A stretch of DNA of 64,000 bases. It comes from Vitrella brassicaformis CCMP3155. Lineage: Eukaryota; Protista; Chromerida. The translations under genes were made by a program, and so were the position numbers. The DNA is taken from NCBI GenBank assembly GCA_001179505.1, contig CDMY01000227.1, positions 248,001 through 312,000 of the forward strand, given 5' to 3'. How positions within the stretch are numbered: position 1 is the stretch's first letter; each line of letters starts with the position of its first letter. The notes beneath the pieces are model-generated. The model searched no databases. It was given only the letters and a program-made list of their open reading frames with translations, and was not told the origin of the DNA. Below are positions 1-64,000 of the stretch, one piece after another.

Positions 1-3000
1 GCCGATGACGAGGAGGCCACCGGGGTTGATGTGCTTGTGGATGGCCTGGAGGGCGGTTTTGGGTTTGCTGAGGGACTCGATGAAGCCAGGGGAGGCCATC
101 ACAACCAGATCTGGTGGATGGATGGAGTCACAGGCAGACAGACATACGTGGTGTATGCGGGTGGCGGCTGTTGTGGTGTGTGGGTGTCTGTGGGTGGGTG
201 TACCGTATTCGTTGAATTTGTTGATGTCCAGGTTGGCGACGTCGGCCTGGTGGAACTGAATCTTCCTGTGACACACACACACACACGCACAGAGAGAGAA
301 AGAGAGAGAGAGCGATGGATATGGATGGATGGATGGATGGCCTCCTCCATCTCACACTCACTTGTGAGGATCGTCGATGGCCTGGTGGAAGGCGAAGTCC
401 TTGGCGACGATCTCGGGCGGGTACTCGACTAGGTCGCCCTCCGTCTGTATGGCATAGCGGATGCGGCCGTTGGTCATGAACCGATCCGCCACTTGGAAGT
501 ATCTGCACAGACAGCATACCACCCCCACCACACGCACATAGATGGGGCAGGGCACAATACAGATGGCCATTTGTGTGTGTGTGTGTACCGTGCGGTGAGG
601 TCTGCCCCGTGGACGGTGTCGAAGAACTTGTGTGCCAGCTCGAACGTGGTGCGACCCGCGCCACAGCCAAACTCTGAGTTTCGATCCATCCATCCATCCA
701 TCCATATGTGTGTGGCGTGACTGTTGGGGTTGACTGACCGAGGGCCTTGGACATGTGCAGCGGGATGCCGACCGCCTTGACCGCCGACACACACTCCCTG
801 TGGGCAGGCACACACATCACATGAGGCAGATGATGGTGTTCTGCCTGAGTGACTGACTGCCTGACTGACGTACTCTGCGAGGAGCGTCGGAAAACTGTCT
901 GCCTTGGTCCAGGGGTGGGGCTGGTAGTGGAAGGCGATGGTGTCGGCCGTCAGCTTGTCGGTCTCAAACGGACACACTGTCGTCTTGACGACGGCTGCCG
1001 ACTCCACATATCTGCATACTCGAACGCACCGCACCGTGAGTTTGTGTTGTGCGTTGCGTGTGTGATGGCCGGCGGTGTTTGCTTTCACTCACCTGATGCC
1101 AGCGTGTTGGTAGAAGTGTCGTCTGAATGCGTATCTCGAGTCGGTCGTGGCCTCGTTGCCGGTGGAGATCCAGGAGCCGCCCTTGATGAGGTTGTGCTTG
1201 CCGTCGATCGTAGGTGTCGTGAAATCCTGCTCATCGAGAGCGAAAAGCGTGTGTATTGGGTGGCTGCCTGCCTGGCTGCATGTGTGTGGGGCTGCTCACG
1301 TCGTAGAGGGGGTGCACGGCGAATCCGTCAAAGACGTCCACGGGCGTCTCGGTGTGCTGCCATACATTGCCAACCACATCGTATAGACCTGACACACCCA
1401 CACACACACGCACAGATGATGGAGATAATGCAGGTGAGTTCCTGCAGTGCAGCTCTCCCCCACCCCACCCCACGCACCGCTGTCAGTCTGCTTGAAGGTG
1501 CTGACGGGGCACGACGACGCCCAGTGCTCGAGGTTGACATTGCCGGGCGCCCTCTTCCAGTCGGGCTGGTCCTCACCGAGAGGCACCACCAGCCGCCGCA
1601 TCAAATGCCACTCCTCCTCGCTCGGCAGCCGAATCGGTGCGCCACTCATCTTGTGTGCTTTCCAGTTGCAGAAGGCCTTGGCCTCGAGGTTGTTGACCTC
1701 CACTGGCCAGTCCCACGGCATCTCGATCTCGCTCGTCAGACAACGCAGCCGCCAAGCAACACTGCATGAACAGAAGAGGAGTGATGTCTAGTTGGATGGC
1801 GGAAGGGTTTGTGGGGTGTGGGTAGTCTCACTTGGTGTGTGTGTCAGTTGGGGGTATCCAGAAGAGGGGCTTGGTCACCTGCATGTCCTGCACCCACTGC
1901 CAACCTTCCGCCTGAACTCAGACACAGAAAGAAAGAGACAGGGGAGTGGGCTGGCTTTCTTGTGGGTGGTTGCCTGGCTTGCTGGCTGCTTACGGTCCAA
2001 TATTTCTGTGTGGTGTATCCGCCGTCCTGCATGAACTCCAAGTACTCCTTGTTTGACACCCTGCACACACAACCACATAGAAGAACACAACACATGGCCA
2101 ATAACGGGTGTGTAGGTAGGGGGGGGGGGGGGGGGGGGNNNNNNNNNNNNNNNNNNNNNNNNNNNNNNNNNNNNNNNNNNNNNNNNNNNNNNNNNNNNNN
2201 NNNNNNNNNNNNNNNNNNNNNNNNNNNNNNNNNNNNNNNNNNNNNNNNNNNNNNNNNNNNNNNNNNNNNNNNNNNNNNNNNNNNNNNNNNNNNNNNNNNN
2301 NNNNNNNNNNNNNNNNNNNNNNNNNNNNNNNNNNNNNNNNNNNNNNNNNNNNNNNNNNNNNNNNNNNNNNNNNNNNNNNNNNNNNNNNNNNNNNNNNNNN
2401 NNNNNNNNNNNNNNNNNNNNNNNNNNNNNNNNNNNNNNGGGGGGGGGGGGGGTGGTGAATGAAGGCCTACTTACAGGAATTGCGATGCCTTGAAGTCGGC
2501 GACCGTCGTCTTGCGGTGCCCAAACTCGTTGTCCCACCCGTACAGACGATTGCTGGCGTCCCAGGCACGACCCAACACCACCTCACCTGACCGACAGAGA
2601 CACACACCACACCACACCACACCACACACCGCCTCGTGTGGTGTGGTGTCCATCTGATTGTGTTGCTCACCTCCAGCCACATCTATGAGTTTGTTGTGCG
2701 GCGTGTCGACTTGGTCGGGGTGCGCCCCAAACGCCCCATGGGGGCACAGCGACCACAGCGGATGGTCACGCACCAGAGATGTGGGCAGCCTGTGCACACA
2801 CGCAGTCAATCAATCAATCAACCAACCAATGGCCTCCCGCCCTCCCTCCGTTGCTCTCTGACCGGCGGATGATGACAGACGACGTCTCGAGGTGGATCCT
2901 CTCGTGTTCGATGCCCATGAGCACGATCCACCAGAACGAGTCCTTGGTGATGGGCACCTCCAGCGGCTCGTAGGTGCGGATCATCTCCACCACCAGCGAT

Positions 3001-3790
3001 CGCACCTTCTGCCGGTACTGCAGGACGCGCTCGACGAACAGCGCTGCCGCCTGGGGGTCCTCGTGGGCCTCCTTCTCGGTCGGCCAGGCGTAGTGGGTCT
3101 CGTCGAGGTCGTCCCAGGACATCTCGTCGACACCCACTGCACACATCGTCTCCAGCTCTGATGAATGGACGGAAAGAATTCACACCCAAAACACAGCAAT
3201 GGGCAGCCATCTCTCTCTCTCTGTGTGTGTGTGTGTGTGTCCGTACCTGGGTCGATTCGCTGTGTGATGTATTTGCCGAGGATGAATTTGTTGACGAAGA
3301 AGCACGCCGTGTGGCCGAGGTAGAAGATGAGTGGGTGGCGCAGCGGCTCGGCCTTGACGAAATAGCCCTTGGGGCTGCTCACGACATCAAACAACTAAGA
3401 AACAGATCGGCAAACAAGACAGGCACACGGTCTGTCTGTCTGTCTTTCCCTCTATGTGTTTTACCTTTTCGTAGAGGTCGAATGTCTGCGTGAAGTATCG
3501 CTCGATCTCCACGCGCTTGTCTGCCGCACTGCCGCTATTCACAACCACAGCTGCAAGCACACACACGCAGACACAGAGATATGACAACACCACTCACTTG
3601 TGAGTGGTTTGAGCTCACTCTTTGTGCGGAGAAGACTGTAGTCCGCCGTCATGCCGCCCTGACACACACACACAGACACAGACACAGACAAGACAATCAC
3701 ATCCATCCATCCGTCCATCGATGTGTCCGTCTGTATGTGTGTCTATCTTACCGTCTGAGGCTGCTGGCTGCTGCCAGAGGCGCACGGCAT
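1..3790 (-). CDS. ovoA: 5-histidylcysteine sulfoxide synthase / ovothiol synthase OvoA (DinB-like + FGE-sulfatase + SAM methyltransferase); multi-exon, 3' end beyond the window start
   Basis: Spliced peptides: KAEPLRHPLIFYLGHTA; iron-binding GIEHERIHLETSS (HX3HXE); LYGWDNEFG; WDWPVEVNNLEAKAFCNWK; HPLYD|DFTTPTIDGKHNLIKGGSWISTGNEA; YAFRRHFYQHAGIRY; methyltransferase motif I KALEFGCGAGRTTFEL; IQFHQADVANL; KHINPGGLLVIG at the window edge. ATG inferred at 3790; a downstream ATG at 3652 is an alternative. Confidence 0.92.
2139..2438. other. Assembly gap (300 N) inside an OvoA intron, flanked by G homopolymers
   Basis: N run with G tracts on both sides. The flanking exons join in frame (ASQFL|VSNKEYLEF), so no exon needs to be hidden in it. 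Confidence 0.95.
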
Positions 3791-4661
3791 CGTGTGTGTC
3801 GGCTCAGCAGTGTCAGTGGCACTCACACACACTCGCCGGTGAGCGGAGAGGAAAACCAGCACACCAACGGGAAAATCGCCCGCACTCGCCCAGACGAACG
3901 AACACAAAAACCGAAAAGACGGGCTCCTGTCTGCTTCTCTGTCTGTCTGTCTGATTCTCTGTCTCTTGGCTATACACAACAATATGCTGCCAAATGAGTG
4001 ATGGAAATCGCTCACTACTGACTCACTGACTGACTCACTGACTGTCACCCCACAGTCAGCCAGCCACACGACAAGCAGCTACTCTAGCTAGAGCTTCTTG
4101 TAGTGGAACAGAGACACCTGCCGCCAGTTCATCGCTGCACAAACATCACAATGCCCTTGATTGCTTCACTGCTCTGCTCGCTTCTTGAAAACGATGCTGA
4201 TCTTGTCTGTCTGTCTCAAAGGCAGGCGGCTGTTCAGACGCTCGGCTCGCTGTACAAGGCAGGGAGGGGCGGCTTCTTGAAAGTCGCTTCAGATCCGCTT
4301 CTTGTGGTGGTACACACACAAACGCGTCCAGCACATGCTTCAAAACCTGCACCCAATCACACCCACACACACAACACAGAGCCAGTGCTGGCGATGGCAT
4401 GCAGGAGGAGCTCACACGCGTGACTGGTTTTTCTGTCTTTGGTGAAGATTACGGTAAGACAATGCGAACGAGGGGCTACTCAGCAGCAACTCGCGCGACT
4501 CTTGCCAAACAGGAATCAGCAGCAGCGGTTTCACGCAATGTCGCGTGAAACCGATGTAGAGATCAGGACCAGGAAAGGGCGAAAGAGCAGCTTCTCAGCC
4601 GTGCGGTTGCAATATCTGACGCTCCCGTGTGCCGTTGATCCATTGATATATCTTCGCCGGC

Positions 4662-7600
4662 ATGTTTGGACTGTGCGGCCCTTCGCCTCGTTTGCCGACC
4701 GTGACCGTCAAGAAGGACTGTCCCAACAGCGGCGACACATACATCGGCCCTGACGATGACCTAGCATGCGGTCGGTATGCACCCGCTGCGTGCCAGAAAC
4801 GCATGTATACGCAATTGCAGATCTCACTCACTGGCTGGCTGGGTTGCAGACTATTCGGTTCGGAAGAGTCCTTTCGTGACGGCCCGGGATGCGTGTGTGG
4901 AGATCCCCATGGCAAAGGAGGGCGTCGGGGCTATCAAACCCACCACACTGCCGAAGCTGCTGAAGGTACGGCTTTGGCATATGGATCACACAAACGCGCC
5001 AGACAGGCTGATGCTGCTGTGTGTTGATGTGTGTTAGGCTGCTGCCGAGACCAAGGGGAGCCGCACGGCTCTGCAGTGGGAGGACCCCACAGACCCCTCC
5101 AAACCCATGATCAAAATGACCTACAAAGAGGTACGTGTGAGTGAATGGGCGCTGGGTGCGCTCCCGATTGCGCATGTGAGCGTATGTGTGTGTGTGGGCA
5201 GGGGTATGATGAGGTGTGTCAGGCCGCCCGCGCGCTGGTTCACTACGGCATGCCCGTGTTCGGTTCGGTGGCCATCCTGGGCTTCAACTGCAAGGCCTGG
5301 TGGGTCGCATACCACAGCGGCATGATGGCAGGTATATTCCCCCTTCACACAGACAGACACACACACAGACATTTCATCAATTCCTTGTGGCGGCTCGGCT
5401 GTAGGTGGGAGCAGTGTGGGCATCTACACGACCAACAATGCCTCAGCGTGCGAGTACGTCTGCCGCCACAGCGAGGCCACCGTCGTCTTCGTAGAGAACG
5501 AGAAGCAGCTCTGCAAGTACGAGGGCGTCACGTCCTCAGCGCTCCCGGATCTGCGGGTGTTCGTGGTGTGGGGCGAGGACGTCTCGGCCTACCTCGCCAG
5601 CAAGGGCGCCTCCCTCCCGGCTCCCGTCGTCACCTGGGTCAGTCAGTTTGATTCGTGTGGAGATGGTCTTCTGGCAGTGGCTTGTGTCTGCAGGATGAGT
5701 TCATGGCCAAGGGCCAGGACGATGCGTTGAAGGGTGAGGTGGAGACGAGGATGGCCAACACCAAGCCGGGGCACTGCGCGTCACTCATCTACACCTCTGG
5801 CACGACGGGGACGCCCAAGGTGAGCTGGCTGGCTGGGCGGTAGGTGGGACAGAGGTCGCCGGCTGTCATGTTGGATGTGGTCATGGTCAGGGTTGCATGA
5901 TCAGCCACGACAACTGCATCTGGTCCTCACGTGCCGTCATCAACAGGGTCAAACAGCCCAGCGCAACAGTGCCGGTCGGAGAAAGCAGGCAGCTGGCCAC
6001 AACCACCACGCGCCCCACCGACCACCCCCCACCCTCATTCATGGTTGCTGTCCTTGATTTGTGTGCAGGAGGAGGTGGTGAGTTACCTGCCGCTGTCCCA
6101 CATTGCAGCCCAGATGGGCGACCTCATCTACCCTGTCATCCAAACGGGCTGCCTGGCGGTGAGGGAGAGAGGGACAGAGCCAGCCCCAAGTGACTCGACT
6201 CTTGACACGGCCGGCCGTCGATATCTGTTTGTTTGTGTGCGCTTGCGCCCAGGGGCACTGCATCATCACGTTCGCGCGGCCTGATGCGCTCAAGGGCACT
6301 CTCGGCGACACCCTCAAGAAGGGTACCGAAATACGGAGCATGGAAGCGCAGCGCGGCTCTCAAACCAGAGTGAGTTCTCGCCCCTCTGTGTGTCTTCTGC
6401 TGTGTTTGTTCAGTGAAGCCCACGATGTTCTTTGGTATCCCGCGTGTGTACGAGAAAATGATGGTACGGGGGGATGCAGCCAGCCAGCCGGCACAAAGGA
6501 AGGGCACAGATCCATAAGGGTTTGTTTATGCGGTGGCTGTGCGGCTCTCGTCCCCCGCCCCTCACCACCTCAGGAGAGGATCAAGTCCGTGGCGGCGTCG
6601 ACCAAAAACAGCGCCATCAAGCAAGCGGTAGGTACCCCCCATCCACACCACCCACCGCACCTTTTTGACTTACTTGTGTGTGTGTGTGTGTGGATAGCTG
6701 ATAGACTGGGCCAAGCAGGTGGGCAAGGACCGGCTGGAGATGCAGATGGTGGGTGGGAGGGGCGGCAATCCCATCGGCTGGGGGCTGGCCAAGGGGCTCG
6801 TCCTGAAGAAGGTCCACGCCGCACTGGGCTTCGACAGGTGCTGGGACACCTGCCTTGTCGGCGCAGCACCCACGCCAGAAGCGGTCAGCCAGCCAGCCAT
6901 CCACCCACCCACCCACCTATACCTTCCAGCAACACACCCACCCTCACTCTCAACGTCTTCCTCCTGTGACACTCAGGTGTTCCACTTCTTTGGCGCGCTT
7001 GGTATCATCATCAAGGACGTTTTTGGCATGAGCGAGACGGCGGCCGGTGGGATGGCCGCCGTCTACAGACACATGAAAATCGGAGCGTGCGGGTAAAAGC
7101 GTAGGTGGGGGGCCTACAAACAAGGCACGCACGATGTGCGTGTTGTGGGTGTGGTTCAGGATGCCCATCCCCGGTGAGGAGGTCATGTTGAAGCACCAGC
7201 CTGGCCGCGACGCCCCGGGGTGTGGCGAGCTCTGCATCCGGGGCAGGAACGTCATGATGGGGTAAGCGTGATAGGCAGGCGGGCAGCCGGGCTGGTTTTC
7301 ATCCACGCATTGCCGGCAACACATGTATGTGTGTGTGTGTGTGTGTGTGTAGTTATCTGAAGGACGAGGCCAAGAGCGCCGAGACGATCGATGCCGAGGG
7401 CTGGCTGCACTCGGGCGATGTCGCCACCACCGACGAGAACGGCATCATCAAGATCACGGTATGACGGAGGGACATTTGTGAGAGATGCTCGCCGTTTCCC
7501 TACGTGTGTGTGGTTGTGTAGGGTCGCATCAAGGAGATCATCATTACGGCTGGCGGCGAGAACCTAGCTCCCGTGCCCATCGAGGAGTTCATCAAGGTAT

Positions 7601-8217
7601 GTCCCACACACGCACGCACACATGTACCTAGGTACCTGGGTCAGTCTGTGCGTCGTTCGTTCGTTGTGTCTGTCATCAACATGCACAGACCCACTGCCCG
7701 GCCATCTCCAACTGCATGGTGCTCGGTGACAAGCTCAAATATCTCAGCCTCATCATCACACTGCACACCAAAACGGTACGCAATGGCACACACGCACACA
7801 CACACAAAGATCGAGGAGCCCTGAGCGATCTCTGTGTGCAGGACCCCCAGGGCGACATGATGTCCAACGAGCTGGTGGGCAACGCGTTGGGCTACGGGGG
7901 CAGCGCCGCCACGACGGTCGACGAGGCGCGCACCGACGTCAGCTACAACACGGCCATACAGGAGGTCATCAACAAATATAACGACGAAGCGGTCGGTCAC
8001 CCATCCACACACCACACACCACACCGCACACATGCACAACACCCCTCCTCCCATGTGTCTGCAGGCTGTGAGCCATGCGCAGAGACTCCAGAAATTCCTG
8101 TTGGTTGACAACGATTTCACCATCAAGGGTGGCGAGCTGACGGGCACACTCAAGGTCAGGCGGGCGGCCATCGTGGCCAAGTACGACGCAGAGATACAAC
8201 GCCTGTACGAGGAATGA
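4662..8217 (+). CDS. Long-chain fatty acyl-CoA synthetase, ACSBG (bubblegum)-type; multi-exon
   Basis: AMP-binding motif LIYTSGTTGTPKG; VSYLPLSHIAAQM; KPTMFFGIPRVYEKM; FGMSET; GELCIRGRNVMMGYL; GWLHSGDV; ITGRIKEIIITAGGENLAP; DFTIKGGELTGTLKVRR. Canonical GT-AG junctions; stop TGA at 8215-8217. Confidence 0.93.
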
Positions 8218-8257
8218 ACGAACGAGTCCATCGATGGGCGCATCAGGTGGGGGGGGG

Positions 8258-8557
8258 NNNNNNNNNNNNNNNNNNNNNNNNNNNNNNNNNNNNNNNNNNN
8301 NNNNNNNNNNNNNNNNNNNNNNNNNNNNNNNNNNNNNNNNNNNNNNNNNNNNNNNNNNNNNNNNNNNNNNNNNNNNNNNNNNNNNNNNNNNNNNNNNNNN
8401 NNNNNNNNNNNNNNNNNNNNNNNNNNNNNNNNNNNNNNNNNNNNNNNNNNNNNNNNNNNNNNNNNNNNNNNNNNNNNNNNNNNNNNNNNNNNNNNNNNNN
8501 NNNNNNNNNNNNNNNNNNNNNNNNNNNNNNNNNNNNNNNNNNNNNNNNNNNNNNNNN
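8258..8557. other. Assembly gap (300 N) in the intergenic/3' region, flanked by G runs
   Basis: N run directly visible. Confidence 0.95.
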
Positions 8558-9420
8558 GGGGGGGCTTGATGAATTGTGTGTTCGTGTGTGGGAGGGGGGT
8601 GACGATCGAACGCACCACACTCGTGTGCCCTTTTTGTAAGGATACATACACACGACGCACGAGCAGGTAGGCTTTGTTGCTGCCTGTCCCGGCCTGCGTG
8701 TCCGCCTGCCGTGTGCAAGGCAGGCTTTTTCCCCTCTATGCGTGCGGTAATTTCGTACACCTACTTTTGCAGCAGCACGACTGTAGCAGATGAGGGCGGG
8801 GGGATTGATACGCTCCTACGTCCCATCGGATCGCTTTGTCTCCGTGTGCACGGCAGCAAGCCAGCCTCATCAGATCAGATTGGTTTGTCTACGCGCGTAC
8901 CGGTGGGTGGGAGGGATGCCTAGTAGGCTTTGTGTGTAAGCTATAGACAGATAAGATAGATAGATGACACAAACAAACATCGTGCCGCAATGAGAAAGAG
9001 ACACATGGAAGGGAGACAGGTAGCATCTCAAGTCGATAGTCTGTCTTCGCGGGGAGACCGTTCGTTCGTTTCCATCGATCTTTGTCGACCCATTCACCGG
9101 TTTTATGAATGATGTGATGGTGTGCGTGAGATGGATGAATCCATGGACATCACATCGAGACCACCGTTACTTACATGTGAAAGGTCACGAACACATATCG
9201 GTGTGTTGGTCAAGACACGCACACGAACACACCACGCCTATCTATCGACTGTGCCCGTCGCGTCGTTCACCAGCCAGCTCCAATTGTCTTTGTACACAAA
9301 AAGAAAACGAAGCGCTCAGCAGTCGCTTGCTCGGCTGCACATGTGAGTAACCTACCCTTACCCCTCCACATCCGTAGACACGCACCCCGTCCCACCCCCC
9401 CACCCCGCCCCCTCCAGCAG

Positions 9421-10452
9421 TCAGTTCTTGGACAGCTGATCGATCGTCTTCGGCGGTGGCGGCGACACATTCGTGGGCACCACATACCTCGCCAGCGGCC
9501 TCAGGTCCTTGTAGCACCCCCTCACGGTGCCCTCAGACGTCTTGGCCACACTCGCGATCTCAGACACGGGTATGGTCGTCCTGGTGTCGACATCATACAG
9601 CTGCAGCGCCATGTACAGACACGCCGACGCGAGAGACGACGGGCGGTAGCCCTTGGTGACCTGCTCAGACGCCCGCACGCAGATGTCGGCGGCCAACATC
9701 TCCACCTGTGTCTGCTTGGCGCGTCCGAGGCCGCCCAGCAGCTGGCCGGCGTAGCGCTTGACGAGGTGGGCTGGGGTGTCGGCTGTGGTCCCGCCGTAGT
9801 TGGCGAGGGCGCCATCGCTGGAGCCGGCCTTGGCAACCGTGATGGCCTTCTTGAGTCGGTTGACGGTGCGGCCAAGCTCGGCCACAGTGACGTTGGGGTA
9901 AGGCTCCACGAGCTCCTTGAGAGTGCGGGTGGTGCCGGCCTCCCGACACGCCAGGTAGACGACGGCGAGCATCTCCTTCCACCCCGACTTGCCCTTGAGC
10001 TGGTCCGACTCGAGCAACACGGCTGCAATCTCCTTGCACCGCTCCATGATGACGTCCTTGAGGTTGAAATCACCCTTGATCTTGCTCAGGTTGCCGAACG
10101 CCGTCTTGAGCAGCCGGTCCCTTCCCTGCATGCTCGTGGCGGCCTCGTGAGTCCTCATGAGCGCCCTGTCGCCTCCGATCATGGCCGTGCCGCCCGCACT
10201 GCCGTCGAACCACTCGTCCGTCTTGTCGCCAACACGGTTGCGGTCCTGTCCCGTGTCGCCCTTGTCGCTGTTGCTGAATGTCCGCCACTCCTGCTCCTCG
10301 CTGATGATGCGCGACTGCAGCACCAGACCGCACCGCCCGCACAGCTCGTTGCCCTGCTGGTGGTCCGTAATGATGGCTGCAGCGGACCGGCAAGTCGGAC
10401 AGTACGCCTGGCCGCCTATCAGATTGGAACGTGCGCTCCCTACAGCAGACAT
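9421..10452 (-). CDS. TFIIB: Transcription initiation factor IIB (TFIIB), intronless
   Basis: Zn ribbon CPTC...CGRCGLVL; B-reader IISEEQEWRTFSN...NRVG; two cyclin-like repeats (LAVVYLACREAG..RTLKEL; PSSLASACLYMA..IASVAKTSEGTVRGCYKDL). Likely start MSAVGS at 10452, inside ORF 9421-10908. Confidence 0.93.
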   Translation of the reverse strand: MSAVGSARSNLIGGQAYCPTCRSAAAIITDHQQGNELCGRCGLVLQSRIISEEQEWRTFSNSDKGDTGQDRNRVGDKTDEWFDGSAGGTAMIGGDRALMRTHEAATSMQGRDRLLKTAFGNLSKIKGDFNLKDVIMERCKEIAAVLLESDQLKGKSGWKEMLAVVYLACREAGTTRTLKELVEPYPNVTVAELGRTVNRLKKAITVAKAGSSDGALANYGGTTADTPAHLVKRYAGQLLGGLGRAKQTQVEMLAADICVRASEQVTKGYRPSSLASACLYMALQLYDVDTRTTIPVSEIASVAKTSEGTVRGCYKDLRPLARYVVPTNVSPPPPKTIDQLSKN

Positions 10453-11019
10453 CTCTTCCTCTTCCTCGTCCCCTCGTCCTCTGGCCCTCTCAGCACTAGC
10501 GTTCGCCCGCGCGTTGCGCGGGCTTCCTGAGACCCGCTTCTTAGGTGGTTTAACGAAACACCTATCCCTAAGCCCGACGCTACACTGTCCACAGGACACA
10601 GGCAGCATGCACTCAAACAAACCATTGCACAAGGCGCTTCCTTCAAACCCGCGACCCCCCGCTGCTGACCCGTGGCTTCGGTCAGTAGGCGTGGCATAAA
10701 GCGACTCGCCGCCCTCATCACCCATGAAGAAGGGCATGTGAACTTCAAGGACAGTCATGACCTTACCCTGACCACCGTAACACTCTCCCGCATATCGACC
10801 GCCTGCGCGACTCGAACCCGCGCGGCGCGCGAGACGCCAGCCTCTCGTCTGCCAAACCGGCCATGTGCGAGCTTTTTTTAACGCACATTTGCGGTCCTTT
10901 CTCGCCAACCGCGCGGCACCAGGCTGCGACGCCAGAGCACAGGCAATGGCACAAAATTTTTAACGACGAAAAACACCCCACTCTTGTGGCGAGCTTGAGT
11001 TTAATCACAGTATAGGTAA

Positions 11020-11093
11020 GACCCCTCTGCGATTCGAACCCGCGACTTCCTTTGCCCTCGCTCTGCACGCCTCAACCACTGCGCTATGTGCTC
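11020..11093 (-). other. Degenerate tRNA-like element (Pol III A box + B box); not an intact tRNA
   Basis: Minus strand reads TAGCGCAGTGGT (A box, with a plausible D-stem GCGC/GCGT) and GTCGCGGGTTCGAATC (B box) at tRNA-like spacing. The acceptor, anticodon and T stems do not pair. Confidence 0.4.
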
Positions 11094-11453
11094 ATCGGGC
11101 GGGGTGAACCGCTCCCGCGCGAAACGCATTTCCGCTCATATCTCCTCACCCGCGCCTCCCCGGACCGCAGCCGTCGAGCACAGGCAGCGCGGGAATTTCC
11201 CGCAGCGTCTAAAACGAAAAGACGCCGGTGGTCTGTGGGTGGTGGGTGGCGAGCTTGAAAAGTAGTGGAGTATAGAGAGATCTTTGCGAGCATTGTAAGC
11301 TCGCAACTTTGAAGGAAAAAATCCACAGAAAAGAGCCCTGCAGCGCCAGGGCTGCTCGAGATCCCTGCCGGTGTCTGCGTTGACAGTGGACCACGATTTC
11401 TATTATCCAAGACGAAGTGTGACTGGGCCGTCTCGGTTGAATACGACAATTTG

Positions 11454-14400
11454 ATGCAGAAGATGGGGCCTGTGAGCTTTGAGCTGCCGGCCGACAGTCC
11501 AGTGAGGCCTGTTGTCATCATTGCGCCGCCACTCGAAGGTGGGAGCCCGGGACGGAAGAAAAAATCGTCAGAGTATGTGTCGTGCCAACGGGAAGACGAG
11601 AGGCTGCGACGGGCGCTAGACCGCGTCTATAAGAGACCTGATGACGCCGCAACGACAGGCAGCGGCAAAAGAGCCCTGCCCACGGAAGGCATGCACACAC
11701 TCTTCTTCCAGGTAATCATATGCGACCTTCCGTCTTCAGCCATGCATTTCTCTTCTTCTTGTGTGTCACCCAGGCTTTATCGAGAAGAATTGAGGCTGAG
11801 ATATGCCGACTCTTTCACTACCGAGGGGCAGGTACACAAGTCTTGCCGCCAGCGCCACGAGATAGATTTGAGTGCTTTCCTTTCCCGGCTGTCTGCAACT
11901 ACAGAGGCTCTCGACATTGTCCAGTCGGTGCTGCCCAAGCACTACGATGGCCTGCATCAATCGGTGAGGGGGCTTATCAGAGACAAGCTGGCGCCGCAGA
12001 GGTCCCTCGTGAAGGCCGCAAAGAACGTTTTAGCGCCCATCCGCCGATACATGGCTTGGATGGAAGGATGGCTCAGCAAGCTGACGGCTGCTGGAGGGGG
12101 ATTGCAAGAGGGGCAGCTGGGTCAAGAAAGGGGCTTTGAGATGGAGCACACTCTTCACCTCACTGACCAACTCGACGAGCAACAAAAACAGGTAGCATGC
12201 AGGTACTCATATGTGTGATCTTGGCGAAAGGTCTTTTCTGTCGCCTTTCCATCAGATAACTTCTCTCGAAGAACGGTTGGTGGAGTACCAGCAGATCCTC
12301 CACGTAATGCTCGCAGAGGCACAGTGCTTGGTGTCCTGTCACACACCAGCCATTGTTCTCTTTTCCCGTGTCTCACTTTGGCAGGATTGTCGGCATGCGT
12401 ACTGGAAGCAGATCTGCCTCCTTTCCTCCCTGCAACCCGCAGACCACAGCCCGAGCCCTCACCCATTTGAGAAACAGCTCACCTTTCTTCAAGGCAACAA
12501 CGCGCCGACCACACCTTTCACCAGCGCCGCGCTTCAAGCCACATTCTCTCCTCGGAGTGAGCCGGCAACGATGCGAGGCCTTCGGCCTATATCGGCGCCG
12601 GCGCCTGGCGTCTCTGCAGACGTCACTTTGTCCATGCTGGAAACCGACACATTATGGCAGGACATGGGAGCGGAGGCGATGGATGGGGAGAGAGTCCACG
12701 ATGTGCAGTTTTTCGACCCTGAGAAATTTGTTGTGGAGGATGACACACAAGTACGGAAAGGCTTTCCTTTACACAGACACCTTGCACAATTGCGTGATGA
12801 CCCTTCTTTCACTCTCTCCCTGCGTGTGTCGATCTGTCAGCCCAGTCGCGTCAAAGAGCTGGAAGAGACAGTTTCTCGCCTTGAGACGCAGCTGCAGACA
12901 GTCAAGCAGACGCTCGAGCGGACGAAGGACGAGAAGAAGTACATATCGGACAAGTGCGACTCGCTGATGGACCTGCTTGCCACTCAAAAGAAGGATGCAG
13001 AAATTCGACAGAAGAAGAGCGTCCAAGTGTGGATGGAGCGGGCACAGGTGGGCTCTGTCTCCACAAAGAGGGCAATGACAGTCAGCGTGAAAGACTCTTT
13101 CCGTCCGTGTCTCTCAGATGATTGCTGAGGATACTTACGCTTGGGAACTCAAATGCATACGGCTGACGGAGGAGCAGGAACGGAAATCGCAAAAGGCACA
13201 GAGCCAAATCAGGTAGGAGGCAAAGTGGTCATATCATATATCGAAGTAAGTCGGTGCTTACTCTCATTCTGGTTCTCAGAAAGCTAGAGGAGACAATCGA
13301 AAACCTCCAGCAGGGCAAACAGGCCCTGGTTGAGCGGATTGATGACTTCACTGCGACGCTTTCGAGGTCAGAAGCATGCAGATGTGTCGACACGTCCAGT
13401 GATGCTTAGTGATGCTTGCTGTCTCTGTTCTCAGGCGGAATGCGCTGATATCTGATATGCGCGCCAATGTCCGGCGACTGGCCAAGCGGGTCCTCGTGGG
13501 TGCCCGCTATCTCGATGAAAACGAATGGGTCAGAGAACACCTAGCGCCTGAAGACATACAGCGTGAGTAAATTAGCAGCAGCTGTCAATGCATCGCAGAA
13601 TGTCGCTTTTGTGTGTCCAGTGGCGGATAGGTCAAGTGGCGGTGAAGATGTCAGGGCCCACATACGGCAGCTAGAACGGGAGAATGAAGACTTGAGGCAG
13701 CAGCTGGAAGCGGCTGAGGTGTGCGAGAAAAAAAACGTGGTCTACGTGAGTGCTCGATTGTCGATGTCTCCCGATCTTGCAGGCGGCAATTCGCAAGTCT
13801 GGCAGAGCTCTGATGGGTAGACCTTCAACAGTGGCCAACAAAGGCAGCCAGACGATGGCCCTCCCTGCACCGCCACCATCCATCGAGGAGGCCATCTCTC
13901 TGCAGATCGTCCAGCAGATAGCCGAACCCATAGAGGCAGTTGAAGAGTCCTCGGAGGCGGAGGAGACTGCTGCTGATTTGCCGGAAACGACCGTGGCGCA
14001 TCAAGATGAAGAGACGCAAACAGAGGGGAAGGCAAAGGAAGTCGAGGAGATACACGAGACACAGGTACGCGGCAATGACCGCTTCACATCTGGCCATTCT
14101 CTGCATGAATTCGTGATTGGATAGGAGCGCGGTATTGAAACGGAGGATCTGCTTCTGCCAGAAACACCACCTCGAGAACCCGAGACCATCATTCTGCGGA
14201 AACTGCCCAGCAACGTCACTGAGATATCCGATGGGCAAGTGACTCAGCTGTTGGGCCTTTGCGATGGCCTGCTGCGGACCGAAAGAACGGCCCCTCGAAT
14301 CCACCAATGGGTGCAGCAGTTCTTTCCTGTCGAATCAGAAATACCGGCACCTGCAGCGGCCAAGGAAGAAGAAGAGGAGAAGCCGACCGTCGAGCCCGTG

Positions 14401-17400
14401 TTGCCCAAGCAGCCCTCATTCCCGCCCGTGGCGCCTGCACCTTCTTCCCTGCCGGAATTGGCCGAGCGATCGTGTCAAACGGACCCCATAGATGAGAAGA
14501 AAACGCCTCGATATAGCCCTCGAGTGGAGCCTCAGCCTCCGTCTCGTGGGCCGTCGGAGAAGCTCGCTGTTCCACCACTGAGCCAGAGTATGGATGAGAG
14601 GCTGAAGTTGCGGAGCATCCTGGTCATGATGAAGGGTGTTGCACGAGCCGTTCACGAGTCCAAGAGGGCCTCTGTGGCTCTGTCGGACGACGCTGTGCGG
14701 AGACGGGCTCCATCTATCGCAGACCTTGTGACTGCGGCGCTCTATAGATCGAGACATGGATCAATACCTGAGGCACGGTCGCGATGGGACATGGTGAAAG
14801 CATCGATGCTGTCTCCATATTACCGCTTCCCCACACCTGAGGGAGGCTCATTCTCATTCTCTTCAGCCTCAGCATCGTCTAGCAGCGCCACTCCCGGCGA
14901 GAAGGCTTCAGCCAAGGCCTCTCCGAGGGTGGACATGTCTGCTATTGAGAAGGTCCGAGCTGAGATAACGACGGAAGACATCGCCAAAGCACAGGCCGAA
15001 GAGGAGGGAAAGAGCGGAGCATCAGGATGTGAGGCCAGCTCCAGCTCTGCCTGGGAAGGGCTTAGGAAGCGCCGTAAACAAAGGGTGCCGACTGTCAAGA
15101 AGGTGTCGGCAGCCCTTGGCGTGCTGGGCTTCAAGACTGAAGAGCCAGGCCCGGACGACGACCAAGACGAGAAGGATGAGGTGGATCTACCAGGGGCAAA
15201 GCCACTCCAACGCTCAAGCGTCCCGAGGTTGGAGATTATCAGTGATGACGCAGCCGGACTGACAGCCGCAGGGCCACCGCTTGGTGAAGAGGATCTGAGA
15301 ATTGAGGATCTGGATGCTGTTATGGAGTACACTACGTTGATTGACGAAGTCTCGCATCTCAGGTAGTCGAGCACTAGCTTTCGCCCTTACAACTGTTTGT
15401 CTGCCTCATCGGTGTCATCCACTTCTTTGGATGCACACAGGGTGAAAGCTATGGCACACGAGGACCTCTGTAGCCATCTGGCTCGTACTGAGTCGCAGCA
15501 AGCCACGACAGAAGAGCAGACTCCCTCGATCGCTGGACCGTCAGAAGCAGTGGAGGAGGCCAGGGGAGCCCCGGGGCGGACGGCGGACGCCCTTAAAATG
15601 GCAGAATTAAGACGCCAGAACCAGCAACTCCTCATGAGAGTGAGCCAAGATTAAACATGTCTGTTTGCAAAAGATGTGTCTTGCGCTTTTCTTTAGTGTC
15701 TGTGGTTGACCGAGAAGCTCGTTCAGCTAAAGCCGAGACACCTGGATCTCAGTACCAAAACATGGACTTCCCCGTCCGCAGCACCACCACGTCTCGCAGT
15801 CTCGGAAGCTCCTCAGATGACCACATCAATCACTGCTTCCACCATTCCACTGGTCTCACAGGAGGGCGCCGCAAAGCCGGTGCGCTTCCATGAGACGCAA
15901 AGGGTCGCTGGTCGGCAGGCAGAGGAGAGACGGTCGGTCAGCACACTGCAGCCTGACGAGACGCCCCAGACCGCTTCTCGGCGCAGATCATCCCGATTTG
16001 ACAAGCAGGGCAGGTCCTGTCCTCTGCTCGCCTTGTTCTCGGAGTCACTGGCGAAGAGGGCTCAGGCTGAGTCTGGCGGCACAGAGGCTGAGGACAGTAA
16101 AGAACTGCAGTCGCTGTGGAAAGACACCCTGAAATCCCTGTCTCTTCTGGAGCCCTCACTATTGCCTGAGGAAGCACGTGAGGAACGACCGAAAACTGAG
16201 CAGCCCGGGAGAATGCGCGTCACGATTCACAACACCCCTTTCGGTGATCTGTCGAGGGAAGAGCACAGCCAGTGGCTCACCCCATCCGAGGCCACGCCTT
16301 TCATCGACAGCAGCCTGAAGTACTCGAGCTCACATCTCCCCCTCAGCCCCACTGTCCCTCGTCGCGTCTCAACGACGGCTCCTGCACGACAGCGACCCAT
16401 GCAGACATCAGAGACGCGGCAGAGGCAGGAGAAGCCTGCTGCTGCTGCTGCAGAACCTGCTGGGGCCTACGAGCGATTCCCACCTTCACTTGTTATAATT
16501 CCCCAGCCTGGCAGGGAAGGCAGTCGGCCGCAATCAGCAAAAGCGGCCACAGATACTTCTGTTCTACAGCTGGTCGTGGGCGAGGCTGGCCGCACGTGCG
16601 ACGAAGAAGAGAGAACGGCAAGCCCCGAAGGAGGATCAAGTGCAATCGCAGCGTCTGCTTCCGCCCAATCGTCGAGGCCCAGCAGTCCCGCATTCCATGC
16701 CACCAAGCTGCGGAAGAAGTCAGAACCCCAGGATACCGATGATGAGCTGCTATTCTTGTCTCAAGTCGAGTCGGCTGTGTCTCCAAGGGACCGCAAGCGT
16801 GGCAGCTCGAAGAGCCTCTCCAGCGCCGTTGCATCGCCTGAAAGCCGTGGGAAGACCGGCTCCACTGTGCTTCGTCCTTCGTTCGCTCTGTCTGCTGATG
16901 AGGCGATGCACTCAGACGAGCCGCTTTCGTCCTGCTGGCACATGCAGCCACCCCCTCCGCTACCAAGCCTCGCCGAGAGACCTGCTGACGCCTCACCAAC
17001 CAGAGCCAAGACCGCCTCCACGTCACCACCATCTCGCGGGCGGCACGCAAGCATGGCGTCGGCATCCTCAGGCGAGGAACTGCCCCCAATCCATCAACAG
17101 TCAAGGCCAGACGTCAGCCAGCGCAGCCAGCGAAGAGCACAGTACGAGACGATCAGAGACGCAGTGGTTGGTGGGGTTGAGGGAAGGAGCCAAGAGCAGG
17201 GGCAGTCAGTGGTGATGAGTGGGCTGTCTCTGCATGAAGGGATAGCAGCCAGCAGGGGCAGGGGTAGAGCAGAGGAGCGGGGGAGAGAGGTCAGGCAAGG
17301 GGCGGGGGCCACGCAGGAGTATCCCGAGAAGAGGCAGACCAGGACAATGCGAGTCTCTGCTTTGCAAGAACAAGCACTGCAGCGGTTCACACGGCCCACG

Positions 17401-17433
17401 CCGCCTCGGCAGCTGCTACGTACTGGACTGTGA
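11454..17433 (+). CDS. Large hypothetical protein: N-terminal coiled-coil, then extensive Ser/Glu/Pro/Ala-rich disordered regions; multi-exon
   Basis: Chain of long + strand ORFs (11451-12218, 12211-13128, 13750-14124, 14239-15366, 15397-15654, 15706-17433) joined by short GT-AG introns. Heptad segments include RVKELEETVSRLETQLQTVKQTLERTK. No family recognised. Confidence 0.6.
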
Positions 17434-17654
17434 GTTGTGCCGTGTTTCGTACCGCCATTGTAAGAGACAATTTTGCTTTCCGTTTCACGACAATTTGGTG
17501 ATCACACAGTGCGTTGTCTGGCACTGGCATCTCCTTTTGAGGCTGGCAACCGACGGAATGTGTGGGCATGCCTGTGAGCGGTGACGAGTGGCGGGGGACA
17601 GGGCACCTGGTAAACTCTAAATCGCTTGTAAACTCCAGTTCTTGTGCCCAAAAA

Positions 17655-18652
17655 ATGGAAGATCAGTTGGCGAAGTTGCGGCAGCAGGTAGCGGAGAGGG
17701 ATGCGCACATCCAGGCCCTCTTCCAGGAGCGCAAAAACGCCAACGACAAGAACATGCGGGAGATGGCCTCACTCGTCAACAACCTCTCTCAGTCCCAACA
17801 CATAGAGCAGCAGCTCCGCCAGCAGCACCAGGCACGCACGACAACACACCGACCGAACCATCCAGGAAGCCCATCCATCCATCCATCCATCCCAATATTG
17901 ATCCATCCATCCTGTCATTCTGTGTATGGTGCAGATGGAGCGTGATAGGTACCTGGAGAATGAATTGGAGCTGTCATCGGAGTTGGAGGCCGCCCACAAC
18001 ACCATCCGCACGCTGCAGGAGGAGCTCCGCCGGCTCCAGAGCGAGAGCCAGACGCTCCAGCACGCCTACGAGGACCAGATCGCATCCCTCAACACAGACC
18101 TCGAGAGGGCCGCCAAACAACTCAAGGAGGCCCAAAACGCCAGACGCGCATCGTCCACTAGCGAAAGGTACACACTGGTCGGCGGCAACCCCATCCATGG
18201 ATGGATGGATGGATGGATGTGCCGTCCCTGTCTGTGGTGCAGTGTGTGTGTGCGTCAGGAGGACAAGGAGGGGCTGCTGCGGCGGATGGAGGCCGAGTGG
18301 TGCGTGATAGACGAGGTATTCGACAGGGACATCAACCAGTCCAGCAGCAGTGCGGCTGCCGCTGCCTGTGCGGGGGAGGTGAAGAGGGCGCCCACACGCG
18401 GGAAGGGCGGCATGCAGCAGTTTGCTTGGGTGTGGGGGATGCTCGACGTATAGAAGAGCTGCAGCGGTATGGTAGCTACCGAGGTTGGAGGGAGGGATGG
18501 AGGGAGGGAGAGAGGGTGTGGAGAGGGTATGGTAGCTGGGGTGCGTCAGGCAGGCAGACCAGAAGACTTTTCTTGACAGATGGATGCATTGCACGTCCAA
18601 ACAGCCAGCCATCCGTGGTTTGTTTAAGCATGGTACCACCATGGCGCCTTGA
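17655..18652 (+). CDS. Hypothetical coiled-coil protein; multi-exon
   Basis: MEDQLAKLRQQVAERDAHIQALFQERK...ELEAAHNTIRTLQEELRRLQSESQTLQHAYEDQIASL. The first intron has a GC donor at 17832. Could not be spliced in frame to the upstream gene. Confidence 0.6.
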
Positions 18653-18888
18653 GCGTTCGATCAGTGCACGCATCGCATCACGCACCACCATAAACAACAC
18701 AACACACCTGATGTATGTGTGTCCCTAATTATCACACGGAAAGAAAGAACCGCGCACCACCCACCACCACCACCACCTCCGCCACCAGATGATGTTGGAT
18801 GAGTTGTCAAATGAATGGCACACTCCCTCACAAACAGCCAGGCAGTGCAGAAAGCGCATACATGTATTTTTGTATATGTGTGGCCTAA

Positions 18889-19313
18889 TTACGAATTGTG
18901 TGTGGGGGGGTGGCTCCAGCCTTTGGGTACCTCCACTTGCTCCCTCGCGCCATCCTTGCGCACCGACCGCATCACCGCATCCAACACAGACTGACCACAC
19001 AACACCCACACACCCACACACGACCACACAGTGTCTACGCACACACAAGGAAGTCGGCTGCGTGTGCGTGTGTCTCAGCACATGTGCGCACCTGCGTCTG
19101 AATGGACACGTGTGGCCAGAAGAGATCCGCCTGCTTGCCGCTTCTGATGTGCTTGACACAGTCGGCGAAGTTCTCGATCATCCTCTGCTCCTGCCGGCAG
19201 CCCTGGAAGCGGTAAGTGTCGATCCTCGACGCAACGCGGCAGTGCCGATCGATGAGCGGACCCGCAACAGGGAAGGACTCCAGCTGCAGCCGCCCATACA
19301 CATAGTCGGATGG

Positions 19314-19359
<46 letters not shown>

Positions 19360-20708
19360 GCACCGCACCTGAAGGGACACTTCTGCCTCTGACCGAGCGA
19401 TGACAAAGTCGTCGAAGGTGATGACCCGCGTGTCACCGACGATCTCCACGTACTGCACATATGTGTGCACACACATGACATGACATGTGCACACACGGAT
19501 CCGCCCGACCCCCCCACCCACCTGTCTGTTGGGATGCAGGAAGGAGCAGTGGAAGGTCAGCACGTGGGGCGGCTCCAGGGTGTCCGGCTTGGCCTCCTCG
19601 AAAACCACCTCACCCGACACGTCAAGCGGGATGCCATCCGGCGTGCACACCGATGCGCGGGCGCACACGTACGTCGGCCATCGGTACTGGAATGCAACCA
19701 ACGCGATGCGGATACAGTACCTGCACAGACCAAGAGCACACCGTTGCTGATTGATTGGACAGTGCCGTGAGTGAATCGATGGGTGTTATTGGCCACGTCC
19801 ATACCATCCGAGGTCGCCCACACATCCGAGTGGGTCGCCGTCTGGCCTCGTGCTGACGACCACAGCCCACATGTCTGTCTCGTGCGGCACATATCCGTGG
19901 AATGACTGACCGGATGTCGCCCCCATTAAGGAAGGCCTGGCTGCCAGCGAAGGAGAAGTTGACGCCCACGCGCTTGACCGGGCCAAACAGGGGGTCGCCG
20001 ACCAGCGACGAGAGGCACTGCAGACGATCGTGGTGCATGAACATGACGCCATCCATGAATTGAAGCCCCTTGTCGCAGCACGCCTGCACGATCTTGAGCA
20101 GCTCCTCCAGATTCGTGGCGGTCGGTTTTTCAAGCAGAATGTGTTTCTTGGCCTCAGCCGCCTTCACCGCCCACTCGAGGTGGAGCCTGACCAGTGCACA
20201 ACACATCACCTCCCATCCCGATGCCTCCCAAACTTCGTGTGGGCATTCGTGAGTCTCACTTGGTGGGCAGCGGGATGTAGACGGCCTCGACCAGCGGGTC
20301 GTCTAGCAGCGCCTGGTAGCCCTCGATGGCCCTGGGCAGACTGCCGGTCTTGGTCTTGGTCTTGGCCCTGGTTGCCGTGATGAACTCGACGCATGAGCTG
20401 TGTGCCCGTGATGCACAGGCTGAGATATCGGCATTTGAAGACAGCTGGATGGCCCTGACGTTCTTCTGCGCAACTGCACAGCACAGCAGAGCAGAGCAGA
20501 GCAGCATCTTGTATTGTACGTGCATTTCAGTGAATCCGAGCTCCATGTGACTTACTAGCGGCGCAGCCGACGATGCCAAAACTGACGAGATCTGCAAGCA
20601 AACACAGACATAAACACACCATCTGCAGATCTGCCATGCCACGGCAGCTTTGGCTGTCACACTGCAGCTAACATTCACCGCACCTGTTTCAGCTCCTGAA
20701 GCGGCCAT
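18889..20708 (-). CDS. Gfo/Idh/MocA family NAD(P)-dependent oxidoreductase; multi-exon
   Basis: VSFGIVGCAAIAQKNVRAI; YQALLDDPLVEAVYIPLPT; HLEWAVKAAEAKKHILLEKP; FMDGVMFMHHDR; GCVGDLGWYGIR; ends QTQSVLDAVMRS...HNS*. Confidence 0.92.
19315..19358. repeat. Compound (TC)n(TG)n intronic microsatellite, representative of dozens in the window
   Basis: Directly visible. Similar tracts at about 265-312, 3211-3240, 41065-41102 and 52091-52116. Confidence 0.9.
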
Positions 20709-20755
20709 CTTCTTTCTCCTGGGCGGGTGGGAAGAACGCGCATCCCCCGCACGCT

Positions 20756-20776
20756 AAGCTCGCAGATTTGCGAGCT
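20756..20776. promoter_or_regulatory. Inverted pair of the candidate promoter motif (AGCTCGCA-gatt-TGCGAGCT) between divergent genes
   Basis: Perfect 8-bp inverted repeat 48 bp from the oxidoreductase ATG and about 155 bp from the LIN52-like ATG. Confidence 0.45.
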
Positions 20777-20930
20777 GTAGTAGGCCGAAAAAAGGAGGAG
20801 GAGTTAGAAGGAGGCGTTTCTTGGGGATGTGCTGATGGACGCGCTTGCGTACATGCATAGGGGTCACAGAGATCGGCTTCAGCCGTTTTCTTGACGCTTT
20901 CGTTTGCTTGCATCTCCCTCGGGCTCCTGC

Positions 20931-22584
20931 ATGGCGGACATGAGTCAAGGGTGAGCACACAGGATGAAACGGGAACCGCCAGCATGTCACAATCTGCAGA
21001 CGTGACGTATGTTGGTGTTTCAGGGTCCCCCCCGGCTCCTCGGCGCCTCCGCCTACCGCTGCTGCGGGCGGCGCCACTCAGCCGCCAGCGAGCAGTGTAC
21101 ACGCGGTTCCACCGTTGCCGGGTCGGCCAATGAATGCATCCACACATGCATGAACGCATGCATGGAACGCATGGCTCCCTCCTTCCTCCTATTCCCTCAG
21201 GTCCGTTTCCACCTCAAGTGTGCGGAGGTATGCCTCCTCCGCCAGACCATGACGCCGGTCCCTCACTGGCAGCCAAGCGGCCCAAATCGAAGGCCAAGAG
21301 CAAGGCCAAGCGCAAGTCGGCTGCCACCAGCAAGAAGAGGGCCGGTGCGGCGGGCAGACAGGCGGCCGTTATGCCGCCTGTTGCTGGCGGTGATATGTGG
21401 AATAGTGCTGGTGTTGGGCCTCCTGCTGGCGCGGCTGAGGTTGTGCCTCCTATGTCGTTGGCCATGGGGGTGCCCGTTCCCATGGGCGGAGTGGCGATGG
21501 GAGGGGTGCCTACGGGGGCCAGTCAGCCCATTGGTACGGGACGAATAAAAGGCGATGAGGGCGGCATATGTGTGTGCCATTCTTCTGTCTGCGTGCAGGC
21601 GAGCCTTCATCGTCAGCTTATGAGGCAGCAGGCAGCCCCCCTGCTGTGGCCGGCGGGGGCCTTCGGATGCCCATGTTCCTCCCCTCCAGCCCTCCCGCCC
21701 ATCCCCACCTGCAATTCCCCTCCTATCGCGGCCCTCCCCCGTCCTTCCCCCCACACATGCCGCCACACAGGTTTCCCCCACCCACTCTGCTGCGGGGCCG
21801 CTTCCCAGCGGCAGCAATGTCATATCCGCCCGGCCCGCCCCCTCCCTATTTCTTCCCACCGAGGGCCATGGTGGTCGACACGCGGCCGGCAGCACCGATA
21901 GCACCACCGGCAGCCAATGTGAAGATGGAGCAGGCGGCGAGTAGTGCTGTCGCTGGGGAGCAGCCCGCCGACAATAAAGTGTCGGCTGCTGCTGCTGCTG
22001 CTGGTGGTGGGGAGAAGCCGACTTTGCCGGACTATAACGGTGGACTGGTCAGTGAAATCCACAGATGGATGGATGGATGACACGTATGTATATGTGGGTG
22101 GTTGTGGCTGGTGTGTCCTTGTGTGTGTTCAGTCGTTGCCGCCCCCACTGAATGCGTCCGAGCGGATCCGGGAGCTCCACGAAGCACTCATGAAGAAGGC
22201 AAGTCCATGCTGCACACGACGCACCGACCGACCGTCTTGACTGACGTTCACATCAGCATGGGTATGTGTCTGCTTTCAACGTCAGGACGCGGAGGGCAGC
22301 GATTCGTATCTGCAGGCGCTCGAGAGGCTGCCGGGTGTCATTCGGCTGCAGAAGGCCAACGAACTGGAACTACTCGCATACCGACTGCAAGTTGAAGCTA
22401 GTGAGTCAGCCGACCGAGTACCAATTGTCACACACACAGACACACACACCTTCTTCGCTGTCGTGTTTCAGACGACGAGATGGCTCGCGGGAAACGCCTT
22501 CGCATTCTGCACACCGACACGGACAATGACGAGAGGCCCGAGGGGCGAGGGGCGAAGCGGACTATTGGGGAGAGGGACAGATGA
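20931..22584 (+). CDS. Pro/Ala-rich protein with a basic NLS-like segment and a C-terminal LIN52-like (MuvB/DREAM) helical signature
   Basis: Splice model gives AKRPKSKAKSKAKRK and the C-terminus YLQALERLPGVIRLQKANELELLAYRLQVEA|NDEMARGKRLRILH (exons 22286-22400 and 22472-22584). The LIN52 resemblance is from memory of the family. Confidence 0.65.
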
Positions 22585-22857
22585 GGGCTGCTGGCTTGGT
22601 GAGTGAGAGGAGGAGGGTCGGCTCAGACACTGTAGACGGTGTAGCTCATGTGTTGGCGATGAGACGAGATGAGATGGTCGGGGGACACAGTGTATGGTGT
22701 GGTGAATATATAAGTGGTGGACAATCTTCCTTGGATGCGCGTGAATGCGTAATGATGGGAAGGACGCTGTCGTCTTTTCTGCCTTGGAAGTCTGCTCCTC
22801 CGTAATGCAGTGATCTTGAGACACTCGGCGAGACACACATCGCTGGCCGCATGCAGA

Positions 22858-25800
22858 ATGTGGGGGCTGGGTGGGGGCGATGACTGGACGGTGACGGTGA
22901 CGGCGGCGAGGAGCATGAAGAGCGGCAAGAAAGCCCAGAGAAAGGGCGAATCTCCTCCACCAGTACCATCCATCTGCCCTCAAGACTCTAAGGAGGCGCT
23001 CCTCCCCATCCTCAACACAGCTGCTGTGGACGCTCAAGTCTACTTCCAGCAACTGCCGGCCTTCCTTAACCAAATCGATGCGCATGCCATCTCGGAGGCG
23101 TGTGCGCTCTTCGACTCGGTGACGCCGTCAATCATTCCTCTTATCGCGTGCATCTTCTATGAGGTTGAGTGCTTGAAGCCGGCGGACGCACTGCCAGAGA
23201 ACGGCGACCAGACCAAAAGAGATGCCAGCAAGGGCGCTAAGAGCAGGAAGAGGAAGGCAGTTGAGCCGACCATCAAGGTGGCCGACGCGGCCGATGTGTC
23301 GGCATATCTATCCGAGCAAGAGAGGATATCTATCAGAACGTTTCTCGAGAGGGCGAGGGACTTCTTCTGCAGGGGGGTCTTCGATTACCTTGAAGATGCG
23401 TACGTGGAAGAGCAATGCGAGGCGTTCCGGGTATGCTTCACACGACGACCTTCGATGGACACGTGTTTCTTTGGTATTTGCATCATCAGGTGGCCAAGAC
23501 AGAGCCTCTGTTGCAGCTGCTCAAGGACATTGCGGCCGATGTCAAGGACAAGTCGGACCTGTCATCTGAGGACCTGCGACACAGGCGCGAGACACTGAAA
23601 AGAAAACAACTAAACAAGTACGTGGCTTCAGAATTGCCTTTTCTATGGAAGAAATATACACATGTGCTTCTGTATGATGTAGACTCTTCGTGTTGGAGCA
23701 ACTGCGGGCCTTTAGAGCAGGAGAGGGTGCCCTGCTGACGAATGCAAAGGATGTCGCAGACAGTCCAGAAGTGCGGAAACAGCTGGAGGTGGGAAGAAAT
23801 AGGTCTTCAATAGAAAGAGCATTGCTGCTTCCTCTTTTCTCAGCGTCTATACCGTCGTCTCATCGCCCATCCTGTCCAAGCGACGTCCCCTGCTGAGCCA
23901 GACAAGGCTGCAGCACTCACGTCGCAGCCCCCCATCTCGCCCACCACACCGATTAGTGCTGCATTCGCATCCCTAGGGTTCAGCCCAGACACAAGCCCGC
24001 TGGCCAAGCGAGGGACAGTGCAGAGACGACAGAGCCGCGTCACCTTCGGCAAGTACTCTGATACATCGGCATCGGGGTCGGCCCAGGGCAGCTGCGGCTG
24101 GGACACTTATGAATGGTCCGGCGCTTCCCCTCAGCCAATCATGTCTGGATGGAGTGGGGCGTACGACTCAGCAGACAGGATCCTCACCCTGGAAGACAGG
24201 AATGAATTCGAGGCGAAGAAGAAATCAGGCCGGTAAGTACCATGCACCTATAGCATATACAGGCTTTTGTAGGTATTTGCCCGTTTCTGTTTGGTCAGGC
24301 TATGGACAGATCAGCCTGAGACACAACCTGGGGCACAAGAGAGCCCCTCTGCCAGCTCCGTCTTTTCCCGTGCACCCACGAGCATCTCCCTGCTTTCCTA
24401 CACAGCACCGATCCCCATGACAGGGGGCAAAGAACACGATGACGATAGCAGCCCCAAAAGCGTTCTCAAAGTGCCCCGCGCGGCAGCAGAGGGCGCATAT
24501 GCCGCTGTGTCTTCAATGCGGGACATGAGTGAGCGCTTTGCGGCCTGGTTGGCGGGCAAGCAGAAGCTGTGTAAGTGAGAACACACACTACAGCACACAT
24601 AAGCACAGTGGCACTTCTTCCATCCGTCAGGTGTTGAGGTGCCGAGGCACGCCGGGCAGGAGAAAGAGAGGGACACCGTGGTGATCGTGGGGGACAAAAC
24701 GGACCTGCTGAACCAGTGCCCATATTTGGAAGAGATCTTGTTGGAGCAGAGACAGAGGCACGAGGAGCTGCGGGAAGCCGTCCATGAGGGGTGGGTAACA
24801 GTGGGCAGAATGCTCATCAACTATTCGGTATCATCTAAACACGTGTACTCCATCTCCCTTCCTTTTCGCTGAAGGGCTGTTCGTCGTCACCACGAGATGA
24901 CGGCAGGTTTTCTGGATGAAGGAGAGGCCCCGCAGCGGGCCAAAGAGGGAGGCATTGAGAAGCTCAAGAAGCTGAATGCTGCCGACGCGGGTAAGACACG
25001 AAAGGGGAGAGTTTGTTGCTCGAGTTGCATTTTCGTCTTTCCCTTATCGTGCAGACTTCTCCACTCTTGTCGACTACATACTCAAATACCTCCTGACAAA
25101 CTATGGATCCATCAAGAAAGGCTTTGAGGTGCAATAGTCTCCATCACAGGAGCCTTCTGGATACCTTCCGTCTTCGTGTTGTCTCAGAGTCTCGACGTTA
25201 ACGAAGATGGCACGCTGGACATGGTCGATTTCGAAGAGACGATGCGACAGTGGGGCATCAACAAGAATGCAGCCCAACAAATTTTCCTTGCGGTAGACAA
25301 ATTGATTCGTGTGCGCCGCTTGGCGATCCAACATGTCTCGTCGTTCTGCGTTGTAGGTAGACGTGCGTCAAGACGGGGAGATCGACCTTGCAACGCTGCA
25401 GAGGTTCTTTCGTTGGCAGCTCACCGAGGAAAGCGACGCACCTGTCATGTCTCTGGTCGATCAGTTCGGAAGTAAGTCATGCGACGGCTGCCTGCCCATC
25501 GCACGTGTATCGCGTGTCTGCCTGTCCTTCAGAGAGTGATGCGTCGCTGCTGATGGAGATTCGTGAGAAGCTCCTGCTGCGCTATGGTAAGGTGGAAGGT
25601 GGCGAGCCTCAACTGGTGTCCAAAACTCTTGTTCTATGGTAGGGTCTGTTGCGCGCGCCTTTAGCATGATCGATGTCAATAAGGACCAGGGGCTATCGCA
25701 AGAAGAGTTTATCAAGGCTGCAGGACGCATACGCATCTGCAGAGAGGGTCAGGGGGAGCAACGAATGCCTGGTATGACGTTTAAATGGTTGTCCGTGAAT

Positions 25801-28800
25801 GCAGACGGGATGCGGCTGTTTCAGCTGATGGACCTCGACAGGAGCGGCACGGTCGACATGAGCGAGTTCCAGACCGCACTCAAAGACCACCAGCTTGACA
25901 TCACCGGGTTCACCTCGTTCGAAGACTCGGCACTTCTCTCAGCCTTCAGACTGAAGTTGCTCAAGGTGTACGGCTCCCTCCCGGCAGCTGAGGACGCCTT
26001 CCTTGAAGCACTGACACCTTCGCCCTCGATGAGGCGGAGGCGATCAAAGCTCATGGGGCCCTCACTCATGATGGGAGCGACGGTCACTGCTGCTGGTGGA
26101 GACGGGCAAGGGCCGGGTGGCATCGACGGCGAGAATCGTGAGATCAAGTACGGCAGCACACTGTCACTGATGGACTGGCTGGACCTCGTGCAGGAGCTGG
26201 CTCTGCGTAAGAGAGGGAAGGGGGGGCAAGAAAGGGCAAGTGCATATGTTGGTTCACCGCAGCCATGAGTGAGGAGGAGGCAACTGCCGTCCATTCTGTG
26301 CTCGACAAGACAGAGTCGGGGAGCATCGCACTGTCGTAAGTGATACTTGTGGGAACGCTGAAGGCGATCCACCCTCCTCATCCATGTCTCCGTGTATGTC
26401 AGCGCTCTTTTCGCCGCTGTACGTGGCGGAGTCCTGCGTGAAGGCGAACAAAAAAGCGTCGTCCCCTCATTCCTGACGTAAGCAGCTCAGTCAGAAAGCC
26501 TGAAAATCCGCTAATCGATTCCTGAAACGCATGTACTTATGCAGGGATCATCACTTCAATCAGTTCTTGGATACGTTTAAGGTACGTCAATGGACGCCAG
26601 CGGGGCAAGAAAGACCTCACCACCTGAAAGCAGGCACCCGAGAGCGAATTCATTGCACACAAGCTGCGAGAAATGCAGACCGTCCTGCCCTCCTTCTGCA
26701 AGGTGACTTGTCTTGCCCGCCTTCGACCCTCACACATGACCCATCCTTCATCTGTGGCTCTGTTTGCATAAGGATGTCCGCACCGAGGCAATGCGCGAAG
26801 TCGAGGAAGAGCTGCAGCGGCAGAGAAGCGAACTTGATAACCTTGAGGTGAGAGATAACCTTGATGAGTACTCACGCCACTCTCCGTCTGTGGAATCGAT
26901 CAGTCAGGCGGAGGCAATGGTTGAGGCCACAGCATTCGTGTCGGACCACTTCGACCGCCTCATCGAGAGCATCAACAGGCAGCGAGACAAGACACTCAAA
27001 GCCCTCACTGTGCACCTGCAGACACTCACACACATGCACAAGACCAGGCTGGAAGACGCACAAAAGCGTGTCAAAGAGGCAAGTAGAGACACGACGGCAG
27101 ATGCCAGCGGGCATATACCGTGTTGTTGTCCGCGAGTCCGTGCAGACGTGGAGCGCTAAGCTGCAAGAGTGGGAGGATGCAGTGACCCACCTGACCGACA
27201 AGGCAGCAATGGAGGAAGAGGCGAAAGTAGGAATTGACTTGCAGTGCAGGTACACATGACTCGCCGGTCGTCATGGGCTGTGTCTCTCCCATGCAGGCCC
27301 ACGACCACTTCCCGTCTGGATGGGATTGCGTGCAGTTGCTCAAGCTCAGCTGCTGGCTGCGGTGTGATGTCAAAAACCGCCTCATATACCACATCGCCAA
27401 CACATTCGCCGACGTCGCCTTCCACGCGAAGTGGCAGGAGACCGAGACGGAGCAGTACGTGACACCTGACGTGCTGAGGGAGATCATCTCGCGGGTGCCC
27501 ATCAACACACTCTCGTAAGTGATCACTTGAGCTGTGTGCATCCATGGAGCGTCCCTGTCTGTCTGCAGTTCGTTATTGGAAGAGTGGAGAGTCAGAGAGA
27601 AGGAGATGGCACGCCTGAGCGTCTCAGAGGTCAGGAAGGAATCGGGGCTGACCTTTGCTCTGTCGGAAGAGGAGAAAGCCAAGCGCGCGCCGCAGTGGTC
27701 CCTCAAGCCACTGATAGACAACGAGATCCGTGACCGTCGACTGATGGCCGAAAACTTGTACAAGTCATGGTCGTTGCCGGTGCTCAAGGCGGCCAGATTG
27801 AGGGGCCAGGAGGAGTTCCCAGACCTCCTTGAACGCGAAATACACCACAAGACACGGCGAGGACAGGTGGGAACACAGCTGGACACACATGCCTTCTATG
27901 TGGCCTCCCCTCTCTGTCCCAGATCCGGCTCTACAGCGAGCCACGCGACGCAGTGGACATAGACGGCTACGTAGCTACGCTTGCGTGCGATAAGTAAGTG
28001 ACGCATGCAGGACCATTCTCCCCACGACACTGGATATGGATTGAAATCGGTGCAGACGCTATGCCACTGTGCATGCGACGGTCGAGTGCACTGCCCAAGA
28101 GTTGCAGAAGGCAGATCGCGCCTTCAAGCCAGCGGAGGAGCACCAAACGGATGATGCACAGAAGCCCGGCCCCATGCGGCGAGCGGTAACCGTGCGTCTT
28201 GTGGATGAGGGGGCACCCGAGCCTTTCCGAGCAACAGCCGGGCCAAAGAAGACAGGACGGGCTAGGCTGCAGACAAGGAGGACGGCCGAGCTGATTCTCT
28301 CGATCCCTCCGGTGCCCTCTCAGCCCCCTCCACGCACATTCCGATCTTACTTCGAGGTGGAGATCCTCTCACTCCCAAACCTATACGGCGCTTGGGGACA
28401 GGTCTGCATCGGCCTGGACGCACCTCGGGTCACTCAAAATGACGTCAATCTCGCTCTGCCGGGGCAGGAGGGCCTCCCCTTCCCCCAAAAGGACAGACCT
28501 GCACAGGCAGCGACAACACAGAAGGACGGCTATGTCAGCCCAGAGGCAGTGTCGGACGAGACGATGCTGCACATGACCACACTTGCACAAGGGGAGGAGG
28601 CGGGGACATGTCAGCAGGAGGGAGAGCAAGCGCCCCGCTCTCCGTCATTTCCGTTCAAGCCGGATCTGTCTGAGGCGAAGAGTGTGGGCAGCAGGGGCGG
28701 CGTGGTACTGCAGACCAATGGGGTGCTGCATGCATTCGGAGAGGGCATAGACACGGGGCACAAGCTATCGACGGGAGACACTCTCGGCATCTATGTCGAC

Positions 28801-29915
28801 CAGCGAGGGAGGGGGAGGTCGAGGAGACACCGGCCGTATGTGCTCTTCACCGTCAACGGGATCGTGTTGGAGGGGCAGGAGTTGGTCGAGAGGAGGAGAT
28901 TCCAGCAGCAGCAAGAGGATGATCAAGCTGCAGAGGAGACAGGTATGTGGGTGCGCGCAGAGAGAAATTTCGAGGTGCGGGGTGATGTGTCGCGCATGTC
29001 TCCATGCAGATGGTGACGATGAATACCCTGCGGACGACCTCCGTGCGTCTTTCCAGCGCGAGTCGTCAGCTTCTCGCCCATCGCCGCCCGGCATCCCCAT
29101 CCCCAACCCGCAGCAGTACGTCCTCATCCCCTGCGCGTGTCTCTATCAGATCTTGCCGCCCTACCACGCCATCGACGAGACCAAGCTGAGCATCAAGGAG
29201 GTATGCAAGAATGACATTCAACGCATGCGCATATGGACGGATATACATTTGTCGTGTCGTGGTGTGCAATCTTCTCAGCGTTCGTCTCTGAAGGAGCTGC
29301 TGTCCCCCTGTGCTGTCCGATTCAATCTCAGCGGCCCTTTCAAGTACCGGCCGGGCAACAGTGTGGCGGGGTATGGCTGGGAGCCATTTGACCTCAATCG
29401 AGATGACATGGGGGATGAGGGCAGTAGCATTGGCACGTTGGACTTTGGCACCTAAGTTGTTGGACCAATGACTGCCGGAGAAAAGCGCCGTGACGAACAC
29501 GTTGTGGCCACTTGTCATGTGTATTGAGTGCTCTCATGTCCCTCTCTCTATATATAGGCGTCCATCCGTCCACGCATGAATGGCCTTGTCGCGTTGAGTG
29601 AGATTGTGCGTCGCTACATGTCTGTGTCGGTGTCAACTTTCTGACGATGCTCTTCTGTATGGGGCTTTTCCGCCCGGTGCGGCAGAACGGCCCCACGTGG
29701 CAGCGGAAACCGGCACCAACACGGCGCCCCTCAAGGAAGAAATATATATAGGTCTACACAGAGAAAGTGCACGAGCCGCTAAGGTATACATTGACACGGC
29801 CGAGGAAAAAGGCCGCATCTTTTCTGTCATTCGCCCACCATCCGCCCCCGACAGGTACACACACGCAGAAGGCCTAGTGTGTAGGGCACCGAACGGACAA
29901 ACTCTCGTCTCGTAG
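22858..29915 (+). CDS. Large hypothetical protein with about 4 EF-hand loops, a coiled-coil, a possible BACK-like helical segment and an insertion-split SPRY-like domain; may be more than one gene
   Basis: EF loops DVNEDGTLDMVDF, DVRQDGEIDLATL, DVNKDQGLSQEEF, DLDRSGTVDMSEF. SPRY-like strands RSYFEVEIL, QVCIGLD, GDTLGIYVD, VLFTVNG, AVRFNLSGPFKY. Start and end are uncertain (the end could be 29455). Confidence 0.6.
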
Positions 29916-29979
29916 ACAGACCACAGGAACCTTTCACACATCCTTCCGCCCGCCCCAAAGCAACAAGGAAACTGACACG

Positions 29980-32900
29980 TCACTGGTTGTCGAAGTTCAT
30001 TCTCCTGGTGTGTCCGAGCCACACACACACACAAAAACACAAATGCGAGTTGGGTGATGGATGAGTGCGTGTGTTGAGGACTGCTCACTTTGGTCCGCCC
30101 TCGAACCGGCTCATCTCTTCATCAGCCACGTAACACTGCAGGATGGTGTCGGCAGCAAGGCCCCAGCAGTGCAACAGCAACGTACTCACCAGCCAGCTCA
30201 GGATGACCACCTGAATGATCGATCAACCACACACACCATCAACACACATGCACGGCCGTGTTGGTGCGCTCGCTGACCACGATGAGTGGCGCCTCCGTAG
30301 ACGAGAGGTTTTCCCTGTAGTATGGGATGTGTTGCAGCGCCAGCAGTGCGAGGAAGCTGTTGGCGAGCACGATGGCCACCTGACCGATGATCTCAAACAC
30401 GATACCCAGCTCGCCCACCAGGGCAAACTTTAAGGGGTTCCTGACGATAAACATATATACACCTATTGGCCCGGCATCTCTCTGTGTGAGCTGTCTTGTG
30501 TTGTGTTGTGTTGTGTTGACGTACCTCAGCATGAGTGTGAATGCGGTCCATGCGGATGGTATGAGGCCCTGGCCAGTCAATCCCACCTGGATGTAGGCGA
30601 GCTTGCTCATGTACTTGATGCCCTCGTACACCCAACTCAGGCCGTTGCCTATCCTCAGGAAGAACCTGACAGCGCACAGCACAAAGGGGTTGCTGGCATT
30701 GACACACCGACAGATGGTCTGCCTGCGCACCGCTGAAAGGCATTGTGTCTGTCCTGGATGTCTGTATGCCGATACCACCGAACCAGAAACCGCAACACCT
30801 GCACACACGCATCGGCAATCGACACAGTGCTCGAATCCAGGGACCATGGCGTCCACAGGCTCCCTCACCCGCAATGGCGCGAGGATGAGTCCGCCGAGGG
30901 CAGCGGTGCCGAGGTGTGATTTGAGTGTGGTGAAGAGGCCGTCCAGCGTGGCGCCCTTGACGTATCGCCGCCCGCCGGTGGTCAGCGGGGCGAAGTACCA
31001 GCTGCCAACAATGTGTGCGACGGCGATCTGCGAGATGCCTGTGATGAACCCCCCTGTCCATGCGAACATCAGAATCTCAAACACCAGAGCCCACTGACGA
31101 CACACAGACCATACACATCACATGGATGCAGCGGTGGTGTCAGTGCCTCCGTGTGAGATTTCATGCCTACCGGTATGTCGGCTGTCCAGTGCAGTCTGTG
31201 GTAGGGGTCTTTCCTGCCTTCCGCAGAGCCGTTCCACCCCAACTTGGGAATGTCACCTGATCATTGACCACATCAGACAGACACGTGATAGATAGGTCGA
31301 GTGCAGGTCTGTCAGGGCGGGCGGGAGAATGAATGCACCTACCGGTGGATATCTGATACACGAGCGTTGAGGCCATGAAGACAAAGAAAGCGAACGCCAC
31401 AGAGAAGGTCGCCAGCGAAATGCCCAGCACCGACGGACAGTCCTGAACAATAAGGCACAGAACAGACAGAGGGTATCTTGCTTCCGATGTATCTATCTGC
31501 CGTGTGTGTGGCTCGGCTCACATCGAGGAAGTTCGACGCAGCAGAGAGGATCCGCGCGGCCAGCACCAATCGCCTGAAACAACCACACGCACACATGCAC
31601 ACGAGACGAGAGACGGACAAGGTTCTTTTTTTTCTCGGCTCTGACCTCCTGATGCAGCAGATGATGATAGGCAGTATCCCGGCGCCGCACCAGAGCAGTA
31701 TGGCGAGTATCATGTCCCCCTGCTGCTTAGCCGCGTGGTAGCCTGGCGTGGCCGCGGGAGTGATGGCCTGGTGGTATTCATACCATCCAAAACCGAGGAG
31801 CAGGATCTCGATGAGGAAGAAGGACGCCCACACCATGGCACTCGCCAGCTTCTGCACCAGGAACAGATAGACGTAACCCAACGCCAGCGCGCCGAAGGGG
31901 GACGCCAGCAACAGCTGCACGCACGAAGAAGACGACAGACGCCGCGAGAAGAATCAACACATGCAGCGTGTGTGGTTTCCCGTGTTATGCATCGATCGTA
32001 CCACCCATGCCTTGCAAATGTCCCCAAACCAGATGAGCCACGCCGACATCAGCTCGTGAGAGAACTCCGTGTCAGTGTCGCCGCCCCCCTTCCCCTCAGC
32101 GCGCGAGTCGTAAAAGCAGTACCGCCCAATGAACTCCACCGTACCCATCTGGCCGTACCACGTGCAGAGCTCTTTGCTCTCCGCATCAGGTGGGCACTGG
32201 CCCTCCTCCCTCTTGAGTGAGAAGTTGTGTGGACAGCTCTTGGTGCAGACGGGAAGCACCTGGCTCGCGCCGAGTTCCTTTGACGAGGGGAGACGGATGG
32301 GGTTCTTGGCGGGCCAGTAGACGAGAGGGAAGTCCTTGACGTCGGCATCGGAGCCGCATATCCTGCCGTTGTAGTCAATGCCGCGGGTGAGGCGGAAGGG
32401 GTTGCCCTTGGTGAAGGCGTGGGAAGCCACAGCGATGAGCCCGCCCCACGCAAGGACGAAGAGGATCAGCACAACGATGTCCGTGCACCCTGATCTGCAC
32501 ACACACAGCGCCACACGTTTCATGGGGGATCCATCCATCCATCCCCGGGCCCATCAGTGTACCTACCTGTAGAGCGGTCCTTCAGCGATGTCCATCCTGC
32601 CGCCCTTGGTGAATGGCTCCCCCAGGTGTGCCTGCCCCTCCAGCTCCACATACCGCTCCCTGTCGCCCTCTAGGGCGCCGATCGATAGCCGCATGTCCCT
32701 CACACTCCGCCCTCCAGGGCCGTCACCTCGACCAGCCGCCAGCAGCTGCACACGACTCGAGTCGCCCGCTCCTGCTGCTGCACTGCCGCTGCCGGCGTTC
32801 CAGCCATATGGTCTGTCTTGTGGAGGCCCTGGTTCGCGCGTGTAGCGGAGAGGGGCACCTGCAGTTTCGTCAGCCAGGGGGGATGACATGAGCTGTGTGG

Positions 32901-33277
32901 CCGTGTTGTGTGTGTGGTTTGTGCTGGAGTAACTGCGATGGTGCTTCCGTATGTCTGTGTGCTGTCTTGGAAAGGGTTGCTGCTGCTGTCTTGCCCGTTG
33001 GCTTCGCCGCCCATCGGCCGGTAGGGCACCTGAACACACGAAGACGACTGAATGCACGATGGTGCGACAGATCTCTGCACCTTCTAGCTCACCTGCGACT
33101 CGCCATTCTCATCAGCCCTACAACACAAATGCAGCACAGGCACAGGTCATGGGTGCATCGTGCTCGTCCGCGTTGGTGCTCCTCTCTCAGTCAGTGAGTC
33201 AATATCACCCACCTGTCGCCGAATGGGTTGGTCGTTTCATCGTATGTCCGCTCCAGGTCTTTTGGGAACAACGACAT
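29980..33277 (-). CDS. Choline transporter-like protein (CTL/SLC44 family); multi-exon
   Basis: RSGCTDIVVLILF; LTRGIDYNGRICG; GSWYF; HLGTAALGGLIL; KYMSKLAYIQVGLTGQGLIPSAWTAFTLMLRN; AADTILQCYVADEE. The spliced N-terminus MSLFPKDLERTYDETTNPFG starts at 33277. Confidence 0.92.
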
Positions 33278-33431
33278 GGTTTGATCGCCCTAGATCTTTT
33301 CTGCCTGATTGTTTCCTTCGCAACAAGGAAGCTCGCAAGCCCTAGGGTGCTCCCTGAAAGCCCTAAACCACAGCGTTTGACTCCCCGAAACTCCTTTCGG
33401 CGCACCATACGCTTTGGCAGCAGACTCGTCA

Positions 33432-36112
33432 ATGAACGCCTTTCAGGATCTGATGCGAATTCAAACTTTCCGCAGCTGCCGCAATGCCGCAAGGGCGTGT
33501 CAGCGGCTCAACATGTCAACACAGGCGGCAGGTGACTCATCCCGGGCGTCCCCTGCCATCACCAGCGGCACAGGCGACATCTCATCCACTGCATTCTGGG
33601 GCCGCACAAGCATCACAGCCCAGGTAGGTGCGGTGCGCTGACACACACAACCACACAACCACAACCACATCTCTCTTTACGCGCATGAGTGCAGGTAGGG
33701 GTGTCTGTGTGTGTGTGTGTGTGGTGCAGTTGTGGGCTGAGAGGCGGAAGGCGCTGGTGGACATACCAGATCCAACATGTGCTTCGACGCCCGGGGCGAT
33801 AAAGCACCGGTTGAAGGACGACAAGACGGCGGCCGAGTCGAGAGTGGTGCTCAGCCTGCCCCTCAAGTCAGGTGAGCAATGTGTCAGTGGAGTGGGAGCT
33901 TCCCCTGCAGTGCAGCGACGTGTTTGCGTGTGGTTTGTGTTTGGCTTGTGTGAGTGCAGATCCTCTCCTGCGGCAGCAATATGAGGTGAAAGCAGCACAA
34001 CACACCACTGCACAGACGACCTTGTTTGTGTGTACGTCTGCGCACTCGTTGTTTATCTTTGTGCACACAGAACTTTCGGTGACTTGACAGCCTCCCTCCC
34101 TCCCTCCCCCACACACGTACAAGAGAGGATGATGGGGAACTGTGCCCCTCCACCTGGCCTGCCTGCCTACGTGTGCGTGATTGCTCAGGGGAGGTGTCCG
34201 GTTTGGAAGGATCCTGGAGGACATGGTGAGTAACGCCCGACCAGTGTCGCTTCTGCTCTGTTCATGTCAATGCCTGTTTGTCCTTCTGCGGTTGGTTGTG
34301 TGTGCTGTTGTGTAGGATGCCGTGAGCGGCAATGTGGTGTTCCACCACACCCTCCCCCGCCACCTCTCGCTCGTCACAGCAGCCGTCGACAGGCTGGACC
34401 TGCAGGAACAAATTCCACTCGGTCGGTGATGGATTGAGCAGCGTGCCAGCTGTCGACGCGTGTGTGCGCTTCGCTTCGTTGGCCGTGTCGTGAACGTAAT
34501 GTGTAGATGAGGACCTTGAGTTTCGCGGCCGGCTGACCTGGTGTGGGCGGTCCTCAATGGAGTGTCAGGTGGCCCTGGTGTCTGTGGGTGCGTCGTCTTG
34601 CCTGTCATCCTACCTCTGCAAAGCCACTTTCGTCTTTGTGGCACTTGACCCGCAAACCGGCCGAAGCACCAAGGCACGCACCTACACAGAGACAAGCCAG
34701 CAGCTAGCTGCAGGGCTGACTCTCTGTGCGAGTGTGTGTGTGTGTGTGTGCGTGTTGATTCAGGTGCCCACGTTGATAGCTGACGATCCTGACGACGAGC
34801 GGCTCTTCAGCGAGGGGGAGCAGAACAAGAAGAGACGGAAACATCAGCAGGAGGTTAGTACGACCCGCAAAGATCTTTACACACACACATCACCTCTCTC
34901 CATGCGTGGATGCGTCCTTTGCCAGCATGCATTGGAGCATCGGCCGCCATCAGAGGCTGAAATCCACCTCATACACGAGTTCTTCAGGTCGGCCAGAAAC
35001 ATGTACCAAACACTATCCCCTCTTGATTTATCTCGTGCGCACGTGTGGCGCGTCAGGCATCGGGCGCAGTTGTTCCAATCCGTGCAGCCCATCCAGAGAG
35101 GCTGTGACGCCACCACGTCGTCTGCCTTTATCGAGGAGTCGTGTCTGCCCTCACCCCCACAAACAGGTGAGCCAGCTTACATCCACGAATTTATCACATT
35201 GAATGACCCATCTCAATGTGTGTGTGTGTGTGCAGGTGGGGCGAGTGCTTTGGCGGGGGGTGTTGATCGCGGTGATCCCTTCGTGAGCCTCAAGAGCACC
35301 CAGATGCAGTCGGTCGTCGTCTGCCATCCACAAGAGAGAAACACCAGGGTATCACACACACAGACAGCACACCACTGTCACACGGCGATGCTCCCTTGAC
35401 ATTCCATCCATCGTCCCTTAGGGCAAGATCTTCGGCGGCTACCTGATGCGACAAGCCTACGAGTTGGCCTTCTCGACGGCCAGCATGTTCTTCGGCCCCC
35501 TGGCCACGGTTCACCTGTACGCCGCGGACGAGATCGTCTTCCACCACCCAGTGGAGATCGGCAGCGTCCTCACCTTCACCGCCAAAGTGGTCTACACGCC
35601 AATCGACAGTGGCGACAGTGGCAGTAGAGGCGGATCATCGCGGGTGCAGCCGCCCTCCCTCGCTGACCATGCATGCCAGGTGCCTCACTACACACTCACA
35701 CACACACACAGCGAGAGAGGGAGAGGGAGAGGGAGAGGGAGAGAGAGGGAGAGGAGCTCTATGCAAAGTCATGTGCGTGTGTGTGCAGATGAAGGTGGCA
35801 TGTTTGGTGACCCATTTCGGTCAGAACAAGCAGTACCTGTCCAACACGTTCCACTTCACATTCACTTCCTCCCTCAACGGCCAGGGTCAGGGGGCTGCCG
35901 GCACTGGCAACGGTTGCCAGGGGGTGCACGTCCGGCCTGAGAGCTACGAAGAAGGTACAAAGGAACGAACAGCAAGACATATGTCACACATCGGTCATGT
36001 GCTTGTGTGGTTGTGTGGGTGTGGTTCAGCGATGGAGTGGGTCGACGGGCGGCGCCGCTTTCTGCGCAGCAAGGCCCTCAGCGAGGGCATGCCCACAGAG
36101 GAACTTACGTGA
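33432..36112 (+). CDS. Acyl-CoA thioesterase, double hot-dog ACOT9/10-like, with a mitochondrial-type N-terminus; multi-exon
   Basis: RVRFGRILEDM; LVTAAVDRL; GRLTWCGRSSME; ATFVFVALDP; CHPQERNTRGKIFGGYLMRQAYELAF; DEIVFHHPVEIGSVL; SNTFHFTF; VRPESYEEAMEWVDGRRR. Confidence 0.9.
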
Positions 36113-36515
36113 CGGTGTCATTATAGTGTGGATGTTCCGTAGACTTTTTCGATGTCCTTCATGATCATGCTCTGACAGGACAGTCGTCAGCGTCTCTTTT
36201 GTACCACACTTGACTGCAATGCATTCTATGGCATGCTATTGCTGGTAGGGAGCAATGACAGCTCTCATAGCGTGACGTGTGTGCATCTCAATGGCTAGGC
36301 GTCTCTCTCTGCAACTCTCCGAGCAAAGGAGCACTTTTTGCTCGGAGCGCTTCTGCTCCCCCAGCTGAAGGCAAAGACTAAATCGCTCACGAAACCCAGC
36401 AAATCGTCACGCACAAATCGTCACCACATGCACCACCCTGTCACCGGCCGAAGCACCCCGCCACACGCCTATCAACTCCCCAGGCCAGGGAGGGATCCTA
36501 TCGTCCGATGCATCG

Positions 36516-37784
36516 TCACCATTTCTCGACGTAAGGCCGCATCTCCTGCTCATGGCTCCACGCAGTCTTGTCCTGTGTGTGCAGGGACCAGTAGGTCTCA
36601 GCCATCGCGTCGGGGTTCAGCAGGCTGTCGATGGGACGGTCAGGCTGCCTGCACACACACAATACGTGACACGCTCACATGCACGTCTTCTTGTCGGCCG
36701 ACGTGTGTGTGTGTGTGTGTCCAGATCTCTCTGCTTTTTTTACATCTCTCGGATTTTCGGCGTATCGATTTGTCCGTCAACAACCGCAAGCACACCACCC
36801 ACACACGAGTGGCCGTCCACCTCCCTCTCTGTATGTGTATGTGGTGGTTTTGAGGTTGCCTTGCTTACTGATGTGTGCCACGTGTATGCCTTCGGGCATC
36901 AGTTCTCTGGCCATGCACTGCGCCAGCGCCCGGAGGGCAAACTTGTGCACCGCAAGGTTGTAGAAACTCTTTCCGCCTCTCAGGCTGGCCGTCGCACCCG
37001 TCAACAGAATTGTCCCTAATCGACAGATGCCACACACAGACTCATTAGTGCATCCATCACTTCTGTGCGTGTGTGTGTGTGTCTGTCTGGAGGGCCAATG
37101 ACTCTGACCCTTCTTCTGCGCCGTCATGGCGGGAACGACCTCTTTGGATGCGATGAAGGCGCCCGTGCAGCCCACCTTCATGTTGGTCTCGAACTGGTCT
37201 GTGGGCGTGTCCACCAGCTTGGCAGGGGGCCATGACGTCCTGCCGCCCGCATTCCACACCTACCCAACCAATGTGCACATACATCTTCGCCAACTTGCCG
37301 TCGTAGTGTGCCTGTGTTTCTGACCAGGACTTCCACATCGCCAAGCCTCTCGCGAATCGTGCGAAAGGCCTCCTTAATGCTCGGCTCGCTGGTCCCGTCA
37401 GCAGGCACACACAAGGCCTGACCACCTGGCGCCATCCGTACAGCATGCACCTCCTGAGCTGCAACGCTTCTACATGCCTTCCTTTTCGATGGCCTCTTTG
37501 ACGGGGCTGAGGTTGTTCATATCTCGCGACATCAGCGCCACCTTGTAGCCACCACGGGCGAACCGCCTGCAGACACACACAACAAGACAGTCAGGCAATG
37601 GCAAATTGGCAATGGCCACCCATCTTTCCCCCTCTGCGTACCTTGCGACGGCTTGCCCGAGCCCCGGGCCCACTCCAACGACCACGGCACATCCAAAAGT
37701 CGCCACCACTCGCACACTCACTGGTTTTGCGTCAGATCCTAAGCGCCGGAGATCCCGCCTTTCAAAACTTCCCCGGCAATTCAT
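36516..37784 (-). CDS. Short-chain dehydrogenase/reductase (SDR); multi-exon
   Basis: AVVVGVGPGLGQAVARRFARGGYKVAL; GTILLTGATASLRGGKSF; KFALRALAQCMARELMPEGIHVAH; VDGQIDTP; LNPDAMAETYWSLHTQDKTAWSHEQEMRPYVEKW*. Confidence 0.9.
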
Positions 37785-38160
37785 GTCTCAAGACAAACTG
37801 ACCGATACTCGATTGAGACACTTCCATGCCATGATCATGCTACCACAGTAGTCATTGCATTCTATTGGGGACATGTGTGCATCTAGCGAAGTGTCGCTCT
37901 CTGTCTGACGAGAGGCCGGGTGCGGATTAACGGCTGCAGAAACAGTGGACGCAGACGCGACAAGACAGACAGACGGCACTTTGTTGCAACATGTAAGGCT
38001 GGTGTTGTCATTTCCCTCCTATGCACCCCATGCACCAACGGGTACGTACCAAGAACGAAAAATAAGACAGATGGATCAAAGATATACAGCACGGGACAGA
38101 GAAACGGACGCAAAAAATACCGGCTGACGGACGGACATGTGCAGTCCATGTAAGTATCGA

Positions 38161-40122
38161 TTATGAAGCTGTCGCTTCCTTCTCTTTGCTCTCGTTCTTC
38201 TCATCATCATGGTCAGGCGCTGCGCCGCCTTCTGGTTGAGCCGCCTGCTGCAGACTTGAAAACTGCATCGAGACACCCTCCCTTTGCCGCTTCTTGTCCA
38301 GCCAGGTTGACCTCACCCACAGGGCCGTGAAAAATGCACACGCCATGAACATCACAAGCGCGGCGAAACCAAATGCTGTGGGGTAATTGATCTTGTCGGC
38401 CAGAAACCCCGCACACGGCGGGCCCATGAGGAGTGCCACCCCGATACCCATGTAGACAAACCCCAGAGCACATGGCAGCTGGTCCTTGCCGACGATATCG
38501 GCACATATGACGGGCGTGAGAGCGATGTACGCGCCGGAAGAGACACCGAATACCACGGCGAAGACCATCAGCCGGGCAACGTCGGTGGCGACGGCGAGGA
38601 AGGCGATGTCGAGAGCCATCAGTGTGGTGCCAATCCAGTAGATGCGAATGTGCCCAAACACATCTGCGGCCTTGCCAACGAGGCCTCGGCCGACAGTAGA
38701 GCCAGCACCGAAGGCCGTGACGCATAAGGCGGCCTTAGATGAAGATAGGCCGTTCTCCATGCCCCTGCATCCAATCCACGCAGAGACATGAGACCAGACG
38801 GAGACATGTGTGTGGGCGCCTCGCCTCACCATGCGGGCAGGTGTGCGAATGGGGAGAAGTAGGCAAAGCCTCCACAGAAGCAGCCAAGGAAAAGCAGGAC
38901 AAACCTCGAGTCGCGGAAGGGGGAGACATCGAAGTGCATGGGGGGCAGCAGCCGCATCAGGGAAGACTGCTTCTTCAGGCGCTTGGAGGGCGACTGCTGT
39001 GCAGGCACTGAAGCCTTTTTTGCCCCACAGCCACCACCCTCCTCAGCCTGCGAAGATGACGGCCTGGGGATGCCGTTACTAGCTGCTGGGTCTTCGTTCT
39101 GGTCGCCGTGTGTCTCCTCCAGCGGCACTGTCTTGAAGTACCCGGCCTGCTCGTCGATGACGACCTGCACGCCGGCCTCGTCCTCGTCACTCGCCGCACC
39201 TAGAGACGATGACGTCTCTTTGGCTGCTTGCTGATGCTTCCCATCGCCTTCGGGCTCGTGGTGCTGCCCGTGGGGTATGTTGAAGAAGAATGATGCGAAG
39301 AGAATGGCACCCGAGCACACGCCAGCCTGGAACCGGAGGGTGTCTCGCCAGCCGGCTTGGACGAGAAGAGCATTGAAGGTGGGGGCGAGGGCCAGAGTGC
39401 CGATGCCGCTGCCGCACACTGCCAGGCCTGCATAAACGCGTGTGCGGCGTGGGAGGGGAGAGACATGGCAGGAAAACAAGTGGTCTTACCTGTTGCAGTG
39501 GCCCTTGTCTTTGAGAAGTGTAGAGCGATGATCGTTATGCACGACCTGAAAATGCACACGGCACAATAAGGGGATGTGACGGTTTCTCGATGGACATGTA
39601 CGTATCATAGACGGTTACATGTATGAGAGGCCGAAGCCCTGCCCCAGGACGATCCCGTAGGTCAGGAACAGCTGCCATATGTCCGTCACGAAGGAACTCA
39701 GCAGCAGACCGGCCAGCACCATCACCGTGCTGACCCTCGCCATCCTCCTGTGGCCGTAGTTCCTCACAAGCGCACCGTTGACGGCACCGAATAAGTAGAA
39801 GCAGCACACCATGATGGAATACACGAGAGCAGCCATGGCCTGAACACACACAGCACACACATGGGGAAGCGTCATGCACCATCAGTTGGCGCCTTACGTA
39901 CCTTGGTGGTTCCAAATGCCTCCATGAGGAAGGGCAAGAACACGCCCTGCGGGCACAAAGAGGAGAGGAAAGACAATTGATGGCGTGATTTCTGGCACAC
40001 GTATGTATGGGGTCTTTTGTCTGTGTTGAGCTGACAAATGTGTTCATGGTGCCAAGCGAGGAGAAGTGTACGAGCCATGAGGCCATCACCACAACCCAGT
40101 TGTGCCGCCAGTCATCCATCAT
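38161..40122 (-). CDS. MFS monocarboxylate transporter (MCT/SLC16-like); multi-exon
   Basis: WVVVMASWLVHF; GVFLPFLMEAF; LLSSFVTDIWQLFLTYGIVLGQGFGL; GLAVCGSGIGTLALAP; GWRDTLR; large acidic central loop; GSTVGRGLVGKAAD; GVALLMGPPCAGFLADK. Confidence 0.9.
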
Positions 40123-40321
40123 CCTGTTGACTGCGCAATTGTCGCTGCGCTATAAAGAAGGGGCCGCTCTAGGCTATGCAGGCAGAGTGGGAGAGATCGG
40201 CAGAACGGGGAAAGAGCCACGAAGAGAGCGGCCCCCACTGCGTGCGAGCTTGAGACAGGATGCGGCCCCCCCTCAAGCTCTCGGCACGAAGGTCCAAGCG
40301 AAGGTCCAAGCGAAGATCATC

Positions 40322-41008
40322 ATGTCACCGCTGGCGGCTTCAGTCTTCTTGTTCCTGCTGGGCCTTCAACTTCAAGTTGGCGCATTCAAGCAGCATGGTA
40401 TTAGTTGGTCAAGCACCCCCCTCACATCCCCTCACTAGTATATGCATGCATCCCACTGATCCTGCATACGTGTGCACTCTCGTTCTCGCATGCAGGCCAG
40501 GCCCCTCCTGATGTCTCCCTGGCGCCCACTCAAGCGACGGCCTACCTCTGCTCGTACAAGGCGTTCGATAAGTTGCCGTCGAAGTCAGAGGAACGATACA
40601 AGAGGCACTCGTCGAGCCTCGGCAAAGGTAGTGGTCTTGTTTGTCCGTGGTGCTTTCAGAGAAATCATTGCTCATCCTGATACTTGCCTGTTCATTGCAG
40701 AGTGTTCGCCCGCCAGTCCACTGAAGCGTGCTGCAGCGGGAGTTGGCGCCGGTTTGGTCGCCCCATTCAGCGGCCTCAAGAGGGTCGGAGAGCACGCCGA
40801 CTATGCCTTCGGCTTCGGAATACCCCTCTACACTCGCACCAGGTTCGACAAGCTCATGACGACAGCCCGCTCGGGGGACTCCGCCTGCACGGGGTTTGGC
40901 TTTCACTGCCGGAGCAAGGAGGATCCTGACAGCACCCCCTGTGCTGTCGGGCAAGACAAGACGGAGTGCTCCTGCTGCTACGAGTATGAGGCACCCAGTC
41001 CTGCTTAA
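40322..41008 (+). CDS. Small putative secreted cysteine-rich protein; 3 exons
   Basis: Signal-peptide-like MSPLAASVFLFLLGLQLQVGA; in-frame GT-AG junctions; 8 Cys in the mature region, ending ...DKTECSCCYEYEAPSPA*. Confidence 0.7.
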
Positions 41009-41065
41009 AGGCTGAAATGCACTCAGAGCCCTGCATGCGACTGTTCGTCTCTGTTCACACAAACA

Positions 41066-41103
<38 letters not shown>

Positions 41104-41865
41104 CAAGATGCCTTTTTCTTTTATGGCCGGGAGACACGATGAATGCAATCACGCTCTGACTTGGAACACACAGGGCCTTCACGATGGATGGCGCACTGAC
41201 TAACACTAACGAAGGGCGACGAGTGAGTGTCTTGAGTGTCAAGCAGTGACAGGAGCATTCGAAAATGTCGACGTGTACTGGCTGCGATGGCCATCGTGCC
41301 TGACGCAAACCATCTACGCATGTATTGTATGCCACACCGCACTCAACTTCCTCCTTTCTCCCTCCTTCCCTCCCTCTCTCCCTCTCTCCCTCTCTCCCTT
41401 CCTCAACGCAGACACAAACCAGCACATACAAGCCGCCCTCTTATTCTCTTGTCTGTCGGTCTGCTTGATCCCCTGTCATGCTGCTTGATCCCTCCGCCGC
41501 CTCTGTCTTCGGCGGCGGAGGTGCGGCCACATCCATCCATCCATCAACCCATCGTCCGTCAGCATGTTGGGCGGCGGCAGAGAGGGAGTGAGGGAGGTGG
41601 GGCGAGGCTGGTGGTGTTGAGGTTGTATGTGGACGTCTATCTGGGAATATGCATGTGTCTTGCTTGGATGGTAGTCTTTTCCAGTAACCCCCCGGCCCAA
41701 CGTCCCTCCCTTTCGTGCATCGGAGCGACAGCAATCAGTCACCAGCTCTCTCACTCATGGATTGCACACATTCGCTCAGACAAACAGACAAACAAACACA
41801 AATATCAACCAGTCCGCCAGACTCTCAGACTCTGCTGCCTGCTCCTTCCTGTCTTTTCCGTCCAC

Positions 41866-44800
41866 TCAGCAGTCGAGGGCGTAACGCGATGATGAGGCGC
41901 CAAACTCGCTCACAAACTGATACACACGTGATACGAGGCAGGAGACATGCAGTGGGCACCGTGTTCGACATCATGGGGTGTGTGTGTTTGCGGTTTGTGT
42001 GCTTACGTCTCCGTATGAGACGCGTCCATTTTTGCTCTTGTCGAGTCGGTTGATGAGGGCCAGCAGGTCCCTCTCCGTCACGGCAACACCGTAATTGCGC
42101 AGCGCATTCCTGAGCTCGTCGATGGTCAGGTAGCCATCCTGATCGCTGCACTCATAAGATAAGGACAAAGGTTATCCAAGTAAGTATCTGTGCATCCAGG
42201 TGTTGCGTACGCGTCGATGGCTTTGAATGCCTCAAAGAGGTCGATGCCACGCAGAGACGAACGGTGGGACTCGGCTGTCATCTCAGCCTGCAATCGGCCA
42301 GATAGACATGGAAGATCACATCACATCACACATGCAAGGTAAGAGGTGGCTGCCAGTGGCGTGTCTGTGTGTCTGTCTGTCTTGCTGGCCTGCCTGCATC
42401 AGTTGTCTGAATGTCTGTCCGATGAGTGCCCTCGTGTCGAGAGCAAACCACTGCGGCCCCGACACCTCAAGAGGGGATCGGTGGGCCGGCATGCGGTTGG
42501 CGAGCATCTCGGCATAGTGGGGATCGTGGGGCAAGAACGCGTCGGCCAAATCGGAATAGCGGAGCCTACACACGCATCGCATCGCATCCACAGACAGCAA
42601 CCGATGACTGACCATCGGTTTTCGCCGTCCCTTCCACCCACCCGAGTCAGTCAGTGTTACGTTACCTACCTGCCGTCTCCCCCCTTAACGTATCGTTTGA
42701 GCAGCATGTCGACCTCGCAGTTGGTCGGGTACACGCCCACCACGCGCATGCCCTCCGTCACCTCGTACCGACTGACGCTGCCGCGGCCACACTTGTCCAG
42801 CAGCTTGTAAAAATCCAACAAGTTGAAGTCAGACCTGCACACAACACATCAACATGGCCACCAACCAGCGGATGGATGCACGGTCTAGTCTCATCTAGAT
42901 AATCACCTGAGAGCCAGGTCCTGTCTGGTCCGCTCCAGCTCCCTATCGGCGATGATCTGGTCCCGTAGCACAGCCGTCACCTGCCGCACGTCAGCCATGC
43001 GGCAGGGCGGCACCAGCGGACACGTGGGCACTGGCGACGAGTACCGGAGGGCGCTGTAGGTCTGCGCCGGCTGGGTGTAGGACAGAGGCGGCGTGGCCCG
43101 GAGAGGGGGCGACCCGCCCGCCGCCCTTGTGCCAGCGTAGGAGGGAGCCGACTTGGACAGCACGGGGGCGGGTGGCGGCGCCCTGTCTTGCTCGGGCGAG
43201 GGGGAGCGCTGAGACCAAAGACGCGGATGGATGGATGAGACACACAGCAATGAGACATTCGCGTGGTCCGTACGATTTCAAGTTCACTCACCACTCGGGC
43301 TCCTTCCTCTGCCTCCTCTTCCTCCTTCTCCAGCTCACGACCTCGACGCGCAGGCGGCAAAGGCTCAGGCCGCCTGCACAAGACAGACAAGACACATGCA
43401 TGCAACGAAGGCAATCCGTCATGCCTTCTCTCTGCCGCGTCGGTGCACACCCACTCGATGTCTTCCTGCATTCGGTAGGGGTACGGTGCGCTGACGGCCA
43501 TGCTCACGGCGCTGCCCTCAGGCGGTGGCGGCGGTGGCAGGGGTGTGGGTCGAGCAGGCATGCTTCGTTCTAGCGGCACGCGGGGCTCGGGCGTCTTGAC
43601 GCGACGGGCCATGGCACTGCTCAGGAGGGGGGAACGGTCGCGGTCAGCATAATCAGCGTAGGCACTGCGGAGAGGGCTCACACCACGGCGAGGGGAGATG
43701 CTGATAGAAGAGAGACACGAACAGACAGACGTCAGGTGAGTGCACAGATCAGATGGACATAGCGATGTGTAGTGTACCCCAGTTTGGATTGGAGCAGAAG
43801 TTTCTCCTCGTGGCGTCGCTCGCGGTCGACTCGTGAGTAGGTGAGCGGGGGGGCCTTGAAGCACGACAGGGGGCACTCAGTGGTGCGGGTGGTGGGCAGC
43901 ACGGCATCCACAAACTCAACGTACGACAAACGGTCATCCTGATCTCTGCAAAGTTCCACCAGCCGAGACAGGCAGCTGTCTGTGGTCTCCCTGCATGGTT
44001 GTCTGTCTGTCTGTTTGTCTGTCTGTCTGCGTACCGGTCGAGCCTTCTGAAGAGACTCTTGATGTCCAGAGGGAGGCTGTCGAGGGCGTACTCACGATAC
44101 ACGCGGTCCAGACCCTCTGAGAAAGAAGGCGTGGGCAACCACAGAGAGCGAAATGGTGAAATGCAGAAGCCAGCATGTGCCGTCCTCCTTCGGCATTCAC
44201 CGGGTGTGAGGTATCCCTGTTGGAATCTGTCCAGGAATCTGAAGGCGTCCAGCAGGTTGAAGTCGTAGCGGCTGAACAGCACACGACGACGCACCTCCAA
44301 ATCACGATACACCTGCACATGCGCATATGAATGCCATAAGCGGCTGGCTGCTTTGTGTTGCAGTGTTGTCCGTGCATTGCCTACGCATAGCTCTCGGTGC
44401 AGGAGTGCGCCCAATGTGCGTTCTGCGTCGGGGGCCAGCCGCATTGGCAGGGCGTAGCGGCTGCGCCCGGTGGCCAACGAACGAAGCACCACATCCTGCA
44501 TGAGCAATGACAGACCCACCAGCACAGAGTGGCGTGTGAGCTTCTGTTGCATCCCTGTCTCACCGAGGGCAGGATGGCGTCCAGAAACCTGTAGAGACAT
44601 GAGATGACGAGAGATACGTGGCAGGGAGACATGCTGCCAGCTTACTCAGCGTATGAGACGCGGCCGTCCCCGTCCCTGTCGAAGTGTCTGACCAGATGGA
44701 ATATCTCCGACTCAGCATTCACGCGCTCAACGTGATCCAGGAAATACAGGAAGTCGCTGCCTGCGCACATACACACACGCACATTAATGCAGCAACCACA

Positions 44801-45171
44801 GCAGAAGCTTCTCTCCCGTCTGGTTTGGTTGGCCTGCCTGAGTCACATACTTGTGAGCGATCCGTTTTGGAATCTGTCGAGGAGGCAGAATGCGGCGTAG
44901 GGCTCGAAGGTGGAGCACTCGGCCAACCGACACCGGAAGCCCTCAACCTGACAACAAGACCACAACTCCGACAGAGCATCCACTCATCACCTCCCTCCCC
45001 GTAGAGAAGCGAAAAGGAGCCCCCTAGGCTGTCTCTTTGTCTCGTCCACTTCTGACAGTGTGTCTTCCTGCCCTCCCCCCTCACGTATCGCCTCCCTACC
45101 TCCTGTTCGGCCTCCCCGACGGCCTTGAGGAAGCGCAGCAGAGAAAACTCCGACTCACGACTCAACGCCAT
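41866..45171 (-). CDS. Multi-EF-hand protein built of repeated helix + EF-hand-pair modules with a Pro/Ser-rich centre; multi-exon
   Basis: Modules VEGFRCRLAECSTFEPYAAFCLLDRFQNGSLT; LEVRRRVLFSRYDFNLLDAFRFLDRFQQGYLT; LERTRQDLALR-DFNLLDFYKLLDKCGRGSVS; DQDGYLTIDEL; DKSKNGRVSYGDF. Confidence 0.8.
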
Positions 45172-45510
45172 CTTCCAGGGGCAATGGAATTCAGGTGGGC
45201 GGATACGGACGCCTCACTTCTCAGCACAAGCACAAAGTGGCCGGCCACAGGACCGGACAGTTGGCTGCCTCCGAGATGTATGGTGGATGGATGGATGTTC
45301 CCTGTATGGTGGATGGAAGGGAATGCGCCCGGGGGACCTCGTTGACGAGCTGGTGAACTCAGGCAGCGGGAAATGCGATAGAGGGCGGGGAAAGACGGGT
45401 TCAAGCGTGCAGCACCCCCACGCCCCCAGGTTTCAAACCCTAACCCTGCTCCTTGAAACCGCTGCTGCTGCGAAGTTCGTGAACGCCTCTAGCCACTACT
45501 GTGGATCAGC

Positions 45511-48082
45511 ATGTGGCGCTTTGCACCGTCGTCGTCGCGATTGCACCGCTTTCTGATCTCGACCACTCTCAGAAGACCGGACGGCTGGCCTTTATGGCGG
45601 ACAGCTGTGATGCCGCCCGCCTGCCGTCGCAGCATGTCCACAGCGGCGCCCAGCAGCGACCCCCCGTCTGCAGCAGAGAGTTGCTCGAGCCCCTCGCCGC
45701 AGCCAGCGTCACCAGATCTTGCAAGCAGTGGTGCGGCTGATCAGAGGAAGGCCACGGGTGTGGTGAATCTGAAGCTGACGCCGGAGCTGGAGGAGCGGTA
45801 TGGGTCGACAAAGAGGGAGATCCACCTGATTGACAGCAGGGACGCATGTGAGGACTGGTACGGCGGGAAAGAGGGACACTCGGGGATCGAGGATGGGATG
45901 GTCCTGGGAGCGTGTGTGTGTGTGGCGGATGTGTGTGTGTGTCAGTCTGCCCGAGCTGATCTCTGCGCCGGCGATAGCTGTGGACTGCGAGGGCGTCAAT
46001 CTGGGCAGGTTTGGGCGGCTGTGCCTTATCCAGATAGCCGCGGGCGATAGGGTGTTCCTATTCGACTGCCTCAAGGAAGGGGTGAGCGACGTGACACACC
46101 CACTGCAGGGCCCCTGATACATGCAGTTTGTGTGTCTGTGTGCAGATCATGAACACATTGGCTCCTGTTCTCTCCCATGCGAACATCGTCAAAGTGGTCG
46201 GTGGCACGTGAGAAGTCGACTCTGGATGTGGGGAGGGAGCTGCTGTCTGTCTGTTTGTTCCCCCCCTCCAGATGCATGATTGCCGCGAGGACAGCTCGGC
46301 GCTGCACAACCAGTACGGCATTCAGCTGCAGAATGTCTTCGACACACAGGTAAGGTGACGCCGCCCGCCCCTGCACACACACACACATATATCAGCGCAT
46401 GTGTCTGTCTGTCTGCTGATGTGTGTGTGTGTGTGTGTCAAATCATATATATCAGGTGGCTCACTTTGCCTTGTTGGACCAGGATGGGTTCGCCCCCTAC
46501 CAGATATCCCTCAACGACCTCCTTCTCAAAGCTCTCAAACTCAGGTGCGTACCATGGATGAATGGGTGGATGCCTCGTGTGCGCCATCTGTCTGTGGTGA
46601 TTCATGCGGTGTGCCGTGATGTGTTTGTCCCGCAGCAATCGGCGCAAGTCGCCCATCACGGCCAAGATGGTGCGCGACCCCAACGTGTGGTACTACAGGC
46701 CCGTCTCGAGGGTGGGTGCACAGCACAGCACATGGACGGACGCCCCCCCTGCTCATATCGATCTCATGAATAATGTGTTGGATTGGATTGGGTGCAGGAT
46801 TTGATCGAGTATGCGGTGCAGGATGTGCTGCACCTCCTGCCGCTCAGACAGAGGCTCTGCGAAATGCTCGGTAGGGAGGGAGGGGAGCAAGTGCGATGGC
46901 GTGGCGCATCGCATAAGTCCCATTGATCGTTATGTATCTATCGCTTTGTCTGTTGTAGACGACCTGCATGGCTATGGTGTGATCCGGAGGAGCCGCAACT
47001 GGGTCAACTATGCACACCTCAACCCGGTATGCTAACGCCCAAGAGACCGCCCCTCCCTCCCCACTGGGCATCTCGATTTGCTGTCTGTCGGTGGGTCTGA
47101 TGCAGCACTTGAAGGCGCCCAACGACATCGAGCAGAAGGGTCTGAAGGTGCAGGCCATGTGTGTGGCCGCACACAGCACCTCGATGTACTTCAAGCTTAA
47201 CTGCGACAGACAGGGGGTGGTCTCACGGCCAGACACACTCCAGAGATTCAAAGACGGTACGGTCGGCCCGGTCGGTCAATCCGTGCAGTCATGCAATCCG
47301 GTCATTGACATGTACGCCTGTCTATGTGTGTGTGTGTGGTGCAGTGAAGATCGGCGACGTTGCTGAGTGCTTCGTCACAAACTGGAACCTCACTGGTCGG
47401 CCAGCCAGACACACGCGCGCGCACATAGACCCACAATACGACTGACATGAGCGGATGTGTCTGCTCTGCAGGAAACATAGTGTTCCTGGACCGTTACGAG
47501 CCCAGCCTGAGCCACGTGACGCCCAACACACGCGTCAAGTACGAGTTCAAGAGCGACCTCGAGCCACAGCCAGAGGAGCAGCCCGACCGCCCCGTCGCCT
47601 ACTCGTCCCTCTACATCGTCACACGCATGGCCGAGAAGCAGGCAGAGATCGACTTCTACAAGGACGAGAAGAACCTCAGACAGAGGATGGCCGAGCAGGC
47701 CGGGCAGCTCGGCGCCCCGCCCATCAAGCTCGCCGACCCCGACCCGGCGAAGACGAAGCGCATCACGCAGACGGTGGAGGAGTACCAGGCTGAGAGAAGG
47801 AAGCAGATCGAGGAGGAGAGACGGCGGCTGAAAGAGGCGAGGGACGACCCCTTCTACGACCCCCTGCGGCAGAACCTCTATGGCGACACGTTTTGGCGGT
47901 CATTCTACGGTTTGGCGGGCAAGTACAATCCGCATGACGACCGGCCGCCGTCGCACATGTACCAGATCATGATGTTCGTGACGCCCGTGCTGACCCCTTT
48001 CCTCATGCTGATGTTCGTCGCCTTCACCGCCGACTCGCTAACGTACCCTTCCGAGGTCGTCTGCAGACGCACATCCTACTGA
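45511..48082 (+). CDS. DEDDy 3'-5' exonuclease (EXD1/Egalitarian-like) + S1-like OB fold + C-terminal hydrophobic helix; multi-exon
   Basis: ExoI AVDCEG; LCLIQIA; ExoII MHDCREDSSAL; VFDTQVAH; ExoIII YAVQDV; RPVSRDLIEY. S1-like GLKVQAMCVAAHSTSMYFKL...VKIGDVAECFVTNWNLTGNIVFL. Stop at 48082. Confidence 0.87.
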
Positions 48083-48654
48083 CAGACAGGAAACTGACTG
48101 GCCAGATTATGGGCTCGTTCCTGCCTGCCTGCCTGCCTGCCTTGCTGCCTGTGTGAGTGGGCGTGTGTATGTGATGGTCTTCTGGTGTGCACCGGGGGAT
48201 GGAACAGAGGGAGAGGGAGAGAGGGAGGCACTTCGGACTCGATTGGAGTGTGGTGGTTTCTGCCAGTGAGTGTTCTCTTTCTACGTTTCTGTCTACACAC
48301 CCGGTGTACCTGACCGCAGTTTGGTTCAGCTGCACTCGGTGTGGTGGGCGGGGCGAGAGATGGGAAGCACGACACTGATACGAACGAGAGACATGCCTGC
48401 CGGTGACAGGATGTGACGGAAGACGTTGACGCGTGATGTGTACACGGATGGTGTCAAGAGTGTGTGCCGAAACCCCACACGACTAAACAACAGTCGACCG
48501 ACCGGTACACATGCTGTCTGTATACCGACCGCTGTCACATCACCGACGGGATGACATAAAGACAACGTCCGCCAACAACCACCACTCCTCCCTCATGCAT
48601 CTCACATACATAAACACACGGAGCCTCCCTCATCGCTTTGCTTCTCTCTCGCCA

Positions 48655-51200
48655 CTAGTCCGTTTTGTCAGCCCCCTTCCCTCTCTTTCCCTGTCCTCCC
48701 ATCACCCACTGCAGAAGAAGCACCGCCGCAATGAGCACCGTCGATATGACGCACACCACACACATGTTCGACACAAAGGTTGGCTCGTCGCTGCTGGTCA
48801 AGAGGGCCGCGAGTTGCTGTGCGATGGTTGGGGGCGGTCCAAAGAGGTCTGGCGGAATGGCGAATGGTTGCCGTTCGCTGTATGCCTGGTCGGTCGCGAA
48901 CGCGTCCCAGAACTCGCAATGGTGCCGCTCGTTGACGGTGTCGCCAACCAGCTTGATGGAGCCGCGGTCGATCTCGAGTGTGGCATAGCCGTTGGCCTCC
49001 CCAGTCGTCTCCCAGACCACCCCATTGCCCATCTTGACCTCTGCCTCCCCGCGCACAAACGCCCCCAGGCCTGCCAAGTACATCCCCTCCGTCCACGCGT
49101 CGGTCTCGTCCTGGCCCATGTCTTGAAGCCGCCTGTCCTGACCCAGCTGCTGCCGTATATGGCCATGGTAGCGCCAGTCGATGCCGTGCATGGCCCCCAG
49201 TGGGTTGCCGGGGGGGAGGATAGTGCGCCACAGAGAGGTGTACACGGGGACACGCCGCTTGGAGAGCTCCATGGCAAGGCGCCTGCAGCCATACATTCAG
49301 GCCGGGTATGGTGCTCACTCTGTGTGTCCAACCTGTTGGGGCAGCTAAACATTGCGTCTCCCGCGTAGGCATTCGCCATGGCCAGCGGGTCCCTCTCGCG
49401 AAGAACGCTCTCATACTCATGGAGGATCTTGGTCGCCTGCGCGCACACACGGCACCACACGGCACAAACCACTATGCGTGCCGTCGATGAGCCACTCATG
49501 AATGCATAGCTATCTGTGCATTTCGTCGTGTTTGACACCTTATCGCGTCCGAAGCTGTTGGCGACGAATCGTCGGGTCTGTTCGGCTGTGGCGTTGGCGA
49601 GCTTCTGCCACTCGGTGTGGCCGACGAATTGGAGCAGAAGCGGGTACTCGTCGTCGGCTGTGCTGATGATGACCGGCTTCTTCTGGAAACCACCCTGTGT
49701 CCACACATACGCACAGCATAGACCCACACGAATGCACCCACTGGCTGGACAGAAGGAGGCCGCTGCACACACCGACCGGCCGACCTGTTTGGCGAGAGTG
49801 ATGAGGTTGGCGTGTGTGACGATGTTATTGTCGACCACCGGGCAGCTCTCCACGGCGTACGATGCCATCTGCACGTCGCGACCACTCACAAGCGGGCAGA
49901 AGGGCATCGGTGGCTGCACCGCCGTCAGCTGAACAAGCAAAGAAGACAGACAAGTAGAGGCGACACTCACTAAACCGCATCCAGCCATCCAGCATCCCTC
50001 CGCCTCCCACACTCACATTTGACCAGTGGACGTTTCTCATCTCCTCCATATTCTTGGCGGCCACGGCCCGCTGCAGCCTCTCCCCTCTGCGCTTGTAGGC
50101 CTCTTCCATCGAGGCCTCCTCGATTATGGGGGCTGAGCTGATGATGGCGCGATGAAAGAGCGGCTCGCTGAGTGGCCACACGAGGTGGTGCAGCACCGAC
50201 TGGCCGCCAGCCGATAAGCCGTAGAGCGTCACGCGGGAAGGATCGCCGCCAAAGGAACGGATGTTGGTCTGCAATGGGTGGCAGGAAGCAGCATGCGGCA
50301 ACATGCGCTTGAAGTGTGTGTGTCTGTGTGTCTGGGTGTCTGGGTGTCTGGGTGTCTGGGTGTATGTGCTGGTCTCGCTCGACCCACCTGGACCCACTGC
50401 AGTGCCATCTTCTGGTCGAGTAGCATGAAGTTGGTCGTTTCGCCGATCGACGGATGCGCGAGCCAGCCCAGCGCACCGAGTCTGTAGTTGATGGACACCG
50501 CCACTAGCCGCTGGTCCGCCACCAGGCCAACCGGGTGCCAGAAGGGCTCTGTCACACCACTCCCAAAGGCAAACGCTGGGAACCACACATCACACACACC
50601 GAAAAGTGGCACGGGTGCAGATGATCTATCTGTCCACCGTCTGCATGGCATGGCCAGTGCTGCACTGCACCAGTGTAGCTACTCACCGCCGCCGTGTATG
50701 ATAAAGAAGACGGGGAGGAGTTCATCTGGCTGCTGAGTCGGTGGTGCCGACGGCGTCCACACGTTGAGTTGGAGGCAGTCCTCGCTCATTCCTGCAGGTT
50801 CGGCCGCCGTATGCGGCCGCATCCGCTCTATCATCGGGCATGACTTCCCCCTGCCGCGCCCGTCATACGCACTGCTCCACGGAGGATGAGGCTGCATGAA
50901 TGAATGAAGCACCAAAACATAGAAAGCAGGAGCACCAATCAGATCTGCAATGCCTGGACTCTCTGCTGTGTCTGCTCTGTCTGTCTGTTGTGTGTGCACC
51001 TCAGGCGGCCTCCATCTCCTCAGACCGACGGGCGGGAGAGCATATGGGATGGCCTCAAAGACGTGCAGAGAGGCGTCTGCAGCAACGGGGTGACCGACGA
51101 TGGGGCCTGCAGGGGCATCGATGACCACTTCCTGGCATCTCGCTGGGAAGACAATGAATGCGAGAAGGAAGGCTCCGTACTCAAGGGCCGAAGATCTCAT
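48655..51200 (-). CDS. Type-B carboxylesterase (cholinesterase-like alpha/beta hydrolase) with a signal peptide and a C-terminal TM helix; multi-exon
   Basis: [86 protein letters not shown] (catalytic Ser); GAMHG (His); TM MCVVCVISTVLIAAVLLLQWVM followed by a basic tail. Confidence 0.92.
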
Positions 51201-51376
51201 TGTCGTGATGCGAGATCTGTGGGCGTTGCATGCATCTCAGGGTCCGGCTACAGCGTGGTTTGCTTGTCTCTGCTCGTCCCCTCACCACGAGGTCGTCGTA
51301 GGTAGTGCCGACGACGAGGTGCCCCCGAGGCGGCGGCTTAGGAAAAATACATCTCGTGGAAGGTTGAATTGCGACC

Positions 51377-51408
51377 GCGAGCTTGGCTTTAGGCTCGCAT
51401 GCGAGCTT
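51377..51408. promoter_or_regulatory. Two GCGAGCTT motifs, including the palindrome GCTCGCATGCGAGC, upstream of the carboxylesterase
   Basis: Motifs at 51377-51384 and 51401-51408; palindrome at 51393-51406. Confidence 0.4.
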
Positions 51409-52125
51409 TTGGATGGTGGCGATTTTTTCCGGAGGGAGGAGAGCTCAGAATACACCAGCGATAACGGTAGTATGTGTGAGCAGCTCACACATGAAAGTCA
51501 GAGAAGCACGAAACTAAAGAACATTCCAATTGGAACATTCGTTGCAAGCATCGTTGTGTTCGGTGGTTATGTGCTGTCAGAGTGTAGAGGAGCTTTGAAG
51601 CATGCGAGGAGAGAGCAGGGCAGCTTGAAAAAGGCGCAAAAACGCTTCCATAAATGAACACAGGTGGGCAGCAGAGAGGCCAGGCAGCAGGACGCATCAT
51701 GCAGAGAGCAAAAGCACGATGCGTCAGTACGTAGTGTGTGTTCACTGTGGAGGTGGTGTGTGTGTGTGTGTGTGTGTGTCCGTGCAGTCAGTCTTCTTCA
51801 ATCTCAGTTTCTGCAGCAGGGGAAAGCGGCAGGCTGAACAAGGCAGGCAAGACGAAAGGTCGGCTGCCTACGAGAGGTCGGCTGTCTAGGGTTTACAGCG
51901 CGAGCCCGTCGGGATACGTGCCCGTGTGTGACCGGTTGACAAAACCTCGCGATAGAGCATGAAACATGCGGTCAGACAAGTATGAATCAAAAAAGCATGC
52001 AGACACGACAGGCCTTCTGAGGCGAGGAGGAAGAGGATATATACAGGTGAAAAGCACAGGGCACAGAGAAGCACGTCGGTGCATGCATTTGTGTGTGTGT
52101 GTGTGTGTGTGTGTGTACTCTACTC

Positions 52126-52389
52126 AGTGATGGTGGCGAGTGCGCTGCTGAAAGCACTGCTGGCCGCTGAAGGCGCACTTGGCACTGAATTGCTGTGAGT
52201 GAACAAGGTAGGAAGGAAGGAAATGGGATGGATGCGTGATTGTGCTCGTGTGCGTGACTGTATGTATGTGCAGAGCTTACGCCTTGATGATTTCGTATTT
52301 GACGATGTGTGGTTCGTTGCAGGTGACGTACGGGCAGTGAGTGTGGTACACCTGGGCATCTCCCCATCTGCCGTAGAGTGTCTCGTCGC
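52126..52389 (-). CDS. Orphan exon pair of an unresolved minus-strand gene (contains RWGDA)
   Basis: Polypyrimidine acceptor; C-ending codons reading DETLYGRWGDAQVYHTHCPYVTCNEPHIVKYEIIKA; GTAAG donor; a further acceptor downstream. No consistent upstream exons found. Confidence 0.3.
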
Positions 52390-52514
52390 TGGGGAGTGGG
52401 GAGAAAAGGATAGAGTGAGAAGAGGAATACAGAAGGAGACCAACGCCCGCCGGTGTCCAAGCCAACCAGCTCGCCGGCGTTGCGATGCGGGCCCGCCTGC
52501 CTGCGCGCAGGCAG

Positions 52515-53340
52515 GCAGCTGACTGACAATCAGCAATTGCACATTGTCGACCGGGTGCAGAACAAGCGGTATGATGCCGTCACACTCTTCGACGTGCGCC
52601 CTCCAGAGCTTCACTTCATCGACAGCGTTGAGGAATACGTCAAGTGGGCTCTGCTGCACTGCCGCACGAAGTCGAGCCCGTCACGGCATTCTTTGAATGT
52701 TTGCTGGCGTCTGCAGGTGGTGCGCCGTCACTTCGTCGATCAGGACACAAATCAAGCAAGGCCTCTAAGAGGACGTTGCGGTTTTCCCCCTGCTGGATGG
52801 CGCACTGAGTGGGGTGAAAATTCGTCGGCGCTACCTGCGGCATGTGGCCGTCACCGCCCACGAGCGGTTCCCAGCGCAGATTGTCCAGGATGGGGTGCAG
52901 CTGCTGCACCACGTCCTTTACGAGCTCATCGAGCCCCTGGCAGCACTGGACGTGCAGTACGGTGACGCCCTTCCTGAAGCCACCAAGAATCCTGTCACTA
53001 CAACTCAGCGTTCTCCCACCGTTTCGTCGAGTACGGCAAGCGGTCTTTCAGCAAGTTCGGCCAGCGGCTGGATACGATTGTCGCCATATCGCATGTGGCA
53101 CCCATGAATACGGGGCGTTTCCTCTATGTCCTTCTCATGCTGGGCCGGTTCGTCTGCGAGAAGGACCTGTTCTTTGACGGCAGCCTGCAGGAGGCCTTCT
53201 ACCGTGCCCGGCTCGTCACAATCCAGCCCCCGACCCGAGGCAGACGCCCTCGCCATCGCTCGCCGGTACACGATGGAGGTGCTGCGCTTCGAGCCCGCCA
53301 GCACCAACTGAGTCGACTGGACAGCTGCAAGAAGCACACA
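52515..53340 (+). mobile_element. Decayed coding remnant resembling the inter-domain region of large Helitron-like Rep/PIF1 helicase proteins
   Basis: Protein-like text continues across an intron (52644-52716), an in-frame TAA (52766-52768), two frameshifts (about 52990 and about 53230) and a TGA (53309-53311). Family attribution is from memory. Confidence 0.45.
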
Positions 53341-54431
53341 AGCCCTGTGTGTGTCTGTGTGTGCGGATGTCTCTCTCTTCTGTCCTTACAGCACATTCTG
53401 TCGCTCCCTGCAGTCTGCCGCCGCCGCTATCAGTGATGTCCTTTTGCGCAACACTATCGCCTACCCCGGCAGGCCACTGGTACGGCATAGGACACACCTG
53501 CAATAGTCCCAGCCGGCCCCACACCCCCCGATGACCAGAGGGGGGTGTGGTGGCCGGCTGGCTGGTTGCGTAGTGCACGAGAGTGCGTCGCTCACTTCCT
53601 CCTTGTTCTTCTCGCGTGTGTCCCACCCTAAGATCGACACGACGACGCTGGGGCTGGCGAGGTCCGAGGCGGTGCAGGCCGCCATAGATGCGCGACGCAA
53701 TCGGCTTCTCGACTTCTCGACTTCTTCGAGACACATTTTATACGGCGGCCTTGCTGGCTACGCACGACACACGAAAATGGGTGGTGTTCTGTTCTCTCGG
53801 TCTCTCTTTCTCTCCCTCTCTCTCTTTCTCTCTCTCTCGGCTTGTCACTAACAGTTGTGTCGCATGCTCGTGCCTGTCCTCTATGTTAGCGGGCGACTGT
53901 ATGTGCCACGGCAATAAATGTCAATGGGGTGTGCGTTAACCTCCGTTAACTGATGATGTGCGTTGCAATGATCGTACCCGGTCTGGCCCGAGACAAAGGG
54001 CACAAAGTCCAGCCCCTTTCTTCCACGCGAAACGCACCCAAACCCAACACCTCGAGATCCCCTTCCTCGGTGAGAAAGAGAGACCGGTTTCACGCAACCC
54101 GAAAGCCTGAGAACTGGCTTGTCGACCGGTGGCTGAACTGGGTATTTCTGGCTCATTCTGATCTGTCCTTGCTCTGCCTCACTGCCTGGGTGTGAAAACA
54201 AACTCAAACAAACCGCGACGATTGTCCGCAGCAATAGGTCCGCAGCGTTTGGGTCAGAAGGTGCGCTCGCCGTCTACCTCTGCCATCGTTACGTCTACAC
54301 CGCTGCTCAAGCTGCAGAGCAAGATACCCAGCCACTTTCCGCCTGGACCGGCCCTTAACGCCGCCCGCCTGAATAGCAATCATCGTGTGACACTGTGACT
54401 GAGTGAGCGACGAGCGAAGGGTACAAGCAAG

Positions 54432-56495
54432 ATGGTGCTGACGGCGCCCCCCCAGACGTACCAGACGCTGACTGATATCGGCGTTAAGAAGAGCCACCTG
54501 CGCTCCGACCAGCTCATCCTCCAGGGCTTCATGGCCGGCATCTACATCGGATTCGGTGGACACGTCGCTATCATATTCGCGTAAGTCGGTGGCGTGGGCG
54601 AGCACACGGGAAGACGGAAACACACCAACCACTCATTCCGATGCGTTCGTTCAGTGGTGGGATGAACCCGGGCACGTCGGAGGGCGTGCGGAAGTTCGTG
54701 CTGGCGGCGATGTTTCCGACTGGCCTGATAGCGGTCATCCTGACGGGCGCGGAGCTGTTCACGGGCAACACCATGACCATGTTTAGCGCCTATCTGGCCA
54801 AACGGGTCCCACTCAAGGAGGTCGGCAGGAACTGGGGCGTCTCCTGCCTCGGTAAGTTAGTGCGTCAGTCACCTGACTGACTGACACGCCACACATATAT
54901 ACTAGGTGTCCGTGTGGAGATCTCGATGTGTGTGTGTGTGTGCGCGCGCGCGTGTGTGTGTTTGGTTGGTCAACAGGCAACCTGATTGGGTGTATGTTTG
55001 CGGCGGCGTTCTTGTCCTACTTCACGGATCTGTTTCAAGGCGACACCAAGGACTACATCATTGGCTTGGCCGTGAAGAAGGTGTCGATGGACTGGTACGT
55101 GGCCTTCCTTAAGGCCATCGGGTGCAACACCCTCGTCTGCCTCGCCGTCTGGCAGGTATGTGCCTGTGGATGGATGGACACACGCACATGCCTTCTCCCG
55201 CCCAGCCACCCACCTCACGTGGGGTGTGTCTCTGTGTGTGTGTGTGTGTGTGTGTATGGTGAGTGCAGGCTGTCGCGGCAGACGATGCGGCCGGCAAGGC
55301 CATCGTGATATGGTTTCCCATCGCCACCTTTGTTCTCAGCGGCTTCGAGCACTCCGTCGCCAACATGTACTTCATACCTGTCGGTGAGCCACACACACAC
55401 ACACAACCCACGCACAGACACCTCATGTGCCGTTTGTTTGTTGGTTCTCTCTCCGGTATCTATTTCTCTTTCAGGGATGATGTACGGTGCTAAAATCGCA
55501 GTGTGGGAGTGCATCGTTTACAACTGGATCCCCGTGCTTCTCGGCAACGTGGTGGGAGGGGTGCTGTTCCAGGGCGCCGTCTACTGGTACGAGTACCACC
55601 CGCGGTCGCAGCGATTCGACCTCGACGCATGCACCGACACCCAGCTGATACACCAGCTCAGGAAACGACTCTCGCACGAACACCTGGTAAACAAAACAGA
55701 CCCACGCAGCGCAGCGCAGCAACCCACTCACTGGCTGACTCACCCACACACACAGACGGGAGACGAGCCGACAGGCGACACAGCGGCTGACAGCCCCAAG
55801 ACGGGCACCAACACAGGCGTCATCGTGCGAGAGACCACCCCGGCTACCATGCACAACTCCCAGGCCCCCCTTACCACTGTGACGGTGGTACAAGACGGCC
55901 GCCAGACCACGATGGGCGAGGAGAACTGCGGCACGGGCGGCGTCGGCAGCGATCTCGAGGTCGCTGGAACCGTGCCCGTCGGCAAGACCGACGTCGGTTC
56001 ACACCTCGCCAGACCGGTGAGCTGAGCTGAGCTGAGCTGCCTGACCCCCCACACGTCCGTCCACGTCTGTGTACTGTCCATCTGTATGTATGTCACTCGC
56101 TTTTGCAGCCGAGCGACGCCACGACTTCCCGCCGCATGAACCTGTCGTTCCCCAAGGCGGCGACCGACTCGTCGTTCCAGCTGCCCGAGGATGACCCCAG
56201 CAACCGGTCTGGTGGGGGCGTCGCCGACCCCTCCCGGCCCCTACTCGTGCCCTCGGAGCACGGCGACGCCGGCTCGGCGGAGGAGCTGGTGCGCGGCTCG
56301 CAGATGCAGCAGCGCGGCCGCGATGCCACGGACAAGTCCGAGTGCGGCGCGTCGAGCAGCGCCACCGAGATCATCGACCACATCCGTGCGATGCATTTGG
56401 ACAAGGGCGAGGCGCAGGAGGTGGTGGCGAGGGAGGTGAGCCTGGAGGCGCGCGACGCTGAGAAGATGGTCAAGGTCGCACGCAAGTATGTGTGA
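54432..56495 (+). CDS. Formate-nitrite transporter (FNT) family monocarboxylate/H+ channel with a long hydrophilic C-tail; multi-exon
   Basis: [11 protein letters not shown]; [21 protein letters not shown]; LGNLIGC; [16 protein letters not shown]; [17 protein letters not shown] (conserved His); [11 protein letters not shown]. The exact 3' end is uncertain. Confidence 0.94.
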
Positions 56496-58742
56496 CCTCA
56501 CCGACACACCGTGGGGCCGTGCCGTGGGGCCGTGCCGTGGGGCGGATGGGATGGCAGGCAGTAATTCGCTGAAGGTCTGGTGGGGGTTAGGTTGTCTGGG
56601 GCACCACGGGGGTGGGCTGGCTGCGTTTTGTTTCATTGTATGTATGGGGGTGGGTGCCTGGGAAGAATGAATGATGGATCGTCGAGTGCTTTTGAAGGTG
56701 AAGGAGGAAGACCTGACAGATGACGATCCGCCCGCCATTATCCTTTGAACGAACAGAGAGCGGGGGCTGTGCGTGCTGTATGAGGGAGGACAGTCAATTG
56801 CTCGATGATGGCTTTTGTGCCTGGGTGCTGGGTTGGGATGGATGGCCGCTTACGTGCGTGAGTGCATGGTGTCGAGCGGGTGCATTTAAGTGTGTGTGTG
56901 TGTGTGTTCGCGTGTGAGTGAGTGCCACCCACATACCTACCCAAACACACACATACATGTAGATGTCATCTGATTTGGTGTGATGTGATGCCACCCGAAC
57001 AGTGCAGCCGGCCAGCAGGGCCCTGTGCGTGCGGTGCGGTGAAGAGAGACGAACGAGGTGGGGCGGTGGGCGATTTTGGGTCTGTGCGCTGGATGGATGG
57101 ATGGATGCATTTTGGCCCTCCGTTCTTTGTGTACACGCGTCTTTGTAAGAATGAATGAACCTCAAACCCTCTTTTTTGTAAGCGACGAGCCAGCAAGCCA
57201 GTTGGCGTATACAAAATACAAGTGACACCTGTGTGCTGGTCTGTCTCGTGATCGCTTCCTTCGGCTGTTGCAGCTGTTGGGTAAAGCTGGAGAGCCCCAC
57301 ATCGCCTGGGGGCTACTTTGGCTGAGCTGGCGGAGGCAGCAGCTGGAAGGAGCGACACGCAAGACCAACACGTGCACACACACACACAGACAGCGAATTC
57401 ATCTGTGCGTCCATGTGTGATAGAGACAGATAGATAGCCGAGGGCAAAGGGCCCCATGCGGTGAGGATGATGATGATGATGTTGATGGCCGGCCGTTCAT
57501 CTGCCCACGTTCATACCCACACAAATGTAGCCACACGTACACACTGACTGACTGACTGACTTCCATTGCTCTTTCCCACCCTCGCTCTACTCGCTCTACT
57601 TGCTCTCTCTGCTCAATCTAACCTGCTCGCTTGGTGTTTGTGTAGTGTCCATCCATTTATATGTGCCTTTCTGTCGATATGATGATTGATACACAAACCC
57701 ACTCACTCACACGTACACATCCACACTCGCCTGTACCTACCTACCTACCTACATACATACCCACACTACATGAATAAATAAAGGGTGTCCAGAGGAGTGG
57801 AGTGGATGACTGAACGACCGTCCCCTGCCGTGTGTTGTGTTGTGTTGTTATTGCTCCTCGTTCCCTCTTCCTTCTTGCACTCCCTCCCTCTCTTTTTGTT
57901 TCTCTCTACCTACCGTACAATGGATGGGTGGCATTGCCACGAGTGAATGCACGTGCGTGGCGCGAGCGAGACTGAAATGAATGACTGAAGGTCGCCGTCC
58001 ATTTTTGTGTATGTGGTGTGGTGTGGTGTGGTGTGGTGTTTGCCATTCAGACAATCTGGCGGCGCTGCGTAGGTGTGTAGCTTAGCTGGGGGGCTGAGCG
58101 GACGGACGGACGGACGTAGTGGACCACCTACACACACAGTGGACCACACACACTCACACCCACCCACCCCACAGCACACACACATTGGACCACCCCACAC
58201 ATCGCACTGCCTCGTGTGCATGTGTGTGTGTGTCGCCTGTCCCATACTCGAGGGCACTCGCATCCACGCCACTGGGTCCTCATAACATGGTGGGGGGTAT
58301 GTGATGCCGGTAAGTATGCGGCAAGGAAACACACGCACTGCAGTGGGCAAGTGTGAAGCGTCATAGCATTGGATGGCCTCCACTGTCGAGGGATTTCGCA
58401 TTTGTTAACGAGACGTGAAGTGGGCAAAGTCGCATTACAGGGGATGTACTGGGTCCATCCACACACGCATACGCATACACATGCACATGCGCACACACGA
58501 ACAGACACGACGTGGCTAATATTATCGGGTGTCTGTCCGTCGGTCTCATCATTGAGTCATCAGTCAATCAACCAGCTCCTACCCACACACATACACTCAC
58601 ACAGAGTGGACATGACTGACATGCAGTGTCTGTTGCCAAACACGCACATGGATTGCTTCTAAAACTGCCCGCACTTGACCCCCTCCCTCCCCTCCCCGTC
58701 CCCCTCCCTCCCTTGTGTGTCGGCGGCCGCAGCGGAAATCAT

Positions 58743-59586
58743 TCATCGCCTTCGGCTGATCACACACAAGGACACGAGGACAATGCATCGATCAGCCTGC
58801 CCATCCGGTGGGTTTGGTGCTGTGCTGTGCAGTTTGCTCACCCGCCGCGCTTCTGGTTGAATGGGACCTTGGTGAAAGCCCAGTCGACATGCACCTGCTT
58901 CTCCAGAATCTCCTTGCCGTTCATCGCTGCCATGGTATGGCCATCCAGTCCAGCAGCAATCAGTCAATCACACACATCCACACTCACTCACTCGGCGCAG
59001 GTGCGCGTGTGTGCATACATACCGTCGATGGCGGCCTTGGCCTCCTGGTACTTCTCGTACTCGATGAAGCAGTAACCCTGCACACACCACACCCGGCACA
59101 CACACACACACACACACACAGAGAGAGATACAGACGTCCATCATGGCTGAATGTTCTGTGTGCCTGCCAACAGTGACCGGCCGACCTACCTTGACGAATC
59201 CTGAGCGTCTGTCGAGGTTGAGGTGGAGGTTCTTGATGTCGCCGAACTGGTCAAAGTGCTCGTGCAGGTCCTCCTCCTGGCACTCCTCCATCAGACCCGT
59301 CACGATGACAATCCAGCCCTCGATGGCTGCGCACGCACCACACACACACCACAAAGAGAGACATCCCTCATCATCCAGTCCCTCCCTCTGCTTCACTCAG
59401 GTAGGTATCGCATCGCTCACATCTGGCGGGTCCGAATTCGTCGCTGCCTCCCTCCTGGTTGAGCGACTGGAACACGCCCGCATCTCCCTCGTATCGGTCG
59501 TCCACCTCCATGGCGTCCCTCGCGCCCCTCCCTTTGATGCGGCGGCCGCCAGACCGCATCCCTGCATCTCCTTCATCACTCTGCAT
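58743..59586 (-). CDS. RBM8A: RNA-binding protein 8A / Y14 (exon junction complex core); multi-exon
   Basis: GPARSIEGWIVIVTGL; FDQFGDIKNLHLNLDRRSGFVKGYCFIEYEKYQEAKAAIDAMNGKEILEKQVHVDWAF; RR-rich end. The start is approximate. Confidence 0.94.
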
Positions 59587-59785
59587 ACTCACTCACGGAT
59601 CTACTCACACGAAGGCCGCTAGGCAAAACCTGGGGACGTCTCGGCAACGAAGGGAAGCAGATGCGGACTCTTCTCACCACAAGCTGCTTTCTGAGCTCGC
59701 CGACCCCCGGTCTAGGACATTTCATGAAACTGTTCGCTCGCGGGTCTCGACCTTCTCTTTTCCTTCCCTCCCCTCCCCCCGGATC

Positions 59786-62177
59786 ATGCAGCCTTACCTG
59801 CCTGGCAAGGGGCTATTCCTGCCCGTTGGGGCACTGCCGGGCAAAGGAAGCGACGGAAGCCCTGGCAGCCGGGAGAAGAAGGACGCTGGGCGGAGTTTGA
59901 GGGCCTCTCAATTGACCGATGTGACGGCTGAGGGGTCATCGTCATCGAGCAGCTATGCGAGGAGCCCATCGGTTGGCAGATTGAGACGCCAGATGCTGGG
60001 CCGGACACGCACAGGCAGGCTGCTGTGTTTGCTTTTCTGCTCGCAGATTCGCGTCAAGTGCTACGTGGATGAGGGAGATGTGCTGCTGTATCAAGTCGAG
60101 TTAGCAGGGGATGATTTCACAAACTGGGGGCTCACAATGGATGCACGCACGGATGAATGTCTGTGTGTTTGTTTTCAGGCCGACTCTGACGTCGTGTGAG
60201 GCGCTTTGGGGGGAGCTGCACAAGGACTGGGGGAACGAGATATCCCTCAGATGGAAGGTGAGACCATCACACACAAGGCAACCACATCCTTCCATGGCAT
60301 GTGGCGGTTGTCCATCCAGGACGAGGAGGGAGATGCCATCTTGATGCGACAGCCGCGCGACCTCCTGGTTGCTCTGGAACACAACCGCTCGTCGCCTTCG
60401 CTCAAGATCAGCATGGAGAGGGGCCTTTCACCAGCTCAATCCATCAGCCGCAAGTCCAAGTCAGCAAGATCACACCGGTCCACCCGCTCTTCAGGTGACT
60501 ATGCATGTCACATACATCCATCTACCATACGAGACACGACGATGCAGCACCTGGTGTGCCTGCAGGGGGCTCCCCTCGCCCGTCCGACCCCCTTCAGCCC
60601 CAGGCGTCAGCAGTGCCCTCGTCCATCGGGTCGATATTTTCCGATTCGCCCGTCTCCCCCGCGGCCAGCGACAGACCACAGGGGGGCGGGGAGGGAGTGG
60701 ACGTCATGAAAAGGCTCGAGCAGATGATCGTGGCGGCAGAGGAGGGGGGCACAGACGAGACGCAGCAGATGGACATGCTGTCCACGCTCACAGAGGAGAC
60801 CATCACTGAGAAGGACCTCCAGATGGGCCAGAAGCTCGGGGCGGGGTCCTACGGGACGGTGTATCTCGCCATGCACACACATACGGGGCAGCTTCTGGCA
60901 CTCAAACAGGTGGAGTTGGCCACCCACTCGCAGGCGCAACAGAGCCAAGTGAGTGAGAGAGACACCGGGGGAAGGCCTACGGCATCGGTCGCTCGTTGGC
61001 TTTTGTGTGCAGCTGATGGAGTTCCAGCATGAGATGGGTCTGCTCAAGAGCCTGCAACACCCGAATATCGTCAGCTACATCGGTGTGGTGCAGACGCCCG
61101 TGTCTCTCAACATCCTCATGGAATACGTACCTGGTATGCTGCACAGGTCATGGGATGGATGGATGGCCTTAGCTGTGGATCTCTCCTTCTTGCTGTTCAG
61201 GCGGGTCACTGCAGTCCTTGATTGGCAAGTTTGGTCCTCTGAAGGAGAGCGTCGTGGCGCTGTTTACACACCAAATTCTGCAAGTGAGCCGCCACCCATA
61301 CACAGCAGGCCACCACACACATATGCGCATGATTGCTGCCCAGGGCCTGGCGTATCTCCACGAGCACAACATCGTCCACAGAGGTAGGTAGGCAAAGTGC
61401 GTCTCAGCAAGCCATTGCACCCACTCGCGACGAGGAAGAACACTCAATGTGTGTAGACATCAAGGGCGGCAACATCCTGTTGCGTGCTGACGGAGTGGTC
61501 AAGTTGGCGGACTTTGGGTGCGCCAGGGTGCTGGACAGAGAGGGGGAGTCCTCCACGGAGAAGGACATGTGCATGACCACCAAAGGCACGCCCCTCTGGA
61601 TGGCGCCGGAAGTCAGTGACCGAGTGACCGACTGATCAATCAAAGGCTTCTCATGAGTTATGAGTGTGTGGCTGCGGTGTAGGTATTGGCGAAGGAGCCG
61701 TATTCGACGCCTGCGGACATCTGGTCAGTCGGATGCACTGTCATCGAGATGATCACGGGTAGGCAGACGTGATCTCATGGTGTCTCGTCATCCTATCCGC
61801 CGACCGATGGACACATGCGTTCAGGTCAGCCGCCCTGGTCTGAGTATGGCTCACCATGGGCAGCCCTGTACGCTATTGTCAAGGCGCGTCGCAGCCCCCC
61901 GATCCGCTCAGACATCCCCAAAGGCGCACAGGCGTTCATCGCAGAGTGCCTCAGATTGTATGTGAAGCAAACATCCACAGAGACGCGGAGACGCGTGTCG
62001 GCTGCAGGGCGTGTGGGCCCCCTGTGTGTCTGTATGTCTGTGTGGTTGTTCAGCACCCCGTCTGAGCGTCCCACAGCGTCAGCGTTGCTGAGGCATCCCT
62101 TTCTGCGGCAGGCAGCCATGCGACACGCGGCGAAGGCCAAACGGGACACACCTGGCCGCAGCCGGGAAAGCCAGTGA
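59786..62177 (+). CDS. STE11/MEKK-family MAP3K with an N-terminal PB1 domain; multi-exon
   Basis: Kinase motifs [87 protein letters not shown]1 motifs IRVKCY and LRWK|[19 protein letters not shown]. Confidence 0.92.
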
Positions 62178-62854
62178 GTGGAGAGAGAGAGAGAGAGAGA
62201 GAGAGGGTGTAGGCTTTAGATGTAGGTGTAGGGGACGGCTGTGTGAAGATAGCTATGTATGTGTGTGCGACAGCCATCAGGAAGTATTGATTTACTTGTC
62301 TGTAAGGTGTCACCATACATACGCACTGCGGCGCACGCTTCCCCCCATGACTCGGCTCAGTCAAATCTCACCGATAAGGTTTGTCTTCATATCGTGAAGA
62401 AGTGCAGGCAGGACTTGTTTGCTTGGTCGGTCACTCGGGGATGTGGGATCAAAGACAGGAAATATAAAATGTAGGCAGCTATCAGCAAAGACCTTTACCC
62501 CCACAGCGCTCAGCACCACAATCAACAAGCCAGGCAGCCCCATGTAACATCAACAGGCAGGCGTTGATGTCGTTGAGGTCGGTATTGTTGTAGGTGGCAC
62601 ACCGGTCTCGAGGTCTTGCCGACTGGCTGTGTCGCCAGCCAGTGGTTTGCGGGAAAATGGAAAGATAAGTCGCCGACAAATACAAAAATGTCGGCAGCGA
62701 TTTGAAAACACCTGCGATAGGGAAAATGTTCACACACATGTGTCTTCGCATTTCTCGGCAAGTGACGTAGTTCCGTATTGTGTACCTGCAAGGCAATCAA
62801 GCGCTCGCTCAAGCTGCCCGCTGCGACTTGGAGGCGTGCAGCGCCCAAAGCAAA

Positions 62855-63008
62855 CCCAGCAAAGCGAAGCAAACCGAAGCAAACCTGCGTCTTGCTTGTA
62901 TCGATGCAAGACAAATCAATGCAAGCAAAGCAAAGCAAGGCAAAGCAAGGCCCAAGCCAAAGGTGACGAGGGAGAGGAGACAAGCAAAGCAAAGCAAAGC
63001 AAAGCCAA
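62855..63008. repeat. Imperfect (AAAGC)n pentanucleotide microsatellite
   Basis: Repeated aaagc/aagca units visible. Confidence 0.8.
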
Positions 63009-63202
63009 GCCACCAGGTCCGTGTGCTGTGGTCGAACCCCCCGACACGCTCGCCCAGCCCACCGTCGAGAGATGACATAAGGGGCGCAGACCTCGGCGCA
63101 CACGAGCTCGGCGAAGATGATACACGCGATGTAGAGTCCCCTACACACGAACCTGTTCCCTGGTAACGCCAGGAGACAGGCAGAGCAAAAGATCACCCTC
63201 AG

Positions 63203-64000
63203 ATGCCGCCAGACGCTGCTTTTGTAGCATCTCCAGCAGAGCGGCGGGAGGGGGATCTATGCTGCTGTGCCGCGGGGGAAGGAAATAGAGCTGTCTCGGC
63301 TGAGGATGTGCAGCTCCCCGTCCGCCGCATCTCGCCACAGAAACCAGACCAGATGCGGTCGTTGACGATCAGCTGGTCCGACAAATATGGAATGTAGGCA
63401 GCCATCAAAGCCGGCCAACTGTCTCCGGCGAGCTGCGGAAAAGGAATCCCTCGACCGCCTCGCGCTAAATGCCAGTCGAGTTCTGCTGCAGGTTGAGCTG
63501 TGTCTCTCTGCTGCCGTTGTGGCCATTGTGGCCGTTCTGCGTCCTTCCATTCCCGTTGTGGACGCCCTGCATGTTGGGGCTGCCGTGCTTCAGGCCAGCC
63601 TCAGGTGTCTTCTTCCTGCATTGGGTTGCCATCTGCAGACGTCGATCTCTCGGCTTGCTAGAAACCGGGGCCCCTGACGCTTGCAGAGAGTAGATTACGA
63701 AGCCCCCGAGACCAATCACTGTACCGCCCCACCAGATTCTCAATGAAGATGGCCACACCTGTGATCAGCTGCCAAAAGCACTATATGTGCGATACACAGG
63801 ACCAGTGCAGATCCGCTGCATCGTCGCTCAGGGCGCGAGAAGCCACATCGACACCAGCGCCGACTCTTTGCTTCACCCCCAGCCCGTCCTCGAGCCCCAC
63901 CCCAGCCGCAGCCGCAGCGGTGGAAGCAACTGCCTCTCTGAATCGCCTGAAGAGGAGAGAAGGGCATGCCCACGCCCATCACCGCCACTTCTGCGGACAC
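63203..64000 (+). CDS. Possible 5' part of a low-complexity hypothetical gene running off the window end
   Basis: ATG at 63203, candidate short introns and an open Ser/Pro/Ala-rich frame to the end. Strand and frame are not certain. Confidence 0.25.

What the first reader, a model, noticed from the sequence alone, without database searches (positions are those of the whole stretch)
20931..22584. Candidate LIN52 (MuvB/DREAM) subunit hidden at the C-terminus of a proline-rich orphan
Seen: joining exons 22286-22400 and 22472-22584 gives LQALERLPGVIRLQKANELELLAYRLQVEANDEMARGKRLRILH. The junction falls inside the motif, so the ORF track does not show it. Recalled knowledge: the conserved C-terminus of animal LIN52 reads roughly LHELGSLTTANLMEKVRGLQNLAYQLGLDESREMTRGKFLNIL. 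It aligns without gaps (LAYxL..E..EM.RGK.L.IL); this helix pair binds LIN9 and B-Myb in MuvB. The preceding exon carries LNASERI, which has the spacing of the LxSxExL pocket-protein motif (speculative). Inference: a DREAM/MuvB-like cell-cycle complex may persist in this alveolate, a lineage whose apicomplexan relatives are generally described as lacking canonical Rb/E2F control.
Basis: partly seen in the sequence, partly recalled or inferred. Interest (0 to 1): 0.75.

Follow-up and report, generated by a model that had tools for sequence, protein, structure and literature searches.

The report
Divergent LIN52 cell-cycle subunit in Vitrella
An expressed seven-exon gene of the alga Vitrella brassicaformis, filed in public databases as an uncharacterised protein, ends in the helical partner-binding domain of LIN52, a small subunit of the MuvB/DREAM cell-cycle gene-control complex, which suggests that this relative of malaria parasites keeps part of that machinery.

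Summary
The CDS is 1194 nt (397 aa) and equals the public Vitrella brassicaformis protein CEL95353.1 (P0001), which carries no name and no Pfam domain.

The C-terminal ~80 residues, encoded by exons 5-7, are a LIN52-family domain.
- Pfam LIN52 (PF10044) is the only family hit. It scores 18.7 bits on the whole protein and 22.1-22.3 bits on the isolated C-terminus (cut-off 22).
- Human LIN52 (6c48_B) is the best match in the PDB.
- A scan of 1.84 billion proteins gave one single-stretch match at E <= 0.001, a 132-aa stramenopile protein that is itself a clear Pfam LIN52 (35.8 bits).
- hhalign against that protein and its two relatives gives 96.5% probability.
- 3000 shuffles never exceed 11.5 bits, against 43.2 bits for the real sequence.

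Two higher-ranked hits to cadherin-type repeat proteins are repeat-sum artefacts.

The proposed pocket-binding motif is not supported. LNASERI reads LxAxExI, has no Ser at +10, and is not conserved in the nearest relatives. I could not test whether Vitrella has LIN9, LIN54, E2F or Rb.

Verdict: a new, divergent member of a known family. I found no published alveolate LIN52, and this scan had not noted it on other DNA.

The parts
20931..20950 (+). Exon 1 (coding part), start ATG at 20931
   Evidence: An in-frame stop lies 13 codons upstream. A spliced joint at 20950/21024 appears in three runs. The peptide maps to P0001 residue 1.
21024..21121 (+). Exon 2, Pro/Ala-rich
   Evidence: Joints. Maps to P0001 from residue 8.
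21201..21533 (+). Exon 3, Pro/Ala/Gly-rich. It holds a Lys/Arg cluster (residues 65-86, 21275-21340) that looks like a nuclear localisation signal.
   Evidence: Joints. 100% match to P0001. Coordinates. The NLS reading is inference from composition only.
21599..22047 (+). Exon 4, proline-rich and probably disordered. It contains a PPxY motif (residues 231-234, 21838-21849).
   Evidence: Joints. Residues 1-300 are 21% Pro, 18% Ala and 12% Gly. No Pfam family for residues 1-300.
22133..22198 (+). Exon 5: start of the conserved block (SLPPP..., first predicted helix). It contains LNASERI (22148-22168).
   Evidence: Aligned without gaps to stramenopile LIN52 proteins. Hits profile positions 41-61 in the six-frame scan.
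22199..22285 (+). Intron 5, GC..AG (donor GCAAGT)
   Evidence: The joint 22196/22284 has a 3-letter ambiguity in three runs. Splice sites were read.
22286..22400 (+). Exon 6: first half of the LIN52 C-terminal domain (through ...LAYRLQVEA)
   Evidence: Profile positions 62-102.
22401..22471 (+). Intron 6, GT..AG, 71 nt. It splits the LIN52 motif in phase 1 and holds a (CA)n run.
   Evidence: Exact joint in three runs.
22472..22584 (+). Exon 7: second half of the LIN52 domain (N-DEMARGKRLRILH, ending at 22512), an acidic/basic tail, and the stop TGA at 22582-22584
   Evidence: Profile positions 102-127.

Best explanation
The locus is a real, transcribed seven-exon gene of Vitrella brassicaformis (public protein CEL95353.1 / A0A0G4EHH9, 397 aa). 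Its last ~80 residues (301-383, exons 5-7) are a divergent LIN52-family C-terminal domain. In human LIN52 this part co-folds with the LIN9 Myb-binding-domain helices into a coiled coil, which anchors LIN52 in the MuvB core and forms a docking site for a transcription factor. The most likely mechanism, by inference, is that the Vitrella helices (predicted at residues 308-322, 326-335 and 339-369) pair with a LIN9-like protein in a MuvB-type transcription complex. The 300-residue proline-rich, probably disordered N-terminal arm, with its Lys/Arg cluster, would then take the place of the short pocket-protein-binding peptide of animal LIN52. Shown here: the gene structure, expression as spliced RNA, homology to LIN52, and predicted helical character. 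Inferred: LIN9 binding, nuclear location, and a role in cell-cycle gene control.
For: Gene model and expression: spliced contigs from three studies. Exon peptides map to P0001.

Direct profile hit: Pfam LIN52 PF10044 is the only family. It scores 18.7 bits (E 0.003) on the whole protein and 22.1-22.3 bits (E 2.3e-4 to 2.6e-4) on residues 290-397 and 320-380, on profile positions 40-92 of 93.

PDB: the best match of 177,635 sequences is human LIN52 6c48_B, a gap-free 45-residue alignment with E 0.072.

Exhaustive phmmer over 1.84e9 representatives: the only single-stretch hit at E <= 0.001 is P0004 (Phaeomonas parva, 132 aa, E 9.2e-4, 80 residues gap-free, 35% identity). P0004 is itself Pfam LIN52 at 35.8 bits, E 1.4e-8.

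Profile comparisons: hhalign of the Vitrella C-terminus against the alignment of P0004, P0005 and P0006 gives 96.5% probability, E 8.2e-10, over 83 columns. That alignment hits human LIN52 at E 7.5e-10. Adding the Vitrella sequence raises the score from 41.8 to 44.2 bits.

Controls: the real sequence scores 43.2 bits against 3000 shuffles with a maximum of 11.5, and the reversed sequence scores 2.7. In a six-frame scan of the window, the exon 5, 6 and 7 pieces hit collinear profile positions 41-61, 62-102 and 102-127.

Structure: the AlphaFold2 model is all-helical, with pLDDT 75-85 over the LIN52-like core.

Role of the domain in human MuvB: PMC8792015, PMC4421984.
Against: The whole protein falls below Pfam's gathering score (18.7 against 22), and the isolated domain clears it by only 0.1-0.3 bits. 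The protein is three times the usual LIN52 length and has no pocket-binding motif. No partner (LIN9, LIN54, LIN37, RBBP4) was shown in this genome. No other alveolate relative turned up in the exhaustive single-sequence search. The fold search gave nothing. The structure model has only moderate confidence (mean pLDDT 60.8, from a 4-sequence alignment).
Confidence: 0.8

Rival explanations
1. The domain descends from LIN52 but no longer works in MuvB. Vitrella may have lost LIN9/LIN54, as most apicomplexans lost E2F/Rb, and the helices plus the long proline-rich arm now serve another nuclear complex.
For: The protein has an unusual architecture: 397 aa, a 300-aa proline-rich extension, and no pocket motif. 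No other alveolate relative appeared. Tetrahymena MuvB is reported to have no recognisable LIN52 (PMC8216455).
Against: The positions shared by Vitrella, stramenopile and human LIN52 are the hydrophobic and EM.RG..L.IL positions of the LIN9-pairing helices, which suggests selection for the same interface. LIN9 and LIN54 exist in other alveolates (PMC8216455; bioRxiv 10.1101/788265). Chromerids are said to retain the ancestral cell-cycle kit (PMC6157590).
Confidence: 0.13
2. The match is a chance resemblance: a generic Leu/Arg/Glu-rich amphipathic helix that happens to look like LIN52.
For: The direct hits are weak (Pfam 18.7-22.3 bits; PDB E 0.072; Atlas feature score 0.76, which is lead-level).
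Against: LIN52 is the top or only hit in three different libraries. The bridge through P0004-P0006 is strong. Composition-preserving shuffles and the reversed sequence score far lower. The match extends 20 residues upstream into exon 5 against the stramenopile proteins.
Confidence: 0.05
3. The C-terminus is a remnant of a cadherin-type repeat.
For: The top non-self hit in the exhaustive search is a 2187-aa cadherin-repeat protein (P0002, E 6.9e-14). It matches the same region (PGVIRL..., LAYRLQVEAND, NDERPE).
Against: The score is the sum of nine repeats, the best of which reaches only 14.9 bits (i-E about 3e3). The second such hit, P0003, sums eleven repeats of at most 6.5 bits. Pfam Cadherin does not hit P0001 even at E 10. 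The region is predicted all-helical, whereas cadherin is a beta sandwich. The protein has no signal peptide-like start or further repeats.
Confidence: 0.02

Closest known systems
Human LIN52 (PDB 6c48 chain B, the LIN9-LIN52-B-Myb complex; Pfam PF10044)
   Same: The C-terminal helices align gap-free over 45-50 residues with 17 identities, including L..L..L, LAY.L and EM.RGK.L.IL. The domain sits at the C-terminus in both proteins.
   Different: Human LIN52 is 116 aa, with an N-terminal LxSxExL motif plus phospho-S28 that binds p107/p130 (PMC4421984). The Vitrella protein is 397 aa, has no such motif, and carries a 300-aa proline-rich arm instead.
Stramenopile LIN52-family proteins (Phaeomonas parva A0A6U4GFW1 = P0004, P0005; TARA ocean scaffold protein P0006)
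   Same: These are the closest relatives found: about 35% identity over 80-85 gap-free residues, including the PPP...R(D/E)L(Y/H)..L...D block upstream of the Pfam-covered part. Only the C-terminal half of the Pfam model is matched in both.
   Different: They are short (132-188 aa) and clear the Pfam threshold comfortably. Vitrella is longer and more divergent.
Arabidopsis LIN52A/LIN52B (plant DREAM, PMC8500230)
   Same: These are bona fide DREAM subunits that also lack the LxSxExL pocket motif, so that motif is not universal in the family. A plant LIN52 cluster was the nearest Atlas neighbour (lead only).
   Different: Their complex membership is shown by affinity purification. Nothing of the kind exists for Vitrella.
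Tetrahymena MuvB (Lin9, Anqa1/Lin54, RebL1, Jinn1, Jinn2; PMC8216455)
   Same: It is an alveolate MuvB-type complex, so partners for a LIN52 exist in the wider lineage.
   Different: The authors found no Lin52 or Lin37 orthologue there. The Vitrella gene would be a recognisable alveolate LIN52.

Membership tests
LIN52 (Pfam PF10044) | C-terminal LIN9/Myb-binding helical domain recognised by the family profile | tested here: met
   PF10044 is the only Pfam hit: 22.1-22.3 bits on the isolated C-terminus against a cut-off of 22, and 18.7 bits on the whole protein. hhalign gives 96.5% to Pfam-positive LIN52 proteins. Human LIN52 is the top PDB hit. Shuffle control: 0 of 3000.
LIN52 (Pfam PF10044) | Whole-protein score above Pfam's gathering threshold | tested here: not met
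   18.7 bits against 22 for the 397-aa protein. The low-complexity N-terminus costs score.
LIN52 (animal type) | N-terminal pocket-binding LxSxExL or LxCxE motif with a phospho-Ser about 10 residues after the Leu | tested here: not met
   P0001 has no L.C.E or L.S.E. LNASERI reads LxAxExI, with His at +10. The aligned residues in P0004-P0006 are VPVSGAL and LPLTGGL. Plant LIN52 also lacks the motif (PMC8500230), so this excludes the animal type, not the family.
LIN52 | Alpha-helical C-terminal segment | tested here: met
   AlphaFold2 predicts helices at fragment residues 19-33, 37-46 and 50-80, with pLDDT 75-85 in the core.
LIN52 | Small protein of about 110-190 aa | tested here: not met
   397 aa, of which residues 1-300 are Pro/Ala/Gly-rich with no Pfam family.
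MuvB/DREAM complex | Partner subunits LIN9 (DIRP), LIN54 (CXC), LIN37, RBBP4, plus E2F/DP and a pocket protein, encoded in the same genome | not testable with these tools
The scan's notes hold no such finding. No papers were found.
MuvB/DREAM complex | Physical association of LIN52 with LIN9 | not testable with these tools
   This needs a multimer prediction with the Vitrella LIN9 helices, or AP-MS/Y2H.
Cadherin repeat (PF00028) | Beta-sandwich repeat recognised by the Cadherin profile | tested here: not met
   No Cadherin hit at E <= 10. The best single repeat of P0002 scores 14.9 bits. The model is helical.

The most novel reading that the evidence does not exclude
Alveolates do have a LIN52. 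In this lineage the short pocket-protein-binding peptide has been replaced by a 300-residue proline-rich arm carrying an NLS-like cluster and a PPxY motif. MuvB would then recruit its regulators through a different adaptor surface, for example WW-domain or SH3-type partners, rather than through an Rb-family pocket. If so, the 'missing' LIN52/LIN37 of Tetrahymena MuvB (the unannotated Jinn1 and Jinn2 subunits) and of apicomplexans may be equally divergent proteins that can be found with a SAR-specific profile.
Probability: 0.2. Interest if true: 0.65.

Novelty: new member of a known kind. Interest (0 to 1): 0.45.

Why it matters
A 2019 survey reported LIN52 only from animals and Amoebozoa (bioRxiv 10.1101/788265). 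A 2021 study showed it in plants (PMC8500230). Another 2021 study reported it absent from the ciliate Tetrahymena, whose MuvB complex has two unexplained subunits (PMC8216455). A recognisable LIN52 domain in a chromerid, the free-living sister lineage of apicomplexan parasites, does three things:
- It extends the family to alveolates and supports an origin before the major eukaryotic groups split.
- It names an 'uncharacterised' protein.
- It gives a concrete handle (a SAR LIN52 profile and a bait protein) for asking whether MuvB-type control of cell-cycle genes existed in the ancestor of apicomplexans and when it was lost or remodelled.

It is a useful annotation and a testable lead, not a new kind of system.

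Tried and rejected
- Pfam on the three last exons taken separately gave no hit; the pieces of 22-38 aa are too short.
- The word-index search with the C-terminal 108 aa found 12 candidates, none scoring E <= 10.
- The word-index search with P0004 returned only itself and P0006, so no broad LIN52 family alignment could be built.
- Foldseek of the model against the PDB found nothing with E <= 0.001, as expected for a helical peptide that folds only with a partner.
- The Atlas search restricted to unnamed clusters found nothing. The first Atlas search gave a plant LIN52 cluster at 0.76, which counts only as a lead.
- The cadherin reading was rejected as a repeat-sum artefact.
- The pocket-motif reading of LNASERI was rejected.
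- Literature searches gave nothing on point: LIN52 + Vitrella (0 papers), Vitrella + E2F (one review), LIN54 + apicomplexa (0), MuvB + Toxoplasma (4 irrelevant). The chromerid genome paper and its 16 held supplements have no E2F, DIRP, LIN52 or tesmin entries.
- The paper describing the 6c48 structure (PNAS 2018) is not held, so B-Myb and LIN9 contact residues could not be checked one by one.
I recovered the public protein P0001 with an ORF reference (window:21134-21898, exon 3 in frame) and checked it against the exons piece by piece.

Full report
**1. What is in the sequence**

Exon 22286-22400 translates to DAEGSDSYLQALERLPGVIRLQKANELELLAYRLQVEA plus one extra base. That base, joined to 22472-22584, gives N-DEMARGKRLRILHTDTDNDERPEGRGAKRTIGERDR and a TGA stop.

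I laid public assemblies on 20800-22800. Runs X1, X6 and X7, from three studies, hold contigs in which six stretches are skipped:
- 20951-21023, GT..AG
- 21122-21200, GT..AG
- 21534-21598, GT..AG
- 22048-22132, GT..AG
- 22199-22285, GC..AG. The joint has a 3-letter ambiguity, and this is the only splice-like placement.
- 22401-22471, GT..AG, exact

One X7 contig of 1476 nt carries all seven exons. Run X8, from the same sample as X6, holds unspliced pieces across introns 2 and 5. So the spliced form is an RNA product, not a second genomic copy. These are contigs, not reads, so they give no expression level, strand or transcript ends. The strand follows from the splice-site letters.

The CDS is 20+98+333+449+66+115+113 = 1194 nt. 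An in-frame stop lies 13 codons upstream of the ATG at 20931.

**2. The protein**

A word search with the ORF window:21134-21898, in which exon 3 is in frame, returned the public protein P0001. It is 397 aa, from Vitrella brassicaformis CCMP3155 (CEL95353.1 / A0A0G4EHH9), is named 'unnamed protein product' or 'uncharacterized protein', and has no precomputed Pfam domain. Each exon's own translation maps onto P0001 in order, leaving only the four residues whose codons span an exon junction.

Residues 1-300 are 21% Pro, 18% Ala and 12% Gly, with no Pfam family. They hold a Lys/Arg cluster at residues 65-86 and a PPxY motif at 231-234.

**3. Is the C-terminus LIN52?**

*Direct tests.*
- Pfam LIN52 (PF10044) is the only family hit on the whole protein: 18.7 bits, E 0.003, below the gathering score of 22.
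- On residues 290-397 and 320-380 it scores 22.1 and 22.3 bits (E 2.6e-4 and 2.3e-4), on profile positions 40-92 of 93.
- phmmer against all PDB sequences puts human LIN52 (6c48_B) first, with E 0.072 and a gap-free 45-residue alignment.
- The language-model search of the ESM Atlas puts a plant LIN52 cluster first at 0.76. This is a lead only.

*Bridging test.* An exhaustive phmmer of residues 290-397 over 1.84 billion representatives gave four proteins at E <= 0.001:
- P0001 itself.
- Two giant repeat proteins, P0002 and P0003.
- P0004, a 132-aa protein of the stramenopile Phaeomonas parva (E 9.2e-4; 80 gap-free residues at 35% identity, reaching back into exon 5).

P0004 is a clear Pfam LIN52 at 35.8 bits, E 1.4e-8. 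Its relatives are P0005 and P0006. P0006 comes from TARA ocean metagenome scaffolds and is also PF10044. They score 34.8 and 31.3 bits in one stretch.

Further profile results:
- hhalign of the Vitrella C-terminus against the alignment of P0004-P0006 gives 96.5% probability, E 8.2e-10, over 83 columns.
- That alignment, without Vitrella, hits human LIN52 at E 7.5e-10 (41.8 bits). With Vitrella added it scores 44.2 bits.
- An HMM built from the three stramenopile proteins scores the real Vitrella C-terminus at 43.2 bits. 3000 shuffles average -0.7 with a maximum of 11.5, and the reversed sequence scores 2.7.
- In a six-frame scan of the whole window, the best three pieces are exons 6, 7 and 5. 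They hit collinear profile positions 62-102, 102-127 and 41-61. This supports the splice model independently of the annotation.

*Structure.* AlphaFold2, run on the 4-sequence alignment, predicts three helices at fragment residues 19-33, 37-46 and 50-80, with pLDDT 75-85 over the LIN52-like core. Foldseek found no significant PDB match. That is unsurprising for a peptide that folds only with a partner.

**4. The cadherin look-alike**

P0002 is a cadherin-repeat protein (Pfam Cadherin E 9e-32 for residues 600-800). It outranked P0004 at E 6.9e-14 and matches the same Vitrella region. Per-repeat scores show why. Nine repeats are summed, the best reaching only 14.9 bits (i-E about 3e3). P0003 sums eleven repeats of at most 6.5 bits each. 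The Pfam Cadherin profile does not hit P0001, and the region is predicted helical. I treat this as a chance resemblance multiplied by repeats.

**5. The pocket motif**

Animal LIN52 binds p107/p130 through LxSxExL plus phospho-S28, ten residues after the first Leu (PMC4421984). P0001 contains no L.C.E or L.S.E. LNASERI (residues 306-312) reads LxAxExI, with His at +10. It lies in a predicted helix. The aligned residues of the closest LIN52 proteins are VPVSGAL and LPLTGGL, which lack the Glu. A second stretch, LQALERL, fits the same loose pattern, which shows how easily it arises by chance. Arabidopsis LIN52A/B also lack the motif yet are true DREAM subunits, and there RBR1 binds LIN54-type TCX5/6 instead (PMC8500230). 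So the Vitrella protein is not an animal-type LIN52, but that does not remove it from the family.

**6. How it most likely works**

In human MuvB, LIN9 and LIN37 scaffold the complex. The LIN9 C-terminal region binds LIN52, and a LIN9 helical segment co-folds with the LIN52 C-terminus to make the B-Myb binding site. LIN52 acts as an adaptor for transcription factors (PMC8792015, PMC4421984).

The positions shared by Vitrella, stramenopile and human sequences are the spaced leucines, LA(Y/F).L and EM.RG..L.IL. By inference, the Vitrella helices pair with a LIN9-like protein, and the long proline-rich arm with its basic cluster supplies nuclear targeting and partner recruitment.

Other alveolates have such partners:
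- Tetrahymena MuvB contains Lin9, Lin54 (Anqa1) and RebL1, plus two unannotated subunits. The authors found no Lin52 or Lin37 (PMC8216455).
- A LIN9 Myb-binding domain was reported in Alveolata (bioRxiv 10.1101/788265).

I could not test whether Vitrella itself encodes LIN9, LIN54, LIN37, RBBP4, E2F/DP or Rb. One review states that chromerids keep the ancestral cell-cycle machinery and that cryptosporidians and gregarines keep E2F/DP/Rb, whereas Toxoplasma and Plasmodium lost them (PMC6157590).

**7. Novelty and verdict**

LIN52 was reported only in Metazoa and Amoebozoa in 2019 (10.1101/788265) and in plants in 2021 (PMC8500230). Pfam already tags stramenopile proteins as LIN52. I found no paper that mentions LIN52 together with Vitrella, LIN54 with apicomplexans, or MuvB in a Toxoplasma context; the four MuvB + Toxoplasma papers were irrelevant.

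The Vitrella gene is therefore a new, divergent member of a known family, unusual for its length and its missing pocket motif. The central interpretation is supported, the pocket-motif speculation is not, and the DREAM-complex inference remains open. This scan had not noted the feature on other DNA; the only related note is the same stretch.

Noticed in passing
window 22199-22285: Intron 5 uses a GC donor (GCAAGT...CAG). The other five introns are GT..AG. The joint is present in the spliced contigs of three runs.
   Followed up: partly
window 20835-20894: A short upstream ORF (MDALAYMHRGHRDRLQPFS, then a stop) lies in the 5' leader, in frame with the main ATG at 20931 and ending before it. The leader is covered by the transcript contigs from at least 20800.
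   Followed up: no
window 21838-21849 and 21275-21340: The proline-rich arm holds a PPxY motif (a WW-domain ligand type) and a 22-residue Lys/Arg cluster (NLS-like). Both are read from sequence only.
   Followed up: no
P0002 and P0003 (hits): In the exhaustive phmmer, giant repeat proteins (cadherin and bacterial Ig-like) outranked the true relative because 9-11 weak repeat matches were summed into one score. Per-domain scores are needed to see through this.
   Followed up: yes
window 19625-20209 (- strand), probably continuing to about 20708: The upstream neighbour, transcribed divergently, encodes a GFO_IDH_MocA-type oxidoreductase fragment (Pfam E 4.5e-7). No link to the LIN52-like gene is apparent.
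   Followed up: partly
window 25636-26265 (+ strand): An ORF with a pair of EF-hand calcium-binding motifs (Pfam EF-hand_1, E 6.9e-11).
   Followed up: partly
window 21977-22020 and 22424-22455: Simple repeats: a GCT/GGT run encoding poly-Ala/Gly in exon 4, and a (CA)n run in intron 6. Read laying flagged both as places where assemblies break. TGGA-type repeats (tggatggatgg) recur at intron starts in this window.
   Followed up: no
window 15706-17433 (+ strand): A long open frame (575 aa) rich in Ser, Pro, Arg and Ala. I did not run any family or similarity search on it.
   Followed up: no
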